NCBI GenBank assembly: GCA_002698305.1
Contig: NZWR01000005.1
Span: forward strand, 66,047-130,046
Source: Candidatus Campbellbacteria bacterium
Lineage (GTDB): Bacteria > Patescibacteriota > Minisyncoccia > Phycocordibacterales > UBA1006
Direction: 5' to 3'
DNA: 64,000 nucleotides
Shown here: positions 1 through 64,000 of the stretch, piece after piece
Numbering within the stretch: the stretch's first letter is position 1
How the letters are laid out: every line of letters starts with the position of its first letter
The notes under the pieces: model-generated
What the model was told of the DNA's origin: nothing
Seen by the model: the letters and a program-made list of their open reading frames with translations, nothing else
The model's database searches: none
Made by a program: the position numbers and the translations under genes

Positions 1-303
1 GAGGTAGATGGGGTTCCTGTATATGAAACTGATGTTCGGATAGATACCAACGACAGCAGAATCAGAATCGGGATGAATGCAAAAGCAAAAATAGTTGCTG
101 AGGAAGTAACTGATGTTATTGCCATTCCAAAACACTATACACAAGAAAAATCTGATTCAGTTTTTGTATTAGTTGAAACACAAGAGCGACCTCAAAAATA
201 TGAACAAAGAATAATCACGACAGGGTTTACCGGAAATAATGGTTTGATTGAGGTTACGGAGGGCTTATCAGTTGGCGATGTTATTCTTTTAGAAAAAGAA
301 TAA
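1..303 (+). CDS. Membrane-fusion (HlyD/MacA-like) periplasmic adaptor of an ABC efflux system, C-terminal fragment (5' end outside window)
   Basis: Frame 1 is open from base 1 (EVDGVPVYETDVRIDTNDSRIRIGMNAKAKIV...GLSVGDVILLEKE*), so track ORF 73..303 is the tail of a longer gene. It lies directly upstream of an FtsX-type permease and an ABC ATPase (MacAB-like order). Confidence 0.55.
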   Translation, partial: EVDGVPVYETDVRIDTNDSRIRIGMNAKAKIVAEEVTDVIAIPKHYTQEKSDSVFVLVETQERPQKYEQRIITTGFTGNNGLIEVTEGLSVGDVILLEKE

Positions 304-307
304 GCGT

Positions 308-1630
308 ATGACTTTTTTTAAAAAAATTTCACGCTTTGCAAAAGTAGGTTCTTTTTTAGGAATACGACAGATTAAAAGAGGAAGTATTTGGATTAATCTG
401 TTAATTATTTCAATCATGACACTCACCTTTTTATCGCTGGTTGTTATTCCTGGAATACTTGTTGGATTGACAGAAGGAAGTTTTGAGCAGAATAGAGAGT
501 ATTTAACAGGAGATGTATATCTTACAACACTGCCAGATGAAGAAGCTATTGTTAACACTCAAGATATTATACGGGTGCTTGATACGCTTCCTGAGGTTCA
601 GGATTATAGTGTACGTTTTAAAATTGGCTCGACCGTAGAGTCAGGATATTTATACCGAGATGATTTTTCAGAAGAAGTAGAAAGTTTAAGTGTGAGTGCC
701 TTTGTTATTAATCCTGAACAGGAGGAGGCAACGACAGGACTTTCAAACTTTTTGGTAGAAGGAGAGATGCTTTCAAGTAATCGCTCTGGTGAAGTGCTAA
801 TCGGGTCTACGCTCCTGCAAAAATACTCTAATTTTTCTGACCTTTTTGAACCACTTTCTGATGTTGAAGTTGGACAAGCAGTAAAAATCACCCTACAAGG
901 AGAAGTGAAAGATGAGTTTCAGAGAGAACAGCAGTTACTAAACGGTAATGATGATTTTGGGCAAACAACTGAATTTATTGTTAAGGGAATTATTGACTCA
1001 AAGGTTGGTGAATTATCTTCATCTATCTTTATTACCGAGCAGGACTATCGAAGAATCGCAAAAAAAAGAAGCTTGCAGGCGCAAGAAATTGTTATTAAAC
1101 ATGACGGTTCATTAAATGATGAACAGTTTAAGGAGATTGCTTTGTCGTATGATTTTGGGCGCTATGCAAAGGTAAGAACAGCCACAGAAGCTATTCCTAA
1201 ATTTTTATCTGATGTGCAGCAAACGTTTGGTCTTTTGGGTAATATGATTGGATTTGTTGGTATTGTTGTTTCTTCAATTACTATCTTCATCGTTATATAC
1301 ATTAATGCCTTAACACGAAGAAAATTTATTGGGATTTTAAAAGGAATTGGAATATCAGAAGGGGCAATTGAATTTGCGTATATTATGCAATCACTTTTCT
1401 ATGCACTTTTTGGAATAGGTTTAGGACTCCTACTCTTGTATGGATTTATGGTTCCATTCTTTGTGCAGAACCCAATTGACTTTCCATTTAGTGATGGAAT
1501 TCTTGTTGCCGATTTGATCCCAACATTAACGCGAGCTGGAATTCTCATGGCGGTAACAATGATTGCTGGATTCCTGCCAGCACGGATTATTGTCAGACAA
1601 AACACTTTAGATTCAATTCTTCAACGATAA
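308..1630 (+). CDS. ABC transporter permease, FtsX/MacB-like
   Basis: 440 aa with an N-terminal TM helix, a large extracytoplasmic domain and three C-terminal TM helices (FtsX topology). There is a 1-nt gap to the downstream ATPase. Confidence 0.8.
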   Translation: MTFFKKISRFAKVGSFLGIRQIKRGSIWINLLIISIMTLTFLSLVVIPGILVGLTEGSFEQNREYLTGDVYLTTLPDEEAIVNTQDIIRVLDTLPEVQDYSVRFKIGSTVESGYLYRDDFSEEVESLSVSAFVINPEQEEATTGLSNFLVEGEMLSSNRSGEVLIGSTLLQKYSNFSDLFEPLSDVEVGQAVKITLQGEVKDEFQREQQLLNGNDDFGQTTEFIVKGIIDSKVGELSSSIFITEQDYRRIAKKRSLQAQEIVIKHDGSLNDEQFKEIALSYDFGRYAKVRTATEAIPKFLSDVQQTFGLLGNMIGFVGIVVSSITIFIVIYINALTRRKFIGILKGIGISEGAIEFAYIMQSLFYALFGIGLGLLLLYGFMVPFFVQNPIDFPFSDGILVADLIPTLTRAGILMAVTMIAGFLPARIIVRQNTLDSILQR

Positions 1631-1631
1631 T

Positions 1632-2312
1632 ATGATTACAGCAAAAAATCTAACAAAAACATACGTCAGTGGCGAAATTGTAACTCCCGTACTTAAAGGT
1701 ATAGATATGGATATAAAGAAAGGAGAGTTTGTTGCAATCATGGGAAAGTCCGGAGCTGGTAAATCAACGCTTTTATATCAGATTAGTTTATTAGATATCC
1801 CAACCGAAGGAAGGATTATCGTTGCTAATACAGATATATTAAACTTGTCGGAATCAGACCGGACGAAGTTTCGCCTTAAAAAGCTTGGATACATTTTCCA
1901 AGATTATGCTTTAGTACCCGAATTAACAGCTGAAGAAAATGTAGCAATACCGCTTCTGATGCAGGGGATTCCTCACAATGATGCAATACAGCAAGCTCGG
2001 AAAATTATTGATTCTATTGATATGGCTGGAAAATATACCAATCGACCTAACCAATTATCAGGGGGTCAGCAGCAACGTATTTCAATCGCTAGGGCTATTG
2101 TGCAATCACCTGAAATTTTATTTGCAGATGAACCTACGGCAAACCTTGACTCTGCATCATCAGAACAGGTTATTGAATTAATGCGTGACCTTCATGTGAA
2201 AGGTCAAACCATTGTTATGGTGACTCATGAGCCGGAATATACAAAATACTGCGATCGAATTATTTATTTAGATGACGGAAAAATAATAAGCCACGATTAT
2301 AAAATACAATAA
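1632..2312 (+). CDS. ABC transporter ATP-binding protein (MacB/LolD-type)
   Basis: Walker A GKSGAGKST, signature LSGGQQQR and Walker B ILFADEPT. Confidence 0.9.
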   Translation: MITAKNLTKTYVSGEIVTPVLKGIDMDIKKGEFVAIMGKSGAGKSTLLYQISLLDIPTEGRIIVANTDILNLSESDRTKFRLKKLGYIFQDYALVPELTAEENVAIPLLMQGIPHNDAIQQARKIIDSIDMAGKYTNRPNQLSGGQQQRISIARAIVQSPEILFADEPTANLDSASSEQVIELMRDLHVKGQTIVMVTHEPEYTKYCDRIIYLDDGKIISHDYKIQ

Positions 2313-2368
2313 AGTTATTGTATTTTTTTATTTGTATGTCAAAATAAATATAAATAAAACTGTATACA

Positions 2369-2869
2369 ATGAGAATGATTATTAATGCTAAAAAACAGAA
2401 AGCTGGCTTTTTTCATCAAAATAAAAATCTTGCTGACTCTTACACCATAGAATCTTCGCTACTAAAGTTAAAGGAGTATGAAAATTTAATGCGGAAAGTT
2501 GATATTGAAAAAAATGTTATAAAAATATTCAAAACCCAAGTGCTACCTACTAGGTATAAGGGTGGATTGACAACATTACTTCTAGCAACTGAGCTATTTC
2601 CTGATATTGTTTCTTTTGTAAGAAACAAGGAGTTTGAAGAGTATCAGATAAGAATCTGCTCTTCATTTACTGAATTAGGAACAAAATGTTGGATAGAAAC
2701 ACTTTCTGTTGATGGAGAACATGAATGGCTACAGGCAAGCGAGGATTTTTATCATCAAATGACAATAAATGATTTTATTTCAAAACTTTATATTTATGAG
2801 ATGATTGACTTTAGTCTTTTCAAAAAAATGGTTCACAATGCAAGTCAATATGATCTAACTCCTTCATAA
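2369..2869 (+). CDS. Hypothetical protein
   Basis: 166-aa ORF with no motif I recognise, followed by a hairpin plus T-run. Confidence 0.4.
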   Translation: MRMIINAKKQKAGFFHQNKNLADSYTIESSLLKLKEYENLMRKVDIEKNVIKIFKTQVLPTRYKGGLTTLLLATELFPDIVSFVRNKEFEEYQIRICSSFTELGTKCWIETLSVDGEHEWLQASEDFYHQMTINDFISKLYIYEMIDFSLFKKMVHNASQYDLTPS

Positions 2870-2883
2870 AGTGAATACATACA

Positions 2884-2910
2884 GCCCGGATTTTAATAAT
2901 TCGGGTTTTA
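2884..2910 (+). terminator. Intrinsic terminator candidate
   Basis: Hairpin gcccgga-N9-ttcgggt followed by tttt. Confidence 0.4.
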
Positions 2911-2939
2911 AATTTATTCGTTTAAATTAAGATGTAGTC

Positions 2940-3629
2940 ATGACACCTTACAAGAAAAAAAAGAGAAAAGAACGAATTCAAAAAATGCTTAAGGTTTTTA
3001 AAAAGATGTTTCCTGATCCAATTTCTGAACTTAATTATACGACTGACTTTGAATTTCTTGTTGCGGTTATTCTTTCAGCGCAATGTACTGATAAACGTGT
3101 AAACATTGTTACGGAAAAATTATTTAAAAAATATCCAAGGATTCAAGATTACGCACAAGCTGACATAAATGAATTTGAACAAGATATCTTCTCAACAGGA
3201 TTTTATCGCAACAAGGCAAAAAATGTTATTGCAGCAGCCAAAATGGTATTAGATGAATTTAACGGAGAATTACCTAAAAATTTAAAAGATCTAGAGCGCA
3301 TACCTGGAGCCGGACATAAAACTGCAAACGTTGTGCTTTCTAATTTATACGACATTCATGAAGGTATTGCCATTGATACCCATGCAATCCGTATTGCGAG
3401 AAAATTTGATCTTGTTGATCCACCTTATACACCAGTATCTATAGAGCGAGACCTTATGGAACTAGTACCTCAATCAGAATGGGGGAACATGAACCACTAC
3501 CTGGTACTATATGGTCGCTACCACGCACCAGCCCATGCGAAAGAAGTGCATGATGAACTTACCAAGATTTATCCTAAAGCAGCATATAAGGTTGATCCGC
3601 TTCCTAAAAAAATATCTGATAGAATATAG
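2940..3629 (+). CDS. nth: Endonuclease III-type HhH-GPD DNA glycosylase/lyase (no Fe-S cysteine cluster)
   Basis: HhH-GPD motifs LERIPGAGHKTANVVL (catalytic Lys) and IAIDTHAIRIARK (catalytic Asp). The C-terminal tail contains no Cys. Confidence 0.85.
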   Translation: MTPYKKKKRKERIQKMLKVFKKMFPDPISELNYTTDFEFLVAVILSAQCTDKRVNIVTEKLFKKYPRIQDYAQADINEFEQDIFSTGFYRNKAKNVIAAAKMVLDEFNGELPKNLKDLERIPGAGHKTANVVLSNLYDIHEGIAIDTHAIRIARKFDLVDPPYTPVSIERDLMELVPQSEWGNMNHYLVLYGRYHAPAHAKEVHDELTKIYPKAAYKVDPLPKKISDRI

Positions 3630-3631
3630 GT

Positions 3632-5002
3632 ATGTTAATTACATCTATATCAGGTATACGGGGAACCATTGGCGGAACTCCGCATGAAAATCTAACGCCA
3701 GTTGATATTGTAGGGTTTATTTCTGCATACGGGACCTGGCTGCAATCCCGATATTCTTCTCCGCGCGTGGTAATAGGGCGTGATGGGCGAGCTTCTGGGA
3801 ATATGATTCTTGGTATCGCTGTACAAACACTGATAAGTCTAGGGATAGATGTTGTTAATCTTGATTATGCTACTACACCAACGGTTGAGATGGAGGTCAT
3901 TCGAAGAGAGGCAAGCGGCGGTCTTATCATTACAGCCAGTCACAATCCAAAACCATACAATGGAATTAAGATGCTTAACGATAAAGGGGAGTTTCTTTCA
4001 TTAAAAGACGGGGAGTTAATTTTAAATATAAAAAATAAAGGAGACTATAGCTTTGCTGATGTTGATAGTTTAGGTAAAGAAAGTAAATCCTATAATCATA
4101 CAAAAGATCATATAGACGATATTCTGAATCTTGATTTAGTTGACGCTGAACTTGTTCGTTCAAAAAATTATACGGTGTGTGTAGACGCTATTAATTCAGT
4201 AGGAGGTCTTGCGGTTCCGATGTTGCTTAAAAAAATGGGGGTAGAGGTTGTTGGCCTTTATTGTGAGGTCAATGGTGATTTTCAACATGAACCCGAACCT
4301 CTTGAAAAAAATCTCGGAGAACTTATGAGTCTTGTTACTAAAACACATGCTGACCTAGGAATAGCGGTAGACCCAGATGTTGATAGGCTTGTATTAGTGG
4401 ATGAGAAGGGTCAAATAATTAATGAAGAATACGGCATTGTATTAGCTGCTGATTATGTGCTATCACAGACTGCTGGACCAACGGTTTCTAATCTCTCATC
4501 ATCACAGGCATTGGAAGATTTAACTACGCAGTATGGTAAAGAGTACAGCGCATCAGCTGTTGGAGAAAAAAATGTCGTCGAAAAAATGAAGGAAATAAAT
4601 GCTGTTATCGGAGGAGAGGGGAGCGGAGGTATTATTTACCCGGAACTTCATTATGGGCGAGACGCGTTAGTTGGTATTGCATTGATACTGAGTTTTATGG
4701 CAAAAGAAGATACTACTATTTCAACTTTACGTGATAGATACCAAGATTATTTTATGGTGAAAGATAAGCTTGAACTAGAGGATAGAGATAGTATCCCTGG
4801 TTTACTTGATGATTTAGCAGAAAATACTGATGGGCTAGTGTCACGGGTTGATGGCCTAAAAATCTCATTTGAAAATTCATGGGTACATATTCGTCCATCA
4901 AATACAGAACCAATATTAAGAATTATTTCCGAGGCACGAACCGAGACTGAAACTCTTTCTTTGGTTGATAAATATAAAGACCGAATTCTTTCTCTGATGT
5001 AA
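3632..5002 (+). CDS. glmM: Phosphohexomutase (phosphoglucosamine mutase / phosphomannomutase family)
   Basis: Active-site loop TASHNPKPYNGIK and metal loop GIAVDPDVDRL. 456 aa. Substrate assignment is an inference. Confidence 0.8.
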   Translation: MLITSISGIRGTIGGTPHENLTPVDIVGFISAYGTWLQSRYSSPRVVIGRDGRASGNMILGIAVQTLISLGIDVVNLDYATTPTVEMEVIRREASGGLIITASHNPKPYNGIKMLNDKGEFLSLKDGELILNIKNKGDYSFADVDSLGKESKSYNHTKDHIDDILNLDLVDAELVRSKNYTVCVDAINSVGGLAVPMLLKKMGVEVVGLYCEVNGDFQHEPEPLEKNLGELMSLVTKTHADLGIAVDPDVDRLVLVDEKGQIINEEYGIVLAADYVLSQTAGPTVSNLSSSQALEDLTTQYGKEYSASAVGEKNVVEKMKEINAVIGGEGSGGIIYPELHYGRDALVGIALILSFMAKEDTTISTLRDRYQDYFMVKDKLELEDRDSIPGLLDDLAENTDGLVSRVDGLKISFENSWVHIRPSNTEPILRIISEARTETETLSLVDKYKDRILSLM

Positions 5003-5021
5003 TTATGTATAATGGTTTTAT

Positions 5022-5462
5022 ATGAATAAAAATATTCAAAAAGCACGGAAAAACAAAAATGTACGTCTTATTGTCCTTTTGGTTATTATCGCTATTGCTG
5101 CAGGTATGTGGTGGTGGGGTGATAAAACTGACAATAATGTATTAAAAACAGGAGCAATCGTTGCTGGTGGAGCTGCTGGTATTGGAGCTGGACTTGAAGT
5201 AGCAGACAAAGATTTCGACTTGCAAAGATTATGGGAAACAGGGTCACTCAAAAAGTCACTATTGGAACGTGATGCAGAAGGTAACCTTATTAATCTTGAG
5301 CAAATTTGTGATGCACAAGATCAAGGATTCTATGACTATAATTGTGATGATTTTACTTCACAAGAAGAAGCACAGCGCGTATATGAAAAATGTGACACAG
5401 ATGTAAATCGCCTTGATGGTGACAATGATGGAATGGTGTGTGAACATTTACCTCAAAAATAA
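5022..5462 (+). CDS. Membrane-anchored protein with C-terminal Excalibur Ca-binding domain
   Basis: N-terminal TM helix. C-terminus [37 protein letters not shown] matches the Excalibur DxDxDGxxCE pattern. Confidence 0.6.
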
Positions 5463-5471
5463 GAATAAAAA

Positions 5472-5499
5472 AGAGCAGAAGACTGACTTCTGCTCTTTT
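5472..5499 (+). terminator. Intrinsic terminator
   Basis: 10-bp perfect stem agagcagaag / cttctgctct with a 5-nt loop, followed by tttt. Confidence 0.7.
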
Positions 5500-5506
5500 C
5501 TCTGTG

Positions 5507-5588
5507 TGCCCAGGGCGGGGCTCGAACCCGCATGCCTTAGAGGCCACGGCCCTCAACCGTGTGTGTATACCAATTCCACCACCTGGGC
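5507..5588 (-). tRNA. tRNA-Leu(GAG), type II with long variable arm
   Basis: Reverse complement is GCCCAGGTGGTGGAATTGGTATACACACACGGTTGAGGGCCGTGGCCTCTAAGGCATGCGGGTTCGAGCCCCGCCCTGGGCA. Anticodon stem CACGG/CCGTG with loop TTGAGGG, T-arm GCGGG-TTCGAGC-CCCGC. No encoded CCA. Confidence 0.9.
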
Positions 5589-5660
5589 ATCCGGTCGTGT
5601 TATCATCTCATGAAATAATAACACAGCAAAAATAAATATAAAATTTGCTATACTTAAGCT

Positions 5661-6038
5661 ATGTTAAAACTTATTCACTATTTTTTTAGAGCTAAGGGTA
5701 TTAAAGAATCATTTGATCATCCTGATGAATTTATAAAAAATACCTCATTAGGATTTATTGAGGGGTATTTTGTAACAGCTGGGATTGTTCTGTCACTGCT
5801 TACAATAGCCTCTCTCTCTATTGGGTATTATTTTTCACTATCATTTTTCGTTGTGGTTGGTTATATTTTTCTTGTTATTGCTGTAATCACTGCTGTACTC
5901 TACCTTAGAATACGCAAACTTATTACGCGATTATCACAAAGGGCAGGGGAGAGAGCAAGGAAGACCATGACACGTGCAAAAAATACTATCAATGTGGAAT
6001 CGCGAGTTGTAGTTGAATCAAAGAAATATGAAGAATAG
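5661..6038 (+). CDS. Hypothetical membrane protein
   Basis: 125 aa with two predicted TM helices and a basic tail. Confidence 0.45.
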   Translation: MLKLIHYFFRAKGIKESFDHPDEFIKNTSLGFIEGYFVTAGIVLSLLTIASLSIGYYFSLSFFVVVGYIFLVIAVITAVLYLRIRKLITRLSQRAGERARKTMTRAKNTINVESRVVVESKKYEE

Positions 6039-6714
6039 TGAATTTTATGTTGTAGCAACGCCTATTGGTAATCTTGGAGATATAACGTATAGGGCAGTAG
6101 AGATTCTTAAAGAGGTTGATATTATTCTTTCAGAAGACACGCGGGTTACTAAGCATTTACTTAATACTTACGGAATAATAACACAGCTTAAAAGCTATCA
6201 TGCTAATTCATCAGAACATAAAGAGAATGAGATAATTAACTTGCTAAACGAAGGAAAAAAGATTGCGCTTGTTTCTGATGCAGGAACACCAACAATATCT
6301 GATCCAGGAGTTAAACTTATCAGCCGAATACGAAGTGAGTCACCTGAAACATTAATACGTTCACTTCCTGGTCCGGCAGCACTTATAGCAGGACTATCGA
6401 TTACAGGATTCACCGGAAACCAGTTTACTTTTTATGGTTTTTTGCCTCATAAAAAAGGAAGAAATAGTTTGTTTCAAGAAATGAAAGATTCATCTCGAAT
6501 TAGCGTCTTCTATGAATCACCTCATCGATTAGTTAAAACCCTTCAGGCATTAAATCAGGTAATGGGGTCAAGTAGAAAAATGTGCGTTGCGAGAGAACTG
6601 ACCAAAATATATGAAGAACACCCAGTAATGACCGTAGAAGAGATGGTGTCTTACTATGAAATGCACCCTCAAAAAGTGAAAGGCGAATGCGTAATTATAA
6701 TAGATTCACTTTAA
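6028..6714 (+). CDS. rsmI: 16S rRNA (cytidine1402-2'-O)-methyltransferase RsmI
   Basis: N-terminus FYVVATPIGNLGDITYRAVEILKEVDIILSEDTR and SDAGTPTISDPG are typical RsmI/tetrapyrrole-methylase-fold motifs. Start is taken at MKNSEFY (track ORF starts at 6013). Confidence 0.85.
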   Translation: MKNSEFYVVATPIGNLGDITYRAVEILKEVDIILSEDTRVTKHLLNTYGIITQLKSYHANSSEHKENEIINLLNEGKKIALVSDAGTPTISDPGVKLISRIRSESPETLIRSLPGPAALIAGLSITGFTGNQFTFYGFLPHKKGRNSLFQEMKDSSRISVFYESPHRLVKTLQALNQVMGSSRKMCVARELTKIYEEHPVMTVEEMVSYYEMHPQKVKGECVIIIDSL

Positions 6715-6772
6715 AGAATAGGCTTAGGATAATAAATAATGCAGGGGCCTTTTATTTTGGTATACTTTCACT

Positions 6773-7078
6773 ATGAAAAATAAAGTTAACACTATTGTTA
6801 TTTTAAGCGGTCTGCTTTTGTTATTTCCATTTCTTGGTTTACCAGAACTATATGAACATTTTTATGTAATACTCATAGCTTTTATTATTGGGTATTCAGC
6901 GCTACGTATTAAACATATTCACAGAAATGAATACGAAATTAATGATGATGATAGTTCTCTTGAGAAATATGCGGAAGAACTGCAAGAACGTTTTAAGAAG
7001 CATGTAGAGGGGACACCAAAAAATACTGATGATGATCAGTTCCTAGAAACCAACGAAATAAAGGAAGGCAATGACTAA
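6773..7078 (+). CDS. Hypothetical membrane protein
   Basis: 101 aa with two TM helices and an acidic tail. Overlaps the next gene by 8 nt (ATGA coupling). Confidence 0.4.
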   Translation: MKNKVNTIVILSGLLLLFPFLGLPELYEHFYVILIAFIIGYSALRIKHIHRNEYEINDDDSSLEKYAEELQERFKKHVEGTPKNTDDDQFLETNEIKEGND

Positions 7079-8264
7079 ACGATCGTATTACACGACACCT
7101 GGATTGGTTGTCGTTTGTTTAACTACCCTTTTTTTATTAGTAGTAACATACAACTCACGTTCATACATACAAAGGACACACTCAAATGCAGCCTTAGAGT
7201 CTATAAGGTATTCTAATCATACCTTAGTAGAATTATATAATCTTGATCTGGTACGCAGCTCTCATATAGAAACACCAGAAAGTGTCCGTGCGATATATAT
7301 ATCAAGCTGGGTTTTTGGAACACCTTCATTGAGAAATAGACTTATAAATTTTGTTGAAGCTTCTGATATTAATGCTGTAGTTATTGATATCAAGGATTCT
7401 ACAGGTGTTATATCTTATAATATTGATCATCCTGTTGTTGATACTATAGGTGCAGATTCCACGCGTGTTGTAGGTATGCGGGAGCTTATTCAAAACCTCC
7501 ACGATAAAAATATTTATGTGATAGGTAGGCTTACAACATTTCAGGATCCTATAGCTGCCATAAAAAAGGATTGGACCTTTAAAAGGGTTGATAATGGAAC
7601 TCCCTGGAAAGATAGAAAAGGACTTTCCTTTATTGACCCTAGTAATCAAGATGCTTGGGATTACATTGCTGATATTGCTGAAATAGCCTATCGGGATGGA
7701 TTTGATGAGATTAATTTTGACTATATTCGTTTTCCATCAGATGGGGATATATCAAATATTGCTTATAATCTTCCTAAGGAAGACACGAAAGTTTCTGTTA
7801 TGAAGGATTTTTATGAGTATATTGGTCAGCGACTCAGGTCCCAAGGCATTCCAATCTCGGCTGATATTTTTGGCTTAGTAACAACGCAAACCGAGGATAT
7901 TGGTATTGGACAGGACTTGGAAGATGTACTTGTTCATTTTGATGCTGTGGCACCTATGGTCTACCCTTCACATTATCGTTCTGGTTTCTTTGGTTTGAGT
8001 AATCCAAATGCTGATCCGTACACTGTTATTCAACAATCCATGCAATCAGCAATTGATCGATCTGAGATGCTTAGATTAGAAAACCCTGATATCACTATAG
8101 CTGAGCTACGTCCATGGATTCAAGATTTTAGTTTAGGCACTCCGTCGTATGGACATACAGAAGTTCGCGCACAATTAGAAGCTACACGAGATATAGGGCT
8201 TGATTCGTATATGGTCTGGGATCCCAAAAATAGGTATACTCAATCTGCATATACTCCATTATGA
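7071..8264 (+). CDS. Putative TIM-barrel glycoside hydrolase (COG1306/DUF4015-like)
   Basis: N-terminal TM/signal anchor. RAIYISSW...NAVVIDIKDSTGVISY and EINFDYIRFPSDG resemble the DUF4015 family. Family assignment is from memory only. Confidence 0.5.
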   Translation: MTKRSYYTTPGLVVVCLTTLFLLVVTYNSRSYIQRTHSNAALESIRYSNHTLVELYNLDLVRSSHIETPESVRAIYISSWVFGTPSLRNRLINFVEASDINAVVIDIKDSTGVISYNIDHPVVDTIGADSTRVVGMRELIQNLHDKNIYVIGRLTTFQDPIAAIKKDWTFKRVDNGTPWKDRKGLSFIDPSNQDAWDYIADIAEIAYRDGFDEINFDYIRFPSDGDISNIAYNLPKEDTKVSVMKDFYEYIGQRLRSQGIPISADIFGLVTTQTEDIGIGQDLEDVLVHFDAVAPMVYPSHYRSGFFGLSNPNADPYTVIQQSMQSAIDRSEMLRLENPDITIAELRPWIQDFSLGTPSYGHTEVRAQLEATRDIGLDSYMVWDPKNRYTQSAYTPL

Positions 8265-9436
8265 AATTAGCAAAAAAACAAAAAATTTCATGGCATAATA
8301 TAATTTTAGCTGTCACTTTTTTTGTGATAGGTTTTTGGCTTTTCCCTCAGTTTATACATACAGTAAATAACCAAGCGCAAGAAGGGGTGGTCAATGAAGA
8401 TTATTTTAACTCGGTAGCACAACTTGTAGAAGAAAAGTATCCATTTGAAGAGCCGTCAGATCAAGAGAAAACCTATGGAGCCATACAAGGACTTGTGCTC
8501 TCTTATAATGATCCATATTCTACGTTTTTACCCCCTGAAAACAGCTCTGTATACAATGAGACCATATACGGTGAATTTGGTGGTATAGGTGCTGAATTAG
8601 CCTTATACAGAGGTTTTGTAACCGTTATAAGCCCATTAAAAGGTTCTCCAAGTGAAAAAGCTGGACTGAAAGCTCGTGATATTATTACTCATGTTAATAA
8701 TGAGGAAATACTAGGTAAATCATTCAACGCAGTAATTAACGAGATACGCGGTGAAGAGGGGAGTGAGGTTAGCTTAACTGTCATTAGAGAAGGATATGAC
8801 GAGCCTTTAGTTATTAGGATTACTCGTGCGCAAATAGAGGTTCCTGTTATTGAGACCTTTATCAAAAATGATGTCTTTGTTATTCAACTTTTCAATTTTA
8901 ACGAAAAATCAAGTAATAGATTTGAAGAAGCAATACATGAATTCAAAGAAAGTGGAAGTCAAAAACTGCTAATTGATGTACGTAATAATCCCGGGGGGTA
9001 CCTTGATGCAGCTGTTGATATGGCAAGTTATTTCTTACCACAAGGAGATGTTGTTCTTCGAGAAGAGATTGATGATGATGGAACCGAAAAACTGTATCGA
9101 AGTAAGGGTTATAAGCTTTTAGATGGGGCAGAGTTTGACCTCGCAGTGCTTCTTAACGGAGGATCAGCATCAGCATCAGAAATTTTAGCTGGTGCACTTC
9201 GTGATGGACTAGACGCGCGATTACTCGGAGAAAAATCATATGGGAAAGGGTCAGTTCAAGAATTAATAAGCCTTCCTGAAAATGCATCCCTAAAAATTAC
9301 AATAGCCAGGTGGCTTACACCTAACAAAACTATTATTGAGGGAGTAGGGCTAGAGCCAGATATTATTATTAAGCCTTTAGAGAATGAATCTCTAGAGGAG
9401 GATTCTCAGCTCGAAGAAGCAATTAATCTACTATAG
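8261..9436 (+). CDS. S41 family C-terminal processing peptidase with PDZ domain
   Basis: PDZ segment (SPLKGSPSEKAGLKARDIITHVN) and catalytic region NGGSASASEILAGAL...YGKGSVQ (Ser/Lys dyad). Confidence 0.85.
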   Translation: MKLAKKQKISWHNIILAVTFFVIGFWLFPQFIHTVNNQAQEGVVNEDYFNSVAQLVEEKYPFEEPSDQEKTYGAIQGLVLSYNDPYSTFLPPENSSVYNETIYGEFGGIGAELALYRGFVTVISPLKGSPSEKAGLKARDIITHVNNEEILGKSFNAVINEIRGEEGSEVSLTVIREGYDEPLVIRITRAQIEVPVIETFIKNDVFVIQLFNFNEKSSNRFEEAIHEFKESGSQKLLIDVRNNPGGYLDAAVDMASYFLPQGDVVLREEIDDDGTEKLYRSKGYKLLDGAEFDLAVLLNGGSASASEILAGALRDGLDARLLGEKSYGKGSVQELISLPENASLKITIARWLTPNKTIIEGVGLEPDIIIKPLENESLEEDSQLEEAINLL

Positions 9437-9442
9437 AAATAT

Positions 9443-9892
9443 ATGAAAGTTTTATTACAACAACATGTTAAAAATCTGGGTACCAAAGGTGATATTGTTG
9501 AAGTTCCTGATGGTTATGCTCAAAATTCATTAATTCCACAGAAAAAGGCTATTGCTGCTACTAAGAAAGTATTAAACGCAATTGAGCAAGAAAAACGCAG
9601 TAAAAAACTCCAAGCGGCTAAGCAAAGAGAAAATAATAACGCTCTGCTTGCTTTGATTGAGGGGAAAGGGGTGAGTTTTAAAGTGAAGTTGAATGAAAAA
9701 GATCAACTGTATCATGCCATCTCAAAGAAAGAGATTATAAAGGAATTTAAAGCTACACATGGAATTACACTTCCTAAAAACTTTTTTAGAGAAGATATAG
9801 CTTTAAAGGATACAGGAACATTTCCGATAGAACTTGCTCCACCTTCAAACAAAGGAAAGGCCAAGATATATATTCAGATAGAAGGTAAATAA
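9443..9892 (+). CDS. rplI: 50S ribosomal protein L9
   Basis: MKVLLQQHVKNLGTKGDIVEVPDGYAQNSLIPQKKA is the canonical L9 N-domain. 149 aa. Confidence 0.9.
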   Translation: MKVLLQQHVKNLGTKGDIVEVPDGYAQNSLIPQKKAIAATKKVLNAIEQEKRSKKLQAAKQRENNNALLALIEGKGVSFKVKLNEKDQLYHAISKKEIIKEFKATHGITLPKNFFREDIALKDTGTFPIELAPPSNKGKAKIYIQIEGK

Positions 9893-9920
9893 AACCCAGT
9901 CTCTAAATACTGGGTTTTTT
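9892..9920 (+). terminator. Intrinsic terminator
   Basis: Stem aacccagt / actgggtt with an 8-nt loop, followed by tttttt. Confidence 0.7.
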
Positions 9921-10009
9921 AGTTGAGGGAAGATATTAGGTAGAATTAGTATAACGTCGCACAACATATATTTTACGACATTGTATATAAAGAAATAGGA
10001 TTTAAAACC

Positions 10010-10609
10010 CTAAACCCCCTGTAATATGTATGATTGAAGTTTATCAAGATAGCGTTTAGTTTTTGCTGAGTAATATATTACCTGCCTATCTTCTATTCCA
10101 TAAGCTTTTAATTCTTTTTTAATCGCACTCATTCCTTTTTGATTGACTTTATCAATTTTATTAACGAGTATAACCAGATTCTTTTCATGCTGATTAAGCA
10201 GCTTCATATACTCCTTATCAAGCTCTGTGGGCCCTGCCTTTGGATCAATAATAAGACATATAAGCGCTGTATCTGCCTCAGGATGAGTTATGTACCATCT
10301 AATCAAACCATCAAGCTCATCGCGTTGTTTTTTTGAGAGCTTGGCATATCCATAGCCCGGTAGATCAACTGCATAGAAACATTGATTGTCTTGTGTTGTT
10401 ACATCGAAAAAATTAATCTGCTGAGTTTTTCCTGGTGTTCTACCTACTTTAACAAGGCTATTTCTTTCAAGTACAGCATTCAAAGTACTAGATTTTCCGA
10501 CGTTAGAACGCCCGATAAAGGCAATCTGCGGTGTTCCATCATAGAGAATTGCTTCTTCTCCTACAACACCTTTAACAAAGGTTGCTTTTTTTATGTGGGG
10601 TTTATTCAT
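10010..10609 (-). CDS. engB: Ribosome biogenesis GTPase YsxC/EngB
   Basis: G1 GRSNVGKSS, G3 DLPGYG and G4 NKID. 199 aa. Confidence 0.85.
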   Translation of the reverse strand: MNKPHIKKATFVKGVVGEEAILYDGTPQIAFIGRSNVGKSSTLNAVLERNSLVKVGRTPGKTQQINFFDVTTQDNQCFYAVDLPGYGYAKLSKKQRDELDGLIRWYITHPEADTALICLIIDPKAGPTELDKEYMKLLNQHEKNLVILVNKIDKVNQKGMSAIKKELKAYGIEDRQVIYYSAKTKRYLDKLQSYILQGV

Positions 10610-10892
10610 AACTTTCGCTTACCTCGTCAAAATACCCCTCAGGATCAGAGGTGAAATGTTCAACCTGCCTTTTAAAGAAATCCCAAATAGGTTCAACTAT
10701 CTGAGCAAGGTGCTCATTATAGAAATTAATAAGTGATTCTTTGATGTAGGCAAAATTTGACTGCGTCTGCTCATCCTCAACGGCCTCTTGGACATCAAAG
10801 TCAAAAAAATACGATGCGATAATTACAGCAATGACTATAAGAATAATCCACTTAATGGACCCCTTCTCTTTTTGTAGATATGTAGTCTCCAT
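10602..10892 (-). CDS. Hypothetical membrane protein
   Basis: 96 aa with one TM helix. Overlaps engB by 8 nt. Confidence 0.4.
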   Translation of the reverse strand: METTYLQKEKGSIKWIILIVIAVIIASYFFDFDVQEAVEDEQTQSNFAYIKESLINFYNEHLAQIVEPIWDFFKRQVEHFTSDPEGYFDEVSESYE

Positions 10893-10912
10893 GATAAATT
10901 AATTATACCACA

Positions 10913-12235
10913 CTAGTTGTGTTTAAAATAGGTACTATCAGTTACGGGTAAGTATTTTAAGGGATCTAGATAGGCGTTAGTCGGTGCCAGCGGCATTCGA
11001 TAGTTTGAACCTGGGCAGGCAGCAGATGGGCGTTCAGTAATACGAGCTCCTTGCTCCCCATCGATTCCTTTGGTCGCATACACGGTCAGGTGAAGGTGTG
11101 GTGCCGTACTTCTTCCGCTATTTCCCGAATAACCAATTAAATCACCTTTGCTTACCGTGTCTCCTGCACCTACTACAAATGATGAGAGATGCGCTGATGT
11201 GGTAGAAAGACCATTATTGTGTTCTATGAATATCCATTTTCCAAATGATGCTCTGTAGCATTGCTCGTCTGTATTTCCCACTCCCTTAACCATACCATCA
11301 GCTACTGCATAGACCGGGGTTCCTATGGCTGCTCTAAAATCAACACCACTATGTGAACCAGAGACATATAATCGCTCTGATGATACTGTTTTTCCAAAAC
11401 GTTGGGTAACCAGTACTTTTTCAAGTGGCCACGCAAAAGGGGTTGTTCCTTCTGACGGAAGATTATTTTTGTTCAAGGCAAATTGAAGGGTCGACTCGAA
11501 TGATCTAATTTCTGCATCAAGTGCAGCAATAGTATCCAGTGTCGTTGCTAAATTATTTTTGATACTACTTTCTTTTTTTTCTGTGGCTTCAAGAATTGAA
11601 TTTTTTTCAGCTTCTTGTTCTTTAATTATTTCCTTTTGATCGGAAAGAATTGCCTGTTCTTTGTTAAGTGCTTGTTGCTCCTCAGAAAGCTCTTCCGTTT
11701 TCTCAAAGGCAGCTGTTTTGTTTGTTCTCAGGGTGTTCGTGGTGGTAATCAAAGGTACCTGTAAGCGCTGATAGGTATCACGGTTAGCATAAAAATCAGC
11801 AATTGATTTTGATGAAGAAATAAACTCAAGGATTGTTTGACTTTCATCATGATGAATACCACGTAATATAGAAGCAAGGTTTTGAGCATTAGTAGTTATT
11901 TTAGAATTATACCTACTGATCTCTTCTTCTGTTTTGTTGATTTCAACTGATAACATATCGATCTCATTCTGAGTTCTTTTGATTGTGTTATCAAGACTTT
12001 TTTGTTCCCCTTCGATTCGTGCGAGTTCTTTATTAAGGGCACCCTTTTCGGAACCAACTTCAGTAAGTTCTTCTCGGATACGTTCTGCTTCACGTTCAAG
12101 CTCAGCACGCTCTTCACCGATGCTGCGGATCCTATCTTCAAGCTCTGACAGACTTGTTTGACTTTGAATATGCGGTGTGTAAACAAGGAATGTAAAGAGC
12201 ACTACAAGCCCTATTTTAAGTGGTAAAAATTTCAT
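10913..12235 (-). CDS. M23 family metallopeptidase with long N-terminal coiled coil (EnvC-like)
   Basis: Signal peptide, heptad-rich Glu/Lys region, then M23 motifs HSGVDFRAAIGTPVYAVADG and APHLHLTVY. Confidence 0.85.
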   Translation of the reverse strand: MKFLPLKIGLVVLFTFLVYTPHIQSQTSLSELEDRIRSIGEERAELEREAERIREELTEVGSEKGALNKELARIEGEQKSLDNTIKRTQNEIDMLSVEINKTEEEISRYNSKITTNAQNLASILRGIHHDESQTILEFISSSKSIADFYANRDTYQRLQVPLITTTNTLRTNKTAAFEKTEELSEEQQALNKEQAILSDQKEIIKEQEAEKNSILEATEKKESSIKNNLATTLDTIAALDAEIRSFESTLQFALNKNNLPSEGTTPFAWPLEKVLVTQRFGKTVSSERLYVSGSHSGVDFRAAIGTPVYAVADGMVKGVGNTDEQCYRASFGKWIFIEHNNGLSTTSAHLSSFVVGAGDTVSKGDLIGYSGNSGRSTAPHLHLTVYATKGIDGEQGARITERPSAACPGSNYRMPLAPTNAYLDPLKYLPVTDSTYFKHN

Positions 12236-12298
12236 GACAGTAGTATATCATGAAGGAAATTTAACAAGAAAAAATTGACTTTATAAAAAAATACTGTG

Positions 12299-13645
12299 TT
12301 ATCCAGTATTTTTTCTTAATTCGTTAATAGTACTTGTGATACGTCGCAAGGAGGTATCTTTCCCAAGTACTTCAAGAAGTGTGAATGGATCTGGTGACTT
12401 ATCGCGTCCAGACAGGCTGTATCGAAGTGGCCAAAGGACATCTCCCCTCCCTAGTTCATCAGCGTAGGGAAATATATGCGATTTCAAGTCCTCCTTGTTC
12501 CAGTCTTCTGAATAAGATCCAATCATCTCAGATACTTTTTCTAGGTGGCTGATTGTATCTTCTTTGGTTCCCTTTTTCCAAATAACTTTTTCAGTATTAA
12601 TTTCTGGATCAACAAAATAGTAATCGAGCTCCCCTTCTGTAATCATAGTCTGCACATCAGCAAGAACCTCAGTTCGTTCACGTATAAGAGGCGTAATTTT
12701 TTCCATTACCTCTTCTCGATAGATTGGTGTATCTCTCAATTCATTAAATAGTGGGTCAATATATGCACGGAATTCCTGTTCAGTGCGTTTGTTCAGCCAC
12801 TGCTTGTTCAGCCATGCTAGTTTTTCAAGATTATACCCTCCCGGACCTTTTTGTACCTGCTCTAAATTAAAAGCATTAACGAGTTCATCTTTAGAAAATA
12901 ATTCCTGTTCAGTACCAGGATTCCAACCGATGAAAGCTAAAAAATTAAGAAGAGCTTCAGGTAAATATCCTTGTTCTTTATAATCAAGAGCAGCTACGTT
13001 AGTATCCCGCTTAGACAGCTTTTTCTTACCGTCAGGGCCTAAAATAAAAGGAACGTGCGCGTACGTTGGTGTTGTAAAACCTAATGCCTCATGTAAAAGA
13101 ATTTGCCTTGGTGTATTTGCGACATGTTCTTGGGCACGGATAACGTGGGTAACCCCTTCATCATAATCATCAACAACAACTGCCAGGTGATAAAGTGGAC
13201 TTTGATTATTTCTGGCAATTACAAAATCACCAAGGTCTGTCGTGTCTACAGTAATGTCCCCTAAAATTTCATCAGAGAAGGTTATTTCCTTATTCGGATT
13301 TTTAAAACGGATAACGTTCCCTGATCCATCTTTGGCACCTTCTGCTTCATACGCATTGCCGTTGTCAATAAGATTGCGAAGAATTTCTTGATGGCGTTCC
13401 AAGTGCTCAGATTGGCGGTAGACTTCATCGTAATCCATCCCAACCCATTTAAAGACTTCGTAGATTTCATCCTCATATTCTTTTTGATTTCTTTCTTTGT
13501 CTGTATCCTCTATTCGTAAAATAAACTTTCCACCATGTTTTCTGGCAAATGCATAGTTATAGAACGCCGTTCTAATTCCCCCAACATGAAAGCGCCCTGT
13601 TGGTGATGGCGCCATGCGGGTAACAATATTTTTTTCTGTACTCAT
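12299..13645 (-). CDS. gltX: Glutamate--tRNA ligase
   Basis: HIGH-type motif PSPTGRFHVGG and KMSKS-type motif KLSKR. Start is taken at MSTEKNIVTRMAPSP. The track ORF extends to 13735 through a non-conserved, promoter-like region. Confidence 0.9.
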   Translation of the reverse strand: MSTEKNIVTRMAPSPTGRFHVGGIRTAFYNYAFARKHGGKFILRIEDTDKERNQKEYEDEIYEVFKWVGMDYDEVYRQSEHLERHQEILRNLIDNGNAYEAEGAKDGSGNVIRFKNPNKEITFSDEILGDITVDTTDLGDFVIARNNQSPLYHLAVVVDDYDEGVTHVIRAQEHVANTPRQILLHEALGFTTPTYAHVPFILGPDGKKKLSKRDTNVAALDYKEQGYLPEALLNFLAFIGWNPGTEQELFSKDELVNAFNLEQVQKGPGGYNLEKLAWLNKQWLNKRTEQEFRAYIDPLFNELRDTPIYREEVMEKITPLIRERTEVLADVQTMITEGELDYYFVDPEINTEKVIWKKGTKEDTISHLEKVSEMIGSYSEDWNKEDLKSHIFPYADELGRGDVLWPLRYSLSGRDKSPDPFTLLEVLGKDTSLRRITSTINELRKNTG

Positions 13646-13695
13646 AATCAAAAGTGTAACAAATACCCTATAATCTATAAAGTACTTATTAAACA

Positions 13696-13724
13696 TTGAC
13701 ATAATATATATTATTGTATATAAT
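13696..13724 (+). promoter_or_regulatory. Sigma-70-type promoter candidate
   Basis: TTGACA (13696-13701), 17-nt spacer, TATAAT (13719-13724). Lies 33 nt upstream of the ATG at 13757. Confidence 0.45.
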
Positions 13725-13756
13725 ATAGAAAACAATAACTTAAATTATTCAAAATT

Positions 13757-14008
13757 ATGGTAGGTCTTATTGCACGTCCGTTAATTTTAATCTTAATACT
13801 CTTTGTCGCGTTCCACCTTTTTTCCAGTAAAGAAAAACAGGAGCGAAAAGAAAGAGTTGATGAGGCCTTTTCTACAACTTCTAAATTTGTAGAGTTTGTA
13901 GAAAAAAAGGCTGAAAAGTGGCTTTTAAGGAAGGCTGTGTATGTGGTTGCACGTGGTTTATTTATACTACTTGCATTGTCTGCATTCTCCTATTGGCTTT
14001 ACAACTAA
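13757..14008 (+). CDS. Hypothetical membrane protein
   Basis: 83 aa with TM helices at both ends. Confidence 0.4.
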   Translation: MVGLIARPLILILILFVAFHLFSSKEKQERKERVDEAFSTTSKFVEFVEKKAEKWLLRKAVYVVARGLFILLALSAFSYWLYN

Positions 14009-14013
14009 AAAGA

Positions 14014-14050
14014 ATCTCCTAAGTATGGTTTTCATACTTAGGAGATTTAA
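14014..14050. terminator. Bidirectional intrinsic terminator
   Basis: 13-bp perfect stem tctcctaagtatg / catacttaggaga with a 5-nt loop. Flanked by an A-run and a T-run, between convergent genes. Confidence 0.7.
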
Positions 14051-14075
14051 TTTTTAGCGAATAATGCAAGGAATA

Positions 14076-15203
14076 TTATTTTTCATGATTAAGACCAATA
14101 CCGATAATCTCCTCGGCAATTTCTTGCGCCGCGCCTTCTATAGCAAATTTCTCTGCACCTTTCTTCATTTCCTCGCGGACCTCAGGGGTAGCTATGATTC
14201 TATTAATTTCAAATGTTAAGAGTTTTTCTGATAAGTTATTTTCCTCAATAACAACACAGGCTCCTTCTCTGGCATAATTATACGCATTTTTAATTTGATG
14301 ATTTCTATGAGACTCGGTAATTGGAATAACAATCGAAGGAATACTCCAGTGAGCAATTTCAAATAGTGTTGAGCCAGCACGTGTTATTACAATATCAGCG
14401 ACTCCAGCCATCATCTTCATTGATAATGTATTAAGTGAGTCAAAGATATGGTATCGATATTTAAAGTCGTGTTTAATTAAGGTTGCATCGGTAAGTTTTT
14501 TCATCGTATCAAAATTACTCTTACCAACTTGGTGAACTACTTGGTAGTTAGTCAGGAGTTCAGGAAGAGCCTTTTCGACAGCATAATTTATCGTTTCAGA
14601 ACCTAGTGATCCACCAAGCACCCAAATGATTGGAGTACTATCTTCAAGATTTAAAAACTCATATGCTCCTTCGGTAGTAGGTTCAATGAGATTGTGCCGT
14701 ATTGGCTGTCCTGTATGAACTACTTTTTCTTTATCAAAGTATTGAGCATCTTGCTTATAGGAAACAGCCACAGCACGAGCAAATTTTCCTGACCATTCAT
14801 TGACTCTACCTGGTACCGAATCAGACTCATGGATTATGACCGGGATACGGAGAATTTTTGCAGCAAGAACTGTTGGAAAAGCTGCATAGCCACCTTTGGA
14901 AAACACAACGTCAGGAAAAATACTAAAAACAGTAAAGAAACCTTGAAGAGCTCCTATTGCTGCACTAAAAAGATCACCAATACTTTTAAGAGATGGCGTT
15001 AGTCGGAGTTTACCAGCTGATACCTGTTTAAAGATGATTCTATTTTCATGTAGAATTTTTTCATCATAGGGTTCATTTGATATATAGTATATTTTTGCTT
15101 CTGCAATATTTTTCTCATCTATAATATTATTAAGAGCTTCCGCTACCGCGATAAGCGGATAGAAATGCCCCCCTGTTCCTCCTCCTGTTAAGACTACTTT
15201 CAT
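14076..15203 (-). CDS. murG: Undecaprenyldiphospho-muramoylpentapeptide beta-N-acetylglucosaminyltransferase
   Basis: MKVVLTGGGTGGHFYPLIAVAEAL N-terminal G-loop. GT28 architecture, 375 aa, in a mraY-ftsW-murG block. Confidence 0.9.
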   Translation of the reverse strand: MKVVLTGGGTGGHFYPLIAVAEALNNIIDEKNIAEAKIYYISNEPYDEKILHENRIIFKQVSAGKLRLTPSLKSIGDLFSAAIGALQGFFTVFSIFPDVVFSKGGYAAFPTVLAAKILRIPVIIHESDSVPGRVNEWSGKFARAVAVSYKQDAQYFDKEKVVHTGQPIRHNLIEPTTEGAYEFLNLEDSTPIIWVLGGSLGSETINYAVEKALPELLTNYQVVHQVGKSNFDTMKKLTDATLIKHDFKYRYHIFDSLNTLSMKMMAGVADIVITRAGSTLFEIAHWSIPSIVIPITESHRNHQIKNAYNYAREGACVVIEENNLSEKLLTFEINRIIATPEVREEMKKGAEKFAIEGAAQEIAEEIIGIGLNHEK

Positions 15204-15251
15204 GTCATTAATTATATCACGTTAGCTGCTTCAAGAAAAAAAGAAGCGCTC

Positions 15252-16382
15252 TTAACGATTCTTTTTTATTACGGTGTATTTTGAAATATTAAGAACAATA
15301 CCTATTTGAGCCAAGGTCACAATAAGAGCTGTTCCTCCACTACTCATAAAAATTAATGGTAATCCAGAAAGTGGCACCAGACCTGATATGGCTGCAATGT
15401 TAAAGAAAACTTGAACTGAAATAAGCAGAATGATACCAGCAGCAAGATTTTGTGAAAAAGTTGTTGGCGCCCGTCTTGCAATTCTTAGGCCAAAAAAAGT
15501 AAATACACTATAGAGCACGATAAGAAGAAACGAACCTAGATATCCAAACTCTTCTGCGTATACAGCAAATATTGAATCACTGTTTGATTCCGGTAGATAC
15601 GAACCAAATTTATGAACACTTTGCCCAAGACCTCTCCCAAAGAACATACCTGATCCTATAGCTATACGTGATTGCCGTATCTGATATGAGGCACCATATG
15701 GATCACTATTAGGATTAGTAAAAGTTTGTAGTCTATCCACAACATGCGGATTAAATGCTGCATATACTGATAAGGCTCCTGTAGCTGCTAGCATAATAAC
15801 AATAACATGCTTCCAGGACGCACCTCGCAACCAATATAAAATAAAACTAACCAGACCAATTAAAAGAAAAGAACCTGAATCTGGCTGCAACATAAGAGGA
15901 AGCACAGCTAGTCCTACGATAATACCAAAGGCCCAAAAACCATATTTCCATTCCTTGATGCGATCATGATATTGAGCAAACCAGGCAGAGAGGAAAACAA
16001 TAACGGCAAATTTTAAAAGCTCAGCTGGCTGAAAAGATATAAAGCCGAGTGATATCCAGCGTTGTGCTCCCCCGTGACTGAATCCTAGCGGTGAAAATAC
16101 TAAAAAGGTAAGTATAATTCCAATAATATAAATGTATGTTGAAAATTTTTTCCAAATTGAAAAATGTAGTTTGGAAAAGAGAATCATAATAGCAATACCA
16201 CCTACAACCCCAAAACCAAGGTGGCGAATAAGCATTGCATAAAAAAGCTCTGTATTTTCAGTATAAATTGATAGTGACGCAGACAGAAAAGTTGTTACCC
16301 CTACAAGTAACAATATTCCCGTGATCCACAAAAATTTCTTATCGATACCGTGAGCTTTAAATTTTTTTACTGATCGATTCAT
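15252..16382 (-). CDS. ftsW: SEDS family peptidoglycan glycosyltransferase (FtsW/RodA)
   Basis: About 10 TM helices. Motifs QPAELLKF, SDSIFAVYAEEFG and LPLIFMSSGGTA. Lies between mraY and murG. Confidence 0.85.
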   Translation of the reverse strand: MNRSVKKFKAHGIDKKFLWITGILLLVGVTTFLSASLSIYTENTELFYAMLIRHLGFGVVGGIAIMILFSKLHFSIWKKFSTYIYIIGIILTFLVFSPLGFSHGGAQRWISLGFISFQPAELLKFAVIVFLSAWFAQYHDRIKEWKYGFWAFGIIVGLAVLPLMLQPDSGSFLLIGLVSFILYWLRGASWKHVIVIMLAATGALSVYAAFNPHVVDRLQTFTNPNSDPYGASYQIRQSRIAIGSGMFFGRGLGQSVHKFGSYLPESNSDSIFAVYAEEFGYLGSFLLIVLYSVFTFFGLRIARRAPTTFSQNLAAGIILLISVQVFFNIAAISGLVPLSGLPLIFMSSGGTALIVTLAQIGIVLNISKYTVIKKNR

Positions 16383-16388
16383 ATTTTG

Positions 16389-17459
16389 TTAACCAATAAT
16401 AACAATAACAACACCTGCTATTGAGCACATTACAGAGATAATCCAATATCGCATGGTTATTTTTGCCCTACTCCAACCTAATCGTTCAAGGTGGTGATGA
16501 AACGGTGCAACAATAAAGACCTTGCGATTAAAGAAACGCCTACTAATAATTTGTACTAACGATGAAAATGATGTTAGTACCAAAGGAAAACCAATAATAA
16601 GAAATTCGACCACAGTGTCAGTGAGAAAAATAATTGATGCAAGCGATAGGGTAAGCGCCATAACACCAGTCTCCCCGAGATAAAATCGCGCGGGTGGAGT
16701 GTTAAACCAAAGAAAAGCCAGGATTGCCCCTACAACAACAAAACAAAAGGTAGCAATATCATATTGAGATTGGATTATTCCAATAAGACCATAGGCAAAG
16801 AAAATAGAACCAAATACACCTCCAGCAAGACCGTCAACCCCATCAATAACACCACTTGAGAAAAGAGCTAGGACAGTAAACATTATGAAAAATACCATTC
16901 CAACGCCAAGAAATAGTTCACTGCCACCAAAAGGTAGTGATATGTAGTCATAGCCAAGCCTATAGTAGAACCAAATTCCTATAATGGCACCTAAAAATAA
17001 CACAAAAGCTATTCGAATCCTTCGCGGAATACCTATCTGGAGTTGTCGTTTGCTTCCAAAAATTTGAAGCAAATCATCAGTAAGCCCGACAAGTGCTCCC
17101 AGAATAAGCGACATAAAAGGAATAAGCGTCTGACTTCTACTGATGAACATCAAACTTTCACCTCCTGGGTTTTGAATGAGACTTGCTGCAACAATGGTCG
17201 CTAATACACTTAAAGCAATTGAAAACCAAATAATAATTCCACCAACTCGTGGGGTTTTTGTTTCTTCTAGGTTATGTATTTCAGTAAACTCATGAGACAT
17301 TTCTTGGTGCCCTATGTTCGATTCATCAATACGTGAAGATCTTTTCCACAATTTATATCGATAAAAAATATGACTAAAAACCGGAGTCGTAACAATTCCG
17401 ATAATGAAGGCCACAATAGTTGGTATTAAGATTTTAAATAAAATAAATGATTCAATCAT
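16389..17459 (-). CDS. mraY: Phospho-N-acetylmuramoyl-pentapeptide-transferase
   Basis: Polytopic membrane protein with DDLLQI, DGVDGLAGG and APFHHHLE motifs. Confidence 0.9.
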   Translation of the reverse strand: MIESFILFKILIPTIVAFIIGIVTTPVFSHIFYRYKLWKRSSRIDESNIGHQEMSHEFTEIHNLEETKTPRVGGIIIWFSIALSVLATIVAASLIQNPGGESLMFISRSQTLIPFMSLILGALVGLTDDLLQIFGSKRQLQIGIPRRIRIAFVLFLGAIIGIWFYYRLGYDYISLPFGGSELFLGVGMVFFIMFTVLALFSSGVIDGVDGLAGGVFGSIFFAYGLIGIIQSQYDIATFCFVVVGAILAFLWFNTPPARFYLGETGVMALTLSLASIIFLTDTVVEFLIIGFPLVLTSFSSLVQIISRRFFNRKVFIVAPFHHHLERLGWSRAKITMRYWIISVMCSIAGVVIVIIG

Positions 17460-18013
17460 AGGTCATCGTGTGCTTGTTCTTCTTGATATTGTTTTTGAAT
17501 TTCCTCTAATTTTTCTTGTGCATCTTCAAAATATTCAAGATCATCTGATGATTGAATACCGAGAAATGCAAATAATTCAGGAGTTGCAATATATAATGGA
17601 GAGCGTTTATCCATAACATTTACTTTTTTTTCTATAAGTCCTCGCATTCGTAAGTTACGTAAAATAAACATAGAATTAACTCCCCTAATATAATCTAATT
17701 CTGACTTTGTTATTTTTTTGTTGTACAGAATGATAGCTAATGTTTCCAAGGCCTGTTTACTAAGATCACGGGCGTCTTCACTATTTTCTAGATGCTCAAT
17801 CATTTTCTGAGAAATCTCTGCAGTCATAAGTGTGACCTTGTCTTCTGTGATTACCAAGGTAATACCTCTATCTAGATATAAGTCCCTCATGCTATACACC
17901 TCTTCTTGTATATCTTTAGTATCAAGGCTTAGTTGTTTAGCTAACCATGAGAAACTGACAGGTTCATTTTTATAAAAAAGGAGCGATTCAATTTTCTGTT
18001 GTTTGCTATTCAT
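17456..18013 (-). CDS. scpB: Segregation and condensation protein B
   Basis: IESLLFYKNEPVSFSWLAKQL and ALETLAIILYNKKITKSELDYIRGV are tandem wHTH ScpB motifs. Overlaps mraY by 4 nt. Confidence 0.85.
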   Translation of the reverse strand: MNSKQQKIESLLFYKNEPVSFSWLAKQLSLDTKDIQEEVYSMRDLYLDRGITLVITEDKVTLMTAEISQKMIEHLENSEDARDLSKQALETLAIILYNKKITKSELDYIRGVNSMFILRNLRMRGLIEKKVNVMDKRSPLYIATPELFAFLGIQSSDDLEYFEDAQEKLEEIQKQYQEEQAHDDL

Positions 18014-18740
18014 AATTTTCCATAGTTATACTTTCAAAATTTTCGTTCTGATGGACAGATATCTGCTTGTTTTTTGACATTTCAAGCATACCGAGGAAAC
18101 CAACGATGGTATAGACTTTTGTCTCCTTTTTGGTTTGAGATGTTTGCGTGAATTTTTGTATAAAATCATTAAAGATAACTTTCCCGCTTGATTGTATTCG
18201 TTCAACCAGTGAATTCATAAGCTTTTGAATATGAATAACAATCTCTACCCCACTCTCTTTTTTCTTTGATGGAAGTTCCGGTACTTCTTGTAATACATCC
18301 CGAAGAGCATTTAGTAAATTCTTTTTTGAAATATTTTCAGTTGGGCTAAAAACAACGGTACGCTTTTTAGCTTTAGCAGTAAACATTTTTGGCTGGGCTC
18401 CAATAACATTTTTTAGGCCATCTGCTCTTTTCTGAAATAACGAAAATAAAGCCAAACGTTTTTTTAGGGTTGCAATATCCTCCTCTTCTTCGTCTGTAAG
18501 TTCAAGTGATGGGAGTAATGATTTTGACTTAATAAGAACCAAGGTTGAAGCAACAAACACAAAATGAGTTCGGCTAGAAAGATTTTGCTCGAATCCATCA
18601 TGCTCAAGAAAATGCAAATAATCATCAGCAATTGCTGCTAACGATACATCATTAATGGGAAGTTTACGTTTCTCAATGAGCCGAAGTAATATATCAATCG
18701 GGCCAGAAAAAGATTCAGTTGTAATAGTGAACTGACTCAT
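18006..18740 (-). CDS. scpA: Segregation and condensation protein A (kleisin)
   Basis: FSGPIDILLRLIEKRKLPINDVSLAAIADDYL is the canonical ScpA N-terminus. Start is taken at MSQFTITTE. The track ORF start at 18863 would overlap the upstream gene. Confidence 0.85.
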   Translation of the reverse strand: MSQFTITTESFSGPIDILLRLIEKRKLPINDVSLAAIADDYLHFLEHDGFEQNLSSRTHFVFVASTLVLIKSKSLLPSLELTDEEEEDIATLKKRLALFSLFQKRADGLKNVIGAQPKMFTAKAKKRTVVFSPTENISKKNLLNALRDVLQEVPELPSKKKESGVEIVIHIQKLMNSLVERIQSSGKVIFNDFIQKFTQTSQTKKETKVYTIVGFLGMLEMSKNKQISVHQNENFESITMENYE

Positions 18741-18816
18741 TATTCTCTTATTGTAGCAAGTAACAAAATGAATTGAAAACTTAATATTCAAAAAGCTAGT
18801 TTTCAAAACTAGCTCA

Positions 18817-20034
18817 TTAAAGAGTGAATTGACCTTTTTTGTAAATAACCTTCTCGGCCCCATCTAATAGGGTTGCCGTGACAGTTCGGTCAGTAGTTGA
18901 AATAATATCAGTATGCACTGATGAGAAATTATAGCCCATCTTCTCCCATTTTTCTTCGGATACTTCAGACGGATCACCTGAATAGCAATCATAGAAGGCC
19001 ATACCAAGCGCTATGTGTGTATTTCCGTATTTACCTCCCATATTTTCATCAAACAAGGTATCAGCCATTGGTTTGGTTATTTGTGAATGGCGCGCATCAG
19101 TCAAAGAGAATTCACCGAGTTTATCAGCATTTTTAGTGGCAATCATTTCTTTAAGCAGTTTTTCATTTTTTGAAGCCGTCGCCTTTACAACACGTCCCTT
19201 TTTAAACTCTAAATAAATACCCTTGATAATGTTTCCATAACGGTACAGTGGCTGATTAAAACGAATCCATCCCTCCGTTCCTCGCCAATCTGGGCTCGTA
19301 AATACCTCAAAGCTTGGGATGTTTGAACCGCTTGCTGCTTTCCAGCCATATTTTTCAGGTAATTTAATTCTAAGATCTACGTCATCCCCTACTACATGTA
19401 AGGTATCAATACTCATGTTATTTAATTTTCGTACGTTTTTTTGAACTTCTTTCTGAATACTCTTCCATGTTTGAACCGGGTTTTCATCTCGTAAATAGCA
19501 TGCTTTAATGATTTGATTCCAATACTGTTTAAGGCTCATGTTGGCAGCCTGGGCCCCCTTCTCTGTTCCATATTTACAGAGTGTCCATGAAAAATCTCCT
19601 TTATTTTCTTTCTCTTTCCGCCATTGAATCCATGGCTTCATTGCTTCCCCTCGCTGCATCATTTTTTTAGGGTCAGTATTTTTGAAAAGCTCAGGGTCTT
19701 CTTCCCCGATAATATAGATCGAGTGATCTAAGGTTTCAATCAGACCTTTGTAATACGCTTCTGGAAAAAATTCAATTTGTTTTTTACTTGCTTTCTCGTA
19801 AAAAATTTTAGCTGTTGAATAGTGTGGATCTGATATTCCGTAATTACTAATAACATGACCACCCTTTTCTATAATTTTTTTATATACCTCAAAATATAAA
19901 GGCTTGGTAATCTCACCTCCAGACAGCATTACCACCTCGCCTTTCTTTATTCCCTTTCCATTGTTAAGTCCATAATTAACTAGGACATCTGCATAATTTT
20001 CTAATACTTTTTTACTTGGTATATATGTTTTCAT
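18817..20034 (-). CDS. M29 family aminopeptidase (AmpS/PepS-like)
   Basis: 405 aa. N-terminus LENYADVLVNYGLNNGKGIKKGEVV and C-terminus HIALG...VHTDI are typical of thermophilic-metalloprotease M29. Confidence 0.8.
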   Translation of the reverse strand: MKTYIPSKKVLENYADVLVNYGLNNGKGIKKGEVVMLSGGEITKPLYFEVYKKIIEKGGHVISNYGISDPHYSTAKIFYEKASKKQIEFFPEAYYKGLIETLDHSIYIIGEEDPELFKNTDPKKMMQRGEAMKPWIQWRKEKENKGDFSWTLCKYGTEKGAQAANMSLKQYWNQIIKACYLRDENPVQTWKSIQKEVQKNVRKLNNMSIDTLHVVGDDVDLRIKLPEKYGWKAASGSNIPSFEVFTSPDWRGTEGWIRFNQPLYRYGNIIKGIYLEFKKGRVVKATASKNEKLLKEMIATKNADKLGEFSLTDARHSQITKPMADTLFDENMGGKYGNTHIALGMAFYDCYSGDPSEVSEEKWEKMGYNFSSVHTDIISTTDRTVTATLLDGAEKVIYKKGQFTL

Positions 20035-20078
20035 GAAAGGTATTCTATCGTATTTAGATTAATAAACAAAAAAGAACC

Positions 20079-21539
20079 TTATTCAGATTCTTTTTCTAGC
20101 GGCTTAAGTTCAAGATTAAGTTCATCAAGCTGGGTTTGTGATATTTCAGACGGTGACTCTACCATCGGTTCACGACCTTCTCCGTTTTTAGGGAAGGCAA
20201 TAACTTCTCGAATGGTTTTTTCATTTTGAAGAATCATCATAAGTCGATCAAATCCCCATGCGATTCCACCGTGTGGCGGTGTTCCTGAACCAAGTGCCTT
20301 GAGCATGTGTCCAAAATTTTCTTCAATCTTGTCATCTGAATGACCAAGAATTGAAAGAATTGATCTTAATACCTCTGGGTCATGTGCGCGGACTGAACCA
20401 CCCCCAATTTCATACCCATTTAAAGTAATGTCGTACTGCGCAGCGATAATATCAGCAATATTTTCTTTATTTCTAAGGTTACCTACGTGCTCGGGTTTAG
20501 ACAGTGAGAATGGATTATGGGTGAAAGTCCACTCCCCTTGTGCTTGGGGGTCATCAGAATCTGCTGTTTTCTCAAAGAATGGGAAATCAACAATCCACGC
20601 AAAGGCCAGAAGATTTGGATCGTCTTTATCCTCTCTAATATCTGGTCGATCGTTTCCATATTTTTCCATTGCCTCAGCATACGGAATACGCGGAAACGGA
20701 ACTTGCTGAATACGTTTTTCTGGATAGAGTTCGGTAACAATTTTAATAAGAAGTTCCTCATTCATCTGCATTACCTCTTCTTCGGTTACAAATGACATTT
20801 CAAGATCAAGCTGGGTAAATTCAGGTTGACGGTCACCGCGCAGATCTTCATCACGCATACATCGTGCAAACTGGAAATACCGTTCCATTCCGGATGACAT
20901 CAACAGTTGTTTGTATTGTTGGGGTGACTGAGGCAGCGCATAAAAATTATGTGGAGTTAATCGTGACGGCACAATATAATCCCGGGCTCCTTCTGGTGTT
21001 GATTTGGTAAGCATAGGTGTTTCTAATTCACAGAATCCTTGTTCATCAAGATAATCTCGACACAGCTTAGCGACGTTATGACGCATGCGCATATTTGTCT
21101 GCATCCGTTCTGTTCGCAAGTCTAAATATCGATTTTTAAGTCGCACTTCTTCGTTGGTATCTTGTGTTGATTCGGTAATCTCAAATACTGGTGTTTCTGC
21201 TTTGTTTAGAATTTCAAATCCAGTTATCTCAAGTTCAACATCTTTGATAAAGAAATCTCGAATTCCGGTTTGAGCTTCGTGTTCTTTAAATTCTTTGGCA
21301 TTTTTATCGTTACGTTCGTTAACGATTCCTGTTACCGCTACCACCCACTCTGGGCGAAGTGTTTTTGCGATTTCAAGTACATCAGGTTTACCAAATACAA
21401 CCCCTTGCACCTTCCCTGTTCCATCACGAAAATCAAAAAATGCCATTTTCCCCTGATCACGAGCTACGTCTACCCATCCCTTTATGGTGACTTCATTACC
21501 TAGCTCTTTTCCTAAATTTTTAATTAATGTTCGTTTCAT
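20079..21539 (-). CDS. aspS: Aspartate--tRNA ligase, bacterial type but lacking the GAD insertion domain
   Basis: OB-fold N-domain, motif 2 RCMRDEDLRGDRQPEFTQLD and motif 3 GGIAWGFDRLMMIL. The segment YGNDRPDIREDKDDPNLLAFAWIVDFPFFE joins directly where E. coli AspRS carries a domain of about 130 aa. Start is taken at MKRTLIKNL (track uses an upstream TTG at 21557). Confidence 0.9.
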   Translation of the reverse strand: MKRTLIKNLGKELGNEVTIKGWVDVARDQGKMAFFDFRDGTGKVQGVVFGKPDVLEIAKTLRPEWVVAVTGIVNERNDKNAKEFKEHEAQTGIRDFFIKDVELEITGFEILNKAETPVFEITESTQDTNEEVRLKNRYLDLRTERMQTNMRMRHNVAKLCRDYLDEQGFCELETPMLTKSTPEGARDYIVPSRLTPHNFYALPQSPQQYKQLLMSSGMERYFQFARCMRDEDLRGDRQPEFTQLDLEMSFVTEEEVMQMNEELLIKIVTELYPEKRIQQVPFPRIPYAEAMEKYGNDRPDIREDKDDPNLLAFAWIVDFPFFEKTADSDDPQAQGEWTFTHNPFSLSKPEHVGNLRNKENIADIIAAQYDITLNGYEIGGGSVRAHDPEVLRSILSILGHSDDKIEENFGHMLKALGSGTPPHGGIAWGFDRLMMILQNEKTIREVIAFPKNGEGREPMVESPSEISQTQLDELNLELKPLEKESE

Positions 21540-21559
21540 TGTGAATTTTTGAAGCAATT

Positions 21560-21704
21560 AAAAAATCGCTTGCATTATATTATTGCTAACAAATGCAGGG
21601 ACGATTGTGATACCGCGGTGCCACCCTGGTTCCCTCTTGTATATTAAGGGCGCTCTTGTGTTAAGTTAAGACCTCGGCTTTGTCAGTGCTTCATTGGTAA
21701 GTAA
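21560..21704 (-). promoter_or_regulatory. T-box leader (tRNA-sensing transcription attenuator) upstream of aspS
   Basis: Minus strand reads AACCAGGGTGGCACCGCGG (21631..21613), close to the T-box consensus AAnnAGGGUGGnACCGCG. Antiterminator: CAGGG[TGGCACC]GCGG-loop-TCGTCCCTG. Alternative terminator: TCGTCCCTGCATT / AATGCAAGCGA followed by TTTTTT (21565..21560). GACA (Asp codon plus purine) at 21684..21681 is a specifier candidate. TGATACAAT extended -10 lies at 21713..21705. Confidence 0.65.
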
Positions 21705-21747
21705 ATTGTATCAAAATAGACAAATAAAAAAAGCAGTACGTTCTTTT

Positions 21748-21909
21748 TTATTTCCTGCTTTGGTATTGATCTAGGTGGTCATCCTTATATAATTCATCAA
21801 GCTCATCTTGGGATAAATCAAGCGTGGATTTATGTACCTCTTCATCTTGATTCTCATTTCCATCTTTTTTTGGTCTATCAAAATTTAATTTGAATTGTTC
21901 TCCTTCCAT
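21748..21909 (-). CDS. Small acidic hypothetical protein (53 aa, below ORF-track cutoff)
   Basis: The ATG lies 1 nt after the stop of the upstream gene. Product is MEGEQFKLNFDRPKKDGNENQDEEVHKSTLDLSQDELDELYKDDHLDQYQSRK*. No homology recognised. Confidence 0.25.
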   Translation of the reverse strand: MEGEQFKLNFDRPKKDGNENQDEEVHKSTLDLSQDELDELYKDDHLDQYQSRK

Positions 21910-21910
21910 A

Positions 21911-22288
21911 TTACTCTCTTTTTCTAAATGCTAATAATAGTATTCCCCCAACAATCAGTGCCGACACCCCATCTACAATGTTTTCTTTTTGACTATTTTT
22001 GAATCGTACTTTTTCCTCCTCTGTTTTTTCTTCAAGACAGGTAGCTATTTCTTCTTCAGATGCTTGTGCTTCCTTGGAATCCTCCGTGGTATCAGTATCG
22101 ATAGCATAATTAAAATGCTTATACCTACATTGATCTTCTGAGATAAAGCTATACGGACTTGTTTCAAAAAGAGCGAGTTTTAATGATGAGCTAACTGCCA
22201 TTATTCCCCCTACTGATGTGATAATTATCCCTGCAACAAATGCAAGTGAGGGTACCAGACGAGCCATCCAATGTTTTGTATCTGACAT
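21911..22288 (-). CDS. Hypothetical membrane protein
   Basis: 125 aa with TM helices at the N- and C-termini and an acidic central region. Confidence 0.45.
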   Translation of the reverse strand: MSDTKHWMARLVPSLAFVAGIIITSVGGIMAVSSSLKLALFETSPYSFISEDQCRYKHFNYAIDTDTTEDSKEAQASEEEIATCLEEKTEEEKVRFKNSQKENIVDGVSALIVGGILLLAFRKRE

Positions 22289-22313
22289 ACTAAAAGTATA
22301 ACAAAAAAGCAGC

Positions 22314-23294
22314 CTAGAGGCCTACTTTCTCTCGTACTTCTTTCATCTTTTCTCTTCCGATAGCTTGAATTTTCGTTCTCCCTTCATCGAGAATTTGTCT
22401 CACAATACCTGGATTATCTTCATAATACTTTCTTTTTGCCCTCATTGGTGTAATAAATGCCAGATAATTTTTAAGAAGCATTTTTTTTGAATCACCGTAC
22501 CCAAGACCACCATCTTCATACCCTTTTTTAATCTCAGAAAGCTCTGGTTCAGGAGTTATTAATCTGTGAAGGGCAAAGACATTACATTCATCTGGGTTCT
22601 TTGGCTCTTCAGGTAGTTTACTATCAGTAACAATACCCATGATTGCTTTTTTAATTTCTGCATCAGTGCCAAACAATGGAATAGTATTTCCATATGATTT
22701 AGACATTTTTTGTCCGTCTGTTCCTGGGACGGTTTGTGTTGACTCTACAACATGTTCTTCTGGTTCACTAAAGGTGTTTCCATAGGTGTTATTGAATTTA
22801 CGTGCTATTTCTCGCGCCATCTCAACATGCTGAATCTGGTCTTTACCAACAGGAACTATTTGACTGTTGGGTAGTAAAATATCTGCAGCCATAAGAACTG
22901 GATAATTGAAAAGCCCTACTGTCGCCTCAATCCCTCTTTCTGATTTATCCTTAAACGCATGAGCCCTTTCAAGCCATGGTACGGTTACGAGGCAATTAAA
23001 CATCCACGTAAGCTCGGTAAGCTCAGGAATATCAGATTGACGATACAGTGTAACTTTTTCAGGGTCAAGACCGATCGCAAGGTAATCAAGGATAAGATTG
23101 TGAATATTTTCTTTAAGAGTTTTTTTGTCTTGGACTGTTGTCATTGCGTGATACTCAGCAACAAAAACATGCAGATTAAATTCATCCTGCATTTCTACAA
23201 ACTGCTTCATGGCACCAAAATAATTACCGATATGTGGTGTACCTGTTGGCTGAATTCCTGAAAGAGCTATTTTTTTGTTATTTTCCTTCATCAT
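22314..23294 (-). CDS. trpS: Tryptophan--tRNA ligase
   Basis: SGIQPTGTPHIGNYFG (HIGH) and DGQKMSKSYGN (KMSKS). Start is taken at MMKENNKK (track ORF extends to 23360, into the upstream gene). Confidence 0.9.
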   Translation of the reverse strand: MMKENNKKIALSGIQPTGTPHIGNYFGAMKQFVEMQDEFNLHVFVAEYHAMTTVQDKKTLKENIHNLILDYLAIGLDPEKVTLYRQSDIPELTELTWMFNCLVTVPWLERAHAFKDKSERGIEATVGLFNYPVLMAADILLPNSQIVPVGKDQIQHVEMAREIARKFNNTYGNTFSEPEEHVVESTQTVPGTDGQKMSKSYGNTIPLFGTDAEIKKAIMGIVTDSKLPEEPKNPDECNVFALHRLITPEPELSEIKKGYEDGGLGYGDSKKMLLKNYLAFITPMRAKRKYYEDNPGIVRQILDEGRTKIQAIGREKMKEVREKVGL

Positions 23295-24153
23295 TGTTAT
23301 TTTTCTGAATGTTATACACAACACGTGTTTGATACGGAATTTCGATTTTATGTTGCTCAAAAGCTTTTTTGAGCCGTTTTCGCATCTCCCCAGCTACAAG
23401 ATACTGCTGTTTTGGATATACCTTACCTAAAATGCGTGCTTTGATTGCGTTATCTGAGAAATCATCAATTCGCAGAAAATGTGGAGCTTCAATAATATGA
23501 TGATTAAATTCAGGGTCATCATATAGTTCCTGCCCTACAGAATCAATAACCTCTTTCAGATGTTCTACTTTGGTGTTATAGCCAACATCAACAATGATAT
23601 CTACCATTGAATAATCCATTGATTTATTTGATGCGACTTTTATTTCACCGTTTGGAATATAGTGAACAGTTCCGTTTAGTTGCCGTAGCTTTGTAACACG
23701 TAAGGTCATTCCCTCAACCGTTCCATAGTGTTCACCAACCTGCACCACGTCCCCAATTCTGAACTGATTTTCAGCTATAATAAAAAGACCGTTGATAATA
23801 TCTTTTACAAGTGATTGTGAACCAAAACCAAGCGCTACTCCTAAAATCCCAGCCCCAGTTAACAGTGGCGCAATAGGGACCCCAAGAGAATCAAGAAGTA
23901 CCAAGAATGCAGCAATCCAAATAAGAATCCCAAAGAAATTTTGTGAGATTTTTATTAGCGTATCCTCTCTTTTTTTCTCTTCTTCTGGTGAAATAAATGA
24001 GCCGCGTGGGATCATTCTGCGTACAATCCGCGTGATGATTGAGTTCATAAAATGCGACACTACCCACGTTACTATAAAAACCAAGAGAACAATCAACGCA
24101 TTCTCAACTAACCACAGTTCAACTGTGGTTATTATGTTTGTTAAACTTTCCAT
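23278..24153 (-). CDS. Mechanosensitive ion channel, MscS family
   Basis: Three TM helices followed by FRIGDVVQVGEHYGTVEGMTLRVTKLR, the MscS beta-domain signature. Confidence 0.85.
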   Translation of the reverse strand: MESLTNIITTVELWLVENALIVLLVFIVTWVVSHFMNSIITRIVRRMIPRGSFISPEEEKKREDTLIKISQNFFGILIWIAAFLVLLDSLGVPIAPLLTGAGILGVALGFGSQSLVKDIINGLFIIAENQFRIGDVVQVGEHYGTVEGMTLRVTKLRQLNGTVHYIPNGEIKVASNKSMDYSMVDIIVDVGYNTKVEHLKEVIDSVGQELYDDPEFNHHIIEAPHFLRIDDFSDNAIKARILGKVYPKQQYLVAGEMRKRLKKAFEQHKIEIPYQTRVVYNIQKNNNDEGK

Positions 24154-24187
24154 AGCCTAAATTGTAACATATTCACGATGAGCAATC

Positions 24188-24955
24188 CTATTGTTGTTGC
24201 CGCTTCCACTCATACATAGCAATTGCTGCAGCTACTGATACATTGAGAGACTCAATAGTATGCTCCATAGGAATAGAAACTATGAAATCAGCGTTATCGC
24301 GAACTTTTTCAGACACCCCCTTCCCTTCAGATCCTACAACAAGCACGGTTGCTGTATCAAATGTATGATTCCAAAGAGAAAGTGGCTTTTTCGCGTGTTC
24401 GTCCATATCAATTGCGGTAACCCAAAACCGTGCCTCCTTAAGTTTGCTAATAGCTTGGTTAATATTAGAAACACGTACTACCGGAACATGTATCAATGCA
24501 CCTGCTGATGTTTTATACACAGTCCCGTTAATAGGTGCTTGTCTGTCTTTTGAGACAATAACACCAGCAACCCCAAGCGCTGCTGCACTGCGCAGAATAG
24601 CCCCAAAATTGTGAGTATCTTCAATATGATCAAGAACAAGAACACATGGATTGCTTTCAGTATCAAGTTGATCAAACCACTTATCAAAATCAACATAATC
24701 TGCCTGCTTTAAAAGAGCGATGACCCCTTGATCGTTAACGTCACCGACGTACTCTTCTATTTTCGCCTTGGTCACTGGGTTAACAGGAATTTTATGATCT
24801 TTAGCATAGGCTTTAAGTTCCTTAAAGTCATTTTCGTATTTTGCCATCGTATTTGATACGAATACGCGCATGACATTATCTGGATTCCGCATAAGTTGTT
24901 CTTCAACTGGCTTTTTACCAAAAATATAAAAATGAGATGTTTTTTTTCGTTTCAT
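24188..24955 (-). CDS. rlmB: SpoU/TrmH-class 23S rRNA 2'-O-ribose methyltransferase (RlmB-like)
   Basis: N-terminal L30e-like substrate-binding domain plus SPOUT motifs LDHIEDTHNFGAILRSA, VVGSEGKGVS and ESLNVSVAAAIAMYE. Confidence 0.8.
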   Translation of the reverse strand: MKRKKTSHFYIFGKKPVEEQLMRNPDNVMRVFVSNTMAKYENDFKELKAYAKDHKIPVNPVTKAKIEEYVGDVNDQGVIALLKQADYVDFDKWFDQLDTESNPCVLVLDHIEDTHNFGAILRSAAALGVAGVIVSKDRQAPINGTVYKTSAGALIHVPVVRVSNINQAISKLKEARFWVTAIDMDEHAKKPLSLWNHTFDTATVLVVGSEGKGVSEKVRDNADFIVSIPMEHTIESLNVSVAAAIAMYEWKRQQQ

Positions 24956-25008
24956 GGTATGTAGTGTATATGATTTTCTTGTTTTTGGTATAGGAAGCTA
25001 TTAAATAC

Positions 25009-25038
25009 AAAAAAACAATACTCAAGGTATTGTTTTTT
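25009..25038. terminator. Hairpin with flanking A/T runs (native terminator downstream of the tRNA-Ala site)
   Basis: aaaaaacaatac-tcaag-gtattgtttttt. Confidence 0.45.
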
Positions 25039-25039
25039 G

Positions 25040-25090
25040 CGTTTCGAGTGGACCTGACAGGACTCGAACCTGCCACCTCGTCAGTGCAAG
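25040..25090 (-). repeat. att site copy 1: orphan 3' half of tRNA-Ala (51-bp direct repeat)
   Basis: Identical at 51/51 positions to 28220..28270 (period 3180 bp). Corresponds to tRNA positions 32-73 plus 9 nt of trailer. No matching 5' half follows. Confidence 0.9.
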
Positions 25091-25117
25091 GTTTGTCTAG
25101 AGGCTTATTTGGCTCTC

Positions 25118-25140
25118 AAACCTTATTTTATAAGGGTTTT
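25118..25140. repeat. Hairpin motif, inverted copy of the 28191..28218 hairpin
   Basis: The reverse complement of aaaccttattttataagggtttt is AAACCCTTATAAAATAAGGTTT. This matches AAACCCTTATAAAATAAGGGTTT at 28194..28216 except for one missing G. Confidence 0.5.
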
Positions 25141-25315
25141 GGAAAATTCTGAGGTATCTATTTGCCTTATTTTTTACTAGCCCGTCAGGAACCACTTTTC
25201 TCTTGGTATTACAACATTCAATACAGGTTAAATCTGATTAAATATCGACATCATAATTATATCATATTGTCTTCATCTACATTGTAGCTTGATTTAGTAA
25301 CCAGAAGATACTGTC

Positions 25316-25344
25316 AATAAAAAGACCTGCATTTCTGCAGATCT
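25316..25344 (-). terminator. Intrinsic terminator of the int-ncRNA-RT unit
   Basis: Minus strand reads AGATCTGCA-GAAA-TGCAGGTCT (9-bp stem with one G:U) followed by TTTTTATT. Lies 7 nt after the RT stop. Confidence 0.75.
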
Positions 25345-25350
25345 TAGATT

Positions 25351-26250
25351 TCACTTAATTTTTGTTTTAAATTCTTGATAAAGCTCTAGAACTTTTTGCT
25401 CAGTTCTATTGAGCTTCCTTCCTTTCGATACAGATAAGAACAATCCCATCTTCCCATGAATTATTTGTGGGCTAATATTAGTTTTCTCTTTAAGTACAAG
25501 ATTTAGTAAACCTCTAATATGAGATAAATAGTGTCTTGGTGTAAATATCACATAAGAGCTACTAGTTTTTCTTAATCCTATACCATTTATTTCTATAGCT
25601 TTTTTATGTAAATCACCAAGATGTGTCTTCTTAATGTTTATCTGGAACTCACCCTCCCTTACGATATTTAAGAGTTTCTTCCTCTTTTTTCTACCAATAG
25701 GAAATTCAGAAGAGAATGTTAAGTCATCTAAGTAACGAGAGTAGGTTATGGAATGCATGTCACAATACTTTCTTAACGATTCATCAATTTTTTTTTCGCA
25801 ATAAATATTAAAGAGTAGAGGAGAAAGTGGTGCTCCTACAACAAGCCCTCCATCTTCACTCATACAATATCGTAGAAAAAATTGCTCTATCATTTCCTCT
25901 TCAATGATTTCTATAAAATACTCTCGAGTAGCTTCTATGAGTAAATCCAATTTAACATTCCCATAAGCGTTAGAAATATCTGTCATAAACCAATATCGTG
26001 GATAAAACGGTTTATGAGATGACTTTGTTTGACGCTTGTGACGCATTAGGTTTCTTTTAGGTGAATTCCCTGGCAAACCACCAGCAGCACTTGGTAAAAT
26101 AATTTCTTGTTTTTTAAACCAGTTCAAAATTTCGTAATGTATTTCTTTCATGGGTTCATTTGGCACCCATATTTTTCTTTTCTTAGTCTGACCACTAATG
26201 TTATTAACATCACTGATATAAACCTTCTGAAATGTGGGTGTTGAATCCAT
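25351..26250 (-). CDS. Reverse transcriptase, compact retron/UG-like (RT domain only, 299 aa)
   Basis: RT motifs in order: KRKIWVPNEPMKEIHYEIL (RT1), LPGNSPKRNLMRH (NAxxH-like, RT2), WFMTDISNAYGNV (RT3), GLVVGAPLSPLLFNIYCEKKID (RT4), YSRYLDDLTFSS (RT5, YxDD), INIKKTHL (RT6) and IEINGIGLRK (position of the retron VTG motif). No maturase, endonuclease or other appended domain. Confidence 0.85.
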   Translation of the reverse strand: MDSTPTFQKVYISDVNNISGQTKKRKIWVPNEPMKEIHYEILNWFKKQEIILPSAAGGLPGNSPKRNLMRHKRQTKSSHKPFYPRYWFMTDISNAYGNVKLDLLIEATREYFIEIIEEEMIEQFFLRYCMSEDGGLVVGAPLSPLLFNIYCEKKIDESLRKYCDMHSITYSRYLDDLTFSSEFPIGRKKRKKLLNIVREGEFQINIKKTHLGDLHKKAIEINGIGLRKTSSSYVIFTPRHYLSHIRGLLNLVLKEKTNISPQIIHGKMGLFLSVSKGRKLNRTEQKVLELYQEFKTKIK

Positions 26251-26303
26251 TTTATATAGTTTTAGTTTTTTAAATTAAAACATATATTAATTTATAAGTA
26301 AAT

Positions 26304-26328
26304 AAGCCCACCATGTTCTGGTGGGCTT
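26304..26328 (-). terminator. GC-rich hairpin between the ncRNA region and the RT start (attenuator/terminator or structural element)
   Basis: Minus strand reads AAGCCCACCA-GAACA-TGGTGGGCTT (10-bp perfect stem) followed by ATTTACTT. The U-tract is weak. Confidence 0.35.
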
Positions 26329-26339
26329 TGATTCAGTGA

Positions 26340-26555
26340 GGAAGGTCTGAAGGACGAGTAAGATTCTGAGATGAGGTCGTTTATTATCTCTAATAAGAAA
26401 GAAAAAAGAAAAACGTACTCCTTTTCATAAAAGGTTTCCTTAAGAAAAACCTTATTTTGTCACATGGGTGGCAAAATGATCTCATACCATAACTTATAAA
26501 GCTGGCATTGTGTAGGTAGGAAATAGGGCTCCTCTGCCTTTGTTTCAAACCTTCC
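26340..26555 (-). ncRNA. Candidate RT-associated structured ncRNA (msr-msd-like template RNA)
   Basis: Minus-strand GGAAGGTTTGAA (26555..26544) pairs with TTCAGACCTTCC (26351..26340): 12 bp with one G:U, enclosing about 190 nt. Internal hairpins: ATTTTGCCAC-CCAT-GTGACAAAAT (26477..26454), AAGGTTT...AAACCTT / CCTTTT-ATG-AAAAGG (26453..26420). A 5' hairpin GTCCGA-TTC-TCGGAC lies at 26573..26559. The region is directly downstream of a consensus promoter and upstream of the RT. No folding or expression data. Confidence 0.4.
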
Positions 26556-26600
26556 TTTGTCCGAGAATCGGACGGTTTATTTTCATTTGGGTTCATTATG

Positions 26601-26629
26601 ATTATAACTACTTTCAGTGTTATATGCAA
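26601..26629 (-). promoter_or_regulatory. Sigma-70-type promoter reading toward the ncRNA region and RT
   Basis: Minus strand: TTGCAT (26629..26624), 17-nt spacer, TATAAT (26606..26601). Lies 10 nt downstream of the integrase stop. Confidence 0.5.
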
Positions 26630-26638
26630 TTAATAATT

Positions 26639-27571
26639 TTAAAATGAAAGCTTATCAATATACACCCGCGCATTCTCAGAGCCAATAGATCTCACATACC
26701 GATCCGTCATCGTCACACTGCTGTGCCCAAGTGCTGACTTAATACTCACAATATCTGCATTGTTTTGTGCGAGAGAGGTAGCGAAGGTGTGGCGCAAGCT
26801 ATGAGTAGAAAAAGAAACTCCAGAAAGTGCTTTATACTTTTCTACCCAGGCTTTAAGTCCGTGAGTAGTGAGCCCAGTGTCTTGTTTACTTGAGATAAAT
26901 AGATACGCTGCTTTAGATTTTCGTTTACACAGTAACTTGAAATACGCTCTTAGGGAGAGTGTTAAGAGTGGGTTCATCGGAATATGTCGCCCTCTTCTTG
27001 ATTTAGATGACTGGGCTTTGATAAAAAGGAGCCGCTGGTCGAAATCTATATCAAAGGTTCGAAGGCCAAGTAGTTCCCCTCTTCGTATACCGGTATAGAT
27101 CAGAGTGTAGAAGAGAGCGATATTACGTGCTCGCAAAAAATCATTCTGTGGGTTAGCTAGTGAGATGGTAGCGATTAATGACTCTATTTGCTTTTTAGAG
27201 AGTGCTTTAACGTCACTGTAGTGTGGCTGCTGAGGCTTGGGTACCTTGTTGTAGAGTGTGCCAGGCGTGAGGTATCCTTGATGCTCTAGCCACTTAAAGA
27301 AGGCGTTTAGTTTTGAATGGTAGGTGTAGATGGTTGATCGCTTCACTTCCCTGCTTTCTTCCTGTGCTCTTCGGTGAATACGTTTATGGAACTCGACGAT
27401 GATGCTTGGTGACAGATGGTCTAGTGACTGTACCTCCGGCATTGTTTTGAGAAAGTTCTTCAGTACATCTCGATAGCTTCTGAGGGTTTCTGATTGTAAG
27501 CATCGAGCGAACTGAGCTTCTTGTAAATAGACGTAGCAGTAGTAATTAATTTGGTTTGATGTGTTATTCAT
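26639..27571 (-). CDS. int: Tyrosine recombinase / phage-type integrase
   Basis: N-terminal SAM-like core-binding domain. Catalytic region TGIRRGELLGL (Arg I), HSLRHTFATSL (HxxR) and LGHSSVTMTDRYV (His, Tyr nucleophile). Confidence 0.9.
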   Translation of the reverse strand: MNNTSNQINYYCYVYLQEAQFARCLQSETLRSYRDVLKNFLKTMPEVQSLDHLSPSIIVEFHKRIHRRAQEESREVKRSTIYTYHSKLNAFFKWLEHQGYLTPGTLYNKVPKPQQPHYSDVKALSKKQIESLIATISLANPQNDFLRARNIALFYTLIYTGIRRGELLGLRTFDIDFDQRLLFIKAQSSKSRRGRHIPMNPLLTLSLRAYFKLLCKRKSKAAYLFISSKQDTGLTTHGLKAWVEKYKALSGVSFSTHSLRHTFATSLAQNNADIVSIKSALGHSSVTMTDRYVRSIGSENARVYIDKLSF

Positions 27572-27657
27572 ACCTCTGTAGTGTATGAATAGTTTAGTGG
27601 AAATGAATGAGGGGTTATAGTATCAAACATAGATACAATTTTTGATATACTAGTTTT

Positions 27658-28146
27658 ATGCTGAACTTATTAAAACAAATAGCAGATAAATTTTATATTA
27701 ATCTTTTGAACAAGAATGATTCGGATAGTTTTAAATCTGTCATAAAAGAGTCAACAACAGGTGACATCGCAGGAAGAGATTTATATAAAACTTCCAATAC
27801 AGAAAAACTCTTATCTAATATTGAAAAGAAAATATTGAAAATACTATATCGCGAGTATCAAGATCGGGGTAAAAATGGATTTAAAATACGTAATACCCAC
27901 AGTGAATTAGAAATTGATGATGGTTTTGACTTAACTTGTGTAAATGATAGTGAATACATAAAAACAGAAGGTGATTTTTATAAAATGACACCCCATGGTA
28001 TTAGATATATGGATAATCTTACACCAATAGATTTATCACAAATAATGCTACCGAAGGAGGAGGGAGAAAGGGAATTTATTATGCGGCAACAAAGACAACG
28101 ATTTGAGCAGAACAGAGCGAATTTCAAAAAGAACTCTAGTAGATAA
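27658..28146 (+). CDS. Hypothetical protein (orphan cargo of the element, divergent from int)
   Basis: 162-aa ORF preceded by an extended -10-like TGATATACT. A central KILKILYREYQDRGKNGFKI segment is faintly wHTH-like, and the tail is basic. No family recognised. Confidence 0.5.
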   Translation: MLNLLKQIADKFYINLLNKNDSDSFKSVIKESTTGDIAGRDLYKTSNTEKLLSNIEKKILKILYREYQDRGKNGFKIRNTHSELEIDDGFDLTCVNDSEYIKTEGDFYKMTPHGIRYMDNLTPIDLSQIMLPKEEGEREFIMRQQRQRFEQNRANFKKNSSR

Positions 28147-28190
28147 AAGACGTGGTGCAAAAAATTGATACTTTCCAAGCTTGAGCAAGC

Positions 28191-28218
28191 AAAAAACCCT
28201 TATAAAATAAGGGTTTTT
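28191..28218. terminator. Hairpin with A/T flanks abutting the att core (element-borne terminator for tRNA-Ala and the orphan ORF)
   Basis: aaaaaacccttat-aaa-ataagggttttt. Ends 2 nt before the 51-bp core. Confidence 0.55.
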
Positions 28219-28219
28219 A

Positions 28220-28270
28220 CGTTTCGAGTGGACCTGACAGGACTCGAACCTGCCACCTCGTCAGTGCAAG
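28220..28270 (-). repeat. att site copy 2 (51-bp direct repeat inside the intact tRNA-Ala)
   Basis: Identical to 25040..25090. Confidence 0.9.
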
Positions 28271-28302
28271 TGACGCGCTCTAGCCAGATGAGCTACAGGC
28301 CC
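28229..28302 (-). tRNA. tRNA-Ala(UGC)
   Basis: Reverse complement is GGGCCTGTAGCTCATCTGGCTAGAGCGCGTCACTTGCACTGACGAGGTGGCAGGTTCGAGTCCTGTCAGGTCCA. G3:U70 alanine identity pair, anticodon loop CTTGCAC, discriminator A73, no encoded CCA. Confidence 0.9.
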
Positions 28303-28444
28303 CAATACAGCAAAAACTGCTGTGTTGTAAATTAGTGAAGGCGCAAGCCTTCCAAAGAACAACTGGAAAAGATTATATAGGCTAGTATGAAATATGCAAG
28401 TATCTTGTTGTACGAAGAGTAAGAATGGAATAGTCAATCCTTTG

Positions 28445-29497
28445 TTAGTTGCTCAGCAACTTACCTAATGAACGGGTCTTTTTTATTTTGAGGAAAAATA
28501 CATTAAGTATTGCAAGGAGTGGAATAGCGAGGATCATCCCTGTTACTCCCCATATAGTGTTTCCAACTATAACGGCAAGAATAACGAAAAAGGGATTTAA
28601 CTGTACTTCATGACCTATAACATATGGTTGTAGAATATAGCTCTCGATAAACTGCGTTAAGCTAAAAGAAATAATTATCCCTACAAGCACAAAAGTTTCT
28701 CCATTACTTAGATACCCAAGTACAACAGCGAGAAGAAAAGCAATAATATTACCGATATAGGGAATAAGCGTAAGAAAACTTGCAAGAACGGCAATAAGTA
28801 TAAAACTATCTACCCCAGATATACCGAGCCCAATACTATATATGACAATAAGAAGTCCGATGAGTTTAGTTTTCCCGTACAGATATGCGATAGTTGTGTT
28901 CATGCTCTCTGAAAGTGTTGAACGCAATGTTTTTTCTTTTGAGTTTTTCACTAGTGAAAGTAAGAACTTCTTGAAAGAGCTACGATTAAGAAGGATGAAG
29001 AACAGGTAGATGAATGTCAAAAGATAGCTTCCAATTGCTCCAAAAATGATTTGCGTAAGATATGTTGCGTTATTCGTGTTAAGGTACTCTTCTTGAATTT
29101 CATTGATTGAAGTCGTTTTAAATACGTTATCAAGCGTCTTGCTCTCAATAGGTGTATTTTGTGTAAGATAGGTTTTAAATTCTGATAGCTTTTCTTCTGT
29201 TGTTTCAGATATCGTACTCCATTTTTCAGTAATGTTGTTTACTTGCAGTGTAACAACCCCTAGGAATACAAGTGAAATGATGAATACACCTAAAGTCGGT
29301 AGAATTGCTGATACCGCTCTACTGTGCGTAATTTTCTGAAGGTAACGTGCAAACGGTAATAGTGCAAGAGCAAGTAATAAAGCAATGATAAGAGGCGCTA
29401 GTAAGCTTTTACCAACAATCAGCCCATAGATTATTAACGTAAGTGAAGCCAAAACAGCGAACATATTAATCAAAACATTTTGATGCAGGTGAAACAT
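28445..29497 (-). CDS. AI-2E family transporter (PerM/UPF0118)
   Basis: 350 aa with about 8 TM helices. C-terminal LNPFFVILAVIVGNTIWGVTGMILAIPLLAIL is typical of the family. Confidence 0.8.
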   Translation of the reverse strand: MFHLHQNVLINMFAVLASLTLIIYGLIVGKSLLAPLIIALLLALALLPFARYLQKITHSRAVSAILPTLGVFIISLVFLGVVTLQVNNITEKWSTISETTEEKLSEFKTYLTQNTPIESKTLDNVFKTTSINEIQEEYLNTNNATYLTQIIFGAIGSYLLTFIYLFFILLNRSSFKKFLLSLVKNSKEKTLRSTLSESMNTTIAYLYGKTKLIGLLIVIYSIGLGISGVDSFILIAVLASFLTLIPYIGNIIAFLLAVVLGYLSNGETFVLVGIIISFSLTQFIESYILQPYVIGHEVQLNPFFVILAVIVGNTIWGVTGMILAIPLLAILNVFFLKIKKTRSLGKLLSN

Positions 29498-29570
29498 ATT
29501 TTTTATTATACGTGAAATAAATAAGAGTAAAATAGAGGTGCTCTGAAGGTTTTTAGGGTATGCTTATGGT

Positions 29571-30161
29571 ATGGAATTTTCACAAACAGAACTCCTTTCA
29601 TTTTTTACTGAAGTAAGCCCGTTCGTGCGTAATTTAGTAATCGGGCTTTTTGCCTTTGGTGAAGGGCTTCCTGTTATCGGTTCTTTTTTACCTGGTGGTA
29701 CCGTTGCTATTTTGATTGGGGCTCTTTCTGAAAAAGGAATCATGAACTCATGGCATGCTGTTCATATTATTGCCTTGGGAAGTATGCTTGGTGACCTGAT
29801 TGGATTTTACGCAGGTCGCAATCTAAACAAGGTATCGTGGTTCAAAAGGTTTGTGCACGGAGAAAATCACAGAAAAAAATGGGATCTTTTTGATCGTCAT
29901 ACGGCTATCGTTATTATTCTAGGAAAGCTTCTTCCTGTTATTCGATCCACCCCCGCTCTCTTTGCCGGTGCGCGTCGAATGAATATTTTCCGCTACATTT
30001 TTTATGTATTAATAGGCTCATACCTGTGGGCAATTGCTGGAGTATTCGCTGGTAAATATATAGCTCAAGTTGCTGGAGATTATATCATCCCGGTTATCTT
30101 TGCTATTGTAGTTGTGTCAATCCTTGTTGCTATCGTTTCAAGATTTAAAAAAAGTTCTTAG
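29571..30161 (+). CDS. DedA/VTT-domain membrane protein
   Basis: FGEGLPVIGSFLPGGTVAILIGAL and GKLLPVIRSTPALFAG are DedA signatures. Confidence 0.8.
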   Translation: MEFSQTELLSFFTEVSPFVRNLVIGLFAFGEGLPVIGSFLPGGTVAILIGALSEKGIMNSWHAVHIIALGSMLGDLIGFYAGRNLNKVSWFKRFVHGENHRKKWDLFDRHTAIVIILGKLLPVIRSTPALFAGARRMNIFRYIFYVLIGSYLWAIAGVFAGKYIAQVAGDYIIPVIFAIVVVSILVAIVSRFKKSS

Positions 30162-31384
30162 CTCTTTAAGAACTTTTTGCTTCGCTTTCGTTTATGCTGT
30201 TTTAGTGCAAATCGATGAGATTCAGCGTTAAGAGCAACAATTTCTTTTGCATATCTACGGCTAATCTTGTGTTGCCCCAGCAGCTCTTTAGCTTTATGTT
30301 TAGTATCCTTTACGACAGCAATAACGGGAATACGTATGTCATGGACTCGAATGGCTCGTTCAACGGCCCGTTTCTGTGCGACACCTCCATCAACGACAAT
30401 AACATTAGGGTATGCCCACTCTTTATGTGTAAATCTTCTTGAAACAGTCTCAAAAAGTGCGGCTGTATCATTTGATGTATTTACGCTGTGAATATTGAAT
30501 ACTCTATGTTCTGATGAATCAATCTCGACACCATTATAAACGCACATAACACCGACCATATGCTCTCCTTCCATGTGCGCGATATCATAGGCTTCCATGC
30601 GAAATTCATCTAGATATGACGCATGATCAAAATTATGTTTCATTAATGCAATATCATGAATATGATCAAGTGAGTAAATTTGTTTTTTTATAACTTGAGC
30701 TCTTTCAAATTCAAGTTCTTTAGCATGACTCATCATGTCCTTTTTTAACTGCCGAATAAGGTCTTTTTTCTGACCTTTAAAAAATTGAGCGATATACTCT
30801 ACATTCTTTTGGTAGATATTTTTTGAGTCTCTGTCATGCGCATCAGGAGCAAGCCCAAGCTGGTTATAGAATTCAATATTATGTTTTTGTGTTGTTTTTT
30901 TACCCAAAAAAGGAAATATCTTTCGTATTATTCCTAATGCGGTTGTCAGCTGCTCTCTACTTGGAAATGGACCAAAAACATGTTGTAAGCTCTTATCTTT
31001 TTTTCCAAGAATAATATTTAAACTGCGCTGTCGCACAGTAAAAATACGAGGTAATTCTTCGTTTGTTATAACTACATAGTTATAGCTCTTGTTATCTTTC
31101 TCCTTGCTGTTGTATAGTGGCTGGTATTGTTTTATAAGGTATGACTCTAACAGAAGTGCCTCTAGGGCTGAATCAGTTTCTCTCCACTCCATTTGATCAG
31201 CATCGTCAACCATTTTTACAATTAATGGACCTCGGGTTTCCATAAGCTTACTTTGAAAGTAACTTGCAGTTCTTTGTGCAAGATTTGTTGCTTTTCCTAT
31301 ATACAAAACATCATTTCCTTTCTTAAAAAAATATACTCCAGGAGATTTCGGTAAGGGTATTTTTTTGTACTGAGTAAGATTCAT
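30158..31384 (-). CDS. uvrC: UvrC-like excinuclease subunit, short form (GIY-YIG + UVR + RNase H-like endonuclease domain, no C-terminal HhH2)
   Basis: PGVYFFKKGNDVLYIGKATNLAQR...YQPLYN (GIY-YIG), ELEFERAQVIKKQIYSL (UVR), IVVDGGVAQKRAVERAI...IPVIAVVK (endonuclease domain). Ends at 408 aa, versus about 600 aa for canonical UvrC. Confidence 0.75.
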   Translation of the reverse strand: MNLTQYKKIPLPKSPGVYFFKKGNDVLYIGKATNLAQRTASYFQSKLMETRGPLIVKMVDDADQMEWRETDSALEALLLESYLIKQYQPLYNSKEKDNKSYNYVVITNEELPRIFTVRQRSLNIILGKKDKSLQHVFGPFPSREQLTTALGIIRKIFPFLGKKTTQKHNIEFYNQLGLAPDAHDRDSKNIYQKNVEYIAQFFKGQKKDLIRQLKKDMMSHAKELEFERAQVIKKQIYSLDHIHDIALMKHNFDHASYLDEFRMEAYDIAHMEGEHMVGVMCVYNGVEIDSSEHRVFNIHSVNTSNDTAALFETVSRRFTHKEWAYPNVIVVDGGVAQKRAVERAIRVHDIRIPVIAVVKDTKHKAKELLGQHKISRRYAKEIVALNAESHRFALKQHKRKRSKKFLKS

Positions 31385-31403
31385 TATATTTTAAAGTATA
31401 GCG

Positions 31404-31432
31404 AAAAAAAGAACTTAGGTAAGTTCTTTTTT
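31404..31432. terminator. Bidirectional intrinsic terminator
   Basis: aaaaaaa-gaactta-gg-taagttc-tttttt. Confidence 0.6.
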
Positions 31433-32723
31433 ATTTCATGCAATCAAATAGATGCTGAAAATTTGTTCCATTGGATGCCTTTAAAAGAATAATCGAATTA
31501 TTAATTGTTGTGCCATCAAGACTCCTTGCAGCACTCACAACATTATCGTAAACCTGATACTCTTCATGATTAGTTTTTTTAAATTCATGACCCACAAGGA
31601 TAACGTTGGTAATTCCTATTTCCTTAGCGTGATCAACAGCAGCTTGGTGGTCCTGGAGACTGTACTCACCAAGCTCAAGCATGTCCCCCATAATTGCCAC
31701 GGTCTCTTTTTTTAGCTGAGCCCCTATTTTCTTCAAGTTTTCAAGAGCAAGTTTCATGCTCGTCAGGTTGGCGTTGTAAAAATCTTTAATAATAATATTT
31801 CCATTGCCCGCAGTATAAATCTCTGAACGATTGGCTATTGGCTCGTAATTACTAACTGATTGTGCGATATTTTCAAACAATATGTTGCATTCAACCGCAA
31901 TCGCTATGGCAGCATTAATATTCTCGATATTATATTCTCCAGTAAGTGATGTTGAGATTTCTCTGTGATTCCATAAAAAACTAATATATGGAACAGTAGA
32001 AAGAGATTGTATTCCATATTCATTTTTTAGCTGAGTCCCATAGACAACTGTCCGGGCTCCTTCTGTATGGCGAAGAAGCTGCGCATTATTATTGTTAACA
32101 AAAATAACCCCATTCTTGTTCTTTAAATAGGTATATAGTTCTAAATTTGCCTCAATGATTGCTGACTCACTTCCAAACAAGCCAATATGATCACGACCTA
32201 AATTTGTGATAATTCCATGTGTTGGCTCGGCTATATGGCAAAGTTCTTTAATTTCACCAAGATGATTGGCGCCAAGCTCAAGAACGACAACATCAGTGTT
32301 TTTTGTTATTCGCAAAAGTGTTTTTGGAACACCTGTATGATTGTTTTCACTTCCAAATGACGCAACCGTATCTTTTTGAGTACTTAGGATCTGAGCCGCT
32401 AACTCTTTTGTTGTAGTTTTCCCATTACTTCCTGCAATAGCAATGACTGGAATATCAAATTGACTTCTATGATAGTGAGCTAATTTTTGCAGTGCTTGAA
32501 TACTGTCAGTAACAAGAATATAACGATTATCAATTGCGTACTTTGGGTTATCTACTACAGCATACCGAGCTCCTTGTTCAATAGCCTCTTTGGCAAAATG
32601 GTTACCGTCTAGAGCACTCCCTTTCCATGCAAAAAAAATTGAGTCTTTAATAACACGACGACTGTCAGTTGATATCAGTTGGTTGCATTCAATGAATTTT
32701 TGGTGGAGCCTATAAATATCCAT
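31431..32723 (-). CDS. murF: UDP-N-acetylmuramoyl-tripeptide--D-alanyl-D-alanine ligase
   Basis: Mur ligase P-loop IAIAGSNGKTTTKE and central and C-terminal Mur domains. N-terminus resembles MurF (DSRRVIKDSIFFAWKG). Confidence 0.85.
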   Translation of the reverse strand: MDIYRLHQKFIECNQLISTDSRRVIKDSIFFAWKGSALDGNHFAKEAIEQGARYAVVDNPKYAIDNRYILVTDSIQALQKLAHYHRSQFDIPVIAIAGSNGKTTTKELAAQILSTQKDTVASFGSENNHTGVPKTLLRITKNTDVVVLELGANHLGEIKELCHIAEPTHGIITNLGRDHIGLFGSESAIIEANLELYTYLKNKNGVIFVNNNNAQLLRHTEGARTVVYGTQLKNEYGIQSLSTVPYISFLWNHREISTSLTGEYNIENINAAIAIAVECNILFENIAQSVSNYEPIANRSEIYTAGNGNIIIKDFYNANLTSMKLALENLKKIGAQLKKETVAIMGDMLELGEYSLQDHQAAVDHAKEIGITNVILVGHEFKKTNHEEYQVYDNVVSAARSLDGTTINNSIILLKASNGTNFQHLFDCMK

Positions 32724-32773
32724 ACCGATAAGTATACCAAAAAGAAAACCCTCAGAAAGAATTTTCTTCGGGT

Positions 32774-33019
32774 TTATAGTTTATTTACTTTTTTACCAAA
32801 CCTATCACGAACAAGCTCTGGCAAATCATCCAAACACCATGGGATAAATTTATATAAAGAGCAGCAAATTATAGTAAGGCCAAAAAATATAAGGTAAGGA
32901 AGAAAACATACCACCCATCCTAGCTCAGCTGAATACCCAATAATTGGCCACACAATAAAAATAATAATAACGAGTAGGATTATAACGAGGATCTTTCTCG
33001 TAGCATGTGTTACTGACAT
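32774..33019 (-). CDS. Hypothetical membrane protein
   Basis: 81 aa with two TM helices. Confidence 0.4.
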   Translation of the reverse strand: MSVTHATRKILVIILLVIIIFIVWPIIGYSAELGWVVCFLPYLIFFGLTIICCSLYKFIPWCLDDLPELVRDRFGKKVNKL

Positions 33020-33103
33020 ATTTATATAGTTTTATTTTATTATAATATGTTTTTTATAAAAATCAACAATAAAAAAATATACATCATCATGTATACTGAT
33101 GGT

Positions 33104-34474
33104 ATGAAAAAGTCTCAGTATGAACATTATTTCAAGAATAAGAAGATTACAGTAATGGGTATCGGACTCCTGGGACGTGGTGTGGGTGATATTAAATTTC
33201 TCGCCTCGTGTGGAGCTGATATAGTAGCTACTGACCTTAAAGAGAAGTTAAAATTAAAAAAATCACTTCTTAAACTTAAGCGCTATAGAAATATTGATTA
33301 TACGCTTGGTAAACATCTAGTTTCAGATTTTAAGAATAAAGATATGATCCTTAAGGGTGCTGGTGTTCCGCATGACAGTAAATACATTGATGCTGCTGAA
33401 CAAAACGATACACCTGTTTACATGTCATTTGGTCTAGTGTTAGACATCCTTCAAAAAGAAAACATTGATGTAACGGTTATCGGTGTTACCGGCTCAAAGG
33501 GAAAATCTACTACAACTGGACTTATACAACACCTTTTAGAGCACAGCGGTACATCATTTCATATGGCTGGTAATATTCGCGGTGTGGCAAATCTTCCTCT
33601 TCTTAAAAAAATAAAAGATGGGGATATTATTGTTGCCGAACTTGATTCGTGGCAGCTACAAGGTCTCCACACGGTTCACATTTCACCTGACATAGCTGTC
33701 TTTACCAATTTCTTTGAAGATCATTTGAATTACTATGACGGGTCAATGAAGCACTATTTCAAAGATAAATCAGCAATATTCAAGTACCAGAAAGAAGAGG
33801 ATCATCTTGTTCTTACTTCTGCATCTACCCGAGCAATTAAAAAATATTTCAGAGGAACTATACAAGCTAAAAAACATATTGCTCGATTTAAACACATGCC
33901 CAAATCCTGGACCTATAAAATCTTTGGAAAGCACAATCAAAAAAATCTAGCGCAAGCATTTCACGTAGGCAAATTATTAAATATACCTCACTCAACAATT
34001 AAGGAAGCTCTGACAAGTTTTGAGGGAGTAGATGGACGATTTCAGTATATTGGAACACATAATGGTATTTCATTTTATAACGACAATAACTCTACAACAC
34101 CAGAATCAACCATAATATCTCTGCGTTCACTTAAAAAAGAGTTTCCTCAAAAGGACATAATACTTATCGGCGGCGGGAGCGATAAAAATTTTCACTTCCA
34201 AAAAATGGCAAAGTATATAGCAAGAAATATTAAATACACTCTTCTCTTTTCTGGAGGTGGCACCGACAAGCTACGGAAGCATTTCCCTGCTAAGTTTGAA
34301 GCCTTTACTGAAACGCTTCATATGAGAACAGCTATGAATATTGCCCTTAAGTATGCTGATAAAGGTGATATTGTTATCCTTTCTCCTGGAGCAGCTTCAT
34401 TTGGAGTCTTCAAGAATGAGTACGACAGGAACGACCAATATTTAAGGTATATAAAGAACTACATGAAAAAGTAG
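33104..34474 (+). CDS. murD: UDP-N-acetylmuramoylalanine--D-glutamate ligase
   Basis: Rossmann N-terminus KKITVMGIGLLGRG, P-loop IGVTGSKGKSTTT and the MurD-like SPGAASFGVFKNEYDRNDQY C-terminus. Start is taken at MKKSQYEHY (track starts at 33047). Confidence 0.85.
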   Translation: MKKSQYEHYFKNKKITVMGIGLLGRGVGDIKFLASCGADIVATDLKEKLKLKKSLLKLKRYRNIDYTLGKHLVSDFKNKDMILKGAGVPHDSKYIDAAEQNDTPVYMSFGLVLDILQKENIDVTVIGVTGSKGKSTTTGLIQHLLEHSGTSFHMAGNIRGVANLPLLKKIKDGDIIVAELDSWQLQGLHTVHISPDIAVFTNFFEDHLNYYDGSMKHYFKDKSAIFKYQKEEDHLVLTSASTRAIKKYFRGTIQAKKHIARFKHMPKSWTYKIFGKHNQKNLAQAFHVGKLLNIPHSTIKEALTSFEGVDGRFQYIGTHNGISFYNDNNSTTPESTIISLRSLKKEFPQKDIILIGGGSDKNFHFQKMAKYIARNIKYTLLFSGGGTDKLRKHFPAKFEAFTETLHMRTAMNIALKYADKGDIVILSPGAASFGVFKNEYDRNDQYLRYIKNYMKK

Positions 34475-34520
34475 TTCTTTATTTTATAACGTGGGTGTAA
34501 GTTCTTGGTATACTATAGCT

Positions 34521-35825
34521 ATGAAATTTTTAGAAAATATAAAAAAAGTACACTGCGTTGGTATAGGTGGAATTGGTATGTCTGCACTTGCCAAGTTTTT
34601 GCGCCACCATGGAATTCTTGTTACTGGATCAGATCTTGTACCATCAAGCGTTACCGATGATCTAAGAAATAACTATAATATTGATGTGTGTATTGGTAGT
34701 AATGAAGGGCATGTTACAGCAGAGCATGACATGCTTATATATTCACCAGCGGTACCAAGTACAAATGGGGAACGAATGGCTGCACTAGATTTTGGTATCC
34801 AAAAGTTCTCTTACCCAGAGGTGCTTGGCCAGATTTCGCGTGAGATGAAGACTATAGCTATTTCAGGTACAAATGGAAAAACAACGACATCAACCATGCT
34901 TGTTGAGCTTTTAAAGCATCTAGGTGTAGACCCTACCGCAATTATTGGTGAATATTTACAAAAATATAATTCTAATTTTGTTGCCGGTCAATCAGAATAT
35001 TTTGTCACTGAAGCCTGTGAGTACAAGGATTCATTTCTTAATATTCACCATGATATTCTCGTTATCACCAACATTACAGAAGATCATTTGGATTATTTTA
35101 AAAATCTACAAGGCATTCAACAATCTTTTACGGAGCTTGTTCATAATAAAAAAGAAACTGGCACTCTCGTTTGTAATAAAGGGCTTAAAGAATTAAAGCC
35201 AATAATAGAAGAGGCTCAGAAACTTGGCTACTCAATAATTGATTATGGAGAATATATTGAAAGCACTCAACTTTCAATACCAGGCAATCATAATATTTAC
35301 AACGCTGCCGCTGCTCTTGGTGTCATCAAAGCTCTTGGCCTTTCATTTAAAGAGGCGCAAGAATATCTTCACAAAAGTTTTCAAGGAGCAAAACGAAGGA
35401 TGGAGCATGTTGGATTTACCGAACACGGTGCTCTTATTTTTGATGACTATGCGCACAACCCTGAAGGCTTAGAGCATTTAATCCAAGGATTGAGAGAGTA
35501 TTATCCTACCAAAAAGATTGTCATGCTCTTCGAACCTCATTTGTATTCAAGAACAAATGACTTCAAAGAATCCTTTGGTAAAATTCTTTCGACCGTTGAT
35601 GCCCTGTACCTATTTCCAGTTTATAAAGCACGAGAAGTCCATAGACCAGAAGAGGATTTTCTGCTTGAAAGATTTATTAAAAAGGACAAGCTTATCTTTA
35701 ATAAGGTATTAGACAAGGAAGTTTTTATATCTGAATTTACTAGTAAAAAATATGGAACTGATAGTATTATTGTTACAGCTGGTGCCGGAGACATATGGAA
35801 AATTGGTTTAAATTTAAAAAAATAA
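34521..35825 (+). CDS. murC: UDP-N-acetylmuramate--L-alanine ligase
   Basis: VHCVGIGGIGMSALAKFL, P-loop IAISGTNGKTTTS and DDYAHNPEGL. Start is taken at the ATG for MKFLENIKK (track uses an upstream GTG at 34491). Confidence 0.9.
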   Translation: MKFLENIKKVHCVGIGGIGMSALAKFLRHHGILVTGSDLVPSSVTDDLRNNYNIDVCIGSNEGHVTAEHDMLIYSPAVPSTNGERMAALDFGIQKFSYPEVLGQISREMKTIAISGTNGKTTTSTMLVELLKHLGVDPTAIIGEYLQKYNSNFVAGQSEYFVTEACEYKDSFLNIHHDILVITNITEDHLDYFKNLQGIQQSFTELVHNKKETGTLVCNKGLKELKPIIEEAQKLGYSIIDYGEYIESTQLSIPGNHNIYNAAAALGVIKALGLSFKEAQEYLHKSFQGAKRRMEHVGFTEHGALIFDDYAHNPEGLEHLIQGLREYYPTKKIVMLFEPHLYSRTNDFKESFGKILSTVDALYLFPVYKAREVHRPEEDFLLERFIKKDKLIFNKVLDKEVFISEFTSKKYGTDSIIVTAGAGDIWKIGLNLKK

Positions 35826-35848
35826 ACAGCGCTTGGCGCTGTTTATTT
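35824..35848. terminator. Bidirectional intrinsic terminator between convergent murC and murE
   Basis: aaacagcgc-ttg-gcgctgttt (9-bp perfect stem) with A/T flanks. Confidence 0.7.
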
Positions 35849-35860
35849 CCCTATATACTT

Positions 35861-37312
35861 TTAAGATTCAAGATATTTTTTTAAAATTTTTCTGTCATCA
35901 AAATTTATTTTCTTTTTTCCGATGATTTGATAGTCTTCGTGCCCCTTACCAAGAATAGTAATAATATCGTTTGGAAGTGCCATACGAACAGCGGCAGCAA
36001 TTGCCTCTTCCCTATCATGAATCACCAAATAACTTTCTTTATCTAAATTTTGTATCATATCCCTGAATATTTGATCAGGGTTTTCAGTGCGCGGATTATC
36101 TTGGGTAAAAATTGCTACATCAGCTTCTGTAACAGCAGCTTCAGCCATATAAGGTCTTTTACCAGGATCCCTATCTCCTCCACAGCCAAGCACGGTAATA
36201 ATCTTTCTGTGTTGTATAGTGTGTAGTGAATGAAGAAAATTTTTAACAGCATCTGCACTATGCGCATAATCAACAAGCGCGAGTACTCCCTTATCATTGG
36301 GGATAATCTCAGCTCTTCCGGGAACTGATGACAAGGAAGATAGTGTATATATAATCTTGTCTGTTTTTTGACCTAAACTGTATAAAACTCCATACACTAA
36401 CGCTATATTTATTGCATTAAAAGAGCCAAAAACATTCACACTGAAGGTAGCATTATTTATAGTAAGAGACATTCCCTCTACTGCCTGCTTTTTTATTGAG
36501 TAATGCACATCAGCCTCTTTCTGCGATGAAACAGAGAGTACAGAGCTCTCTGAAAGAATGCCCGTCATAAACTCATAATAATCATCATCTTTGTTGGCAA
36601 CGACCGTCCCACCTTCCTTTATTAGATCAAAGAGCTTTCTTTTACTTGCAGCATAATGATTCATAGTTAGGTGATAATCCAGGTGGTCTTTTTCAAGATT
36701 CGTAAAGACAGCACAATCTATGCTAATCCCTGCAAGTCTATTCTGATCGAGTGCCTGAGATGTTGCCTCAAGGCAAATATGAGTCACCCCCTTTTCTTTA
36801 TATTGTTGGGCTACTTTAAAAAATTCAATAGTTTCAAGAGTTGAAGGGGCCTCGCGATTAAGAGCTATGGTCTTTTTTTCAAAATAGTCACCTGCCGTTG
36901 AGAGTAATAGCGGTTTATAGCCTAAACCAAGAAGCGCCTGGTATGTATAGTTTGCCACACTTGTCTTTCCGTTCGTACCTGTAACAGCAATAACCTTTAC
37001 GTTTTCAAGAGGATACTCAAAAAATATATTACAAATAAGACCTAACACTTGTTTTGTATTTTCTACAAGTACATAACTAACATGATTAGCATATGAATCG
37101 AGTTTTTTTTCATGAAAGATGATGTCAGCCTTGTTACTGATCGCATGACTGATAAATTCATGACCATCTGCATGAGTTCCTTGAATAGCAAAAAAAACAT
37201 TATTACTGCTAGATGATTTTCTACTGTTGTGCGTCAAGCCATATAACTTTCTGTTATCAGCACCAGTCAGTTCATACTGGTCCAGACTGTGTAGTATTTC
37301 TTTTAAAATCAT
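35861..37312 (-). CDS. murE: UDP-N-acetylmuramoyl-L-alanyl-D-glutamate--2,6-diaminopimelate ligase
   Basis: P-loop IAVTGTNGKTSV and DYAHSADA. The DNPR motif (TQDNPRTENP) is associated with meso-DAP-adding MurE. Confidence 0.9.
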   Translation of the reverse strand: MILKEILHSLDQYELTGADNRKLYGLTHNSRKSSSSNNVFFAIQGTHADGHEFISHAISNKADIIFHEKKLDSYANHVSYVLVENTKQVLGLICNIFFEYPLENVKVIAVTGTNGKTSVANYTYQALLGLGYKPLLLSTAGDYFEKKTIALNREAPSTLETIEFFKVAQQYKEKGVTHICLEATSQALDQNRLAGISIDCAVFTNLEKDHLDYHLTMNHYAASKRKLFDLIKEGGTVVANKDDDYYEFMTGILSESSVLSVSSQKEADVHYSIKKQAVEGMSLTINNATFSVNVFGSFNAINIALVYGVLYSLGQKTDKIIYTLSSLSSVPGRAEIIPNDKGVLALVDYAHSADAVKNFLHSLHTIQHRKIITVLGCGGDRDPGKRPYMAEAAVTEADVAIFTQDNPRTENPDQIFRDMIQNLDKESYLVIHDREEAIAAAVRMALPNDIITILGKGHEDYQIIGKKKINFDDRKILKKYLES

Positions 37313-37369
37313 TATCTCAGTATATAAAAAAAAGACTTTTCAGTCTTCTTTTGAAATATTTACTTACAT

Positions 37370-38473
37370 CTAAAGGAGCTTAGTTATGTCATTAAATGTA
37401 ACTAAGAGCATTAATCCAATGAGCACGATAAACCCTATTCCATTAATAGCGTTAATTACCTTTGGATTGAGTCGTCTTCGTAGAATTGATTCTACAAAAA
37501 TAATCAAAATTCGTCCTCCATCGAGTGCTGGGAATGGTACCAAGTTTAGAACCGCAAGGTTTAGCGACAGAATTGCCGTAAAGCCAATAAGATATTGAAA
37601 TCCAACCTTACTCGCATCCCCCACCTGCTTAACAATACCAACTGGACCCGATACATTATCTGCTGATATCGAGCCAGTAATAAGGTCCCAAAAACCAATA
37701 GCAATATTTTTAATAAATCCAATTGTATTAAGGGCTCCGTAATAAAACGCATTAAAGAATGAAAGCTTCAGTTCACCCATTCTTTCTGCTGAAACTCCAA
37801 CAGCATATTTACCTTCAATAATTCCTTCTTCAGGAGTTAGATTTATAATTTCTAAGGACTCATCCCGTAGTACAACAAGGCCAATATTTTCATCTTCAGG
37901 ATACTGTTCATTAATAAAATTAGAAAAATCTTCTATTGTCTCATCAGATACACTCACTTGTGTGTCATCACTGAAAAACTCAACAATGATATCTCCTGGT
38001 AGTAATCCACCTGCTTCAGCTGGTGAATTTTGATTAACTGAGCTAACAATAAGCTCTGTTTCATTAAAGTCATATCCTGAAGGAGCTGACCCGACAGGAG
38101 CATTAATCCCCGACATATAGATGCCCGACAACAAAATCCATGCGAATACAATGTTAAAAAGAACTCCACCAAACATGACAAGAAACTGCTGCCAGCGAGG
38201 TTTATGTATTAACGAAACTTTTTTTTGCTCTTCAGTAAGCTCTGATCCATCATCTGATTCACCAAAAATCTTAACAAAGCCACCAAAAGGAATCCAATTC
38301 AACGTGATGTCAGTTCCTTTAAAATTTCCTATTGTAAATGCTTTTGGTGGGTAGCCAAAACCAAATTCGTCGACTCGAATACCGAACATCTTTGCAAAAA
38401 GAAAATGTCCAAGTTCATGTATAAAAACTAAAATCCCTAAGACAAGGATAAAAATAATAATATTCATAAACAA
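37370..38473 (-). CDS. rseP: RIP metalloprotease RseP (site-2 protease, M50)
   Basis: HELGHF zinc motif in TM1, a PDZ domain (SPAEAGGLLPGDIIV) and the C-terminal NLVPFPALDGG motif. Confidence 0.85.
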   Translation of the reverse strand: MFMNIIIFILVLGILVFIHELGHFLFAKMFGIRVDEFGFGYPPKAFTIGNFKGTDITLNWIPFGGFVKIFGESDDGSELTEEQKKVSLIHKPRWQQFLVMFGGVLFNIVFAWILLSGIYMSGINAPVGSAPSGYDFNETELIVSSVNQNSPAEAGGLLPGDIIVEFFSDDTQVSVSDETIEDFSNFINEQYPEDENIGLVVLRDESLEIINLTPEEGIIEGKYAVGVSAERMGELKLSFFNAFYYGALNTIGFIKNIAIGFWDLITGSISADNVSGPVGIVKQVGDASKVGFQYLIGFTAILSLNLAVLNLVPFPALDGGRILIIFVESILRRRLNPKVINAINGIGFIVLIGLMLLVTFNDITKLL

Positions 38474-39028
38474 CTATACAGACATTATATCTTGCTCTTT
38501 TCTCTTAAATATTTCTTCTGCTTGAGTATTTGCCGTATCAATCTTTTTTTGTAGCTCTTCTTGTAGACGCTTTTTATCGTCTTCCGCAAAATCACCATTT
38601 GACTCTCCAAGATCTATCTTTTTCATGGCATCCTGCCGCACACTTCGGATTTTTACCCGTGCATCTTCAAGTTTTTCTTTAATCAATTTAACAATCTTTA
38701 TTTTTGACTCTTCTGTCATTTGCGGTACATGTACGCGTACCCCAGTATCACCAACAGAGATTGAAAATGGAAGCCCTGAGTCTACTAGTGCTTTTTCTAT
38801 GTCTTTAATTTGACTTTTATCCCATGGAGAGATATTCATTGTCCGGGCATCTTCAAGATTGATAGAAGCTATATTCTTTATAGGTTGATATGAGCCATAT
38901 GATTCGACCTGAACCCCATCCAAAAGAGCAGGATTAGCTCGCCCTGTTGATATTTGTAAATATTCTTTCTTTAAAAAGTCATGAATGTCATGAAGACTTT
39001 TGTCAGTTTCTGTAAAATCAAAATTCAT
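38474..39028 (-). CDS. frr: Ribosome recycling factor
   Basis: 184 aa. LQISTGRANPALLDGVQVESYG and EDARVKIRSVRQDA are canonical RRF segments. Confidence 0.9.
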   Translation of the reverse strand: MNFDFTETDKSLHDIHDFLKKEYLQISTGRANPALLDGVQVESYGSYQPIKNIASINLEDARTMNISPWDKSQIKDIEKALVDSGLPFSISVGDTGVRVHVPQMTEESKIKIVKLIKEKLEDARVKIRSVRQDAMKKIDLGESNGDFAEDDKKRLQEELQKKIDTANTQAEEIFKRKEQDIMSV

Positions 39029-39055
39029 ACTACAGATATACCATATTTAGCTTTT

Positions 39056-39724
39056 TTAATGAATATCTTGCTCAATGGTAAGTGCAAGAGAATCAAGAAT
39101 CATCTTAAGTGAAGCACCGTTAGAGGAGATATATTCTTTAAGTTTGTATACTTGAGTTATGACATTCTGATAACGAGGAATATCCTGTACAAAGTGTGTT
39201 TCTGCAACATTCAAAATGTCTCTGACATCTGAATGGTTGAGGAAATCATCCTTTTTCTTGTCAGTACTTTTTTTAATGAATTCCAGTTTCTCAAATAATG
39301 AAAGAGAGAGAAATGCCAAGAACCATTCTTTATTTTTTTCAACAGTATTACGGTCAGCAACGTGAATAATTTCAAGTCGAGAAAGCATGGTATCAAGAAG
39401 ATCTTGAGTATTAGCAATAGTGAAAAAGAAATACGTATTTGAACTTGGATTTTCTATTGTTTTTAATAATGCATTTTGAGCCTGATAATTTATTGAGTCC
39501 GCATTGATTATAAAAATAACTGCTTTTTTAGTTTTTTCCTTTTGAAGGTTAATAATGTTTCTCGCGTCATCAATTTTAAACGATTCATACCTTTTAGCGT
39601 GGATATATTCAATATGCTTATCTCCAATATGCTCTCTTAGATCATCTACTGAAGGCATCATATTTATAAGGTAAGCATGGTGAGAGAAAGGAAACGTAGG
39701 AATATTGTTAGTAACAGAATTCAT
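39056..39724 (-). CDS. holB: DNA polymerase III delta'-like clamp-loader subunit (short, no P-loop)
   Basis: IDDARNIINL...AVIFIINADSINYQAQNALLKTIENPSSNTYFFF...DTMLSRLEI matches the sensor and SRC-like motifs of delta'. 222 aa. Confidence 0.6.
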   Translation of the reverse strand: MNSVTNNIPTFPFSHHAYLINMMPSVDDLREHIGDKHIEYIHAKRYESFKIDDARNIINLQKEKTKKAVIFIINADSINYQAQNALLKTIENPSSNTYFFFTIANTQDLLDTMLSRLEIIHVADRNTVEKNKEWFLAFLSLSLFEKLEFIKKSTDKKKDDFLNHSDVRDILNVAETHFVQDIPRYQNVITQVYKLKEYISSNGASLKMILDSLALTIEQDIH

Positions 39725-39776
39725 AACTATTAGTATAGCAAAAAGAATGTTCTCTGACCGGAATTATAAAAAGCAA

Positions 39777-40787
39777 TCATTTACTTATAATTGCTTTTTT
39801 ATAGGTATCAAGATGTTCAAGTGCAATTCCTGTTCCACGTGCAACGCAGAACAGTGGATCTTCTACAACATAGGCGCTAACCCCTGTTCTTCTATGAATC
39901 AAATCAGTTAAATTACGTAACTGTGATGTTCCCCCGGTCATAGTAATACCGTTATCAATAATATCTGATGCAAGTTCAGGTGGTACTTGGGCAAGTACAT
40001 CCTTGATTGCTTGAATCATGGTTTTTAATTCTTCATCAATAGCCTTTGTAATTTCGTTGGTCGATATTTTTACCGAACGTGGCAACCCAGTAACATAATC
40101 TCTTCCCTTTATCAGTACCTCAAGCTCTTCATCAAGAGGAATAGCTGAAGCGATTTTAATTTTAATTTTTTCGGCTGTCCGGTCTCCGATGGCAAGATTA
40201 TAGGTCTTTTTGATGTAATCAATAATAGCATCGTCGAGACGACGTCCAGCACATTTTACTGAATTTGAGGCAACAATCCCTCCAAGCGATATTACCGCAA
40301 CATCAATTGTTCCTCCACCAATATCTACAATCATATAGCCATTTGGTTGCTGAATAGAAATTCCTGCTCCAATTGCGGCAAGAATTGGTTCCTTTACAAC
40401 ATAGGCATTCTTGGCTCCTGCTCGGCGTGCAGCCTCGATAACAGCACGACGTTCTGTTGAGGTAATTCCAGCTGGAACAGACAAAAGAACGTCAGGTTTT
40501 AGAAAATTAAACCCTCCTAATGCTTGCTTAAAATAATAACGCAGCATCGTTTCTGTGACGCGGTAGTCAGCAATAACCCCATCTTTCATTGGCCTATAAG
40601 CAACAATTTCATCGGGCGTTCGCCCAATCATTTGTTTTGCTTCAGACCCAACTGCTAGCACCTTGTTATCCTGAATCGATATGGCAACAACTGACGGCTC
40701 ATCCAGAATAACTCCCTTCCCTGGTACAAAGACCAAGATATTTGTTGTTCCAAGATCAATTCCTAGTTTTTTAGTAAACATTCCCAT
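39777..40787 (-). CDS. mreB: Rod shape-determining protein MreB
   Basis: LGIDLGTTNILV, DIGGGTIDVAVISLGG and GITMTGGTSQLRNL are actin-fold phosphate and adenosine motifs. Confidence 0.9.
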   Translation of the reverse strand: MGMFTKKLGIDLGTTNILVFVPGKGVILDEPSVVAISIQDNKVLAVGSEAKQMIGRTPDEIVAYRPMKDGVIADYRVTETMLRYYFKQALGGFNFLKPDVLLSVPAGITSTERRAVIEAARRAGAKNAYVVKEPILAAIGAGISIQQPNGYMIVDIGGGTIDVAVISLGGIVASNSVKCAGRRLDDAIIDYIKKTYNLAIGDRTAEKIKIKIASAIPLDEELEVLIKGRDYVTGLPRSVKISTNEITKAIDEELKTMIQAIKDVLAQVPPELASDIIDNGITMTGGTSQLRNLTDLIHRRTGVSAYVVEDPLFCVARGTGIALEHLDTYKKAIISK

Positions 40788-41032
40788 ATCGCCATACTAT
40801 CATAGCTGGGTTTTTTGAGAATATTTGCTAGGGTATGAAAAACAATAAATTTATGAAATTCAAACATTTTATATTGTGCACTATTTTCAATATACACGAC
40901 TCAGAAAAAGCACCACTTGGAAAAATTGAAAGATGCAGGAGGTGTAAACACGAGAAAATATCTCAGCTATAAAAACACTTTAATAACCTCTGTTTCTTGG
41001 AAATAAATAAAGAAGAAGATGCAGAGAAGAAA

Positions 41033-41061
41033 TAAAAAGCCTCACGAACATGAGGCTTTTT
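41033..41061. terminator. Hairpin with A/T flanks in the mreB-murA intergenic region
   Basis: aaaaagcctca-cgaaca-tgaggctttttt. No annotated gene ends here. Confidence 0.4.
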
Positions 41062-41068
41062 TAGTTTT

Positions 41069-41094
41069 AAAATATAACATATATGTTATATTTT
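41069..41094. promoter_or_regulatory. Perfect 26-bp palindrome, candidate operator for the HTH domain of the downstream gene
   Basis: aaaatataacata|tatgttatatttt is self-complementary at 13/13 positions. It ends 4 nt before the ATG at 41099. Confidence 0.5.
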
Positions 41095-41098
41095 CAGT

Positions 41099-42634
41099 AT
41101 GCAAAAAGATACCTTACTGAAAGAACAAAAAAGAATTGGAACTTTTATTCGGTCCATTAGAAAGCAGCGTGGGATGACTCAAGCTGATTTTGCCAAAGAA
41201 TTAGGTACTGCCCAATCAGCTGTAGCTCGGATGGAGAAAGGAGGTCAAAACTTCTCTACCCAAGAATTAATTAGAATTGGGAATGTATTAGACCACCAAC
41301 TTATTAAACTTCAACGTGAGGAGCGTGATGATTTTATTATTCATGGAGGGAAAAAGCTCAAAGGATCGATAGAAACCAATACCTCAAAAAATGGGGCCAT
41401 GGGACTTATGCATGCAGCCCTTCTTAATAAAGGTACAACAATTCTTCATGGAATCCCTAAAATCCAGGAGGTTTATAGAATCATAGAAATTTTTCAAAGC
41501 ATCGGCGTTAAGGTTGAATGGATTAAAAAGAAAAGTATCAAAATAACCCCTCCAAAGAGGTATAAATTTGAAGATATCAATAAAAAATCTGCTCGTCGAG
41601 TTCGGTCATTTATGATGTCAATTGGACCACTTATTCACCATCTTAAATCATTTGAAATTCCAACAGCTGGGGGATGTAAAATGGGCGAACGTACGATAGC
41701 AGCTCACAGGCACGGTATTGAACAGTTTGGGGTAACGATTACGACAAAAAACTCTGGTTATCTTGTAGAACGTGGTCGGCTTAAACCAGCAGAAATTGTT
41801 ATGTACGAGGCATCTGATACAGCAACAGAAAATATTGTTATTGCTGCTGCTGGTATCCCTGGAACAACAGTTATTCATTTTGCTCAGCAGAACTATATGG
41901 TTCAAGATGTATGTTTTTTCTTAGAGAAACTCGGAGTTAAAATTGAAGGGATTGGTTCATTAAAACTAACTATTCACGGAGTTAAAAATATACATATTGA
42001 TGTTGAACATCATAACAGCGAAGATCCTATTGAATCAATGATGTTTATAGCCTCAGCGATTGCAACAAATTCAAAACTTACCGTTACACGTTGCCCGTAT
42101 GATTTCTTAAAACTTGAACTCCTTAAGTTGAAAAAAATGGGGGTTGAATTTTCATTTTCAGACCACTACACGTCGCGTAATAAAAAAACAAATCTTGTTG
42201 ATGTCACTATTCTAAAGTCAAACAAATTAAAAGCTTTATCAGATAAAATCCATGCTCAACCATATCCAGGGATTAACACTGACAACCTTCCATTCTTTGT
42301 ACCTGTGGCACTTAAAGCAAAAGGAACAACTCTTATTCACGACTGGATGTGGGAAAACAGAGCAATTTATTTCACTGAGCTTAATAGACTTGGTGCATCA
42401 GTCAGACTCGCTGACCCGCACCGCGTATATATCGAAGGAGGTGAAAAACTATCTAATGGTGAATTAGTCTGCCCTCCTGCCTTGCGGCCATCAACCATGC
42501 TATTGGTTACCATGCTGGGGATACCAGGACGATCAATTCTTCGTAATGTATATTCAATCAAACGTGGATATGAAAATATTGTTGAACGATTAAACTCTAT
42601 TGGTGCTGAAATTGAAGAGGTTAAAGAAATATAG
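41099..42634 (+). CDS. murA: XRE-family HTH domain fused to UDP-N-acetylglucosamine 1-carboxyvinyltransferase
   Basis: Residues ~10-70 (IGTFIRSIRKQRGMTQADFAKELGTAQSAVARMEKGGQNFSTQELIRIGNVL) form a Cro/C1-type HTH. The remainder is full-length MurA (IHGGKKLKGSIETNTSKNGAMGLMHAALL, catalytic-loop PTAGGCKMGERT with Cys retained). 511 aa versus about 420 aa for typical MurA. Confidence 0.85.
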   Translation: MQKDTLLKEQKRIGTFIRSIRKQRGMTQADFAKELGTAQSAVARMEKGGQNFSTQELIRIGNVLDHQLIKLQREERDDFIIHGGKKLKGSIETNTSKNGAMGLMHAALLNKGTTILHGIPKIQEVYRIIEIFQSIGVKVEWIKKKSIKITPPKRYKFEDINKKSARRVRSFMMSIGPLIHHLKSFEIPTAGGCKMGERTIAAHRHGIEQFGVTITTKNSGYLVERGRLKPAEIVMYEASDTATENIVIAAAGIPGTTVIHFAQQNYMVQDVCFFLEKLGVKIEGIGSLKLTIHGVKNIHIDVEHHNSEDPIESMMFIASAIATNSKLTVTRCPYDFLKLELLKLKKMGVEFSFSDHYTSRNKKTNLVDVTILKSNKLKALSDKIHAQPYPGINTDNLPFFVPVALKAKGTTLIHDWMWENRAIYFTELNRLGASVRLADPHRVYIEGGEKLSNGELVCPPALRPSTMLLVTMLGIPGRSILRNVYSIKRGYENIVERLNSIGAEIEEVKEI

Positions 42635-42641
42635 GGCGTAC

Positions 42642-42671
42642 AAATCTCTGCATTTGCAGAGATTTTGTTTT
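42642..42671 (+). terminator. Intrinsic terminator
   Basis: aaatctctgca-tt-tgcagagattt (11-bp perfect stem) followed by tgttttg. Confidence 0.7.
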
Positions 42672-42719
42672 GCCAGTTGAAAACTTGTATCTCCTTCATA
42701 ATACTTTTACTATAGAGGT

Positions 42720-44648
42720 ATGTTTATTCTTGAAGTTACTCCTATCGCAAAATCTTCTCACGCTGATACACTCAGCTATTTTTCGGTAAAAAAAGTAGAT
42801 CCAGGAGGCATCGTCGAGGTTCCTCTGCGTAAACAAAACGTCCTTGCTGTCGTTATGAGCGTCAACCCGGTCACCAATATAAAATCACAGATAAAATCTG
42901 CAGGCTATTCATTAAGAAATATTCATAAAATTATAGAGGGTCAGTTATATTCAAAAGCTCTTCTTGCAACAACGTACACACTGAAAGATTACTTTTGTAT
43001 CCCTCAAGGAAAGATTACCAGCCTCTTGTCACCAAAATTTTTGCAGGAAAACCAAAGCCTCTGGAAAAAAAGATCAAGCCATAAAAAAAGAGCTATAAAA
43101 AAACAAATACTAATGCGTCCATTTCCTGAGCGTATAGATTATTATAAGTCATTTATTAGAGAAAAACGCTCTGACAATGAATCACTTATTATTGTATGTC
43201 CGACTACTCATGAATGTGAAGAACTGTTTTATCAGCTTAATAAGAATACGACACATGTATTTTGCCTACATAGCGCTATATCCAAAAAGAAGAGAGTTGC
43301 GGGATATGCTGAAATCACTGAAAGAGAAAGCTCATCAGTATTGATCACCACTCCAAGCTTTATTGATACGCCGCTGTTTAATCTCACCACTCTTATTCTC
43401 GAGCATGAGTCATCCCCTCGGTATATAGCTGCTGCTCAGCATCTTGATTTACGAGTAGTCATAGATACTTTTGCTCGGTATGTCCATGCAGATATTATGT
43501 ATGCTGACAGCATCATTCGTCCTGAACGATGGTACGAGATAGAAAGAAAGTACATCGAGCGCATAGAACCATTTCAAAATGTTTTGCGAGATGTTACAAA
43601 CAGAATCGAGGTAGAGCAATTGAATGTACCCATCACCAAAAAAATAACAGACACAGAGCGAATAGCTCAACTAAATAAACAGGTGGCAGAGTTTAGTACA
43701 CTTTCAAAAAAATCGCATTCGCGTATTAAAAAAAGTATCAAAGACAAAGAGAATATTTTTATATTTTCATCTCGTAAAAGCTTGGCTCCTTCTATTATAT
43801 GTAATGATTGTGGGAATATTGTTGTATCTCAAAAAACGGGCCGGCCCTACTCTCTTTTCAATAAAAAATCAAAGCACGGGGGTACGACACGAGTTTTCAG
43901 AGACCCGCTTACCAAGGAAGTAATACCTGCCTATGATAACTGTATGTATTGTAAAGGTAATCGCCTCGTTCAACTTGGAGTTGGTACTGAAAGAATTTAT
44001 GATGACCTGAAACAATATCAAAAAAATGCAACGATAATTATTCTCGATGACAACCATAAGCTTTTAAAGAAAGAACGAGCAGAGCTATCTTCATTAATGA
44101 AGGACACCAAACACCCGGTAATAGTAATAAGTACGAGCAAAGGGTTCTCGTTAGAGGAAAAATTTGATAACGCGATAGTTGCATCACTGGACAGTATGCT
44201 CGGTAGACCACATCAAAACGTTGTTACTGAATGTTTATGGGTCTTATCCTCGATACTGAGAATGACAAAAGGTAGTGTTTATATACAATCTCGAAACATA
44301 ACGGAAAATCAGTTAGCAATTATCTATACTGGAAGGTATCAAGAATTTATCCAAAGAGAGTTACAACTCAGAAAAGAACTTGATTTACCTCCATACCTGA
44401 CAAAAATTTATATATCAAAAGAAATACAGAAAATACAACTTAAAAAAGTACATGTATTCATACAAGAACTTTTTCAAAAGGAAATGGTACATATCGATAT
44501 TATGTCTGGAAGAAAGAAATCGACTATAACGCTACGAGCAGAACTCACGATACCTAAAGGTACGTGGAATCCATCCTATCAAGAACCTGAGCTCCTTTTG
44601 AAAATAAAAGAACTTGCACGCACCTGGAACATCGAAATTGAAGCATAA
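42720..44648 (+). CDS. priA: PriA-like primosomal protein N' with degenerate helicase motifs
   Basis: PriA-type N-terminus (LSYFSVKKVDPGGIVEVPLRKQNVLAVV) and Cys-rich insert (CNDCGN...CMYCKG). No GxGKT Walker A (position reads RPFPERIDYY), and DExH is replaced by LEHES. Confidence 0.65.
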   Translation: MFILEVTPIAKSSHADTLSYFSVKKVDPGGIVEVPLRKQNVLAVVMSVNPVTNIKSQIKSAGYSLRNIHKIIEGQLYSKALLATTYTLKDYFCIPQGKITSLLSPKFLQENQSLWKKRSSHKKRAIKKQILMRPFPERIDYYKSFIREKRSDNESLIIVCPTTHECEELFYQLNKNTTHVFCLHSAISKKKRVAGYAEITERESSSVLITTPSFIDTPLFNLTTLILEHESSPRYIAAAQHLDLRVVIDTFARYVHADIMYADSIIRPERWYEIERKYIERIEPFQNVLRDVTNRIEVEQLNVPITKKITDTERIAQLNKQVAEFSTLSKKSHSRIKKSIKDKENIFIFSSRKSLAPSIICNDCGNIVVSQKTGRPYSLFNKKSKHGGTTRVFRDPLTKEVIPAYDNCMYCKGNRLVQLGVGTERIYDDLKQYQKNATIIILDDNHKLLKKERAELSSLMKDTKHPVIVISTSKGFSLEEKFDNAIVASLDSMLGRPHQNVVTECLWVLSSILRMTKGSVYIQSRNITENQLAIIYTGRYQEFIQRELQLRKELDLPPYLTKIYISKEIQKIQLKKVHVFIQELFQKEMVHIDIMSGRKKSTITLRAELTIPKGTWNPSYQEPELLLKIKELARTWNIEIEA

Positions 44649-44691
44649 TAGTGCTTGATGAAATAAATATCCATGATAGTATCTCTCTTAT

Positions 44692-44931
44692 ATGGCAACG
44701 AATGCAGATGTAAAGAAAACAAAAAACGATAACAATCTTGGACTTATTCGAAAATTCTCTCGAAAAGTTAAACAATCAGGAGTTATCCCAAAAGTTCGAA
44801 AAAAACGATATCACCAGCGTGAGGATTCTGATTTTAAAAAGAAAACAAATGCTCTTGTTAAGATCGAAAAACGAAAAGAATACGAGCGAAAGGAAAAAAT
44901 GGGGTTGATCAAACCTCGTGGACGTCGCTAG
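44692..44931 (+). CDS. rpsU: 30S ribosomal protein S21
   Basis: LIRKFSRKVKQSGVIPKVRKKRYHQRE matches the S21 core (RRFxRxxxxxGxxxExRxRxxxE). Highly basic, 79 aa. Confidence 0.8.
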   Translation: MATNADVKKTKNDNNLGLIRKFSRKVKQSGVIPKVRKKRYHQREDSDFKKKTNALVKIEKRKEYERKEKMGLIKPRGRR

Positions 44932-44932
44932 T

Positions 44933-45328
44933 ATGACAATCGTGGAATATAACAATTTTACAATCCAAAGAAGAACAAAAGGCACTATACCAAACGTGCC
45001 TTTTTTGGAATTAAAAAATGCTCTGCTTGGCAAAAAATATGAGCTCTCTCTCGTATTCCCCACCCTTAAAGAATCTATTGAGCTTCATACAGCATGGAAA
45101 AATAAATCTAATCCAGTTAATATTCTTTCGTTTCCTTTAGATGATAATGAAGGTGAAATTTTTATTACGCTTTCAAAAGCGAGGAGTGAGGCAAGAAAAT
45201 ATGGACGAACCTACCATAATCATCTTATATTTCTTTTTATTCATGGATGCCTTCATTTGAAAGGAATGGTTCATGGTGATAAAATGGAAGAAGCAGAAAA
45301 ATTTTGGTGTTCAAAATTTTTCATCTAA
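44933..45328 (+). CDS. ybeY: rRNA maturation endoribonuclease YbeY
   Basis: Zinc motif IHGCLHLKGMVHGD (HxxxHxxxxxH). Start is taken at MTIVEYNN, directly after the rpsU stop. Confidence 0.85.
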   Translation: MTIVEYNNFTIQRRTKGTIPNVPFLELKNALLGKKYELSLVFPTLKESIELHTAWKNKSNPVNILSFPLDDNEGEIFITLSKARSEARKYGRTYHNHLIFLFIHGCLHLKGMVHGDKMEEAEKFWCSKFFI

Positions 45329-45348
45329 CCACCCCATCAAATAACAAT

Positions 45349-46515
45349 ATGAAAAACGATAGCTACACAATTGGAATTGATATAGGATCAGAACAGATTA
45401 AAGCTGTTGTTATCGATGCTGCAAGCCGAAACGAAAAACAGCCAACTATTTTAGCAGCACTCTCCACAGCTTCATCAGGAGTCACGAAAGGTTATATTAA
45501 CAACCAAGATGCTGTTGAGTATTCCTTGAATGAGCTTGTAGAGAAAGTACTAAAAAAATATCCTGCAAAATATTCTGATATCAACGTAGCCATTAATGGT
45601 ATTGGGTTACGCTCTCAGTATGTACGTACCAGTAATGATATTCAAAATAAAAGCCGTGAAATAGAGGCTGCTGATATTGATGCTGTTGTAGCAAAGGCCG
45701 AAGACCTGTTCTCAAAAAAATATCCAAACAAAAAAATACTTTACATAAACAGTCAAAAATACCGCGTAGATGATCGGGATGTATTAGGATCTCCTGTTGG
45801 AATGTACGGAGAAACAATCGAAGCAAAGATATTATTTGTTACTGTTCCAGAACATCACTATGAATCATGTATTAGAATCTTCGAATCATCATCACTTTCA
45901 ATAGATAATCTTGTAGCTGCTCCCCTAGCTGAAGCAGCACTTCTAAGCCCTGCTCAAAAAAATAATGGTTGTGTCCTTCTTAATATTGGAGCCCAGACAT
46001 CATCTATGTCAGTCTACGAAAATGGATTTATGTCATCACTTGAAGTATTCCCTATTGGCTCAAATGATATTACTAATGATTTGGCTTTGGGTCATCAGAT
46101 TTCACGAGAAGAAGCTCATGAACTAAAATTGGATGCCAAAAATAAAGCATCAAAACAAACCCAGGAAATAATTCAAGCTCGAATGTATGATATTTTAGAA
46201 TTGATGGAGCGCCACCTAATACGTATCAAAAAAAATCGGTTGTTGCCTGCAGGGGTAATCATCACGGGTGGAAGCGCATATCTTGAAGGAATAGAAGCCT
46301 ATACAAAATCACAACTTAAAATTCCTGCTGAAACAATTAAAATCTTGAAAAAATCACCAAGTCAAAAACGAGCCTCGGCGCTTGATCCTAAGTTTTCACT
46401 TGCGTATGCCTTGACGCTGCCAAGTCAAAACGCGCGACATTTTAAAAAGAGCTTATTCTCAATAAAAAAGATTTTCAAAAATGCAAAAAAGTTATTTGAT
46501 GAACTCATGCCTTAA
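45349..46515 (+). CDS. ftsA: Cell division protein FtsA
   Basis: Actin fold: IGIDIGSEQIKAVV, LLNIGAQTSSMSVYENG and IITGGSAYLEG. Immediately upstream of ftsZ. Start is taken at MKNDSYTIG. Confidence 0.85.
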   Translation: MKNDSYTIGIDIGSEQIKAVVIDAASRNEKQPTILAALSTASSGVTKGYINNQDAVEYSLNELVEKVLKKYPAKYSDINVAINGIGLRSQYVRTSNDIQNKSREIEAADIDAVVAKAEDLFSKKYPNKKILYINSQKYRVDDRDVLGSPVGMYGETIEAKILFVTVPEHHYESCIRIFESSSLSIDNLVAAPLAEAALLSPAQKNNGCVLLNIGAQTSSMSVYENGFMSSLEVFPIGSNDITNDLALGHQISREEAHELKLDAKNKASKQTQEIIQARMYDILELMERHLIRIKKNRLLPAGVIITGGSAYLEGIEAYTKSQLKIPAETIKILKKSPSQKRASALDPKFSLAYALTLPSQNARHFKKSLFSIKKIFKNAKKLFDELMP

Positions 46516-46579
46516 CGACATTGCCTTTAAGGCCTTTTTTGATAAAATACAACTATTCACTTATTAAACTAATTACATT

Positions 46580-47719
46580 ATGCCTAAAGTAAATCCAGAA
46601 ATTGAAACATTTGCACGAATCAAAGTAATCGGTGTGGGAGGAGCAGGAACAAATGCTATCAACCATATGATTGACTCTGAAATAGCAGGAGTAGAGTTTA
46701 TTGCCATCAATACTGATACGCAAGATCTCCACCATTCTCAAGCAGCTAAAAAAATACATATTGGTAAAAATCTTACCAAAGGCCTAGGGTCAGGAATGAA
46801 TCCCGAGATTGGTCAATCTGCTGCTGAAGAAACAAAAGCAGAAATCCAAGAAGCCATTAAAGGCGCAGACATGGTGTTTGTAGCAGCCGGAATGGGAGGT
46901 GGAACAGGAACAGGAGCATCACCAACGGTTGCACGAACAGCAAAAGAACAAGGAATTCTTACTATTGGAGTTGTTACAAAGCCATTTAGTTTTGAAGGAC
47001 AGCAACGAAAAAAAATTGCAGATGGTGGTCTTGAAGAATTAGAAAAAGAAGTAGATGCACTGATTACTATTCCAAACGACAGACTTCTTTCAATAGCTGG
47101 AGATGATATGAGTTTCAAAGATGCATTTGAAATTTCTGATGATGTACTAAAACAAGCAGTCGAAGGAATCTCAGAACTTATCACAACCCCAGGAATCATT
47201 AATATTGATTACGCTGATATTCAAACCACCCTATCAGATACGGGATCAGCATTTATGGGAATTGGTAAAGCTGCCGGAGAAAGTCGCGCCAAAGACGCTG
47301 CAGTTGAGGCAATTAACTCACCGCTTCTTGATATCGCTATTGATGGAGCAAAAGGAGTACTCTTTGCAATATCAGGTGGTGATGATTTAACGATGAATGA
47401 GGTAAATGAAATCGCTACAATTATTACTGATTCAATTGATGATTCAGCACGCGTAATCTTTGGAACTATCCGAGATACCAAACTGAAAAAAGGTGAAATT
47501 AAAGTAACAGTGATTGCTACTGGATTTGATACCATTATCCAGAAAAAGCCAGCTTTTAACGCTTTTACTTCTAAAAAAGAAGAAGCATCAGTGACTGATG
47601 AAACACCGGTGAAAAGAAAAAAACCAGTTGAGGAAATTGAAGAGATTGAAGAAATCGATGATACTGACGACGATTGGTCGGCGGTACCAGCATTTCTTAG
47701 ACGTGGAGGAAAAAAATAG
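46580..47719 (+). CDS. ftsZ: Cell division protein FtsZ
   Basis: IKVIGVGGAGTNAINHM and the tubulin signature AGMGGGTGTGASP. Acidic linker and C-terminal peptide DDWSAVPAFLRRG. Confidence 0.95.
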   Translation: MPKVNPEIETFARIKVIGVGGAGTNAINHMIDSEIAGVEFIAINTDTQDLHHSQAAKKIHIGKNLTKGLGSGMNPEIGQSAAEETKAEIQEAIKGADMVFVAAGMGGGTGTGASPTVARTAKEQGILTIGVVTKPFSFEGQQRKKIADGGLEELEKEVDALITIPNDRLLSIAGDDMSFKDAFEISDDVLKQAVEGISELITTPGIINIDYADIQTTLSDTGSAFMGIGKAAGESRAKDAAVEAINSPLLDIAIDGAKGVLFAISGGDDLTMNEVNEIATIITDSIDDSARVIFGTIRDTKLKKGEIKVTVIATGFDTIIQKKPAFNAFTSKKEEASVTDETPVKRKKPVEEIEEIEEIDDTDDDWSAVPAFLRRGGKK

Positions 47720-47738
47720 CACTCATGCTATTTTTTTT
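47716..47738 (+). terminator. Intrinsic terminator
   Basis: atagca-ctca-tgctat followed by ttttttt. Confidence 0.55.
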
Positions 47739-47805
47739 GCTATACAACAAGAATATTAGCGATATACTAGAAGCATACACATTTATCCGACTAACTTTGT
47801 AAACT

Positions 47806-48732
47806 ATGTATGATCTTATAATTATTGGCGCAGGACCAGCAGGAACAGCTGCTGGTGTATATGCTGCGCGTAAACGTCTCAAAACCCTTTTAATAACTGA
47901 AGAATTTGGTGGTCAATCCGTTGTGTCTGACGTTATCTATAACTGGATCGGTGAGCCGGAAATCAAAGGAAGCGAGCTCGCTGAATCTTTTAAAAAACAT
48001 CTTGAATACTATGCTGACGATGATATCTTAACCCTTAAACCAAGACTTCGAGCAAATACAGTGGAAAAGAATGATGATGGCACATTTACCGTTATTGATT
48101 CTAACGACGAAACATACCAAACAAAAACAGTGTTTATCGCCACAGGATCAGTACGACGCAAACTTCCCGCTGCTGGTGCAGACGAACTTGAACACAAGGG
48201 TCTCACGTACTGTGCAAGCTGTGATGGGCCTCTTTTTACAGGAATGGATGTGATTGTCGTTGGAGGTGGAAATGCAGGTTTTGAATCTGCTGCGCAGCTT
48301 CTTGCGTATACCAAGTCAGTCACCCTTCTTCAACGTGGGGATGAATATAAGGCCGACCAAATTACCGTCGATAAGGTGTTAGCTCATCCGAACATGACTG
48401 GAATTTTGAATGCCAGTACCGTTGAGGTTCACGGCGATACATTTGTGAGCGGTCTTACTTATCTTGATCTTTCAACAAATGAGAAAAAGAAGCTCGACGC
48501 TCAAGGAATCTTTGTTGAAATTGGACAGGTTCCTAATAGCCACATCGTCCAGGAGCTTGTTGAACTTAATGACTTCAAACAAATCGTTGCTGACCCATAC
48601 ACCCAAAGAACATCAATTGTTGGTGTTTGGGCTGCGGGTGACGTAACAGACGTAAAGTATCACCAAAACAATATTTCTGCAGGTGATGCTGTAAAAGCCT
48701 TAGAAGATATTTATAAATACCTTCACACATAA
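47806..48732 (+). CDS. trxB: Thioredoxin-disulfide reductase
   Basis: FAD motif IIIGAGPAGTAAGVYAAR, redox-active CASCDG and NADPH motif VVGGGNAGFESA. 308 aa. Confidence 0.8.
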   Translation: MYDLIIIGAGPAGTAAGVYAARKRLKTLLITEEFGGQSVVSDVIYNWIGEPEIKGSELAESFKKHLEYYADDDILTLKPRLRANTVEKNDDGTFTVIDSNDETYQTKTVFIATGSVRRKLPAAGADELEHKGLTYCASCDGPLFTGMDVIVVGGGNAGFESAAQLLAYTKSVTLLQRGDEYKADQITVDKVLAHPNMTGILNASTVEVHGDTFVSGLTYLDLSTNEKKKLDAQGIFVEIGQVPNSHIVQELVELNDFKQIVADPYTQRTSIVGVWAAGDVTDVKYHQNNISAGDAVKALEDIYKYLHT

Positions 48733-48759
48733 AAAATACTCACATAGTGAGTATTTTTT
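48731..48759. terminator. Bidirectional intrinsic terminator between convergent genes
   Basis: aaaaa-atactcac-ata-gtgagtat-ttttt. Confidence 0.65.
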
Positions 48760-49501
48760 ATAGGTAATTATGCAGAAATGCTAACTGCTCCTTGGTATTC
48801 GCACCAAGTGATTCTTCTTCAGGTATATCAATTGATGAAATTTCATGCTGTTGATCAAATGCTATCTGAACAAGATCAGTCAAATAGTATTCACCTTGAT
48901 TGTTATCATTTTTAAGTGCCCGCAATGATTGCAGCATCCATTTTTTATCACAACAGAAGATTGCAGGATTAACTTCTCGAATACCAAGCTCAGTATCAGT
49001 AGCATCCTTTGCTTCTACAATTTTTTCTATTTTTCCATCAGCTCCACGTGCGATTCTTCCAAATCCAGAGAAATGTCGCGTGAACAAATCCTCATCGCGT
49101 ATTGTAGCTGTAGCAATAGTAATTGGAGAAATAGTATCTTCATTTGCCTGGGCAAGGCGTTCAATTGTCTCCTGTGAGACAAATGGCATATCAGCATAGA
49201 GAATAATAACGCGGTCAGTCTGCTCTTTTAATTTATCCTCTGCACACATTACGGCGTGCCCAGTACCTTTTTGTTCATCCTGATGCGCATAGGTTACAGC
49301 GTCGCCGAGTGCCTCTATAATCAGCTCTTTTTTGTATCCTACAACAACTACGGGTGGTTTGCTGTATTCGATACTATCGAGAGTAGTGATAACACTTTCA
49401 AGCATGGTCGTCTCCCCTAGTCGCGTCATTGCTTTTGGCAGGTCACTTTCCATACGTGTCCCCTTTCCTGCTGCTAAAATTATGATTTGTGTTTGTTCCA
49501 T
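48758..49501 (-). CDS. Sugar-1-phosphate nucleotidyltransferase equal to the GlmU N-terminal (uridyltransferase) domain only
   Basis: IIILAAGKGTRMESDLPKAM, YAHQDEQKGTGHAV and ILYADMPF match the GlmU pyrophosphorylase domain. The protein ends after about 247 aa with no left-handed beta-helix acetyltransferase repeats. Start is taken at MEQTQIII. Confidence 0.75.
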   Translation of the reverse strand: MEQTQIIILAAGKGTRMESDLPKAMTRLGETTMLESVITTLDSIEYSKPPVVVVGYKKELIIEALGDAVTYAHQDEQKGTGHAVMCAEDKLKEQTDRVIILYADMPFVSQETIERLAQANEDTISPITIATATIRDEDLFTRHFSGFGRIARGADGKIEKIVEAKDATDTELGIREVNPAIFCCDKKWMLQSLRALKNDNNQGEYYLTDLVQIAFDQQHEISSIDIPEEESLGANTKEQLAFLHNYL

Positions 49502-49601
49502 AGATAATGAAAAGCACATTACGTGCTTCTGTGTGTAATTAAGTATAGAAAATAGACCATATACTGCAAGCAGATATCCCAAACAGAGCCACATATAGCA
49601 G

Positions 49602-49629
49602 TTGCATCAGATACTTAATATGCTATACT
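49602..49629 (+). promoter_or_regulatory. Promoter candidate for tRNA-Glu
   Basis: TTGCAT, 16-nt spacer, TATACT with an upstream TGn (extended -10). About 45 nt before the tRNA. Confidence 0.35.
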
Positions 49630-49673
49630 TTTTTTCGTTGCACACGCAACACTTTTCAATTTTATGTACATTT

Positions 49674-49745
49674 GGTCCCATCGTCTAATGGTTAGGACAT
49701 CAGGTTTTCATCCTGGAAATCGGGGTTCGACTCCCCGTGGGATCA
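49674..49745 (+). tRNA. tRNA-Glu(UUC)
   Basis: GGTCCCATCGTCTAATGGTTAGGACATCAGGTTTTCATCCTGGAAATCGGGGTTCGACTCCCCGTGGGATCA. Anticodon loop TTTTCAT, T-arm CGGGG-TTCGACT-CCCCG, no encoded CCA. Confidence 0.9.
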
Positions 49746-49753
49746 CACATCCA

Positions 49754-49798
49754 ACAAAAACGATAGTATTCTTGTGAATACTATCGTTTTTGTTATTT
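49754..49798 (+). terminator. Strong intrinsic terminator after tRNA-Glu
   Basis: 18-bp perfect stem acaaaaacgatagtattc / gaatactatcgtttttgt with loop ttgt, followed by tatttg. Confidence 0.7.
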
Positions 49799-49936
49799 GA
49801 TTAAGGCTTTAACGTATGATTTTTTGCCTGCTAGTACTTGCAACTAATCATAAATCAATTATGATATAGATATCTAGGGGTTAGAAAAACCGCTAGGGTA
49901 CTACATCCAAGAGTCGCCTCCATTAGGGGGCGACTT

Positions 49937-50503
49937 TTATTTATTCTTTTGATTTCTAAAATTTAACTTTTTACCCCAAATATCTTCTTGTATCTTCAAC
50001 ACATCTCTGTATCCATGGCCGCCAGTTCTTAATTCTGATGAAATATTATTTTCTGATGAATAAATAAAAACCTTTTTACCCCCGTTTTTAAGGTAATTTA
50101 CAAGTGCTAGGTAATCAGAATCACCTGTAAATAATAACGCTGTATCAAATTGATCCTTCGTATGCATAACATCAAGAGTAAGTTCAACATCCATATCTCC
50201 TTTCTCTTTGATACCAATCCCCTCATCGGTCAATATTTTAATTTGTTTTAATGGCTTTTTTCTTACCACAAAGTTAAGACCTTTTTTAAGATAGGTATAG
50301 AATGAATGTTTTGATGAAACATCGTAATCACGGGTACCATCTTTAGGGTATGCTGTATAGTAATATGCTTTAATGGTATCAGCAGCATGCTCCCTTTTCA
50401 AAAAAGAGATCAATTTTTTATAGTCAAAAAGCATTCCTTTTGCTTGCTGAGCATTCCAAATATTTGATGCATCTATAAAAACATGTACAACGTTGCTCTT
50501 CAT
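49937..50503 (-). CDS. NYN-domain (LabA/COG1432-like, PIN-fold) putative ribonuclease
   Basis: VHVFIDASNIWNA (N-terminal Asp) and ALLFTGDSDYLALVNYLKNGGKKVFIYS (DxD) fit the NYN/LabA active-site pattern. 188 aa. Confidence 0.75.
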   Translation of the reverse strand: MKSNVVHVFIDASNIWNAQQAKGMLFDYKKLISFLKREHAADTIKAYYYTAYPKDGTRDYDVSSKHSFYTYLKKGLNFVVRKKPLKQIKILTDEGIGIKEKGDMDVELTLDVMHTKDQFDTALLFTGDSDYLALVNYLKNGGKKVFIYSSENNISSELRTGGHGYRDVLKIQEDIWGKKLNFRNQKNK

Positions 50504-50541
50504 GCTATTAAGTATATCAAAAAAACTATCTGCAGATAGTT

Positions 50542-53500
50542 TTACTCACTTTCTATATCCCAGACCTCATCGATCTCCTTCATGATGCGGTCGGTATGTG
50601 TCAGTGCATGGATAATTTTATGATAATGCTCGATATCATCAAAACTTAGAGTCCTGTCACGGCGATCTTTGAGCCATTTTTGCGCTGGCTGATAGCCACC
50701 AATATAGAACTCCCATGCCAATTCCGGAACGCCATCAAAATATTGCAGATCGTTAATCCACACTCTCCCGGTTTTATTCTCAATATCAGTCAGTTCAAAC
50801 CCAATACTATTCTTGGTTAAACGGCGTGTAATTTTGTTATCACTTTCTGCATCGCCTGACACAGGATAGCTTGTAATATAATCACTGCGTGAAATATTCT
50901 CAAGAAGATGTAACTGACGAAGCTCAGTTCCTTTTTTAACTAATTCCCAGAATAATTCTTTGGATTCTGGGTATGGTACTCGCGGGAAATCTATCTTCAA
51001 AAATTCTTGATATTTATCTCTATATGATGGGCTGTGTAGCACTGCATAAATATAATCCAAGATATCTTCAGGCGCGGTATCTCCTGTAATTTTACCAATA
51101 TCATCCCAAATTTGCTGGTCAAGATTAGGTACCTTGGTGCCGTCGTTATGATAAAGATAAAGAGGAAATACAGAAGTCGAATCTCCAGCTGAATCTAAAA
51201 CATGAAAATCAGATAATATTTTTGTAATATAAAAATATCCTAAGCTTTGCTGTCTATTAATTCTTGTTGTAATCAATGCGAGATTCTCTTTTTGCACAAA
51301 ATGCTGCATCACATTTTCGCGAAGCCTCCATATTACCTTTGAATCATAATAGAGATATTTATCATCAAATGGTCTATAGGAAACCTTTTGAATGAGATTT
51401 TTATCAACATCAACCTCATCAATATTTTCTAGTAGCCACTTTCCGTAATTTTTTCCAAGGTTGTATTCATTTTTGAATTCAGGCTCTGATGGTTTATTTT
51501 CTTGTACTTTTCTTAATCGTTCATTAATTTCTTCTTTGGTATCAGCAATTGCAAAGCCGTCTCCCATAGTTACAATTCCTGTAACATTAGTTGTAAATAG
51601 CTCTTGTACACCAAAAAATTTTTGATATGCACGCTCTGCCTGATAATCAAATGTATGGAAATAGTAGGCACTTCCTTCTGGATGTACCTCCTCCCAATTC
51701 ATGCTTTGCCAATCGCTGGTATCAAGCTGATGATATTTATCGGCACGTTTTCCATAGAGGTCAGCCCGAAATACGCGACCCAGCTCGTTATCCTGCTTTT
51801 CTCCTGTTTTAATTCCAAAAAAAATACTTACTCCTGTTTTAATGTCAAAAATATTTTCATCTTTTCCGCCGTTTGGCGTGGTTTCTTTTTTATTCGCATT
51901 ACCGTGTAAATCCAATACATAAATCTCATCAAAGGTTTTTAATAAATGCCAGCGCATGCCACGGAATGTTGGATTATCAAGATAACCGTGTGAAGTAATG
52001 TAGTTTACAATTCCTTTTCCAGTATTAGCAATCTGTGATTCTGCTAGTGATATAAATTTAACATAATCATCATTTAACCAATGTTTTCGTTCTTGTAATT
52101 TTTGTTTAGCTCCTGGTTCGATTTTATATTTATTAACAAGTTCTTTTGCAAAATCAGTTTCGTTCGAACTTACTCCACTGTATGGAGGATTTCCCATCAC
52201 AACCATAATTGGCAGTTCTGATTTGATTCGGCCCGCCTCAGCTGCCTCTTCAGTCAACCAGCGGCTCATCAGTATTTCAAGAGGTCGTTGTTTGTCATTT
52301 GCAGCCTCAAGACTGTTTGTAAGCCAGACTGATAATCGGTCATTTCCCGCATAACCAAACTCGCGCAAGGTAATTCCTAATTTCATATGGGCCATAGTGT
52401 ACGATGCCATCATCAGTTCAAATCCATGGAGTCGTGGTAGAAGATGCTTGCTAACATAACTATTCCATGCCCCTGCATCATTTTTGTAGTCATTATGGAT
52501 ATGACGAATAACCTCATTAAGAAATGTTCCTGTCCCTGTTGCTGGATCAAGAATCTGAACCTGGTGGATATCGCGCTTTGCTTTTTTAATACCGTCTTTA
52601 GTACGATTGTCTTCCATATCGGTCGCAAATTCATGTGAAATTTTATTCCTACCAGCTAATCCATCTGTAAGATTAAATTTATCTTTCAAGATCTGGTCAA
52701 CACTACGCACCATGAATGAGACAACCGGTTCAGGGGTATAGTACACACCACGTGAAGCCCGTAATTTTTGATCATATTCTGCAAGGAATGTTTCGTAAAA
52801 ATGAAGAACCGGATCTTTTTTCTTTTTCTCAAACTCTTGGTGCATGATTTTTTTCACATCGGTTGCTAGATATGCTTCTATCAGAGAATCTACCATCCAC
52901 GCAATCTTGTTATCATAATCTGTTCCTGCAACATGACCAAAGAATTTCTTGAGTAATGGATTGGTTGAAGGCAACAAATCGTGAGCCTCATACCGTGAAA
53001 AATTATGGAGGCTTTCATCGAAATAACGTGCTACAAATAGACCATACACCAAAGTTTGTGCATACATATCTGCAAAATCCTCATAGGAAAGATCATGAAT
53101 TAAAACTTCTTTAAAAGCACCATATTGTTGAGCAATGGTTGATTTTTTATTTTCTGTAAGAGATGCTAATGCGTTAGCACGCAACAGCTGTCCTTTTGCA
53201 GCCATAATTTCTGCTAAACGTTTAGCTGATTTAATCGTCTGAGGAGTAGATTTAAGGTAGTCCTTAATCAAAAGAAGTTTTGATGCTACAACATCCTCAT
53301 TATATTGCCTAAACCTGTTGTCCTTAAAATCTATAAGAGAAAATTCTGATACGAGACCTGTTTCATTAATGATTTGAAATTCATGGTAATTTGTTAGAAG
53401 AATTTTTCCAAATGCATCAACATAGCGTTGTGCTTGCGATTGAACTTTTTTATCATTAAGATCTACTGTAATATCCTTACATTCAGCGTAGGCTATTGGT

Positions 53501-53691
53501 ACACCACTCTTCTTAAAAAGAAAGTCTGGCGCATTTCCTCCGGTATAAGCAGGTTCATTAATAACCTCGATTTCATCTGATAATGATTCAACAAGCATTT
53601 GAAATGCAGATCTATAGGCATGCTCACGAGCATTTCCTGAATTATGAAGTGATTGTATAGATAAGAAGTAATCCTGAATATTTGCTTTCAT
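50542..53691 (-). CDS. Single-polypeptide restriction-modification enzyme (Type IIG/ISP-like): N-terminal PD-ExK nuclease-like domain + gamma-class N6-adenine DNA methyltransferase + C-terminal specificity domain
   Basis: MTase motif I QILDPATGTGTFLNEV lies before motif IV VVMGNPPYSG. N-terminus NAPDFLFKKSGVPIAYAECKD fits PD-X13-ExK. C-terminal AVLHSPSYRDKYQEFLKIDFPRVPYP resembles the type ISP/YeeA-type C-terminal domain. No helicase or ATPase motifs seen. 1049 aa. Confidence 0.8.
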   Translation of the reverse strand: MKANIQDYFLSIQSLHNSGNAREHAYRSAFQMLVESLSDEIEVINEPAYTGGNAPDFLFKKSGVPIAYAECKDITVDLNDKKVQSQAQRYVDAFGKILLTNYHEFQIINETGLVSEFSLIDFKDNRFRQYNEDVVASKLLLIKDYLKSTPQTIKSAKRLAEIMAAKGQLLRANALASLTENKKSTIAQQYGAFKEVLIHDLSYEDFADMYAQTLVYGLFVARYFDESLHNFSRYEAHDLLPSTNPLLKKFFGHVAGTDYDNKIAWMVDSLIEAYLATDVKKIMHQEFEKKKKDPVLHFYETFLAEYDQKLRASRGVYYTPEPVVSFMVRSVDQILKDKFNLTDGLAGRNKISHEFATDMEDNRTKDGIKKAKRDIHQVQILDPATGTGTFLNEVIRHIHNDYKNDAGAWNSYVSKHLLPRLHGFELMMASYTMAHMKLGITLREFGYAGNDRLSVWLTNSLEAANDKQRPLEILMSRWLTEEAAEAGRIKSELPIMVVMGNPPYSGVSSNETDFAKELVNKYKIEPGAKQKLQERKHWLNDDYVKFISLAESQIANTGKGIVNYITSHGYLDNPTFRGMRWHLLKTFDEIYVLDLHGNANKKETTPNGGKDENIFDIKTGVSIFFGIKTGEKQDNELGRVFRADLYGKRADKYHQLDTSDWQSMNWEEVHPEGSAYYFHTFDYQAERAYQKFFGVQELFTTNVTGIVTMGDGFAIADTKEEINERLRKVQENKPSEPEFKNEYNLGKNYGKWLLENIDEVDVDKNLIQKVSYRPFDDKYLYYDSKVIWRLRENVMQHFVQKENLALITTRINRQQSLGYFYITKILSDFHVLDSAGDSTSVFPLYLYHNDGTKVPNLDQQIWDDIGKITGDTAPEDILDYIYAVLHSPSYRDKYQEFLKIDFPRVPYPESKELFWELVKKGTELRQLHLLENISRSDYITSYPVSGDAESDNKITRRLTKNSIGFELTDIENKTGRVWINDLQYFDGVPELAWEFYIGGYQPAQKWLKDRRDRTLSFDDIEHYHKIIHALTHTDRIMKEIDEVWDIESE

Positions 53692-53699
53692 ACTATTAA

Positions 53700-54623
53700 T
53701 TATAGCGTACCTTCAATAAACTCTCGAATTCCCTTCATACTGCAGTCAAATTTATCAATAACACATGGTATACCGTCAATATAGGCAATTTTTTGTACTG
53801 GTTCTGCGATACCGATAGCATAGGCAAGCTCGACGCGGACTTCGTTCGCTGCGTGTTCTTTGAGAAGTTTTTGAGCTATGGCGCGAGCATAACGAGCACC
53901 GCTTCGATCAACCTTGGTCCAATCTTTTCCAGAAAATGCACCGCCCCCAACAGGAACTCGCGGACCATACTGATCAATAACTATTTTACGACCAGTCAGC
54001 CCTGTGTCAGCTTCGAATCCACCAATCGACCACTCGCCTGCTGGATTCAATAAAAAACGGCAATCGCTAGCAATTTTAAAATTATGCACTGTTAACCATT
54101 TCTGAACATGTTTTTCTAAATCCTTGGTTTTTGAAAGCTGGAAGCTTGCAACTATATGAGTAATAACGAAATTACTATCTATTGTTATCTGCGTTTTTCC
54201 ATCAGTTTTATAAATAGCATATAAAAAATCACATAACGATTTAGCTAGATAGAGCTCCTCGGGAATCATCTCATCATTATCATTGCATGCATAGCCTATA
54301 ACGATACCTTGATCCCCTGCACCCCCTGCGTCGACACCATGGGCTATTTCTGGTGATTGCTCTCTAGTGTGAACAGCCACCTTGTATGTATCACTACCAG
54401 TAACACCAGCAACTATTTGTTCATATTCTTTATGTGTAAGGTTTCCCGTACTAGTGATTTCACCAACGATAAAAATGCTTCCATGACCACCTAATGTCTC
54501 AACCGCAACACGGCTGTTGGGATCTTGGTATATAAATGCATCTAATATTGCATCAGAGATACGGTCGCACATTTTGTCTGGGTGTTTTGGTGATACGTAC
54601 TCTGCGGTATATGTTTGTTTCAT
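53700..54623 (-). CDS. metK: S-adenosylmethionine synthetase, compact form
   Basis: SPKHPDKMCDRISDAILD, GAGDQGIVIGYA, DTGLTGRKIVIDQYG and GGGAFSGKDWTKVDRSGAYYAR-like motifs. 307 aa versus about 385 aa for typical bacterial MetK. Confidence 0.85.
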   Translation of the reverse strand: MKQTYTAEYVSPKHPDKMCDRISDAILDAFIYQDPNSRVAVETLGGHGSIFIVGEITSTGNLTHKEYEQIVAGVTGSDTYKVAVHTREQSPEIAHGVDAGGAGDQGIVIGYACNDNDEMIPEELYLAKSLCDFLYAIYKTDGKTQITIDSNFVITHIVASFQLSKTKDLEKHVQKWLTVHNFKIASDCRFLLNPAGEWSIGGFEADTGLTGRKIVIDQYGPRVPVGGGAFSGKDWTKVDRSGARYARAIAQKLLKEHAANEVRVELAYAIGIAEPVQKIAYIDGIPCVIDKFDCSMKGIREFIEGTL

Positions 54624-54772
54624 AAAAATAAAAGTATATTAATTGATTAATATACTTTCATCGATTCTCTCTGAGTTTGGGTCATCAGCTGTAAATGGAG
54701 CACCGTAGAATTGCTTCTCGGTTGCTGGTAGGTCATAGAGTTACATCTCTCGCTACACTCTCGATGAAAGTA
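54623..54772 (-). promoter_or_regulatory. SAM-I (S-box) riboswitch with terminator expression platform, upstream of metK
   Basis: Minus strand: P1 CTTTCATCGA (54769..54760) / TCGATGAAAG (54663..54654). Core reads GAGAGTGTAGCGAGAGATGTAACTCTATGACCTACCAGCAACC...GGTGCTCCATTT...GAGAGAATCGATGAA, following the S-box pattern AGAG..GGAGGGA..AUGA..GGCAACC..GGUGC..AGAUGA. P3 is CCGAGAA-GCAA-TTCTACGG. Terminator is AAGTATATTAAT-CA-ATTAATATACTT plus TTATTTTT (54656..54623) and overlaps the P1 3' strand. Confidence 0.75.
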
Positions 54773-54791
54773 TTATTAGTATATACCAAAA

Positions 54792-54813
54792 TAAAAAACG
54801 CTGTAGCGTTTTT
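54792..54813 (-). terminator. Intrinsic terminator downstream of the 54820..56052 gene
   Basis: aaaaaacgct-gt-agcgtttttt. Confidence 0.6.
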
Positions 54814-54819
54814 TATTTA

Positions 54820-56052
54820 TTAATAACTTTTATTGCTTCGTGATGAATTATAATCTGTTGCTTGTTGTACTGTAGCAACAGGAATAAAAATCATGGTACC
54901 AGTTTCAAATTTCAGGTTAAGCTGTCCATCATTATCAATAGAGTAATTCTCAATCTTTGATAGTAATGCTATATATTCACTCTCAAAAGTTTCGCCTGGG
55001 CAGGCCATCTTTGTAGACAGAAGTGCACCAAAGTCTAAATCATTTCCATCAACCATATAAGCACCCCCTATGGTATTACAATCTGTTTGGGAACTAAATT
55101 GACCAGCATTACTGAAGGTTGCGATAAATGCATCTGAATCTAATGTGACATCATCTTGGTTATCATACTCTATCGTCGTCAACATCCATGCAGAACTTGC
55201 TAGCGGCCCTACCGTTTCGATAACATCTTGAGCTGCACCTTCTGTCGGAATAGCATCGCCATCTGAATCATCATCTAAGGCCTCTGGATCACCTTGACCT
55301 ACGACAATTTCAATACCCGGAATTGGGTCACCCGGAGAGCATCGAGAGCTATCGTCGCTATCATCACAATCATTATCTACATTGTCTGACTGAAAATCAT
55401 ATTTGTTTGCGCTCGGATCTCCTTGTTTATTTGATTTTAAAACCTCAACACGTCGGTACGCGTATGCACCGGCATCAGCAGGTACATTTTCTTTTGCTGT
55501 TCGCTCTACCAAAATGGTGTACTCCACCCCCTCTTTAAAATCAAAACCTTCTATACTATCGTAGAAGAGCTCACCATTCACCACAAGGCATTTCATAGGT
55601 CCAACACCAACGCAGTCAGCTTTTTCCGCTGCAATGTCGAAGGTCAGTAATGTCGAATTTTCACTATTGGCATTTTGCGTCAGGCGTATCTCATTCACAT
55701 CTGCGATAACCTCACCGTTTTGTTCAATAATTGCCTCGTCGCCTTTTGCAAAAAACACAAAACTTTGATCTGCGTTTGCGTATCGTGTTCCTGATGCTGA
55801 TTCAGTTCGAGTAAGTTCATATGTCTCCCCTTTGTATTTAACGGTTGCCTGCTCTTGCCCTCGGTAGGTAATGCGACCTTCTTCACCTTGAGCTGTTGTA
55901 AAGATGGCTTCACGTGCTTGAACCTCTGTATGTACAGAACCTGCCAATGAATCTGTCTGCTGAAGAGCTTTGTATTTGATTGCAGCACCTACCGTAACTG
56001 CAGCCAAAATAAGAATAATAAATAATAATAACGTTTGTGTCTTATTGGTCAT
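54820..56052 (-). CDS. Secreted/anchored multidomain protein (MliC-like + DUF4377-like + META/HslJ-like domains)
   Basis: TM anchor. VKYKGETYELTRTESASGTRYANADQSFVFFAKGDEA is MliC-like. GVGPMKCLVVNGELFYDSIEGFDFKEGVEYTILVER is DUF4377-like. An acidic Cys-containing linker precedes WMLTTIEYDNQ...QTDCNTIGGAY...LSTKMACPG (META). Start is taken at MTNKTQTLLL (avoids overlap with gatB). Confidence 0.6.
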   Translation of the reverse strand: MTNKTQTLLLFIILILAAVTVGAAIKYKALQQTDSLAGSVHTEVQAREAIFTTAQGEEGRITYRGQEQATVKYKGETYELTRTESASGTRYANADQSFVFFAKGDEAIIEQNGEVIADVNEIRLTQNANSENSTLLTFDIAAEKADCVGVGPMKCLVVNGELFYDSIEGFDFKEGVEYTILVERTAKENVPADAGAYAYRRVEVLKSNKQGDPSANKYDFQSDNVDNDCDDSDDSSRCSPGDPIPGIEIVVGQGDPEALDDDSDGDAIPTEGAAQDVIETVGPLASSAWMLTTIEYDNQDDVTLDSDAFIATFSNAGQFSSQTDCNTIGGAYMVDGNDLDFGALLSTKMACPGETFESEYIALLSKIENYSIDNDGQLNLKFETGTMIFIPVATVQQATDYNSSRSNKSY

Positions 56053-56098
56053 ATGACTAAGTATAGCAAATAAAAACAAGCTACTAAACAGTAGATTG

Positions 56099-57538
56099 TT
56101 ATTTTTGTAATTCTTCGACAAATAAATCAGTTAAGATTTTTGGATTACCTGCTCCTTTTGTTTCTTTCATTCCCATACCCACAAAAAATTTCATAAGTGT
56201 TTCTTTCCCGTTTTTATATTCTTCAGCCTGGGTAGAGTTATCTGCAATAATCTTTTGTACTACCGGACGTAATGCTTCTGGATCATTATCTTGTATTAAT
56301 CCCTTTTCTTCAGCGAGCTCTTGTGGATTTCCACCGTGCTGAATCATGTGTGCAAGAATATCTTTTGCCCCACGTGAGCCGAGGTCTCCTGAATCAACCA
56401 TCGTTATCAGCTGAGCAAATAACTTCGTATCCAAAGTATTCCAGACATCAATCTTTTGATCCTTTAAATCGTCTGATTTTAGAATTCCAATAATATCTGA
56501 TGTTATGTAATTTGATGCCGCGGTGATTTTCTTGGCATCACCTGCTAATTCTTGCGCAGTGTTTTCAAAAAACTGAGCCATGTCAGGTTCATTAATATAT
56601 GATTCGATATCCTCGTCCTTTAACCCATACTTAGTCTTGAAACGCTTTCGTTTTGCATCAGCCAGTTCTGGTAACTCTTGTTTCATTTGATCAAGGTCAA
56701 ATATTTCATGAAGATAGAGTTTTGGTAAATCAGGTTCCGGGAAATAACGATAGTCTTTGGCATTTTCTTTTGATCGCTGTGACACAGTGATCTCTTTTTG
56801 ATCATCCCACCCTCGCGTTTCTTGGGTTAATGTTTCTCCGTTCTCAAGAGCGTTGATTTGTCGCTGTATTTCAAATGCAGCTGCTTTTCCTGCTGCAGAA
56901 ATCGAACCAATATTTTTAACCTCTGATTTAATTCCAAGTTCGTCAGTTTTTGAGACTGATAAGTTTACTTCAACCCGCATTTCTCCCTTTTCAATATTGG
57001 CATCTCCTGCGCCAAGATAGCGTAGGAGTAACTGTAACTCGCGAGCAAAAGCCATGACATCTTCTGGTGTATGAAGGACAGGTTTAGTAACCAATTCCAT
57101 CAATGGTGCTCCTGCCCGGTTATAGTCTATGAGGGTTTTATCTTCAAGGTGTTTTGATGTAGCAGTATCTTCCTCCAAGTGAATACGTTCAAGCTCAAAC
57201 CCAGCAAGGTTTCCACCTGAAACAATAGGGTATTTATACTGTGAAATTTGGTATCCTTTTGGGATATCAGGATAAAAATAGTTTTTACGATCAAACTCAG
57301 TAAAGTTTGCTATTTCACCACCAACAGCAAGTCCAATACGGACCATGTGCTCGACTGCCTTTTTATTGATGGTCGGAAGTGTTCCTGGGTGCGCCAAATC
57401 TACAGGTGAAATATTTTGATTTGGTTCTGCATGATGTGGATCATTGAGGGACTTGGAAAACATTTTTGTCTTTGTCTTCAGGTGAGCGTGAATTTCAAGT
57501 CCAATAGTTGCGGTATAGCCTTTCATATCGATATTCAT
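56099..57538 (-). CDS. gatB: Asp-tRNA(Asn)/Glu-tRNA(Gln) amidotransferase subunit B
   Basis: TIGLEIHAHLKTKTKMFS, NRAGAPLMELVTKP and a C-terminal YqeY-like domain. An alternative start lies at 57526. Confidence 0.9.
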   Translation of the reverse strand: MNIDMKGYTATIGLEIHAHLKTKTKMFSKSLNDPHHAEPNQNISPVDLAHPGTLPTINKKAVEHMVRIGLAVGGEIANFTEFDRKNYFYPDIPKGYQISQYKYPIVSGGNLAGFELERIHLEEDTATSKHLEDKTLIDYNRAGAPLMELVTKPVLHTPEDVMAFARELQLLLRYLGAGDANIEKGEMRVEVNLSVSKTDELGIKSEVKNIGSISAAGKAAAFEIQRQINALENGETLTQETRGWDDQKEITVSQRSKENAKDYRYFPEPDLPKLYLHEIFDLDQMKQELPELADAKRKRFKTKYGLKDEDIESYINEPDMAQFFENTAQELAGDAKKITAASNYITSDIIGILKSDDLKDQKIDVWNTLDTKLFAQLITMVDSGDLGSRGAKDILAHMIQHGGNPQELAEEKGLIQDNDPEALRPVVQKIIADNSTQAEEYKNGKETLMKFFVGMGMKETKGAGNPKILTDLFVEELQK

Positions 57539-57633
57539 ATTCTTATTGTAATCAAGAAGAAGTAAAAAACAATAATATTTACAATATTAATATATATGAT
57601 ATTTTAAATGTAAATATTAACTAAAATTACTAT

Positions 57634-57999
57634 ATGATAGGCAAAGCATATTTGATATTTCCGGAAAATTGGTTTAGAGCGAAAGCAGATCCTCAGATTT
57701 CATGTGAGTTGATTGCAAGAAAAGACTTAGCAGAGAAAATACTTAATGAAAAAATTCGTGGTTTCAAGATCAAGGAAATACAATCTGAGCATCTTATAAT
57801 TCCTGATACTGGATTTATATCTGCGGAAATTTTTCAAACAAGACATAAAAAATTACGGAAAATTGCTGATGAAAATGGATATATGTATTACAGTATGACA
57901 ATCCCAAGAGAAGAGTTCTGCGAACATTTGTATCCTAAAATTATACAGGCTGCGAAACACGAGGCTGTAAAAAATAAAATACTAGAGCTTAATAACTAA
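57634..57999 (+). CDS. Hypothetical protein
   Basis: 121-aa ORF in an AT-rich divergent intergenic context. No motif recognised. Confidence 0.4.
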   Translation: MIGKAYLIFPENWFRAKADPQISCELIARKDLAEKILNEKIRGFKIKEIQSEHLIIPDTGFISAEIFQTRHKKLRKIADENGYMYYSMTIPREEFCEHLYPKIIQAAKHEAVKNKILELNN

Positions 58000-58032
58000 G
58001 AAAATCTCCCAGATACCATTTGGTACTGGGAG

Positions 58033-59010
58033 TTATTTATTTTCTAAGTATTTAATAAGTTCTTTTTTAACTTGTGCAATTGATTCGTCATCATAGGCTG
58101 ACATCACAAATATTTTTTCAGGATCTACTTTAAAAGCAAATTCGTCTTTTAGTTTTTCAATATCCTGAGCTTCTGCAGCGTCAGATTTTGACAAGAGAAT
58201 AAGTTCTTTTTTATCTAATAGCGTTTTGTCATAGGCGGCAAGTTCATTTCTAATCACATTGTAATCCTCAAAAGGATACTCTGACTCTAATGAAATAACA
58301 TGCAGAAGAACTTCTGTTCGTTTGATATGTTTCAGGAATTTGTGACCAAGACCTTTTCCATCTGCTGCGCCTTCAATGATTCCAGGAATATCTGCCAAAA
58401 TATGACCGTGCATATCTCCCAAGTGTGGATCAAGCGTTGTAAAGTGATAGGCAGCAACTTTTGATTTTGCATTGGTGAGTGCATTTAGCAATGTTGACTT
58501 ACCGGCACTTGGTAAACCAATAATTCCAATCTCAGCAAATAAGCGAAGCTCTACAAAAAACTCTGCAGTTTCTCCGGGTTTACCTGGTGTCCATTCCATT
58601 GGCGTGGTGTTGGTAGAGGATTTAAAATGTTGATTACCAAGCCCTCCTTGGCCACCCTTCAAAAGTAATATTTTTTCACCAACCGTATCTAGACTCATTT
58701 CTTCACCAGTGTTTTTATTAATAAGAACCGAACCACGAGGGAATTTAAGAATAATATCTTCTCCATTTTTCCCTTCCATACCAAGTTTACCACCAGGATC
58801 TCCTGCTTGCGCCGCAAAACTTTTTTTATGAAGATAGTAGTCTAAATACCCAAGATCAGAAACGACCTCTGCATATACATCTCCACCACGTCCACCGTTT
58901 CCACCGCCTGGACCTGCTTTTGGTTTAAATTTTTCACTACGCCAGCGGACAACTCCATTCCCTCCATCACCAGCCTTTAGCTGCAGCGTTACTTCATCTA
59001 TAAGTGCCAT
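58033..59010 (-). CDS. obg: GTPase Obg/CgtA (no C-terminal extension domain)
   Basis: Gly-rich Obg fold (KAGDGGNGVVRWRSEKFKPKAGPGGGNGGRGGDVY), G1 GLPSAGKST, G3 DIPGIIEGA and G4 SKSD. 325 aa. Confidence 0.9.
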   Translation of the reverse strand: MALIDEVTLQLKAGDGGNGVVRWRSEKFKPKAGPGGGNGGRGGDVYAEVVSDLGYLDYYLHKKSFAAQAGDPGGKLGMEGKNGEDIILKFPRGSVLINKNTGEEMSLDTVGEKILLLKGGQGGLGNQHFKSSTNTTPMEWTPGKPGETAEFFVELRLFAEIGIIGLPSAGKSTLLNALTNAKSKVAAYHFTTLDPHLGDMHGHILADIPGIIEGAADGKGLGHKFLKHIKRTEVLLHVISLESEYPFEDYNVIRNELAAYDKTLLDKKELILLSKSDAAEAQDIEKLKDEFAFKVDPEKIFVMSAYDDESIAQVKKELIKYLENK

Positions 59011-59061
59011 ACTCTACTCAGTCTAGAACTTTTGGATAATAAGTCAAAATAGGTTACTATT

Positions 59062-59220
59062 ATGAAAAATTATCGTTCTATGAGCATCGGATGTGGAGTT
59101 GAATTACCAAAAAGAGAGCCTGTTGTTGATTTTACAGAAGAGGGAGTATATTCGAAAGAAAATCACAAGGGGTTTTTATTAAATCTATTTCAATCAGTAT
59201 CAAAACTAAAAATTGTATGA
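59062..59220 (+). CDS. Small hypothetical ORF (52 aa, below ORF-track cutoff)
   Basis: MKNYRSMSIGCGVELPKREPVVDFTEEGVYSKENHKGFLLNLFQSVSKLKIV*. No support beyond the open frame. Confidence 0.2.
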   Translation: MKNYRSMSIGCGVELPKREPVVDFTEEGVYSKENHKGFLLNLFQSVSKLKIV

Positions 59221-59259
59221 AAAAGTAAAAACCTGCGTGAATAAAATCACTGCAGGTTT
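59221..59259 (-). terminator. Intrinsic terminator downstream of the MYG1-family gene
   Basis: Minus strand: AAACCTGC-N14-GCAGGTTT followed by TTACTTTTT. Confidence 0.5.
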
Positions 59260-59264
59260 GTTGT

Positions 59265-60185
59265 TTATGCTTTCAAAGCAAGTTTCGCTAATTTCCAGGC
59301 TCCTTCTTTTGATTTAGCAACTGCCATCCACCTGGCATTGTGGCAGAATAATGCATCTTCAACCCCGGTAATTTCTGCAAGTTCAGCATCACGCTTCCCT
59401 GCCCATGATTCTGGCATTGATTTTCTGTTTTCAAATGAACATGCTGTTTTTCTCATAGCTAACGCTTTCCAGTTAGTGTTACTACGACTGACAATAAACA
59501 TGACTTCTTTATGCTTATCAAGCACTCTCATTAATGAACCAATGGTCACATGGTATGGGATTTCTAAAATTCTTGTGTCTTCGGTAGCGTCATAAATCTC
59601 TTGAATTTTATCAATCATTTCAAGTCTATGTCGCGAGCGTTCAATCTCTCGTTTAATTAGTTTTTCAAAAAAACTCACAAGGTAAACAAATTTTTCATGT
59701 TGTTTTGATTCAGCTCCTGATTCTTTCCAAGTATTTTGATACGCCGAGATAATCCCATACAAACCATAATCACACAGACCAAGTTCAGTTGGATTACTGA
59801 TACTAATACCATTATCAATAGCATCTATAGGTTGAACCAACCTACGATCAATTTCTTGGCTAATTTCTTCATTACCACATAATTCAAACCCATAGTGTTT
59901 CCATATTAAGCCAAACGACGCATACGGTATTCCGTTATCACGAGTACCTGCACCTTCAGGTTGATGGTGATCATACCGCTTTAGATCGTGATCATACACA
60001 CCGCCAACATCAAGAACGATATTCGCTCGCCTAATAATATCCTTGTCACGTGTTCGAGTAATAGCGATGTTTTTACCCTGTTGTTTGTAATATAACGACA
60101 GGGCTGCGCAGGCAAACAAATCGTCTGCATGAAATGAACCATTGTGCGTTACCACGCTTATTTTTTTGTTAAATAGTGAGAACAT
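59265..60185 (-). CDS. MYG1/UPF0160 family metal-dependent hydrolase (DHH-like exonuclease)
   Basis: VVTHNGSFHADDLFACAAL and LDVGGVYDHDLKRYDHHQ are MYG1 signatures. Start is taken at MFSLFNKK. Confidence 0.8.
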   Translation of the reverse strand: MFSLFNKKISVVTHNGSFHADDLFACAALSLYYKQQGKNIAITRTRDKDIIRRANIVLDVGGVYDHDLKRYDHHQPEGAGTRDNGIPYASFGLIWKHYGFELCGNEEISQEIDRRLVQPIDAIDNGISISNPTELGLCDYGLYGIISAYQNTWKESGAESKQHEKFVYLVSFFEKLIKREIERSRHRLEMIDKIQEIYDATEDTRILEIPYHVTIGSLMRVLDKHKEVMFIVSRSNTNWKALAMRKTACSFENRKSMPESWAGKRDAELAEITGVEDALFCHNARWMAVAKSKEGAWKLAKLALKA

Positions 60186-60309
60186 AATCTTAGTATACCT
60201 CAAGAGTACTAGCAAAACTATATTTATTAGTTTTAGGGCATATAGGAAGTGTTATATAAAGAAAAAACCCAAAATAAAGCGGGTTTTAAATATGATTTTC
60301 CTGTATAAC

Positions 60310-60651
60310 TTACCTGGCAACTTTATCAAGTATCCAATTTCCTACGGTAAGAATAATTGACCCATAGACGGCATCCATAAAGGTCAGGACAACAAAGCCA
60401 TCAATAATATCTGCCACGAACCAAAATAGTAAGACGTTAACAATAAATCCAAAAATACCTAAGGTTATTAAATTTAGCGGTAATGTAATAACTGATACAA
60501 TAGGTTTTACTGCAAAATTGATAACCGCAAACAAAAGCGCCACAATAATTGTCGTACGTACAGTATCAATGCTAATACCATTAACAAGTTCAGGTAAAAG
60601 AAAATATACAATTAAACCTGAACCGATAATATGAAGTAAGAATTTACGCAT
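60310..60651 (-). CDS. Small 4-TM membrane protein, holin family IV / YvlD (DUF360)-like
   Basis: 113 aa. FAVINFAVKPIVSVITLPLNLITLGIFGFIVNVLLFW matches the DUF360 pattern. No phage genes nearby. Confidence 0.6.
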   Translation of the reverse strand: MRKFLLHIIGSGLIVYFLLPELVNGISIDTVRTTIIVALLFAVINFAVKPIVSVITLPLNLITLGIFGFIVNVLLFWFVADIIDGFVVLTFMDAVYGSIILTVGNWILDKVAR

Positions 60652-60701
60652 ACCTAGATTTTCTCATGAAAACGTAACTTTGCAAAATAAAAAACTTGGA
60701 A

Positions 60702-61151
60702 CTATCCAAGCATTTCGTCGACAACTTCTTTTACATCATTTCCATCTGCCTGCCCTTTTAATTCGGCCATCAGCGCTCCCATTAATTGCCCTTTGTTTAC
60801 ATCATCTCCTAGCTCTGCTTTTTTTGCTTCAGCTTTGGCTCTAATATCATCTTTTGACATCATTTCTGGTAGGTACTGCTCGATAATAGCAAGTTCTGTT
60901 TTTTCGTCTTCTGCTAGCTCTGGGCGCCCTGCATCTTCATATTGCTGGATCGCATCCTTTCGTTTTTTAGATTCTTTGGTTAGTACCGCCAGCGCCATAT
61001 CATCATCAGCAGGTGTATCTGGTGATTTTCCTGCTGCAACGACAGCATTTGTCATCTCTGACATCAATCCCCTATAGGTAGTAACTGCAGTCATATTTCG
61101 TTCCTTCATAGCAGCTTTCATGTTTTCTTTCATTTGTTCTTGTAGTGTCAT
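60702..61151 (-). CDS. GatB/YqeY domain-containing protein
   Basis: MTLQEQMKENMKAAMKERNMTAVTTYRGLMSE...IIEQYLP is a typical YqeY sequence. 149 aa. Confidence 0.85.
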   Translation of the reverse strand: MTLQEQMKENMKAAMKERNMTAVTTYRGLMSEMTNAVVAAGKSPDTPADDDMALAVLTKESKKRKDAIQQYEDAGRPELAEDEKTELAIIEQYLPEMMSKDDIRAKAEAKKAELGDDVNKGQLMGALMAELKGQADGNDVKEVVDEMLG

Positions 61152-61260
61152 AATGAAATAAGTTTAAAATTATTATTCCGAAGTTGCAAGTTAATTTCAA
61201 AATATAATTTAAAATCATTGATTAATTTCTATTAGGTGATTTAATTATAAAAAACGTAAA

Positions 61261-61635
61261 ATGAAGATATTTATCATAAAGCCTAGTAATTTTAAATTAA
61301 TTGAAGGTGAGGTAAGAAAAATTTTGAAAAAAGATATCCAATTTCTGAAGAAAGAGAAAATCTACAAAAGAAAGAATGGCAGATTACCAAAGATAAGTAA
61401 TGTAAGTGGTAAAAAAGTATGTAAACTTTTTATAGAAGCTCCATTATGGAAACCTGATGTGTTTGGCATCACCGGAAAAGAACTTGATTTTCAAGAAAGT
61501 GACGCGGGATACTCTCGCTTGATTTACTTACCGTATGGTACAAAAATGATTATAAATGGAAATGATATTCATTTTATTGAATTCTTTGATAATTCAAAAT
61601 TGCGCATGAGTTACTCTCTAATCGCATTAAGTTAA
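61261..61635 (+). CDS. Hypothetical protein
   Basis: 124-aa ORF followed by a clear terminator. No motif recognised. Confidence 0.4.
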   Translation: MKIFIIKPSNFKLIEGEVRKILKKDIQFLKKEKIYKRKNGRLPKISNVSGKKVCKLFIEAPLWKPDVFGITGKELDFQESDAGYSRLIYLPYGTKMIINGNDIHFIEFFDNSKLRMSYSLIALS

Positions 61636-61658
61636 AAATCCAAAACTAAAGAGACATG

Positions 61659-61690
61659 ACCTTATCATACCTGATGAGGTTTTTCTTTTA
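61659..61690 (+). terminator. Intrinsic terminator
   Basis: accttatca-tacc-tgatgaggt (9 bp with one G:U) followed by tttttctttt. Confidence 0.65.
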
Positions 61691-61716
61691 CACCAGTTCC
61701 CTGTTATAATTTAACC

Positions 61717-62436
61717 ATGAAACACACTCTTATATTTATCGACACCGAAACGACTGGAGCTGGGCCTGACGACCGATTAATCCAAATTGGCTACCGCACA
61801 ACTGACGGTAAAGATGTAAACCAACTGTACTCATGCGGGCGGAAAATAGAGATTGGCGCCATGGCCGTTCATCACATTACCGAAAAGATGATTGCCAATA
61901 AGCCTGTTTTTACTGATAGTCCCGAATACCACGACTTGAAAGATCGTTTTGAAAAAATGCAGGTTTTTGTTGCACATAATGCGCCATTTGATGTTGCCAT
62001 GATTGAAAAAGAAGGGCTTGATGTTGGGCCTGTTATTGATACTTTGAAAATTGCCCGTGCCCTCGACCCTCATGAAAAAATTGAATCTTACGCCATGCAG
62101 TACTTGCGATATTTACTAGGAATCGAAGTCGAAGCAACAGCACACGACGCCTGGGGAGATATATTAGTTTTAGAACAATTATTCTATCGCCTTTTGAAAA
62201 AAATAACTGAAGAGAAAAATATCACCCAAGATCAAGCAATTGACTGGATGATTGAAGAATCTAAAAAACCTATTCTCTACCGCAGCATTAGGTTTGGAAA
62301 ATATGCTGGTCAAAAATTTGAAGATATCGCAAAAAATGATCCAGGGTACTTGCGTTGGCTCTTAGGTGAAAAAGAAAAAGAAGAAATACCAGATGAAAAC
62401 TGGTTATACACCCTAAAACACTACTTGCATATGTAG
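61717..62436 (+). CDS. DEDDh 3'-5' exonuclease (DnaQ-like) with C-terminal DUF3820-like tail
   Basis: Exo I FIDTETTG, Exo II VAHNAPFDVAM and Exo III HDAWGDILV. C-terminus RFGKYAGQKFEDIAKNDPGYLRWLL. Confidence 0.75.
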   Translation: MKHTLIFIDTETTGAGPDDRLIQIGYRTTDGKDVNQLYSCGRKIEIGAMAVHHITEKMIANKPVFTDSPEYHDLKDRFEKMQVFVAHNAPFDVAMIEKEGLDVGPVIDTLKIARALDPHEKIESYAMQYLRYLLGIEVEATAHDAWGDILVLEQLFYRLLKKITEEKNITQDQAIDWMIEESKKPILYRSIRFGKYAGQKFEDIAKNDPGYLRWLLGEKEKEEIPDENWLYTLKHYLHM

Positions 62437-62478
62437 TGTTTTATTATATTCGAGATACAATCAATAAAAACAGATGCT

Positions 62479-62592
62479 ATGAATACAATTTATTTAGAAG
62501 ATATTATTTGGGCAATAGGTATTTTGGTTTTTGTTGTTGGGATTATTATGTTGCTTTTATATATACAACTACAAAAAAGAAAAAATAACTAA
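62479..62592 (+). CDS. Small single-TM hypothetical ORF (37 aa)
   Basis: MNTIYLEDIIWAIGILVFVVGIIMLLLYIQLQKRKNN*. Hydrophobic core plus basic tail. Below the ORF-track cutoff. Confidence 0.25.
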   Translation: MNTIYLEDIIWAIGILVFVVGIIMLLLYIQLQKRKNN

Positions 62593-62655
62593 ATAAATCC
62601 TGGTATCCCCTACCAGGATTTTTCTATGAAATTATGACCATGATATACTGTCATT

Positions 62656-63741
62656 ATGTTAAATATTGCACTACTGATCCTGGCTATCCTTATTACTGGC
62701 CTTCTAATATTTCTTATTCTTGAGGTTCGGAAAAGTAAAAAACCACAAGAGGATTCTTCATCCATGCAAATGCTGCTACAACAAATGAATGATTTGCGTT
62801 CTAATATGGATGAAAAAATTACTGGTTCACAAAAAGACATGTCCGAAGCCGTTCGTAATCAGTTTTCTGAATCTCAAAAATTAATCCAACGAATTAATGA
62901 GCAAATGTCCTCTAGTCTTCTTAACGTCACCAAAGAAATAACAGAAACAAAAGAAATGAACAAGCAAGTCTTTGACCTAGCTGGACAGTTATCTGATCTT
63001 GAAAAGGTTTTAAAAAATCAGAAAACTCGGGGTAATCTTGGTGAAATGGGACTTGAATTAATTCTTTCAAATGTATTATCCCCCTTGAATTACGAAATGC
63101 AGTACTTGTTCAAAGACGGGAAACAGGTCGACGCTATTATCAAAACAGAATCTGATAAATTTATTCCAGTTGATGCAAAATTTTCATTGGATAATTACCG
63201 AAGATTGGTGGATGAAACCGATGATGATAAACGAGCCGAAATCGAAAAAGCGTTTAAGAATGATTTGAAAAAACGTATTGATGAAACAGCTCAATACATC
63301 AGACCATCAGAAGGAACCCTTCCCTTTGCCTTTATGTTTATTCCTGCTGAAGGAATCTATTATGACCTTCTTATTAACGAAGTCGGAGCTGTTAAGGCAA
63401 ATACTCGTAACCTTATTGATTATGCCTACCATGACAAAAAAGTTATTATTGTTTCTCCAACAACGTTTAGTGCATACTTGCAATCAGTGCTCTATGGATT
63501 CAAAGCATTCCAAATTGAAAAATCAGCTGTAGAAATTCAAAAAAATGTCCAAAAGCTTGGACGCCACCTTTCTGCCTACCATGAAGTATTTGAAAAAATA
63601 GGAAATACACTAGGAACAACGGTGAATCATTATAATAAGGCCTCTAAGGAGTTAGGGAAAATTGATAAAGATATAACCAAGATTACCGGAGACTCACCAG
63701 AACTTGGCATTGACCTTATTGAAAAGCCACAAAAAGACTAA
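62656..63741 (+). CDS. rmuC: DNA recombination protein RmuC
   Basis: N-terminal TM and coiled coil, then RGNLGEMGLELIL...VDAIIKT...IPVDAKF...FMFIPAEGIYY (RmuC nuclease-like core). Confidence 0.85.
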   Translation: MLNIALLILAILITGLLIFLILEVRKSKKPQEDSSSMQMLLQQMNDLRSNMDEKITGSQKDMSEAVRNQFSESQKLIQRINEQMSSSLLNVTKEITETKEMNKQVFDLAGQLSDLEKVLKNQKTRGNLGEMGLELILSNVLSPLNYEMQYLFKDGKQVDAIIKTESDKFIPVDAKFSLDNYRRLVDETDDDKRAEIEKAFKNDLKKRIDETAQYIRPSEGTLPFAFMFIPAEGIYYDLLINEVGAVKANTRNLIDYAYHDKKVIIVSPTTFSAYLQSVLYGFKAFQIEKSAVEIQKNVQKLGRHLSAYHEVFEKIGNTLGTTVNHYNKASKELGKIDKDITKITGDSPELGIDLIEKPQKD

Positions 63742-63796
63742 TTTTGACAGAGTCTTTTTTTTATTTAGAATATATATTAAACAAACACACCAAATA

Positions 63797-63985
63797 ATGA
63801 TAAAAGTACTACGATCAATCGGAAACCTTAATCTAACAAAGAAATTTTTCAGTAAAAAAAACTCGCTACAGGTTGTACACAGAGGAGGTAGAGATATACC
63901 TGGTGTATATACAAGTAGTGAAGACGGACTTGCTCAGAGTCTTGTAGAAGGAGAACAACACACTGCTGGAGGAATTCAAAAATAA
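63797..63985 (+). CDS. Hypothetical small protein
   Basis: Start is taken at MIKVLRSIG. The track ORF start at 63704 overlaps rmuC. No motif recognised. Confidence 0.25.
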   Translation: MIKVLRSIGNLNLTKKFFSKKNSLQVVHRGGRDIPGVYTSSEDGLAQSLVEGEQHTAGGIQK

Positions 63986-64000
63986 TAAGAGTTGATACCT

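What the first reader, a model, noticed from the sequence alone, without database searches (positions are those of the whole stretch)
25040..28270. A 3.2-kb integrative element in tRNA-Ala(UGC), bounded by a perfect 51-bp direct repeat, whose main cargo is a reverse transcriptase
Seen directly: 25040..25090 and 28220..28270 are identical at 51/51 positions, and identity resumes through a T5 run after one mismatch. The right copy is the 3' part of an intact minus-strand tRNA-Ala with G3:U70. It runs from anticodon-loop position 32 to discriminator A73, plus 9 nt of trailer. The left copy is an orphan 3' half with no 5' half. Between them lie a tyrosine recombinase (R / HxxR / Y residues present), a 299-aa RT (YLDD), a ~390-bp non-coding spacer with its own consensus promoter, and one orphan ORF. 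int, spacer and RT are co-directional and end at a strong terminator (25316..25344). This is the textbook attL/attR footprint of integration into a tRNA 3' half. The element is far smaller than typical genomic islands or retron-carrying prophages. It sits between ordinary housekeeping genes (rlmB and an AI-2E permease) in a streamlined genome.
Basis: partly seen in the sequence, partly recalled or inferred. Interest (0 to 1): 0.9.

Follow-up and report, generated by a model that had tools for sequence, protein, structure and literature searches.

The report
Mini tRNA-Ala island carrying a solo retron
A 3.2-kb mobile element sits in a tRNA-Ala gene of a marine Campbellbacteria (CPR) genome, and its only real cargo is a retron-type reverse transcriptase with a structured non-coding RNA, a pair that recurs in many CPR bacteria with no partner effector gene.

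Summary
A perfect 51-bp repeat (57 bp with one mismatch) brackets 3.1 kb next to an intact tRNA-Ala(UGC). Inside are a complete tyrosine integrase, a 299-aa reverse transcriptase (RT), a 388-bp spacer and one ORFan.

Three integrases from other contigs, 48-94% identical to this one, each sit directly upstream of the same tRNA-Ala 3' half. Two of these share the element's end arms. In them, the slot between int and the distal arm is empty or holds an unrelated 421-aa gene. This is therefore a family of tiny tRNA-Ala integrative elements with a swappable cargo slot.

The cargo is retron-type. RT sequence and predicted fold match solved retron RTs best. The spacer is a structured ncRNA with its own promoter and terminator. 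It belongs to an RNA family not in Rfam. That family lies beside RT homologues in 42 of 85 loci, with 49 of 50 matches on the RT strand.

Across 86 distinct RT loci there is no integrase of this family, no conserved neighbour and no effector.

Not shown: excision, an empty site, cDNA synthesis or biological function.

Verdict: a new variant of known kinds, of moderate to high interest.

The parts
25009..25038 (-). Original host terminator of tRNA-Ala (hairpin ACAATAC..GTATTGT plus a T run). It now lies downstream of the orphan tRNA half.
   Evidence: Read; coordinates. It is outside the repeat, on the rlmB side.
25034..25090 (-). Left repeat copy: orphan 3' half of tRNA-Ala (anticodon-loop C32 to A73 plus trailer). 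This is the att site distal to int.
   Evidence: 57 nt, 56/57; 51/51 core. No tRNA is called here.
25091..25290 (-). Distal arm of the element, about 200 nt. It contains a TGnTATAAT-like box (25252-25266), an inverted copy of the tRNA 3' end (25180-25195) and a palindrome (25118-25140).
   Evidence: Both arm copies on L092 align with it, and those two copies are 87% identical to each other. Coordinates. Palindrome = I2/D6. Arm plus tRNA half folds with z = -3.9.
25316..25345 (-). Terminator-like hairpin ending the RT gene.
   Evidence: 10-bp stem, T-rich tail; coordinates.
25351..26250 (-). Retron-clade reverse transcriptase, 299 aa. Motifs: NLMRH 67-71, YLDD 173-176, INGIG 221-225.
   Evidence: AF2 pLDDT 93.4. 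The top 18 PDB fold hits are all retron RTs.
26296..26594 (-). Structured ncRNA, about 300 nt, retron msr/msd-like. Sub-parts:
- P1 hairpin 26559-26573
- outer long-range stem 26544-26555 with 26340-26351
- D1 AUGAG within 26478-26486
- H2 26454-26477
- H3 26431-26453
- polypyrimidine tract 26392-26415
- D2 motif (CGACCUCAUCUCAG) 26366-26379
- terminator hairpin 26300-26328
   Evidence: Fold z = -5.4. 70% nt identity and compensatory changes against L011. Family model R2, built without this sequence, places its best hit in the 64-kb window at 26365-26482(-), E = 0.003. Coordinates.
26601..26629 (-). Promoter of the ncRNA: TTGCAT, 17 nt, TATAAT.
   Evidence: Read; coordinates. It falls below the scan tool's -35 criterion. 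A similar promoter-like TTGCTT…TATAAT lies upstream in L011.
26639..27571 (-). Tyrosine integrase, 310 aa, Xer-like fold, with R163 K190 H257 R260 H283 Y292.
   Evidence: GC3 is 0.434 against a background of 0.286 +/- 0.036. Relatives 48-94% identical lie next to the same tRNA-Ala half.
27658..28146 (+). ORFan, 162 aa, divergent from int. It occupies the position where a regulator or excisionase would be expected. Function unknown.
   Evidence: No homologue other than itself among 5.8 billion proteins. No Pfam or NCBIfam hit. Only a faint PADLOC WH_III-A hit, E = 0.008. AF2 pLDDT 41.
28147..28219 (-). Int-proximal arm. It carries the element-borne replacement terminator for the tRNA (28191-28218) and a conserved GCACCACGT box (28150-28158).
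   Evidence: Conserved in L092 downstream of its left core copy. Coordinates.
28214..28270 (-). Right repeat copy. It forms the 3' part of the intact tRNA.
28228..28302 (-). Intact tRNA-Ala(UGC) with G3:U70; no encoded CCA.

Best explanation
Positions 25040-28219 (3,180 bp counting one core copy) are a minimal site-specific integrative element.

Integration. The tyrosine integrase recombined a circular form (attP = proximal arm, 51-bp core, distal arm) with the 3' half of the host tRNA-Ala(UGC). This rebuilt an intact tRNA that now uses an element-borne terminator. The original 3' half and its terminator were left stranded next to rlmB. The structure is shown here. The recombination event itself is inferred.

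Family. The element belongs to a family of tRNA-Ala-targeting integrases. Two members on another contig share its end arms. The slot between int and the distal arm is either empty or filled with unrelated genes. This is shown by comparison.

Cargo. In this element the slot holds a self-contained two-part module: a ~300-nt structured ncRNA with its own promoter and terminator, followed by a 299-aa retron-clade RT. The module belongs to a large family found mainly in CPR bacteria. In that family RT and ncRNA always travel together, with the RNA upstream or downstream and sometimes in tandem copies. No conserved protein partner accompanies them.

Inferred mechanism:
1. The RT binds the two conserved hairpins H2 and H3, which are msr-like.
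2. It reverse-transcribes the adjacent msd-like segment: the polypyrimidine tract plus a variable hairpin. This segment is bracketed by the covarying D1/D2 stem, (C)UGAGG / CCUCAG, which corresponds to retron a1/a2.
3. The product is a small purine-rich cDNA.

The most likely role is an accessory, phage-defence-type function. Either an effector acts in trans or the cDNA itself is the effector. The RT plays no part in moving the element.
For: Element:
- Repeat and tRNA confirmed.
- Complete integrase catalytic set.
- Identical junctions in independent assemblies.
- Sister element on L092 with a 94%-identical Int, the same core at both ends and both arms conserved, but with cargo of an SDH-type protease and a 421-aa protein.
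- The neighbouring L092 element (Int 48%) and the L181 element (Int 68%) go straight from int to arm to the same tRNA-Ala half.
- The trailers after the core differ between hosts, which indicates separate insertions.
- Int GC3 is 4 sd above the window's genes, while the RT is host-like.

RT:
- The best PADLOC hits are retron RTs, E 1e-25 to 1e-22.
- The family profile hits solved retron RTs over nearly its full length: Ec83 3e-30, Ec86 4e-27. Group II introns reach 1e-9 and DRT2 5e-9.
- AF2 pLDDT is 93.4, and the top 18 PDB fold hits are all retron RTs.
- The retron hallmark residues H71 (NxxxH) and G223 (xxG) are invariant (PMC7736814).

ncRNA:
- Fold z = -5.4.
- 70% nt identity to L011, where the RT is only 59% identical at the protein level, with compensatory changes in three stems.
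- A sequence-only profile finds the RNA in 42 of 86 loci on the RT strand, with no hit below E = 1e-3 on the reverse-complement control.
- H2 and H3 are 90.6% paired against 70% in shuffles, and 14 of 15 pairs show compensatory change.
- Model R2, built without the window, places its top window hit exactly in the spacer, and 49 of 50 family hits are on the RT strand.
- D1/D2 covary in three variant types at a fixed distance from H2.

Solo status:
- No Int or ORFan homologue occurs near any of 85 other distinct RT loci.
- No conserved neighbour of 30 aa or more was found.
- Neighbours are mostly housekeeping genes.
Against: - No empty attB allele or circle junction was seen. All 14 contigs carrying the exact rlmB protein that extend upstream are occupied.
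- No excisionase is recognisable.
- The retron motifs are variants: NVxRH instead of NAxxH, and ING instead of VTG.
- All curated retron HMM scores are far below cut-off (79.7 against 235 bits).
- The priming G and any cDNA are untested.
- The window's ncRNA matches the family model only modestly (18.7 bits, E = 0.003).
- The window's D stem is only 5 bp, and L011 does not keep it in the same form.
- A terminator-like hairpin separates ncRNA from RT, unlike classical msr-msd-RT operons.
- No effector exists, although retrons are defined as three-part systems.
- The polypyrimidine tract is only moderately enriched: median 14 nt against 10 nt in random segments.
- Half of the family loci gave no RNA hit.
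Confidence: 0.75

Rival explanations
1. The RT-ncRNA pair works like the two-component DRT systems (DRT2, DRT9) and not like a classical retron. On this view the RT copies the conserved polypyrimidine tract repeatedly, by slippage or template jumping, and makes long purine-rich DNA. That DNA is itself the toxic or antiviral agent, so no protein effector is needed.
For: - The architecture is strictly two-component across 86 distinct loci.
- A pyrimidine-rich tract sits at a fixed place in the RNA.
- DRT9 is an RT plus ncRNA only, with a universally conserved poly-U template (PMC12483538).
- The ncRNA is an independent transcription unit that can lie on either side of the RT.
Against: - The RT is clearly retron-clade and not UG/Abi. 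DRT2 reaches E = 5e-9 over about 100 residues only. The NCBIfam Drt2 score is 28.7 bits against a cut-off of 390. DRT2 and DRT9 rank below all retron and group II RTs in the fold search.
- The tract is mixed U/C, of variable sequence, and absent or short in some members.
- The layout of a stem bracketing two hairpins plus a variable hairpin is the canonical retron layout.
Confidence: 0.2
2. The element is a fixed, no longer mobile relic. It integrated once in an ancestor of this Campbellbacteria population and is now simply a resident locus.
For: - Every contig of this population that spans the site is occupied.
- No excisionase is recognisable.
- No copy of the core or of the Int is found in viral contigs.
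Against: - The repeats are still 51/51 identical.
- The int ORF is intact with all catalytic residues.
- A 94%-identical Int with the same arms sits in a different context with different cargo and a different trailer, which indicates recent movement of the backbone.
Confidence: 0.3
3. RT and integrase cooperate in mobility, as a DIRS-like retroelement would. On this view the element moves through an RNA copy that is reverse-transcribed and then inserted by the tyrosine recombinase.
For: int, ncRNA and RT are co-directional and adjacent within one tiny element.
Against: - No homologue of this integrase lies near the RT in any of the other 85 distinct RT loci.
- Sister elements with the same Int and att carry no RT.
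- The RT has host-like composition and the Int does not.
- Terminators split the unit.
Confidence: 0.02
4. The RT belongs to a diversity-generating retroelement (the commonest RT type in CPR) or to a degraded group II intron.
For: [quoted passage not shown] Group II RTs are the next-best structural matches.
Against: - There is no template/variable repeat pair in 23000-30500 apart from the att repeat.
- Rfam finds no intron or other known RNA family in 24000-29500.
- No maturase or endonuclease domain is present; the protein is RT-only.
- No DGR RT is named among the PDB sequence hits at E <= 0.01.
- The group II NCBIfam score is 30.9 bits against a cut-off of 300.
Confidence: 0.02

Closest known systems
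tRNA-targeting integrative elements and genomic islets with a tyrosine integrase (the P4-like satellite and genomic-island paradigm; satellites with variable defence 'hotspots' are described in bioRxiv 10.1101/2021.01.21.427644)
   Same: - Integration into the 3' half of a tRNA gene.
- Direct repeats equal to the att core.
- The tRNA is rebuilt by the element.
- The integrase sits at one end.
- A defined slot holds variable, partly defence-type cargo.
   Different: - It is only 3.2 kb, and the RT gene and its ncRNA are the only recognisable cargo beside the integrase and one ORFan.
- It has no replication, capsid-hijacking or regulatory genes, and no recognisable excisionase.
- The integrase is Xer-like (SAM_1 N-terminal domain) and compositionally foreign to its CPR host.
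- Cargo-free versions exist.
Retrons (solved examples: Ec83 type I-B, Ec86 type II-A, Ec78, Eco2, Eco8)
   Same: - RT sequence and fold.
- The conserved H of NAxxH and G of VTG.
- An adjacent structured ncRNA in which a stem (D1/D2, like a1/a2) brackets two conserved hairpins (msr-like) followed by a variable hairpin region (msd-like).
   Different: - There is no effector gene.
- Scores fall below all curated retron thresholds.
- The ncRNA has its own promoter and terminator. It can lie downstream of the RT or occur in tandem copies.
- Extra outer stems and a conserved pyrimidine tract are present.
- The host range is CPR.
- msDNA has not been demonstrated.
'Orphan' retrons without an associated protein (Mestre et al. 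2020, PMC7736814)
   Same: A retron-type RT plus ncRNA with no linked effector. The authors leave open whether an effector acts in trans or the mechanism is different.
   Different: Their cases are branches of otherwise effector-linked proteobacterial clades. Here a whole large clade is solo: 512 representatives of 50%-identity clusters at E <= 1e-30.
DRT9 and DRT2 (class 2 UG/Abi defence RTs)
   Same: A two-component RT plus structured ncRNA. DRT9 has a conserved pyrimidine (poly-U) template, and in these systems the cDNA acts as the effector.
   Different: The RT lineage is different (UG/Abi against retron). Those RTs are 400-500 aa with extra domains. DRT9 is protein-primed. No homology was detected between the ncRNAs.

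Membership tests
tRNA-integrating tyrosine-recombinase element | Direct repeats that equal part of a tRNA gene, with one intact tRNA and one orphan partial copy. | tested here: met
tRNA-integrating tyrosine-recombinase element | Integrase with the catalytic R-K-H-R-H/W-Y set. | tested here: met
   R163, K190, H257, R260, H283 and Y292, by alignment to XerA (5hxy) and XerD (1a0p). Pfam Phage_integrase scores 105 bits.
tRNA-integrating tyrosine-recombinase element | Independent insertions of related elements at the same target. | tested here: met
   L092 (two tandem elements) and L181 have the same tRNA-Ala 3' half, with different trailers and cargo.
tRNA-integrating tyrosine-recombinase element | An empty attB allele in relatives, or an excised circle (attP junction). 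| tested here: inconclusive
   No unoccupied contig was found among 14 carrying the exact rlmB protein.
Retron | RT of the retron clade with region X (NAxxH) and region Y (VTG). | tested here: met
   The best sequence and fold matches are solved retron RTs. The motifs are variants, NVxRH and (I/V)NG, but the most conserved residues, H71 and G223, are invariant (definition from PMC7736814).
Retron | Score above a curated retron RT model threshold. | tested here: not met
   NCBIfam retron_St85_RT scores 79.7 bits against a cut-off of 235, and Ec67 scores 43.7 against 450.
Retron | Adjacent ncRNA with inverted repeats (a1/a2) enclosing msr hairpins and an msd hairpin. | tested here: met
   H2 and H3 covary. 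The D1/D2 stem covaries. The variable hairpin region was seen by eye in the alignments. In the window itself D1/D2 is only 5 bp.
Retron | Branching G, 2'-5' linkage and msDNA production. | not testable with these tools
   This needs expression and nucleic-acid analysis.
Retron | A cognate effector protein encoded with the RT and ncRNA (tripartite system). | tested here: not met
   No conserved neighbour of 30 aa or more was found across 86 loci. PADLOC and Pfam scans of neighbours find no retron effector.
DRT2/DRT9 (class 2 UG/Abi) | RT of the UG2 or UG28 lineage. | tested here: not met
   NCBIfam Drt2 scores 28.7 bits against a cut-off of 390. DRT2 and DRT9 rank below the retron and group II RTs.
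DRT2/DRT9 (class 2 UG/Abi) | Two-component RT plus ncRNA with a conserved template tract. | tested here: inconclusive
   The two-component architecture is met. The pyrimidine tract is enriched but not universal. Its use as a template is untested.
Diversity-generating retroelement | A TR/VR repeat pair and an accessory Avd next to the RT. | tested here: not met
   There is no such repeat in 23000-30500. No Avd-like neighbour is present.
Group II intron | Intron RNA domains, and an RT with a maturase (X) domain. | tested here: not met
   Rfam at E <= 1 finds none. TIGR04416 scores 30.9 bits against a cut-off of 300.

The most novel reading that the evidence does not exclude
This large clade of ~300-aa retron-lineage RTs, found mainly in CPR bacteria, together with its own ncRNA family, is a complete effector-less immune or conflict system. 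The cDNA templated by the conserved pyrimidine-rich segment would itself be the active agent. That would be a retron-lineage counterpart of DRT2/DRT9, compact enough (1.3 kb) for ultra-small genomes. The window would then show it being moved as the sole cargo of a 3-kb tRNA-Ala integrative element with a plug-in cargo slot.
Probability: 0.25. Interest if true: 0.8.

Novelty: new variant of a known kind. Interest (0 to 1): 0.6.

Why it matters
There are three reasons.

1. It gives a clean natural example of how defence-type modules are shuttled between genomes. The same integrase, att site and arms occur with an empty slot, with an unrelated gene, or with a retron-type module. The whole element is only 3 kb.

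2. It uncovers a large, uncharacterised retron-lineage family. The family has 512 representatives of 50%-identity clusters at E <= 1e-30. Its members come mostly from CPR bacteria. It has its own conserved ncRNA, which is not in Rfam, and no effector gene. This bears on the open question of whether 'orphan' retrons use effectors in trans or work differently.

3. The 1.3-kb RT plus ncRNA unit is small and self-contained. It may be useful as a cDNA-producing tool if it proves active.

The GenBank record annotates all three genes only as hypothetical proteins.

Tried and rejected
- **Assembly artefact.** Rejected. Identical junctions appear in independent assemblies.
- **Int-RT functional coupling.** Rejected. 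tblastn with the Int and the ORFan found nothing near the other 85 distinct RT loci.
- **Conserved effector.** All-against-all clustering of neighbouring ORFs, both >= 60 aa and >= 30 aa, found only antisense shadows of the RT gene and small subfamily clusters. A partial ATPase-Toprim_I-B hit in L015 turned out to be a P-loop match in an ABC-type ATPase. The 349-402-aa protein upstream of the RT in four loci has no PADLOC hit.
- **Small protein encoded in the spacer.** A 201-nt stop-free frame exists in the window and a 204-nt one in L011. However, L011 has no start codon, and the middle third is not conserved as protein because the indels shift the frame. Rejected.
- **Neo-like open concatemer test.** Uninformative, because thousands of sub-segments pass.
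- **Model R1** (window plus L011 only). Too specific; it found only isolated H2 hairpins elsewhere.
- **RNAalifold on the MAFFT alignment of distant members.** It recovered only H2, so H3 was specified by hand.
- **Empty site.** Not found.
- **Viral contigs.** No match for the att core or for the Int.
- **Phage records.** Only weak RT matches, below 31% identity.
- **ORFan.** No homologues, and the single-sequence AF2 model is unusable at pLDDT 41.
- **Literature.** No paper on retrons in CPR/Patescibacteria was found in the searchable library.
- **tRNA proximity of other family loci.** 12 of 86 have a tRNA within 1.5 kb. This is not clearly meaningful.

Full report
**1. Observation.**
The repeat is real. 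Positions 25034-25090 and 28214-28270 match at 56/57, with a perfect 51-bp core at 25040-25090 = 28220-28270 (sequence). ARAGORN finds tRNA-Ala(UGC) at 28228-28302 on the minus strand and nothing at the left copy. Rfam's tRNA model scores 61.5 bits, and G3:U70 is visible in that alignment. In tRNA sense the repeat begins at C32 of the anticodon loop and runs 9 nt beyond A73.

The RT is at 25351-26250(-): 299 aa, RVT_1, YLDD. The integrase is at 26639-27571(-): 310 aa, Phage_integrase plus SAM_1. The ORFan is at 27658-28146(+). The flanks are a SpoU/RlmB-type methylase and an AI-2E transporter. The hairpin at 25322-25345(-) is terminator-like.

The genome is a marine Candidatus Campbellbacteria MAG. 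All three genes are annotated 'hypothetical protein'.

**2. Not an artefact.**
The identical RT lies on 19 contigs from independent assemblies (ENA/TARA, JGI, Logan, NCBI). The places listed show the same gene order where the contig reaches that far. Both core copies are present wherever the contig is long enough.

**3. An integrative element with relatives.**
The integrase aligns to XerA and XerD with all catalytic residues: R163, K190, H257, R260, H283 and Y292. It falls below the curated Xer thresholds, so it is not a chromosome-dimer resolvase.

The key evidence is comparative.
- Contig L092 carries an integrase 94% identical to this one.
- The same tRNA-Ala core occurs twice there, 4,054 bp apart.
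- Both ends of the window's element are conserved in L092. These are the ~200-nt distal arm (window 25091-25290) and the int-proximal arm with the replacement tRNA terminator (window 28147-28219).
- The L092 cargo is different: an SDH/ClpP-type protease, a 59-aa ORF and a 421-aa protein of no known family, with no RT.

Immediately upstream in L092 lies a third relative (Int 48% identical). Its stop codon is followed 12 nt later by the same distal arm and tRNA half, so its cargo slot is empty. A fourth relative, L181 (Int 68%), also runs int, arm, then the same tRNA-Ala 3' half. The trailer after the core differs between these contigs, which points to separate insertions.

More distant integrase relatives flank NYN, DUF4238 and type IV restriction-like genes.

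The integrase is compositionally foreign, with GC3 0.434 against 0.286 +/- 0.036 for 43 window ORFs. The RT is host-like at 0.263. Integrase relatives at 45-50% identity include marine Flavobacteriia.

No empty site was found. All 14 contigs carrying the exact rlmB protein that extend upstream are occupied. No viral contig carries the core or the Int. Mobility of the family is therefore well supported, but present-day mobility of this copy is not shown.

**4. The RT.**
- PADLOC's best hits are retron RTs: I-B 9e-25, III-A and II-A about 1e-23.
- A profile of 29 family members hits solved retron RTs over nearly its whole length: Ec83 3e-30 and Ec86 4e-27, followed by Ec78, Ec67 and Eco8. Group II RTs reach 1e-9 and DRT2 5e-9.
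- The AlphaFold model is confident, with pLDDT 93.4 and pTM 0.88.
- Its 18 best PDB fold matches are all retron RTs, with TM 0.58-0.68.
- The two retron hallmarks defined by Mestre et al. (PMC7736814) appear as variants, NVxRH and (I/V)NG. The key H71 and G223 are invariant.
- Curated retron models are not reached: 79.7 bits against a cut-off of 235.

It is therefore a distinct clade of the retron lineage. The clade is large. There are 512 representatives of 50%-identity clusters at E <= 1e-30. At least 150 reach E < 1e-72, and most of these are close to 300 aa. Most of the full-length relatives found in named genomes (L012-L045) are CPR genomes: Parcubacteria/Paceibacterota, Saccharibacteria and others.

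**5. The spacer is the RT's RNA partner.**
On the minus strand the spacer has TTGCAT-17-TATAAT at 26629-26601. It folds far better than shuffles, z = -5.4. It ends in a terminator-like hairpin at 26328-26304, before the RT gene.

In L011 the RT is 59% identical and no integrase is present. There the spacer is 70% identical at the nucleotide level (nhmmer E = 2e-25). Compensatory changes occur in the long-range outer stem, in hairpin H3 and in the terminator. A 24-nt polypyrimidine tract is invariant.

Starting from other family members, an iterative sequence profile found a homologous RNA beside the RT in 42 of 86 distinct loci. All hits were on the RT strand. The reverse-complement control gave no hit below E = 1e-3.

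Hairpins H2 and H3 covary strongly. Cells are 90.6% paired, against 70% in shuffles and about 50% when the partners are slid. Fourteen of 15 pairs show compensatory change.

A covariance model built from 12 members, excluding the window and L011, places its best hit in the whole 64-kb window at 26365-26482(-). The score is 18.7 bits and E = 0.003, and the match is full length. It hits L011 at the matching place. In the 85 family loci it gives 50 hits, 49 of them on the RT strand.

The RNA lies upstream of the RT in 29 loci, downstream in 10 and on both sides in 2. One further locus has only a minus-strand hit. Tandem copies occur in L029 (three), L014, L016, L019 and L026.

A stem D1/D2, (C)UGAGG 11-17 nt before H2 paired with CCUCAG(CG), brackets the core and covaries. 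Three variant types occur: CCUCAG/CUGAGG, CUUCAG/UUGAAG and UCUCAG/CUGAGA. A perfect complement is found in 31% of cases, against 5% in shuffles.

Between H3 and D2 lie a pyrimidine-rich tract and a variable, often GC-rich hairpin. The tract has a median length of 14 nt, against 10 nt in random segments.

The order D1, two conserved hairpins, variable hairpin, D2 is the canonical retron layout a1, msr, msd, a2. Rfam has no match.

**6. Solo module.**
None of the other 85 distinct RT loci has a homologue of this integrase or ORFan. No neighbour family is shared by more than a handful of loci, even among ORFs of 30 aa. Neighbours are mostly housekeeping genes, and no retron effector is present. 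RT plus ncRNA therefore appears to be the whole unit, and the integrase association is peculiar to this element.

**7. Mechanism.**
Shown: the att structure, the catalytic integrase, the element family with a cargo slot, the retron-clade RT and the conserved partner RNA.

Inferred:
- Int-mediated attP x attB recombination in the tRNA-Ala 3' half.
- RT binding to H2 and H3.
- Reverse transcription of the D2-proximal segment into a small purine-rich cDNA.
- An accessory, defence-type role.

The lack of any effector leaves two options: an effector acting in trans, or the cDNA acting as effector as in DRT9/DRT2 (PMC12483538). I rate the classical retron-like reading above the DRT-like one because of the RT lineage and the RNA layout.

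**8. Verdict.**
It is more interesting for its cargo than for the island itself. The island is a textbook kind in miniature. The cargo is a member of a large, unstudied, effector-less retron-lineage family with a new ncRNA. I classify it as a new variant of known kinds, with interest 0.6.

Noticed in passing
window 25091-25290; L092 879-1106 and 4933-5160: The element's distal arm is 87% identical between two tandem elements on L092, although their integrases are only 48% identical. The arm carries a TGnTATAAT-like box aimed at the orphan tRNA half and an inverted copy of the tRNA 3' end (GTGGTTCCTGACGGGC). Arm plus tRNA half folds with z = -3.9. It could be integrase arm sites, a small RNA, or gene conversion between neighbours.
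   Followed up: partly
window 25118-25140 and 28193-28215: Near-identical 23-nt palindromes (AAACC(C)TTAT..ATAAGGGTTT) sit just inside each end of the element. The right one doubles as the replacement terminator of the tRNA.
   Followed up: no
L092 1-11477: A tandem array of three integrase-bearing elements lies downstream of a tRNA-Ala site. The array includes Rep_O, HTH and ApeA-HEPN genes, and a tRNA-Met follows at 10178-10251. This looks like an insertion hotspot.
   Followed up: partly
L029 4832-5715; L014 5445-5911; L016 118-487; L019 5421-5910; L026 4662-5782: Two or three tandem copies of the RT-associated ncRNA core lie upstream of a single RT gene. This is unusual for retrons and suggests several templates per enzyme.
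   Followed up: no
L017, L020, L022, L025, L123, L128, L130, L132, L134, L135, L142: In these family members the ncRNA lies 110-190 nt downstream of the RT stop codon instead of upstream, with its own promoter-like sequence. In L017 a partial hit also overlaps the RT start.
   Followed up: partly
window 26639-27571: The integrase GC3 (0.434) is 4 sd above the window's genes. Its relatives at 45-50% identity include marine Flavobacteriia (Polaribacter 'XerC'). This hints at cross-phylum transfer of the mobile backbone into a CPR genome.
   Followed up: partly
window 26392-26595 (minus strand); L011 5390-5594: A stop-free sense frame of about 200 nt runs across the ncRNA in both sequences. L011 has no start codon, and the middle third is not conserved as protein. 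It is probably a side effect of the pyrimidine tract and the stems.
   Followed up: yes
window 27658-28146: The 162-aa ORFan divergent from int has no homologue anywhere apart from itself. Its only hit is a faint winged-helix match (PADLOC WH_III-A, E = 0.008). A regulator or excisionase role is possible but unsupported.
   Followed up: partly
window 48416-48463 (minus strand): A weak R2 hit (12 bits, E = 0.14) consists only of a GAACCUCAACGG motif. It is most likely chance.
   Followed up: no
window 29275-29341: An Rfam SNORD65 match (28.8 bits, below the gathering score of 41) lies inside the AI-2E transporter gene. It is a chance match to a eukaryotic snoRNA model.
   Followed up: no

Follow-up and report, generated by a model that had tools for sequence, protein, structure and literature searches.

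Retrons carried by integrative elements are already known. The retronphage phiR73, with its retron Ec73, is described as a P4-like cryptic prophage that has integrated into the tRNA gene selC (Sun, Inouye and Inouye 1991, as reported in PMC11701397), and the Vibrio retrons Vmi1 and Vpa1 lie on dusA-integrating islands with integrases (PMC11701397). Here, we analysed a stretch of 64,000 nucleotides (the window) from a marine bacterium of the Campbellbacteria (CPR), and found an element that resembles both in joining retron cargo to its own site-specific integrase between att direct repeats. The integration site is a tRNA gene in the window and in phiR73 (selC), and the tRNA-modification gene dusA in the Vibrio islands. 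The window thus adds another retron-carrying integrative element to a known kind. Yet, its carrier spans 3.2 kb, whereas phiR73 (about 12.7 kb) and the Vibrio islands are larger, and we know of no retron-carrying integrative element as small as this. It also differs from them in having no effector gene, a CPR host and a short XerC/D-like integrase.

Orphan retrons, reduced to (msr-msd)-RT, make up a branch of clade 2 that includes Ec107, and clade 11 (Mestre et al. 2020, PMC7736814). These clades hardly occur outside Gammaproteobacteria and Actinobacteria (PMC7736814), and the RTs of CPR bacteria have been reported as about 80% DGRs (PMC8632793). The family found in the window resembles orphan retrons in that its RT lies next to a structured ncRNA, closed by a1/a2, and has no specific protein partner. 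It differs from them in being almost entirely from CPR and in having I-N-G for V-T-G.

Tycheposons are integrative elements that target tRNA genes and carry cargo in marine Prochlorococcus, and are recognised by a lineage-specific integrase together with a hallmark gene set (bioRxiv 10.1101/2020.12.28.424599). Compared on architecture only, the elements described here share with them marine streamlined hosts, an inward-reading tyrosine recombinase near one end, direct repeats made of a partial tRNA, arrays in tandem at a single tRNA, a small replication module in some copies and swappable cargo. Unlike tycheposons, they have CPR and probably Flavobacteriia as hosts, and the copy in the window is without a replication module.

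The DIRS elements of eukaryotes inherit an RT and a tyrosine recombinase together, their RT comes with RNase H, and they have terminal repeats and an internal complementary region. The window is DIRS-like in putting an RT and a tyrosine recombinase in one co-directional unit. Co-inheritance of the two, RNase H and the internal complementary region are missing, and the terminal repeats are att copies only. Our preferred reading, to which we assign a probability of roughly 80%, is that the locus is a composite whose modules are distributed independently of one another, namely an integrase element, a retron cargo and ORF162.

Anatomy of the element and its tRNA-Ala target

The element measures 3,180 bp and is bounded by 57-nt direct repeats (25034-25090 and 28214-28270), which are identical at 56 of 57 positions (one mismatch), are spaced by 3180 and share an exact stretch of 51 nt. 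The right repeat corresponds to the 3'-terminal 43 nt of tRNA-Ala(tgc) plus 14 nt. Between them lie ORF162, a tyrosine integrase, a non-coding gap of 388 nt and an RT of 299 aa. The span noted earlier (25316-27657) covers int and RT only, and the whole element extends to both att repeats. Its features are the following.

25034..25090, no strand: attR, copy of the displaced tRNA-Ala 3' end (43 nt) plus 14 nt, direct repeat
Host side of attR: host terminator hairpin (CAATACcttgaGTATTG followed by T7), the original tRNA-Ala terminator, displaced (sequence reading)
25091..25327, minus: non-coding, conserved 3' arm of the backbone, the presumed attP arm
25322..25345, minus: terminator-like hairpin just past the RT stop, at the right cargo end
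25328..26637, minus: cargo cassette (promoter, ncRNA, RT and terminator), without homology to the backbone of the related element L092 (blastn, junction sequences)
25351..26250, minus: retron-type RT, 299 aa, YLDD (RVT_1 4e-15; PADLOC retron RT models up to 9e-25)
26300..26594, minus: retron-like ncRNA, ends approximate (fold z = -4.7; CM R1 45.1 bits, E 9e-10)
26575-26560 and 26556-26544, minus: 5' part of the ncRNA, with 5' hairpin and a2 arm
26481-26426 and 26415-26392, minus: middle of the ncRNA, with two-hairpin core and polypyrimidine block
26377-26372 and 26351-26339, minus: 3' part of the ncRNA, with ACCTCA motif and a1 arm, then CACTGA
26304..26328, minus: terminator-like hairpin between ncRNA and RT ORF (compensatory changes relative to the RT homologue L091)
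26601..26629, minus: promoter-like TTGCAT-17-TATAAT at the left cargo end, 9 nt past the int stop (26641-26639), from sequence
26639..27571, minus: tyrosine recombinase/integrase, 310 aa, XerC/D-like (Pfam Phage_integrase 4e-30 and a SAM-like N-terminal domain)
27658..28146, plus: ORF162, small protein whose core is winged-helix-like; its place in the backbone, the 'left' one, is variable (PADLOC WH_III-A E 0.008)
28193..28217, minus: terminator hairpin supplied by the element, now 3' of tRNA-Ala
28214..28270, no strand: attL, repeat copy within the reconstituted tRNA-Ala
28228..28302, minus: tRNA-Ala(tgc), intact, the integration target (ARAGORN; Rfam tRNA 61.5 bits)

The marks of a tRNA-targeting integrative element are all present: an intact integrase, direct repeats of a tRNA 3' end and a reconstituted tRNA. 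The integrase has a complete catalytic set (R163, K190, H257, R260, H283 and Y292). The identical site is occupied by the same element on 19 marine metagenome contigs, and the arrangement is therefore not due to chance. An Rfam scan at E<=1 returned the tRNA and nothing else; GC content is 43% in int, 33% in RT and 37% in the host. The 3' arm (25091-25327) has 86-89% nucleotide identity to two stretches of L092 (4874-5153 and 879-1115) and includes a block of ~30 nt (about 25165-25196) with one difference among the three closest backbone copies. The anatomy of the element and the homologous elements at the same att together show, at the level of sequence, integration at tRNA-Ala by the element's own integrase. 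The integrase would recombine attP with the tRNA-Ala 3' end, rebuilding the latter, with a new terminator supplied by the element. Integration and excision would probably be performed by the integrase alone.

The layout described in the first-pass annotation was confirmed. Int (26639-27571) and RT (25351-26250) are co-directional on the minus strand, 388 nt apart; the element is as minimal as was proposed (int, ncRNA, RT and one small ORF), ORF162 being the sole further ORF; and no excisionase or replication gene was recognised within it by Pfam, NCBIfam or PADLOC. The internal promoter placed 10 nt past the int stop corresponds to a promoter-like site at 9 nt (TTGCAT at 26629-26624, 17 nt, TATAAT at 26606-26601), a candidate only because of its weak -35. 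In fact, a consensus scan missed it because TTGCAT keeps 3/6 positions of TTGACA. The -35 region is conserved in L091, and with a good -10 hexamer and a weak -35 a promoter at 26601-26629 is plausible.

The reverse transcriptase and its non-coding RNA

Searched against PDB, the profile of the RT family matches retron Ec83 (4e-33) and Ec86 (2e-29), then Ec78, Ec67, Kva2 and Eco8, with retron RT matches spanning about 1e-33 to 1e-13. The non-retron scores are 2e-10 for a group II RT and 5e-9 for DRT2. The best PADLOC matches are likewise all retron RT models, and the grouping draws on these profile scores. With each of the retron RT models of PADLOC and NCBIfam, the score is weak (for example 80 bits for St85, with a cutoff of 235). 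Retron RTs are marked by NAxxH in region X, where H is most conserved, and VTG in region Y, where G is most conserved (PMC7736814). Across 50 sequences, N67 is nearly invariant and H71 invariant in region X (NLMRH in the window), the A of NAxxH not being kept; in region Y (I221-N-G223) G223 is invariant and the V-T of VTG is not kept. No RNase H or any extra domain was detected in the 299 aa, which match RVT_1 alone, and an IMG/VR scan with the RT profile found no family members.

Other classes of RT were considered and rejected. A group II intron has no Rfam match (at gathering or E<=1) and NCBIfam group_II_RT_mat scores 31 bits against a cutoff of 300. For a DGR, the att repeat is the sole direct repeat in 24000-29500 and the RT profile prefers retron RTs; profile scores also favour retron RTs over DRT2.

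The 388-nt gap harbours the retron-like ncRNA, which is structured and conserved, and for which CM R1 has one match only in the 64-kb window. A CM of its core matched 8 loci outside its training set, always on the RT strand, and had no matches in about 100 kb of integrase loci. Compensatory changes affect 17 of the 18 core pairs. When anchored on CM matches, 17 of 23 ncRNA copies have closing stems like a1/a2, unrelated in sequence, at a corresponding position. A test for perfect Watson-Crick stems in upstream regions alone gave a weak result (about 10/26 loci at p<=0.04), because G-U pairs occur in some stems and because the ncRNA of some loci is found downstream of the RT instead. In other loci the ncRNA is duplicated. 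Among 11 loci inspected, about 7 have a G as the last base of the 5' arm; its placement is not uniform, and it is a candidate for a branching G. Hairpins resembling that at 26304-26328 occupy the same position in L001, L002, L004 and L005. The ncRNA is overlapped by a 79-aa ORF (26390-26629), which we rejected as coding: it carries frame-breaking indels relative to L091, of lengths that are not multiples of 3, and is thus spurious.

By these features the predicted ncRNA and the RT together are a retron. It would be self-contained, made of promoter, ncRNA of ~290 nt, leaky terminator-like hairpin, RT and terminator. The RT would bind its own ncRNA at the conserved two-hairpin core and, priming from a 2'-OH close to the a2/a1 duplex, copy into msDNA the segment that lies upstream of a1, in the manner of retrons.

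Relatives of the RT and of the integrase

The 35 loci of RT homologues that we examined are almost all from CPR, the closest being L091 (59% aa identity). The first-pass annotation had asked whether such homologues are linked to tyrosine recombinases. None of the 35 is. An integrase HMM at E<=1 had zero matches in 33 loci (32 genome loci and L091; 354 kb, with 1.6-13 kb per locus), phmmer searches for integrases around RT homologues returned nothing, and precomputed Pfam calls include no integrase at the other two, L198 and L199 (between uvrC/uvrA and nusG/rplK). No neighbour gene is conserved across the 33 loci, and the genes downstream of the RT are housekeeping or of unknown function. PADLOC gave no confident defence match among these neighbours, with two weak ones (E 0.001-0.006; L021 MiaA-like protein). 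No effector gene was found in the element or beside any RT homologue. It had been reasoned that homologues lying apart from integrases and next to effector genes would speak against an RT-coupled life cycle: the former was found, but effector neighbours are absent. The RT, judged by its sequence relatives, is a stand-alone ('orphan') retron family, almost entirely of CPR.

Two of these loci have unusual boundaries. In L021 an apparent perfect duplication of 87 nt from the 5' end of miaA (4176-4262 and 5864-5950) flanks the RT cassette, and L023, a contig of 1.6 kb, has both ends identical.

In about 35 genomes, the cassette of ncRNA and RT stands by itself, flanked by unrelated housekeeping genes. 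One might speculate that it represents an effector-less retron lineage of CPR that is itself mobile and was here captured by an integrative element. We regard this as improbable. If true, it would mean an unrecognised route of movement (an integrase acting in trans or a circular intermediate) or an effector-free mechanism unlike that of known retrons.

The integrase has a different set of relatives. Its named relatives are from Flavobacteriia, among them an integrase of Polaribacter (P0072), and the family apparently links CPR bacteria and Flavobacteriia. GenBank phages have distant integrases only (<30% identity), and their RTs are likewise distant. A 94%-identical homologue (P0066) is borne by an element without RT. 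L092 and L093, whose int is 94% identical in amino acids, have 86-90% nucleotide identity to the window over int, over the 3' arm and att, and over att plus 70 nt. They have nothing in common with the window at 25328-26637, and an unrelated ORF of 421 aa occupies exactly that place; homology between the window and L092 restarts at 25327 (blastn). In other relatives the slot holds a NYN nuclease (L094 and L095) or DUF4238 (L097), and in five (L092a, L103, L106, L107 and L109) it is empty, int being followed by att after 190-235 nt. Among about a dozen elements of the integrase family with a readable slot, the window is the only one with an RT. The slot would run from the int stop codon to the conserved 3' arm of ~240 nt. 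The 'left' position varies too, with an SDH-type protease in L092 and RepO-like, HTH and RuvC-like genes in L107, L108 and L110. The 43-nt tRNA-Ala att is reused by homologous backbones in other hosts (93-100% identity), tandem arrays included. We conclude from these alignments that the tRNA-Ala elements are a modular family with a precise single-cassette cargo slot 3' of int.

The presence of unrelated genes, or none, in the same slot of related backbones indicates a swappable cargo. This argues that the retron is exchangeable and that the integrase, and not the RT, would be the mover. Of the two readings initially proposed, a minimal hitchhiking defence cassette is favoured as regards its structure, the slot being swapped in the ~90% identical L092, but not as regards 'defence', for which there is no effector. 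The other, propagation coupled to reverse transcription, is not supported, in view of RT homologues without integrases, of an integrase family at the same att without RT and of the retron type of the RT.

In its DIRS-like form this second reading would have a transcript run from end to end, the RT make a cDNA and the recombinase insert the resulting circle at tRNA-Ala. Int and RT are indeed co-directional, no terminator follows the int stop before the ncRNA promoter, and no excisionase or replication gene was recognised. Yet, a tyrosine recombinase accompanies 0 of 35 RT homologue loci; a ~90% identical backbone with a 94%-identical integrase uses the same att with no RT, and there are cargo-less copies too; the RT is a retron-type protein of 299 aa without RNase H domain, paired with a conserved ncRNA template of its own; and terminator-like hairpins stand 3' of both ncRNA and RT. 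ORF162 lies on the other strand, so that no single transcript spans the whole element. We consider such a cycle to be exceedingly improbable.

Mobility, possible role and meaning

Neither an empty attB nor a circular attP junction was found, 19 of 19 contigs carrying the element, and in an exact look-up of empty sites via the flanking SpoU/TrmH protein every informative contig had it. A contig of 3,189 bp (L088) was considered as a circle. Its length equals 3180 - 51 + 2 x 30, which points to a break of the de Bruijn graph (k=31) at the 51-nt exact repeat, and the circle was rejected.

The element might be a fixed relic of a single integration that has lost its mobility and keeps int and retron as passengers. 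This overlaps with our preferred reading and differs from it solely in denying current mobility. It fits with the same site being occupied on each of the 19 contigs, which come from several marine data sets and have 100% identical RTs and no empty site, and with the lack of an excisionase recognisable by Pfam, NCBIfam or PADLOC. However, int is an intact ORF that keeps every catalytic residue, the att repeats are still 56/57 identical, and a ~90% identical backbone is found in a different host whose tRNA-Ala gene encodes CCA, which implies recent horizontal spread. On balance, we find a fixed relic unlikely.

In the composite that we prefer, ORF162 would be a winged-helix-like protein in the second variable position. 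It has no Pfam or NCBIfam match. A word-indexed search found ORF162 itself alone; an exhaustive one found 35 remote relatives, and some homologues are fused to an HNH nuclease domain. An IMG/VR scan with its profile found no family members. ORF162 could instead be an effector or accessory protein of a tripartite retron, whose halves the integrase merely separates. Weak matches to a type III-A winged-helix accessory protein (E 0.008-0.001) were obtained for ORF162 and for 4 of 30 family members, two members carry the HNH nuclease domains typical of defence effectors, and ORF162 accompanies the RT on 19/19 contigs. Nevertheless, it is 1.4 kb away from the RT, with int in between and on the other strand; the family HMM found no such gene in any other RT or integrase locus examined; related backbones have other genes in its position; and an AlphaFold2 model made with no alignment was unusable (pLDDT 42) and hence uninformative. 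A tripartite system appears very doubtful to us.

As for the retron within the composite, its role is most likely phage defence or another conflict function, with an effector acting in trans or absent. This is the weakest step of our account, drawn by analogy, as with no effector present we can only infer a defence role.

The main result closes the idea of a bacterial DIRS-like retroelement at this locus: the element would be driven by its integrase, with the retron along as cargo. The orphan retron family of CPR and the modular family of tRNA-Ala elements may be of interest to specialists. With its 3.2 kb, the element is a compact natural unit in which integrase function and msDNA production could be tested. 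Finally, orphan retrons of CPR that have a defined ncRNA architecture and no effector bear on the question of what orphan retrons do.

Anatomy of the integrated element

The first-pass annotation described an integrase and a reverse transcriptase (RT) in one co-directional unit. This description was correct: the two genes, the gap between them, the small ORF and the flanking repeats were all confirmed, and the true unit spans 25034-28270.

Features of the element (window coordinates)
25034-25090 and 28214-28270: direct repeat of 57 nt, one mismatch, bracketing 3,180 bp
25351-26250, minus strand: RT, 299 aa (Pfam RVT_1, 4e-15)
between RT and integrase: non-coding gap, 388 nt
26639-27571, minus strand: tyrosine integrase (int), 310 aa (Pfam Phage_integrase, 4e-30, and a SAM-like N-terminal domain)
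27658-28146, plus strand, opposite to int and RT: ORF162
28228-28302, minus strand: intact tRNA-Ala(tgc)

Neither ORF162 nor a 79-aa ORF in the gap has a Pfam match. The right repeat copy consists of the final 43 nt of the tRNA-Ala gene plus 14 nt. On the host side of the left copy a hairpin followed by a T-run looks like the original tRNA terminator, and an element-borne hairpin now lies 3' of the reconstituted tRNA. A promoter-like TTGCAT-17-TATAAT can be read in the sequence 9 nt past the int stop; a consensus promoter scan omits it because its -35 agrees at only 3/6 positions. Anatomy and comparison show that the element integrated at the 3' end of tRNA-Ala and rebuilt the tRNA, that cargo sits in a slot 3' of int, and that the retron cassette is self-contained, having a promoter-like element and terminators of its own. 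No empty site or circular form of the window element was found.

The source names of both RT and integrase point to a marine Candidatus Campbellbacteria (CPR). The int gene has 43% GC (GC3 0.43), the RT gene 33% (GC3 0.26) and the host 37%; RT, ORF162 and host genes together range over 30-40% GC and GC3 0.25-0.32. This suggests that int came from another lineage than the rest. Integrase relatives with a named source come from Flavobacteriia.

A retron RT and its RNA

The best PADLOC matches of the RT are all retron RT models (I-B at 9e-25, then III-A, II-A and VI), with scores far under the level of a true member, and it reaches 80 bits against NCBIfam retron St85, for which the cutoff is 235. 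A family profile made from 50 homologues and run against PDB sequences matched retron Ec83 (4e-33) and Ec86 (2e-29), then Ec78, Ec67, Kva2 and Eco8, whereas non-retron entries gave 2e-10 (group II intron RT) and 5e-9 (DRT2). Mestre et al. (PMC7736814) single out two retron-specific positions as most conserved, an H in region X and a G in region Y. Both are kept in this family, as N67...H71 with an invariant H and I221-N-G223 with an invariant G.

The gap folds well under shuffled controls (z = -4.7). Homologous loci present, in order, ACCTCA(GCG), 25-40 nt, the 3' arm of a long-range stem and (C)GCTGA; the 5' arm lies ~200 nt upstream, and arm sequences are unrelated from locus to locus. Within the stem are two adjacent hairpins, with compensatory changes in 17/18 pairs (alignment of 10 loci). 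Since the ten aligned segments were chosen by eye, we tested them with a covariance model. It gave a single match in the 64-kb window (26426-26481, minus strand, 45 bits, E 9e-10), matched 8 RT loci outside its training set, on the RT strand every time, and had no match in ~100 kb of integrase loci taken as controls. The closing stem (arms a1 and a2) was scored on copies anchored by these matches, which do not depend on it: 17 of 23 ncRNA copies scored at least 11.5, with a 5' arm that stops ~30-45 nt before the core and a CGCTGA-like motif after the 3' arm. Between the window and the locus of the closest RT homologue (L091, RT 59% identical) the ncRNA has long stretches without a difference, compensatory changes in all its helices, and indels incompatible with any reading frame, so the 79-aa ORF was rejected as coding. 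No Rfam family matched the ncRNA. Judged by RT type and RNA architecture, the window cassette is a retron; in membership tests the element proved neither DIRS-like nor a group II intron nor a DGR.

Several details of the RNA vary between loci. The ncRNA is downstream of the RT in several members, and L003, L008, L005 and L011 carry two tandem core copies ~270-350 nt apart; among the copies concerned are L014 7042-7097, L023 1163-1218, L009 2202-2262, L011 7044-7099 and 7346-7403, and L006 1683-1738. At ~10 other loci TCAGCG (in ACCTCAGCG) and CGCTGA are mutually complementary, one on each side of the a1 arm; the window versions, at 26372-26380 and 26333-26338, are degenerate (TCATCTCAG ... CACTGA). 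By sequence, such a pairing would cross the a1/a2 stem and give a pseudoknot or an alternative structure. The conserved 5' hairpin, CGTCCGATTCTCGGAC, is identical in L091, and its reverse complement appears in a consensus scan as a plus-strand terminator-like hairpin at 26557-26575.

A covarying terminator-like hairpin (26304-26328, minus strand) separates the ncRNA from the RT start codon, with similar ones in L001, L002, L004, L005 and L091. In textbook retrons msr-msd and ret are transcribed as one RNA; the hairpin may thus set the ncRNA:RT ratio, which suggests ncRNA in excess and RT made by read-through. By analogy with known retrons, the RT would bind the conserved hairpins of its own ncRNA, prime at a G beside the a2/a1 duplex, and copy the region upstream of a1, conserved ACCTCAGCG included, into msDNA.

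RT cassettes and integrase backbones in other genomes

Two readings of the unit had been put forward: a minimal hitchhiking defence cassette, or an element propagated through its RT in a DIRS-like manner. We surveyed 32 genome loci of the RT, nearly all from Patescibacteria/CPR, and the closest metagenomic homologue (33 loci, 354 kb). No tyrosine recombinase was found in them by phmmer with the window integrase or by an HMM of 66 integrase homologues (E<=1). Two further cassettes interrupt housekeeping gene neighbourhoods that are otherwise conserved, between uvrC and uvrA (L198 6001-6894) and between nusG and rplK (L199 6001-6954), with no integrase in precomputed Pfam calls and no mobility gene nearby. 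The RT loci have no neighbouring gene family in common. Ten genes that directly follow an RT were checked; they encode MiaA, glutaredoxin, GreA or a sigma factor, or are of no known type, and none has a confident PADLOC defence match (two weak ones, E 0.001-0.006, fall on the MiaA-like protein of L021). The RT family is therefore a stand-alone ncRNA+RT cassette. In this it resembles the orphan retrons of a clade 2 branch (Gammaproteobacteria) and clade 11 (Actinobacteria) (Mestre et al., PMC7736814); the retron literature examined holds no mention that we found of such a family in CPR.

Two stand-alone cassettes have repeats at their ends. In L021 (Zambryskibacteria) the cassette lies between 87-nt perfect direct repeats of the miaA 5' end (4176-4262 and 5864-5950), and the downstream copy belongs to an intact miaA with a diverged, element-supplied start (MQKLIV... 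vs MNNHKLIV...). The insert, which also contains a DUF1653-like gene fragment, resembles an att-flanked insertion without integrase; a decayed element, mobilisation in trans, a circle integrated Campbell-style or an artefact of assembly could each account for it. L023 (Saccharibacteria, 1,615 nt) holds only RT and downstream ncRNA; its 34-nt ends (1-34 and 1582-1615) are identical, and the 1,581-nt unit therefore either is a circle, recurs in tandem or has a longer repeat at its ends. These ends hint that the cassette may move alone, or may be a remnant of other small integrative elements.

The integrase, in turn, occurs without the RT. The carriers (L092, L093) of its closest relative (P0066, 94% identical) have an unrelated 421-aa ORF after int. 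By blastn they match the window at 86-90% nucleotide identity over int (27621-26638), the 3' arm with att (25327-25048) and att plus 70 nt (28270-28145), and have no match over ncRNA+RT (26637-25328) or ORF162. Cargo junctions are sharp, directly past the int stop codon and directly past each cargo's terminator hairpin. The L092 tRNA-Ala encodes CCA and that of the window does not, so the hosts differ. With 59%-identical integrases, the same slot holds an NYN nuclease in L094/L095 (PADLOC HEC-09, 7e-9) and a DUF4238 protein in L097, and the same tRNA-Ala att fragment lies after each cargo. In a metagenome survey the slot is empty in L092a, L103, L106, L107 and L109, with only 190-235 nt from int to att. 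The backbone is therefore self-sufficient, and its slot takes several interchangeable cargoes, the retron among them.

Many relatives have a second element beside them in tandem, with an integrase and with RepO-like and HTH genes of its own. This second, more distant integrase is often just past the tRNA-Ala att fragment (L092 1-10477, L102, L105, L107-L110, L114, L115) and adjoins RepO-like, HTH and RuvC-like genes, as tandem elements at a single att; the same three genes stand upstream of the first integrase, in opposite orientation, in L107/L108/L110. The 3' arm (25091-25327) is 86-89% identical to two L092 copies. Within it a ~30-nt block near 25165-25196 (GTGGTTCCTGACGGGCTAGTAAAAAATAAGG, minus strand), preceded by TATAAT, is almost unchanged, with a single difference among the three closest backbone copies, and may represent integrase arm sites or a small RNA. 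An ATTGACA-like motif stands at both slot borders, as ATTGCAT (26624-26632) and ATTGACAG (25311-25318) in the window and as ATTGACAT (3479-3492) and ATTGACAG (about 4874-4890) in L092; these motifs may be no more than -35 promoter elements, or they may form a cassette-exchange site.

The lack of any tyrosine recombinase at the RT loci surveyed and the close backbones devoid of RT argue against RT-coupled propagation. The structural half of the hitchhiking reading is supported, with a retron in a swappable slot. In the loci surveyed, RT homologues occur without integrases and not beside effector genes; no effector was found for this retron either, and a defence role is only weakly suggested.

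ORF162 and related systems

A word-indexed homologue search with ORF162 returned only itself; an exhaustive one gave 35 relatives. They measure about 150-170 aa and share a conserved core resembling a winged helix. Of 30 family members, 4 have a weak match (best E 0.001) to the winged-helix accessory protein of type III-A retrons. Two relatives (P0148, P0165) have an N-terminal HNH nuclease domain of defence-effector type, matching PADLOC defence candidates (PDC-M68A 7.5e-25, SAVED_HNH); in others the C-terminus is extended by ~100 aa. The family HMM found no ORF162-like gene in the other RT or integrase loci examined, and a single-sequence structure model was unusable. ORF162 counts as a third module, independent of the other two, and could act as a regulator or a recombination directionality factor; that it is a retron accessory protein seems improbable.

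Retrons on integrase-bearing elements that target a tRNA gene or tRNA-related gene are known, e.g. retronphage phiR73 in selC and Vibrio retrons on dusA islands (PMC11701397). The window element is of this kind. Its backbone is like tycheposons in architecture, the one feature compared (bioRxiv 10.1101/2020.12.28.424599). Beyond the element itself, the analysis brings out two families: orphan retrons of CPR bacteria, for which an ncRNA is defined, and tRNA-Ala elements of modular build.

Follow-up and report, generated by a model that had tools for sequence, protein, structure and literature searches.

A retron-lineage reverse transcriptase and its covarying RNA without a linked effector gene in the candidate phyla radiation

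In the current view a retron is a three-part defence system: the reverse transcriptase (RT) and its DNA product restrain a toxin. The locus described here lies in a stretch of 64,000 nucleotides from a marine Candidatus Campbellbacteria bacterium (assembly GCA_002698305.1, contig NZWR01000005.1, forward strand positions 66,047 to 130,046; hereafter the window). It belongs to a large and diverse family in which a retron-type RT is accompanied by a covarying RNA, in hosts with genomes of about 1 Mb. Because no effector is linked to the RT in this family, the question arises of what a retron RT and its RNA can do alone, a question left open for orphan retrons (PMC7736814). The cassette is probably a two-component retron, made up of a retron-lineage RT and a cognate non-coding RNA, with no effector gene. 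A sequence-only reading of the window had proposed a retron-like RT that lacks a neighbouring effector, and an RNA of msr-msd type whose ends pair in an a1/a2 helix; the lineage of the RT, the covariation of the helix and the absence of an effector bear it out. The features of the locus are collected in Table 1.

Table 1. Features of the RT-RNA cassette and of the islet that carries it (window coordinates; L161 is the closest homologous locus)
Feature	Position	Strand	Remarks
Second att repeat, partial copy of the tRNA-Ala 3' end	25034..25090	(-)	56/57 nt identical; 3180 nt from the first
Intrinsic terminator after the RT	25322..25345	(-)	right after the RT stop codon
Retron-lineage RT	25351..26250	(-)	299 aa; fingers/palm and thumb only
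Intrinsic terminator between RNA and RT	26304..26328	(-)	10-bp stem and T-run; RT start codon 54 nt further on
Tail motif CACUGA (family consensus C-R-C-U-G-A)	26333..26338	(-)	directly 3' of the helix; conserved in L161
Closing-helix 3' arm (a2-like), TTCAGACCTTCCT	26339..26351	(-)	fold; compensatory changes relative to L161
Variable 3' half (msd-like), putative template	26352..26430	(-)	fold; length and sequence highly variable across the family
Pyrimidine tract CGTTTTTCTTTTTTCTTTCTTATT	26392..26415	(-)	24/24 nt identical in L161
Conserved two-hairpin module (msr-like)	26427..26476	(-)	HP1 26476..26455, HP2 26453..26431; covariation, covariance model
Two lineage-specific hairpins, between 5' arm and module	26484..26539	(-)	26539..26514 and 26508..26484; MFE fold
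Closing-helix 5' arm (a1-like), AGGAAGGTTTGAA	26544..26556	(-)	fold; compensatory changes relative to L161; family enrichment
5' hairpin GTCCGA-TTC-TCGGAC	26559..26573	(-)	just upstream of the 5' arm; fold; 16 nt CGTCCGATTCTCGGAC identical in L161
Promoter-like site TTGCAT-17-TATAAT	26601..26629	(-)	TTGCAT 26629..26624, TATAAT 26606..26601; read directly
Xer-like tyrosine recombinase	26639..27571	(-)	Pfam Phage_integrase 4e-30; NCBIfam Xer models
Orphan ORF, 162 aa, within the islet	27658..28146	(+)	no Pfam hit; PADLOC WH_III-A weak, E = 0.008
tRNA-Ala(UGC) and first att repeat	28214..28302	(-)	tRNA 28228..28302, repeat 28214..28270

The RT had been described as consisting of the RT domain only, with retron-style motifs. 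Every motif named is present in the gene: LPGNSPKRNLMRH (N67..H71), GAPLSPLLFN, YSRYLDDLTFSS and EINGIG. Neither the sequence nor the AlphaFold model (pLDDT 95) contains a domain beyond the RT fingers/palm and the thumb. The hallmarks of retron RTs are an NAXXH motif in region X, of which the H is most conserved, and a VTG triplet in region Y, of which the G is most conserved (PMC7736814). Region X of the window RT reads N67-L-M-R-H71; among 49 aligned family members H71 is invariant and N67 is at least 90% conserved. Region Y is I221-N-G223 in the window and I-N-G in the family, with G223 invariant and I221 at least 90% conserved in the same members.

Profile and fold comparisons point in one direction. 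PADLOC retron RT models are matched by 49/49 aligned members, with best E-values from 1e-25 to 3e-34; the 25 PADLOC families listed for these members include no UG/DRT model. When the family profile is compared with PDB sequences, retron RTs rank first (Ec83 1e-32, Ec86 6e-29, Ec78 3e-25, Ec67 2.5e-24); the scores of non-retron RTs are 7e-10 for group II, 2e-8 for Drt2 and 1e-3 for AbiK. The 18 best fold matches of the model in the PDB are all retron RTs. TM-scores are about 0.65 to retron RTs and 0.48 to Drt2, and DRT9 structures rank below every retron RT. Judged by profile and predicted fold, the window RT belongs to the retron lineage and not to group II, DGR or UG/DRT; a grouping with group II or DGR RTs, named beforehand as the outcome that would count against the retron assignment, is not what either comparison gives. 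UG38 is a class 2 UG/Abi group restricted to bacteria of the candidate phyla radiation (CPR; PMC9226505). The family matches retron models in preference to UG/Abi ones, which speaks against its membership of UG38.

Within the lineage the family stands apart from the described types. All members match many of the 13 retron type models about equally and only moderately (best: VI 3e-34, II-A 1e-33, XI 4e-33), and the PADLOC RT models place none of the 49 members in one of these types. The RT_Ec107-like model fits no better than the others (E = 1.9e-19 for the window RT, 3e-27 at best in the family), and no accessory gene matching any of the 13 types was found with family RTs.

That the locus is a group II intron in a degenerate state, a DGR or a self-mobile retroelement is extremely improbable. 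The RT domain has a match to the group II maturase model TIGR04416, and the cassette occupies many sites in genomes, as a mobile element would. The maturase match is weak, however (30.9 bits against a cut-off of 300), and the 299-aa protein is without a maturase, endonuclease or Avd partner. A search of 24800..28400 for a template/variable repeat pair found none, and the window RT has no DGR-type neighbour gene. No family member occurs in IMG/VR viral contigs. The RNA of the window and of 12 homologous loci matches no Rfam family, introns included; the RNAs described here form a family that is absent from Rfam.

The RT family comprises up to 576 clusters at 50% identity, almost entirely in Patescibacteria (the CPR), and its distribution is very patchy, with 33 loci among 185,579 species genomes scanned. 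As a retron-type RT family of CPR bacteria it is apparently undescribed. That no canonical effector lies next to the RT had been remarked for the window; the same is true of the family. In 76 loci there is no common protein cluster, no small ORF conserved beside the RT, and neither a linked effector protein nor a fused domain that would make up a tripartite retron unit. Housekeeping genes make up the 101 nearest flanking ORFs; among them no Pfam family recurs more than three times, and no defence-island context is seen. The integrase and the 162-aa ORF that accompany the cassette in the window were considered as partner genes and rejected, as both are absent from homologous loci and the ORF is an orphan (only itself among 5.8 billion proteins).

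Retron cassettes without a linked protein have precedents. Orphan (msr-msd)-RT cassettes occur in the Ec107/Eco5 branch of clade 2 and in part of clade 11, and either a trans-acting effector or a different mechanism has been left open for them (PMC7736814). Like the CPR family, they consist of a retron RT and an RNA. The orphan branches are mostly gammaproteobacterial or actinobacterial, whereas the present family is found almost only in Patescibacteria; with regard to the Ec107/Eco5 branch, the fit to the RT_Ec107-like model given above shows no special affinity.

The RNA is about 300 nt long, from about 26594 to about 26300 on the minus strand. A long-range helix of 12 bp with one G:U pair had been read from the sequence. 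The helix is real and is part of the MFE fold, but its length is 13 bp, with a single G:U. The MFE fold of 26300..26600, which includes it, has an energy of -82.8 kcal/mol (z = -5.4), and 0/100 shuffles are as stable. By itself the helix score is only moderately unusual: shuffled 450-nt windows reach it in 3.5% of cases and natural ones in 1.9%; the same score is reached by 40% of RT-upstream regions (Mann-Whitney p = 7e-14 and 9e-17).

Full-length MAFFT alignments of the RNAs (646 and 574 columns) contained too many gaps to support a full-length covariance model or to count the pairs of the closing helix formally, and spliced arm constructs, which MAFFT re-registered, were unusable for that count. 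The helix was therefore tested by alignment-free statistics and by RNAalifold without a supplied structure on two sets of close relatives. Cognate arms pair much better than arms swapped between loci (median score 30 versus 22, p = 1e-20). With the window and L161 as input, RNAalifold predicts the helix with three double compensatory changes and no broken pairs; in a seven-member subfamily the closing helix is likewise predicted, with compensatory changes. Most RNAs of about 50 related loci are closed by an equivalent helix of different sequence. Conservation and covariation of the helix in homologues, whose absence had been named beforehand as counting against the reading, are both present: the helix is enriched across the family and locus-specific, and compensatory changes occur in both sets of relatives. 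The family has, as retrons do, a contiguous non-coding RNA with paired ends of the a1/a2 type.

Classical retrons prime from an unpaired branching G at the inner end of the a1 helix. In 42 family RNAs no conserved unpaired G was found after the 5' arm, at the inner end of the helix, and the conserved Gs all lie inside the helix.

Inside the helix, the best conserved element is a module of two hairpins, HP1 and HP2. Double compensatory changes are found at 17/17 of its pairs (alignment A2), and paired cells make up 92% in 66 matches versus 66.5% in shuffles. The covariance model R1 finds the module in the window with 36.2 bits (E = 3e-6), the sole match in 64 kb. Every module match with E < 0.001 is on the strand of the RT, from a few hundred nt to about 1.1 kb from its gene, whether the RNA precedes the RT or follows it. 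The HP2 loop alternates between GNRA and UUCG forms across the family, and the stretch that separates the 5' arm from the module varies from 20 to 90 nt among homologues. The GTCCGA-TTC-TCGGAC hairpin reported earlier is found at 26573..26559; the sequences that flank CGTCCGATTCTCGGAC differ between the window and L161.

The 3' half of the RNA is variable. A covarying stem, GGUUC...GAACC in form, closes it in other members; in the window fold, AUCUCA (26372..26367) pairs with UGAGAU (26484..26479). A long stable hairpin is typical of msd, and the MFE fold of the window's variable domain contains none. HP2 is followed within 70 nt by a run of at least 10 pyrimidines in 71% of family RNAs, against a frequency of 10% in background windows; the tract has interspersed C, and its sequence differs between members. 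The family RNAs combine conserved msr-like stem-loops with a variable msd-like stem domain, which is the organisation of retron RNAs. HP1/HP2 may be equated with msr and the variable 3' domain with msd, the latter having the putative role of template.

After the helix, the tail motif C[GA][CT]TG is present within 12 nt in 23/42 RNAs, compared with 2.5% of background windows. The tail motif and an upstream UCAGCG motif show compensatory pairing variants in loci L098 and L011, a pairing that the window lineage lacks. The tail motif of one subfamily pairs with the 5' flank instead.

The arrangement of promoter, repeat, RNA, repeat and RT had been taken for the retron layout. This order holds in the window, but a terminator intervenes between RNA and RT, a feature that the earlier reading did not mention, and at other loci the RNA is found downstream of the RT or in tandem copies. 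The RNA is upstream in about 35 loci and downstream in about 16, and six loci have two or three tandem copies. The terminator after the RNA is kept in L161 through compensatory changes and is also present in many homologues. The promoter-like site begins 10 nt past the integrase stop codon. It had been called a consensus promoter, which is an overstatement: its -35 hexamer matches TTGACA at 3/6 positions, and TTG-N20-TATAAT occurs twice in the window against 2.35 occurrences expected by chance. Its position is nonetheless shared with L161, which has TTGCTT-17-TATAAT at the equivalent place, and in one RT clade a TAYAAT box precedes the 5' arm by 16-26 nt. The RNA resembles a gene in its own right, with a promoter and a terminator of its own.

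The structured region could also be a mere 5' leader or attenuator of the RT mRNA, not a partner RNA. In the window it does sit between a promoter-like site and the RT, and the terminator that follows it could act as an attenuator. Neither the downstream location in about 16 loci nor the box before the 5' arm is what a leader would have, the tandem copies are equally out of keeping, and the covariation goes far beyond the needs of a simple attenuator; the leader explanation is very unlikely. The family shows that a retron RNA can be an independent gene, located on either side of the RT and open to duplication.

Classical retrons such as Ec86/Eco1, Ec83 and Ec78 co-transcribe msr-msd with the RT. 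They share with the family the lineage and fold of the RT, its NAXXH-type and VTG-type motifs, and an adjacent RNA which is closed by inverted repeats, its 5' hairpins being conserved and its 3' stem domain variable. The family differs from them in having no effector, in its equal and moderate fit to the 13 type models, in an RNA that has its own terminator and may be downstream or in tandem, and in that no branching G can be placed. It also has the conserved pyrimidine tract and the C-R-C-U-G-A tail, neither of which, to our knowledge, has been described for retrons.

If the cassette is a two-component retron, cDNA synthesis, priming, template boundaries and biological role can be proposed by comparison with solved retrons. 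The RNA of about 300 nt appears to be transcribed from a promoter of its own and to stop at its own terminator, and the long a1/a2-like closing helix joins its ends. Within the helix, the 5' half presents the two conserved hairpins, and the 3' half is a variable stem domain that starts at the pyrimidine tract. As in solved retrons, the RT would bind the msr-like hairpins, and the closing helix would place the priming hydroxyl beside the 3' end of the variable domain. The RT would then copy this msd-like domain into a short multicopy single-stranded DNA; the variable domain would be the source of the RT-DNA. The DNA product would stay bound to RT and RNA, and output may come from this RT-RNA-DNA complex itself or through a factor encoded elsewhere. 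RTs of about 300 residues with compact cognate RNAs are candidates for retron-based DNA production.

A different product is conceivable. In DRT2, a helix of the RNA juxtaposes the ends of the template, and the closing helix of the family likewise joins the ends of an internal region. The class 2 UG/Abi systems DRT2 (UG2), DRT9 (UG28) and DRT10 (UG17) consist, like the family, of an RT and a structured RNA without a separate effector, and the universally conserved poly-U tract of the DRT9 RNA is the template for poly-dA (PMC12483538). By the same logic, the family RT might repeatedly copy a short part of its RNA, for example the pyrimidine tract; the product would be a long purine-rich, homopolymeric or repetitive DNA made on phage infection, rather than a single short msDNA, and would itself be the effector. 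The lack of an effector gene and the conservation of a U/C-rich tract (71% versus 10% of background; identical in window and L161) agree with this. The lineage of the RT does not. It scores 28.7 bits against a cut-off of 390 with the NCBIfam Drt2 model NF041746, its PDB profile match to Drt2 (2e-8) is far from that to a retron RT (1e-32), and at about 300 aa it is shorter than the solved Drt2 and DRT9 chains (425-499 residues). The C residues within the tract and its change of sequence between members also fit poorly with such a template.

A Neo-like endless frame, as in the never-ending reading frame of DRT2, was considered and rejected: with template boundaries guessed, stop-free frames are sporadic, with none common to loci and none in the window. 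Candidate repeat units, again with guessed boundaries, fall into the three length classes modulo 3 as 9, 4 and 8. As there is neither a shared stop-free frame nor a bias towards multiples of 3, a Neo-like gene is unsupported. The UG/DRT2 alternative, which the sequence-only reading had kept open, finds no support in the Drt2 scores or in the reading frames, and a DRT-like mode of action is unlikely.

A bolder and unlikely proposal keeps the retron lineage and gives up the protein effector altogether: in a CPR-wide branch, RT and RNA would have become a self-contained machine that acts through its DNA product. In one version, the conserved pyrimidine tract would template a purine-rich or repetitive DNA. 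The C-R-C-U-G-A tail motif and its complement could serve as a conformational switch, and the autonomous RNA genes, sometimes two or three per RT, could be exchangeable templates. If true, this would be a retron-derived, independently arisen counterpart of DRT2, DRT9 and DRT10.

In the window the RT-RNA cassette is cargo of an integrative islet in a tRNA-Ala gene. The islet measures 3.18 kb and contains the integrase, the orphan ORF and the cassette, bounded by 57-nt repeats of the tRNA-Ala 3' end; a recombinase together with direct repeats of a tRNA 3' end is the make-up of a tRNA-targeting integrative element. The same islet is found in 19 marine contigs. The orphan ORF is possibly an excisionase, a regulator or cargo. 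Retron Ec73 is carried on the P4-like element phiR73, integrated at a tRNA gene. The islet resembles elements of this kind in its retron cargo, tyrosine recombinase, tRNA 3' end and direct repeats, but it is far smaller and has no phage genes. Homologous cassettes elsewhere have no integrase: the Xer-like recombinase is absent next to RT homologues and is outside the conserved unit of the family.

The genomic position of the cassette is not conserved. Genes for tRNA, tmRNA and RNase P RNA are typical insertion sites, and cassettes often adjoin them. Adjacency to tRNA genes is only modestly raised. Another reading is domestication: the RT-RNA pair would now serve the cell in a role other than defence, for example as a ribonucleoprotein of nucleic-acid metabolism in bacteria with reduced genomes, perhaps joined by a host factor encoded elsewhere. 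The housekeeping flanks without defence islands would suit such a role, as would the size and diversity of the family within one superphylum, and the same possibility has been raised for orphan retrons (PMC7736814). On the other hand, the patchy occurrence (33 loci in 185,579 species genomes), the unfixed position, the integrase islet and the neighbours typical of insertion sites are more in keeping with accessory cargo that moves horizontally than with a housekeeping gene; domestication is quite unlikely. Carriage in the tRNA-Ala islet, together with the patchy distribution of the family, suggests that the function of the two-component retron is accessory, and probably anti-phage. The case for defence is circumstantial, the flanks being housekeeping genes and not defence islands. 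The contig L169, left out of the evidence, is 3189 nt long, which equals one att period plus 9 nt; it may represent a circle that was excised, or an assembly graph broken at the repeat.

The RT and RNA of the window together form a cassette that is best supported as a two-component retron. The RT is identical to MAQ77419.1 from a Candidatus Campbellbacteria MAG. Pfam recognises RVT_1 alone. The top PADLOC matches are all retron RT models (9e-25 downward); in NCBIfam the top match is retron_St85_RT, well under its cut-off, with Drt2 and the group II maturase far weaker. A search of 5.8 billion proteins found 65 relatives with 30-59% identity. Searched exhaustively with a profile, 1.84 billion cluster representatives gave 576 with E <= 1e-30; each of the best 150 of these scores at least 264 bits, and they are mostly about 300 aa long. 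In the alignment of 49 members, Y173, D175 and D176 are invariant. At the NAXXH position H71 never varies and N67 almost never, and G223, at the VTG position, is invariant; both motifs are listed as retron RT hallmarks (PMC7736814). Against PDB sequences, the family profile matches the RTs of retrons Ec83 (1e-32), Ec86 (6e-29), Ec78 (3e-25) and Ec67 (2.5e-24), followed by the group II RT GsI-IIC (7e-10), Drt2 (2e-8), Drt3a (1.5e-5) and AbiK (1e-3). An AlphaFold model built from the alignment (pLDDT 95) has retron RTs only as its best 18 PDB folds; Drt2, group II, DRT9 and G2L4 come next. The sequence-only reading had described a retron-style RT and left its class open; by PADLOC, PDB profile and predicted fold, retron RTs come first. 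Many retron-type models fit each of the 49 members to about the same degree, which places the family in the retron lineage but outside all 13 described types. UG38 is a small CPR-only UG/Abi group (PMC9226505). The family's strong preference for retron over UG/Abi models argues against the two being identical.

The long-range helix proposed from the sequence is enriched upstream of RTs, specific to its own locus and marked by compensatory changes relative to L161, the closest homologue of the window cassette. Upstream of homologous RTs there are long-range inverted repeats of 11-16 bp, equal in relative position and different in sequence. The helix score of the window is reached by 40% of RT-upstream regions, versus 3.5% of shuffles (p = 7e-14) and, among natural windows drawn from these loci, 1.9% (p = 9e-17). 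Arms pair better with their own partner (median 30) than with arms of other loci (22; p = 1e-20), and in 22 of 54 cases, one of them the window, no other partner pairs as well as the cognate 3' region. RNAalifold on the window and L161 gives a long-range helix with three double and two single compensatory changes and no broken pairs. A structure-free run on a 7-member subfamily recovered the two hairpins along with the closing helix and the stem of the variable domain. The minus-strand layout noted earlier (RT ORF, promoter-like site, hairpin and helix) was found entire in 25200..26800; the helix has 13 bp with one G:U, not 12 bp. The MFE fold of 26300..26600 (-82.8 kcal/mol; z = -5.4 versus dinucleotide shuffles) includes the closing helix with several hairpins inside. 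In many members the 5' arm is purine-rich (GGGAG, GGAAGG).

A structured RNA had been noted between the inverted repeats, and a covarying two-hairpin module (HP1 and HP2), alignable across the family, lies inside the closing helix. Double compensatory changes occur at 17 of its 17 pairs. The HP2 loop alternates between a GNRA-like and a UUCG form. A covariance model of the module has one match in the 64-kb window and finds about 45 family loci at E < 0.01; every match with E < 0.001 is on the RT strand. On 66 matches, in an alignment fitted to the model, 92% of cells are paired, versus 66.5% for shuffles and 43-52% with slid partners. A pyrimidine tract follows 10-17 nt past HP2 in 71% of family RNAs, versus 10% of background windows; template, RT stop signal and triplex are possible, putative roles. 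The family RNAs also have a highly variable domain closed by a stem of the form GGUUC...GAACC, and the motif UCAGCG immediately past it. Directly 3' of the 3' arm, 23 of 42 RNAs carry the tail motif C-R-C-U-G-A, versus 2.5% of background windows. This motif played no part in finding the helix, and the helix end is thus independently confirmed. In most loci the upstream UCAGCG is complementary to the tail motif, and L098 and L011 show compensatory variants; the window lineage lacks this complementarity, and the tail motif of one subfamily pairs instead with the 5' flank. Neither the RNA of the window nor that of 12 homologous loci has a match in Rfam.

Features of the window cassette, its islet and homologous loci (L-numbers)
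Feature	Position	Strand	Basis or remark
RT ORF, 299 aa	25351..26250	-	sequence reading of 25200..26800
Strong intrinsic terminator	26328..26304	-	sequence; between 3' arm and RT start
3' arm of closing helix, TTCAGACCTTCCT	26351..26339	-	pairs with 5' arm
Pyrimidine tract	26392..26415	-	conserved after second hairpin
Two-hairpin module	26476..26427	-	alignable across family
5' arm of closing helix, AGGAAGGTTTGAA	26556..26544	-	pairs with 3' arm
Hairpin GTCCGA-TTC-TCGGAC	26573..26559	-	sequence reading
Promoter-like TTGCAT-17-TATAAT	26629..26601	-	sequence reading; after integrase end
79-aa ORF	26390..26629	-	
Integrase gene, end	26639	-	sequence reading
ORF162	27658..28146	+	
tRNA-Ala(UGC)	28228..28302	-	site of the islet
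Direct repeats, 57 nt	25034-25090 and 28214-28270		bound 3.18-kb islet
Hairpins AAAACCCTTAT(N4)ATAAGGGTTTT	25118..25140 and 28193..28217		just within islet ends
RNA downstream of RT	L105, L109, L111, L113, L115, L023, L108, L116, L123, L006, L009, L011, L013, L014, L107, L120	RT strand	covariance model matches
Tandem RNA copies	L003 (4451, 4804); L005 (124, 391); L008 (4427, 4732); L011 (6049, 6351); L018 (3838, 4247, 4593); L099 (1398, 1759)		
Stable-RNA genes beside cassettes	L087 4145..4537; L102 6358..6711; L001 5913..6482; L105 218..291; L111 4713..4786		

The RNA appears to be a separate gene, linked with the RT, rather than a leader of the RT mRNA, because of its downstream placement in some loci, its upstream box, its tandem copies and its own terminators. 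In about 16 loci the RT comes first and the RNA gene follows on the same strand after 56-460 nt. These loci comprise one tight RT clade and at least three scattered cases; the order has therefore changed more than once. Seven loci of the tight clade (L023, L105, L108, L109, L111, L113 and L115) have a TAYAAT box 16-26 nt before the 5' arm. Six loci have two or three diverged tandem RNA copies beside a single RT, and in several copies a closing helix is identifiable, with differing sequence. An intrinsic terminator ends many family RNAs, that of the window included; a second follows the window RT. The site earlier called a consensus promoter is present in the window; its -35 hexamer agrees with the consensus at 3 of 6 positions, and the pattern is no rarer than chance (TTG-N20-TATAAT: 2 found versus 2.35 expected in this AT-rich window). 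The RT of L161 is 59% identical to that of the window and has no integrase beside it. L161 retains the 5' hairpin (16/16 nt), the pyrimidine tract (24/24 nt), the tail motif and TTGCTT-17-TATAAT, and its terminator is present, rebuilt through compensatory changes. A 79-aa ORF without family match, which lies wholly across the promoter-like site and the first two-thirds of the RNA, is probably spurious.

By analogy with solved and studied retrons, the RT would recognise the conserved hairpins, and the closing helix would bring a priming hydroxyl up to the variable domain at its 3' end; that domain would be copied to short DNA, which would be retained in the complex. In the family RNAs the 5' arm is not followed by a conserved unpaired G. 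A DRT2/UG2-type enzyme had also been considered. DRT2-like gene writing is not supported: no stop-free frame is common to the candidate repeat units, their lengths are not biased to multiples of 3, and retron RTs are far ahead of Drt2. The pyrimidine tract could conceivably be used as in DRT9; the tract is frequent in the family, and DRT9 ranks behind the retron RTs in predicted fold.

The scan of species genomes and metagenomes gave 160 loci, 91 of them with at least 90 bits versus the window RT; the analysed set comprises 76 non-redundant loci with at least 100 bits and a complete RT ORF. Among 33 family loci in genome records, 28 are labelled CPR (including Saccharibacteria, Parcubacteria/Paceibacterota and Kerfeldbacteria) and three 'bacterium' only. 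The other two, L005 and L015, are 'uncultured Gammaproteobacteria' MAG contigs, a label which may reflect mis-binning or rare transfer. No member was found in IMG/VR viral contigs. The absence of a canonical effector next to the RT, noted from the sequence, extends to the family: neighbours have no common protein cluster, family loci have no conserved small ORF, and no Pfam family recurs more than three times among the 101 nearest substantial flanking ORFs, which are aminoacyl-tRNA synthetases, EF-G, SecA and similar genes. The window integrase and ORF162 were sought beside family homologues and are absent there.

Stand-alone (msr-msd)-RT cassettes have been described from two groups, the Ec107 branch of clade 2, which is mostly gammaproteobacterial, and a part of clade 11 that is essentially actinobacterial, with their mode of action left open (PMC7736814). 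Full-text literature searches on retrons of CPR, Patescibacteria or Saccharibacteria yielded no description of the family. The family resembles classical retrons in RT lineage and RNA design; it differs in having no effector and in an RNA gene which is autonomous, movable and sometimes duplicated.

In this genome the retron cassette is cargo of a minimal, very small integrative islet (25034..28302). The 3' 43 nt of tRNA-Ala and 14 nt downstream recur 3180 nt away (56/57 nt identical), and between the repeats there are only an orphan ORF (ORF162), a Xer-like tyrosine recombinase, the RNA and the RT. ORF162 (162 aa) has no Pfam match, and a search of 5.8 billion proteins returned no homologue apart from the ORF itself; its match to the type III-A retron winged-helix protein is weak (E = 0.008). 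The islet arrangement is also found in 19 marine contigs. Across the family, cassettes often adjoin genes for RNase P RNA, tmRNA and tRNAs, the tRNA enrichment being a rough estimate only. Such genes are typical insertion sites of integrative elements. The near-palindromic hairpins just within both islet ends are 96% complementary and may be terminators or recombinase arm sites. A Logan contig from SRR5322015 (L169, 3189 nt) equals window 25061..28249, its length being that of one att-repeat period with 9 nt of terminal overlap added; it could represent the islet excised as a circle, or no more than an assembly-graph break at the repeat.
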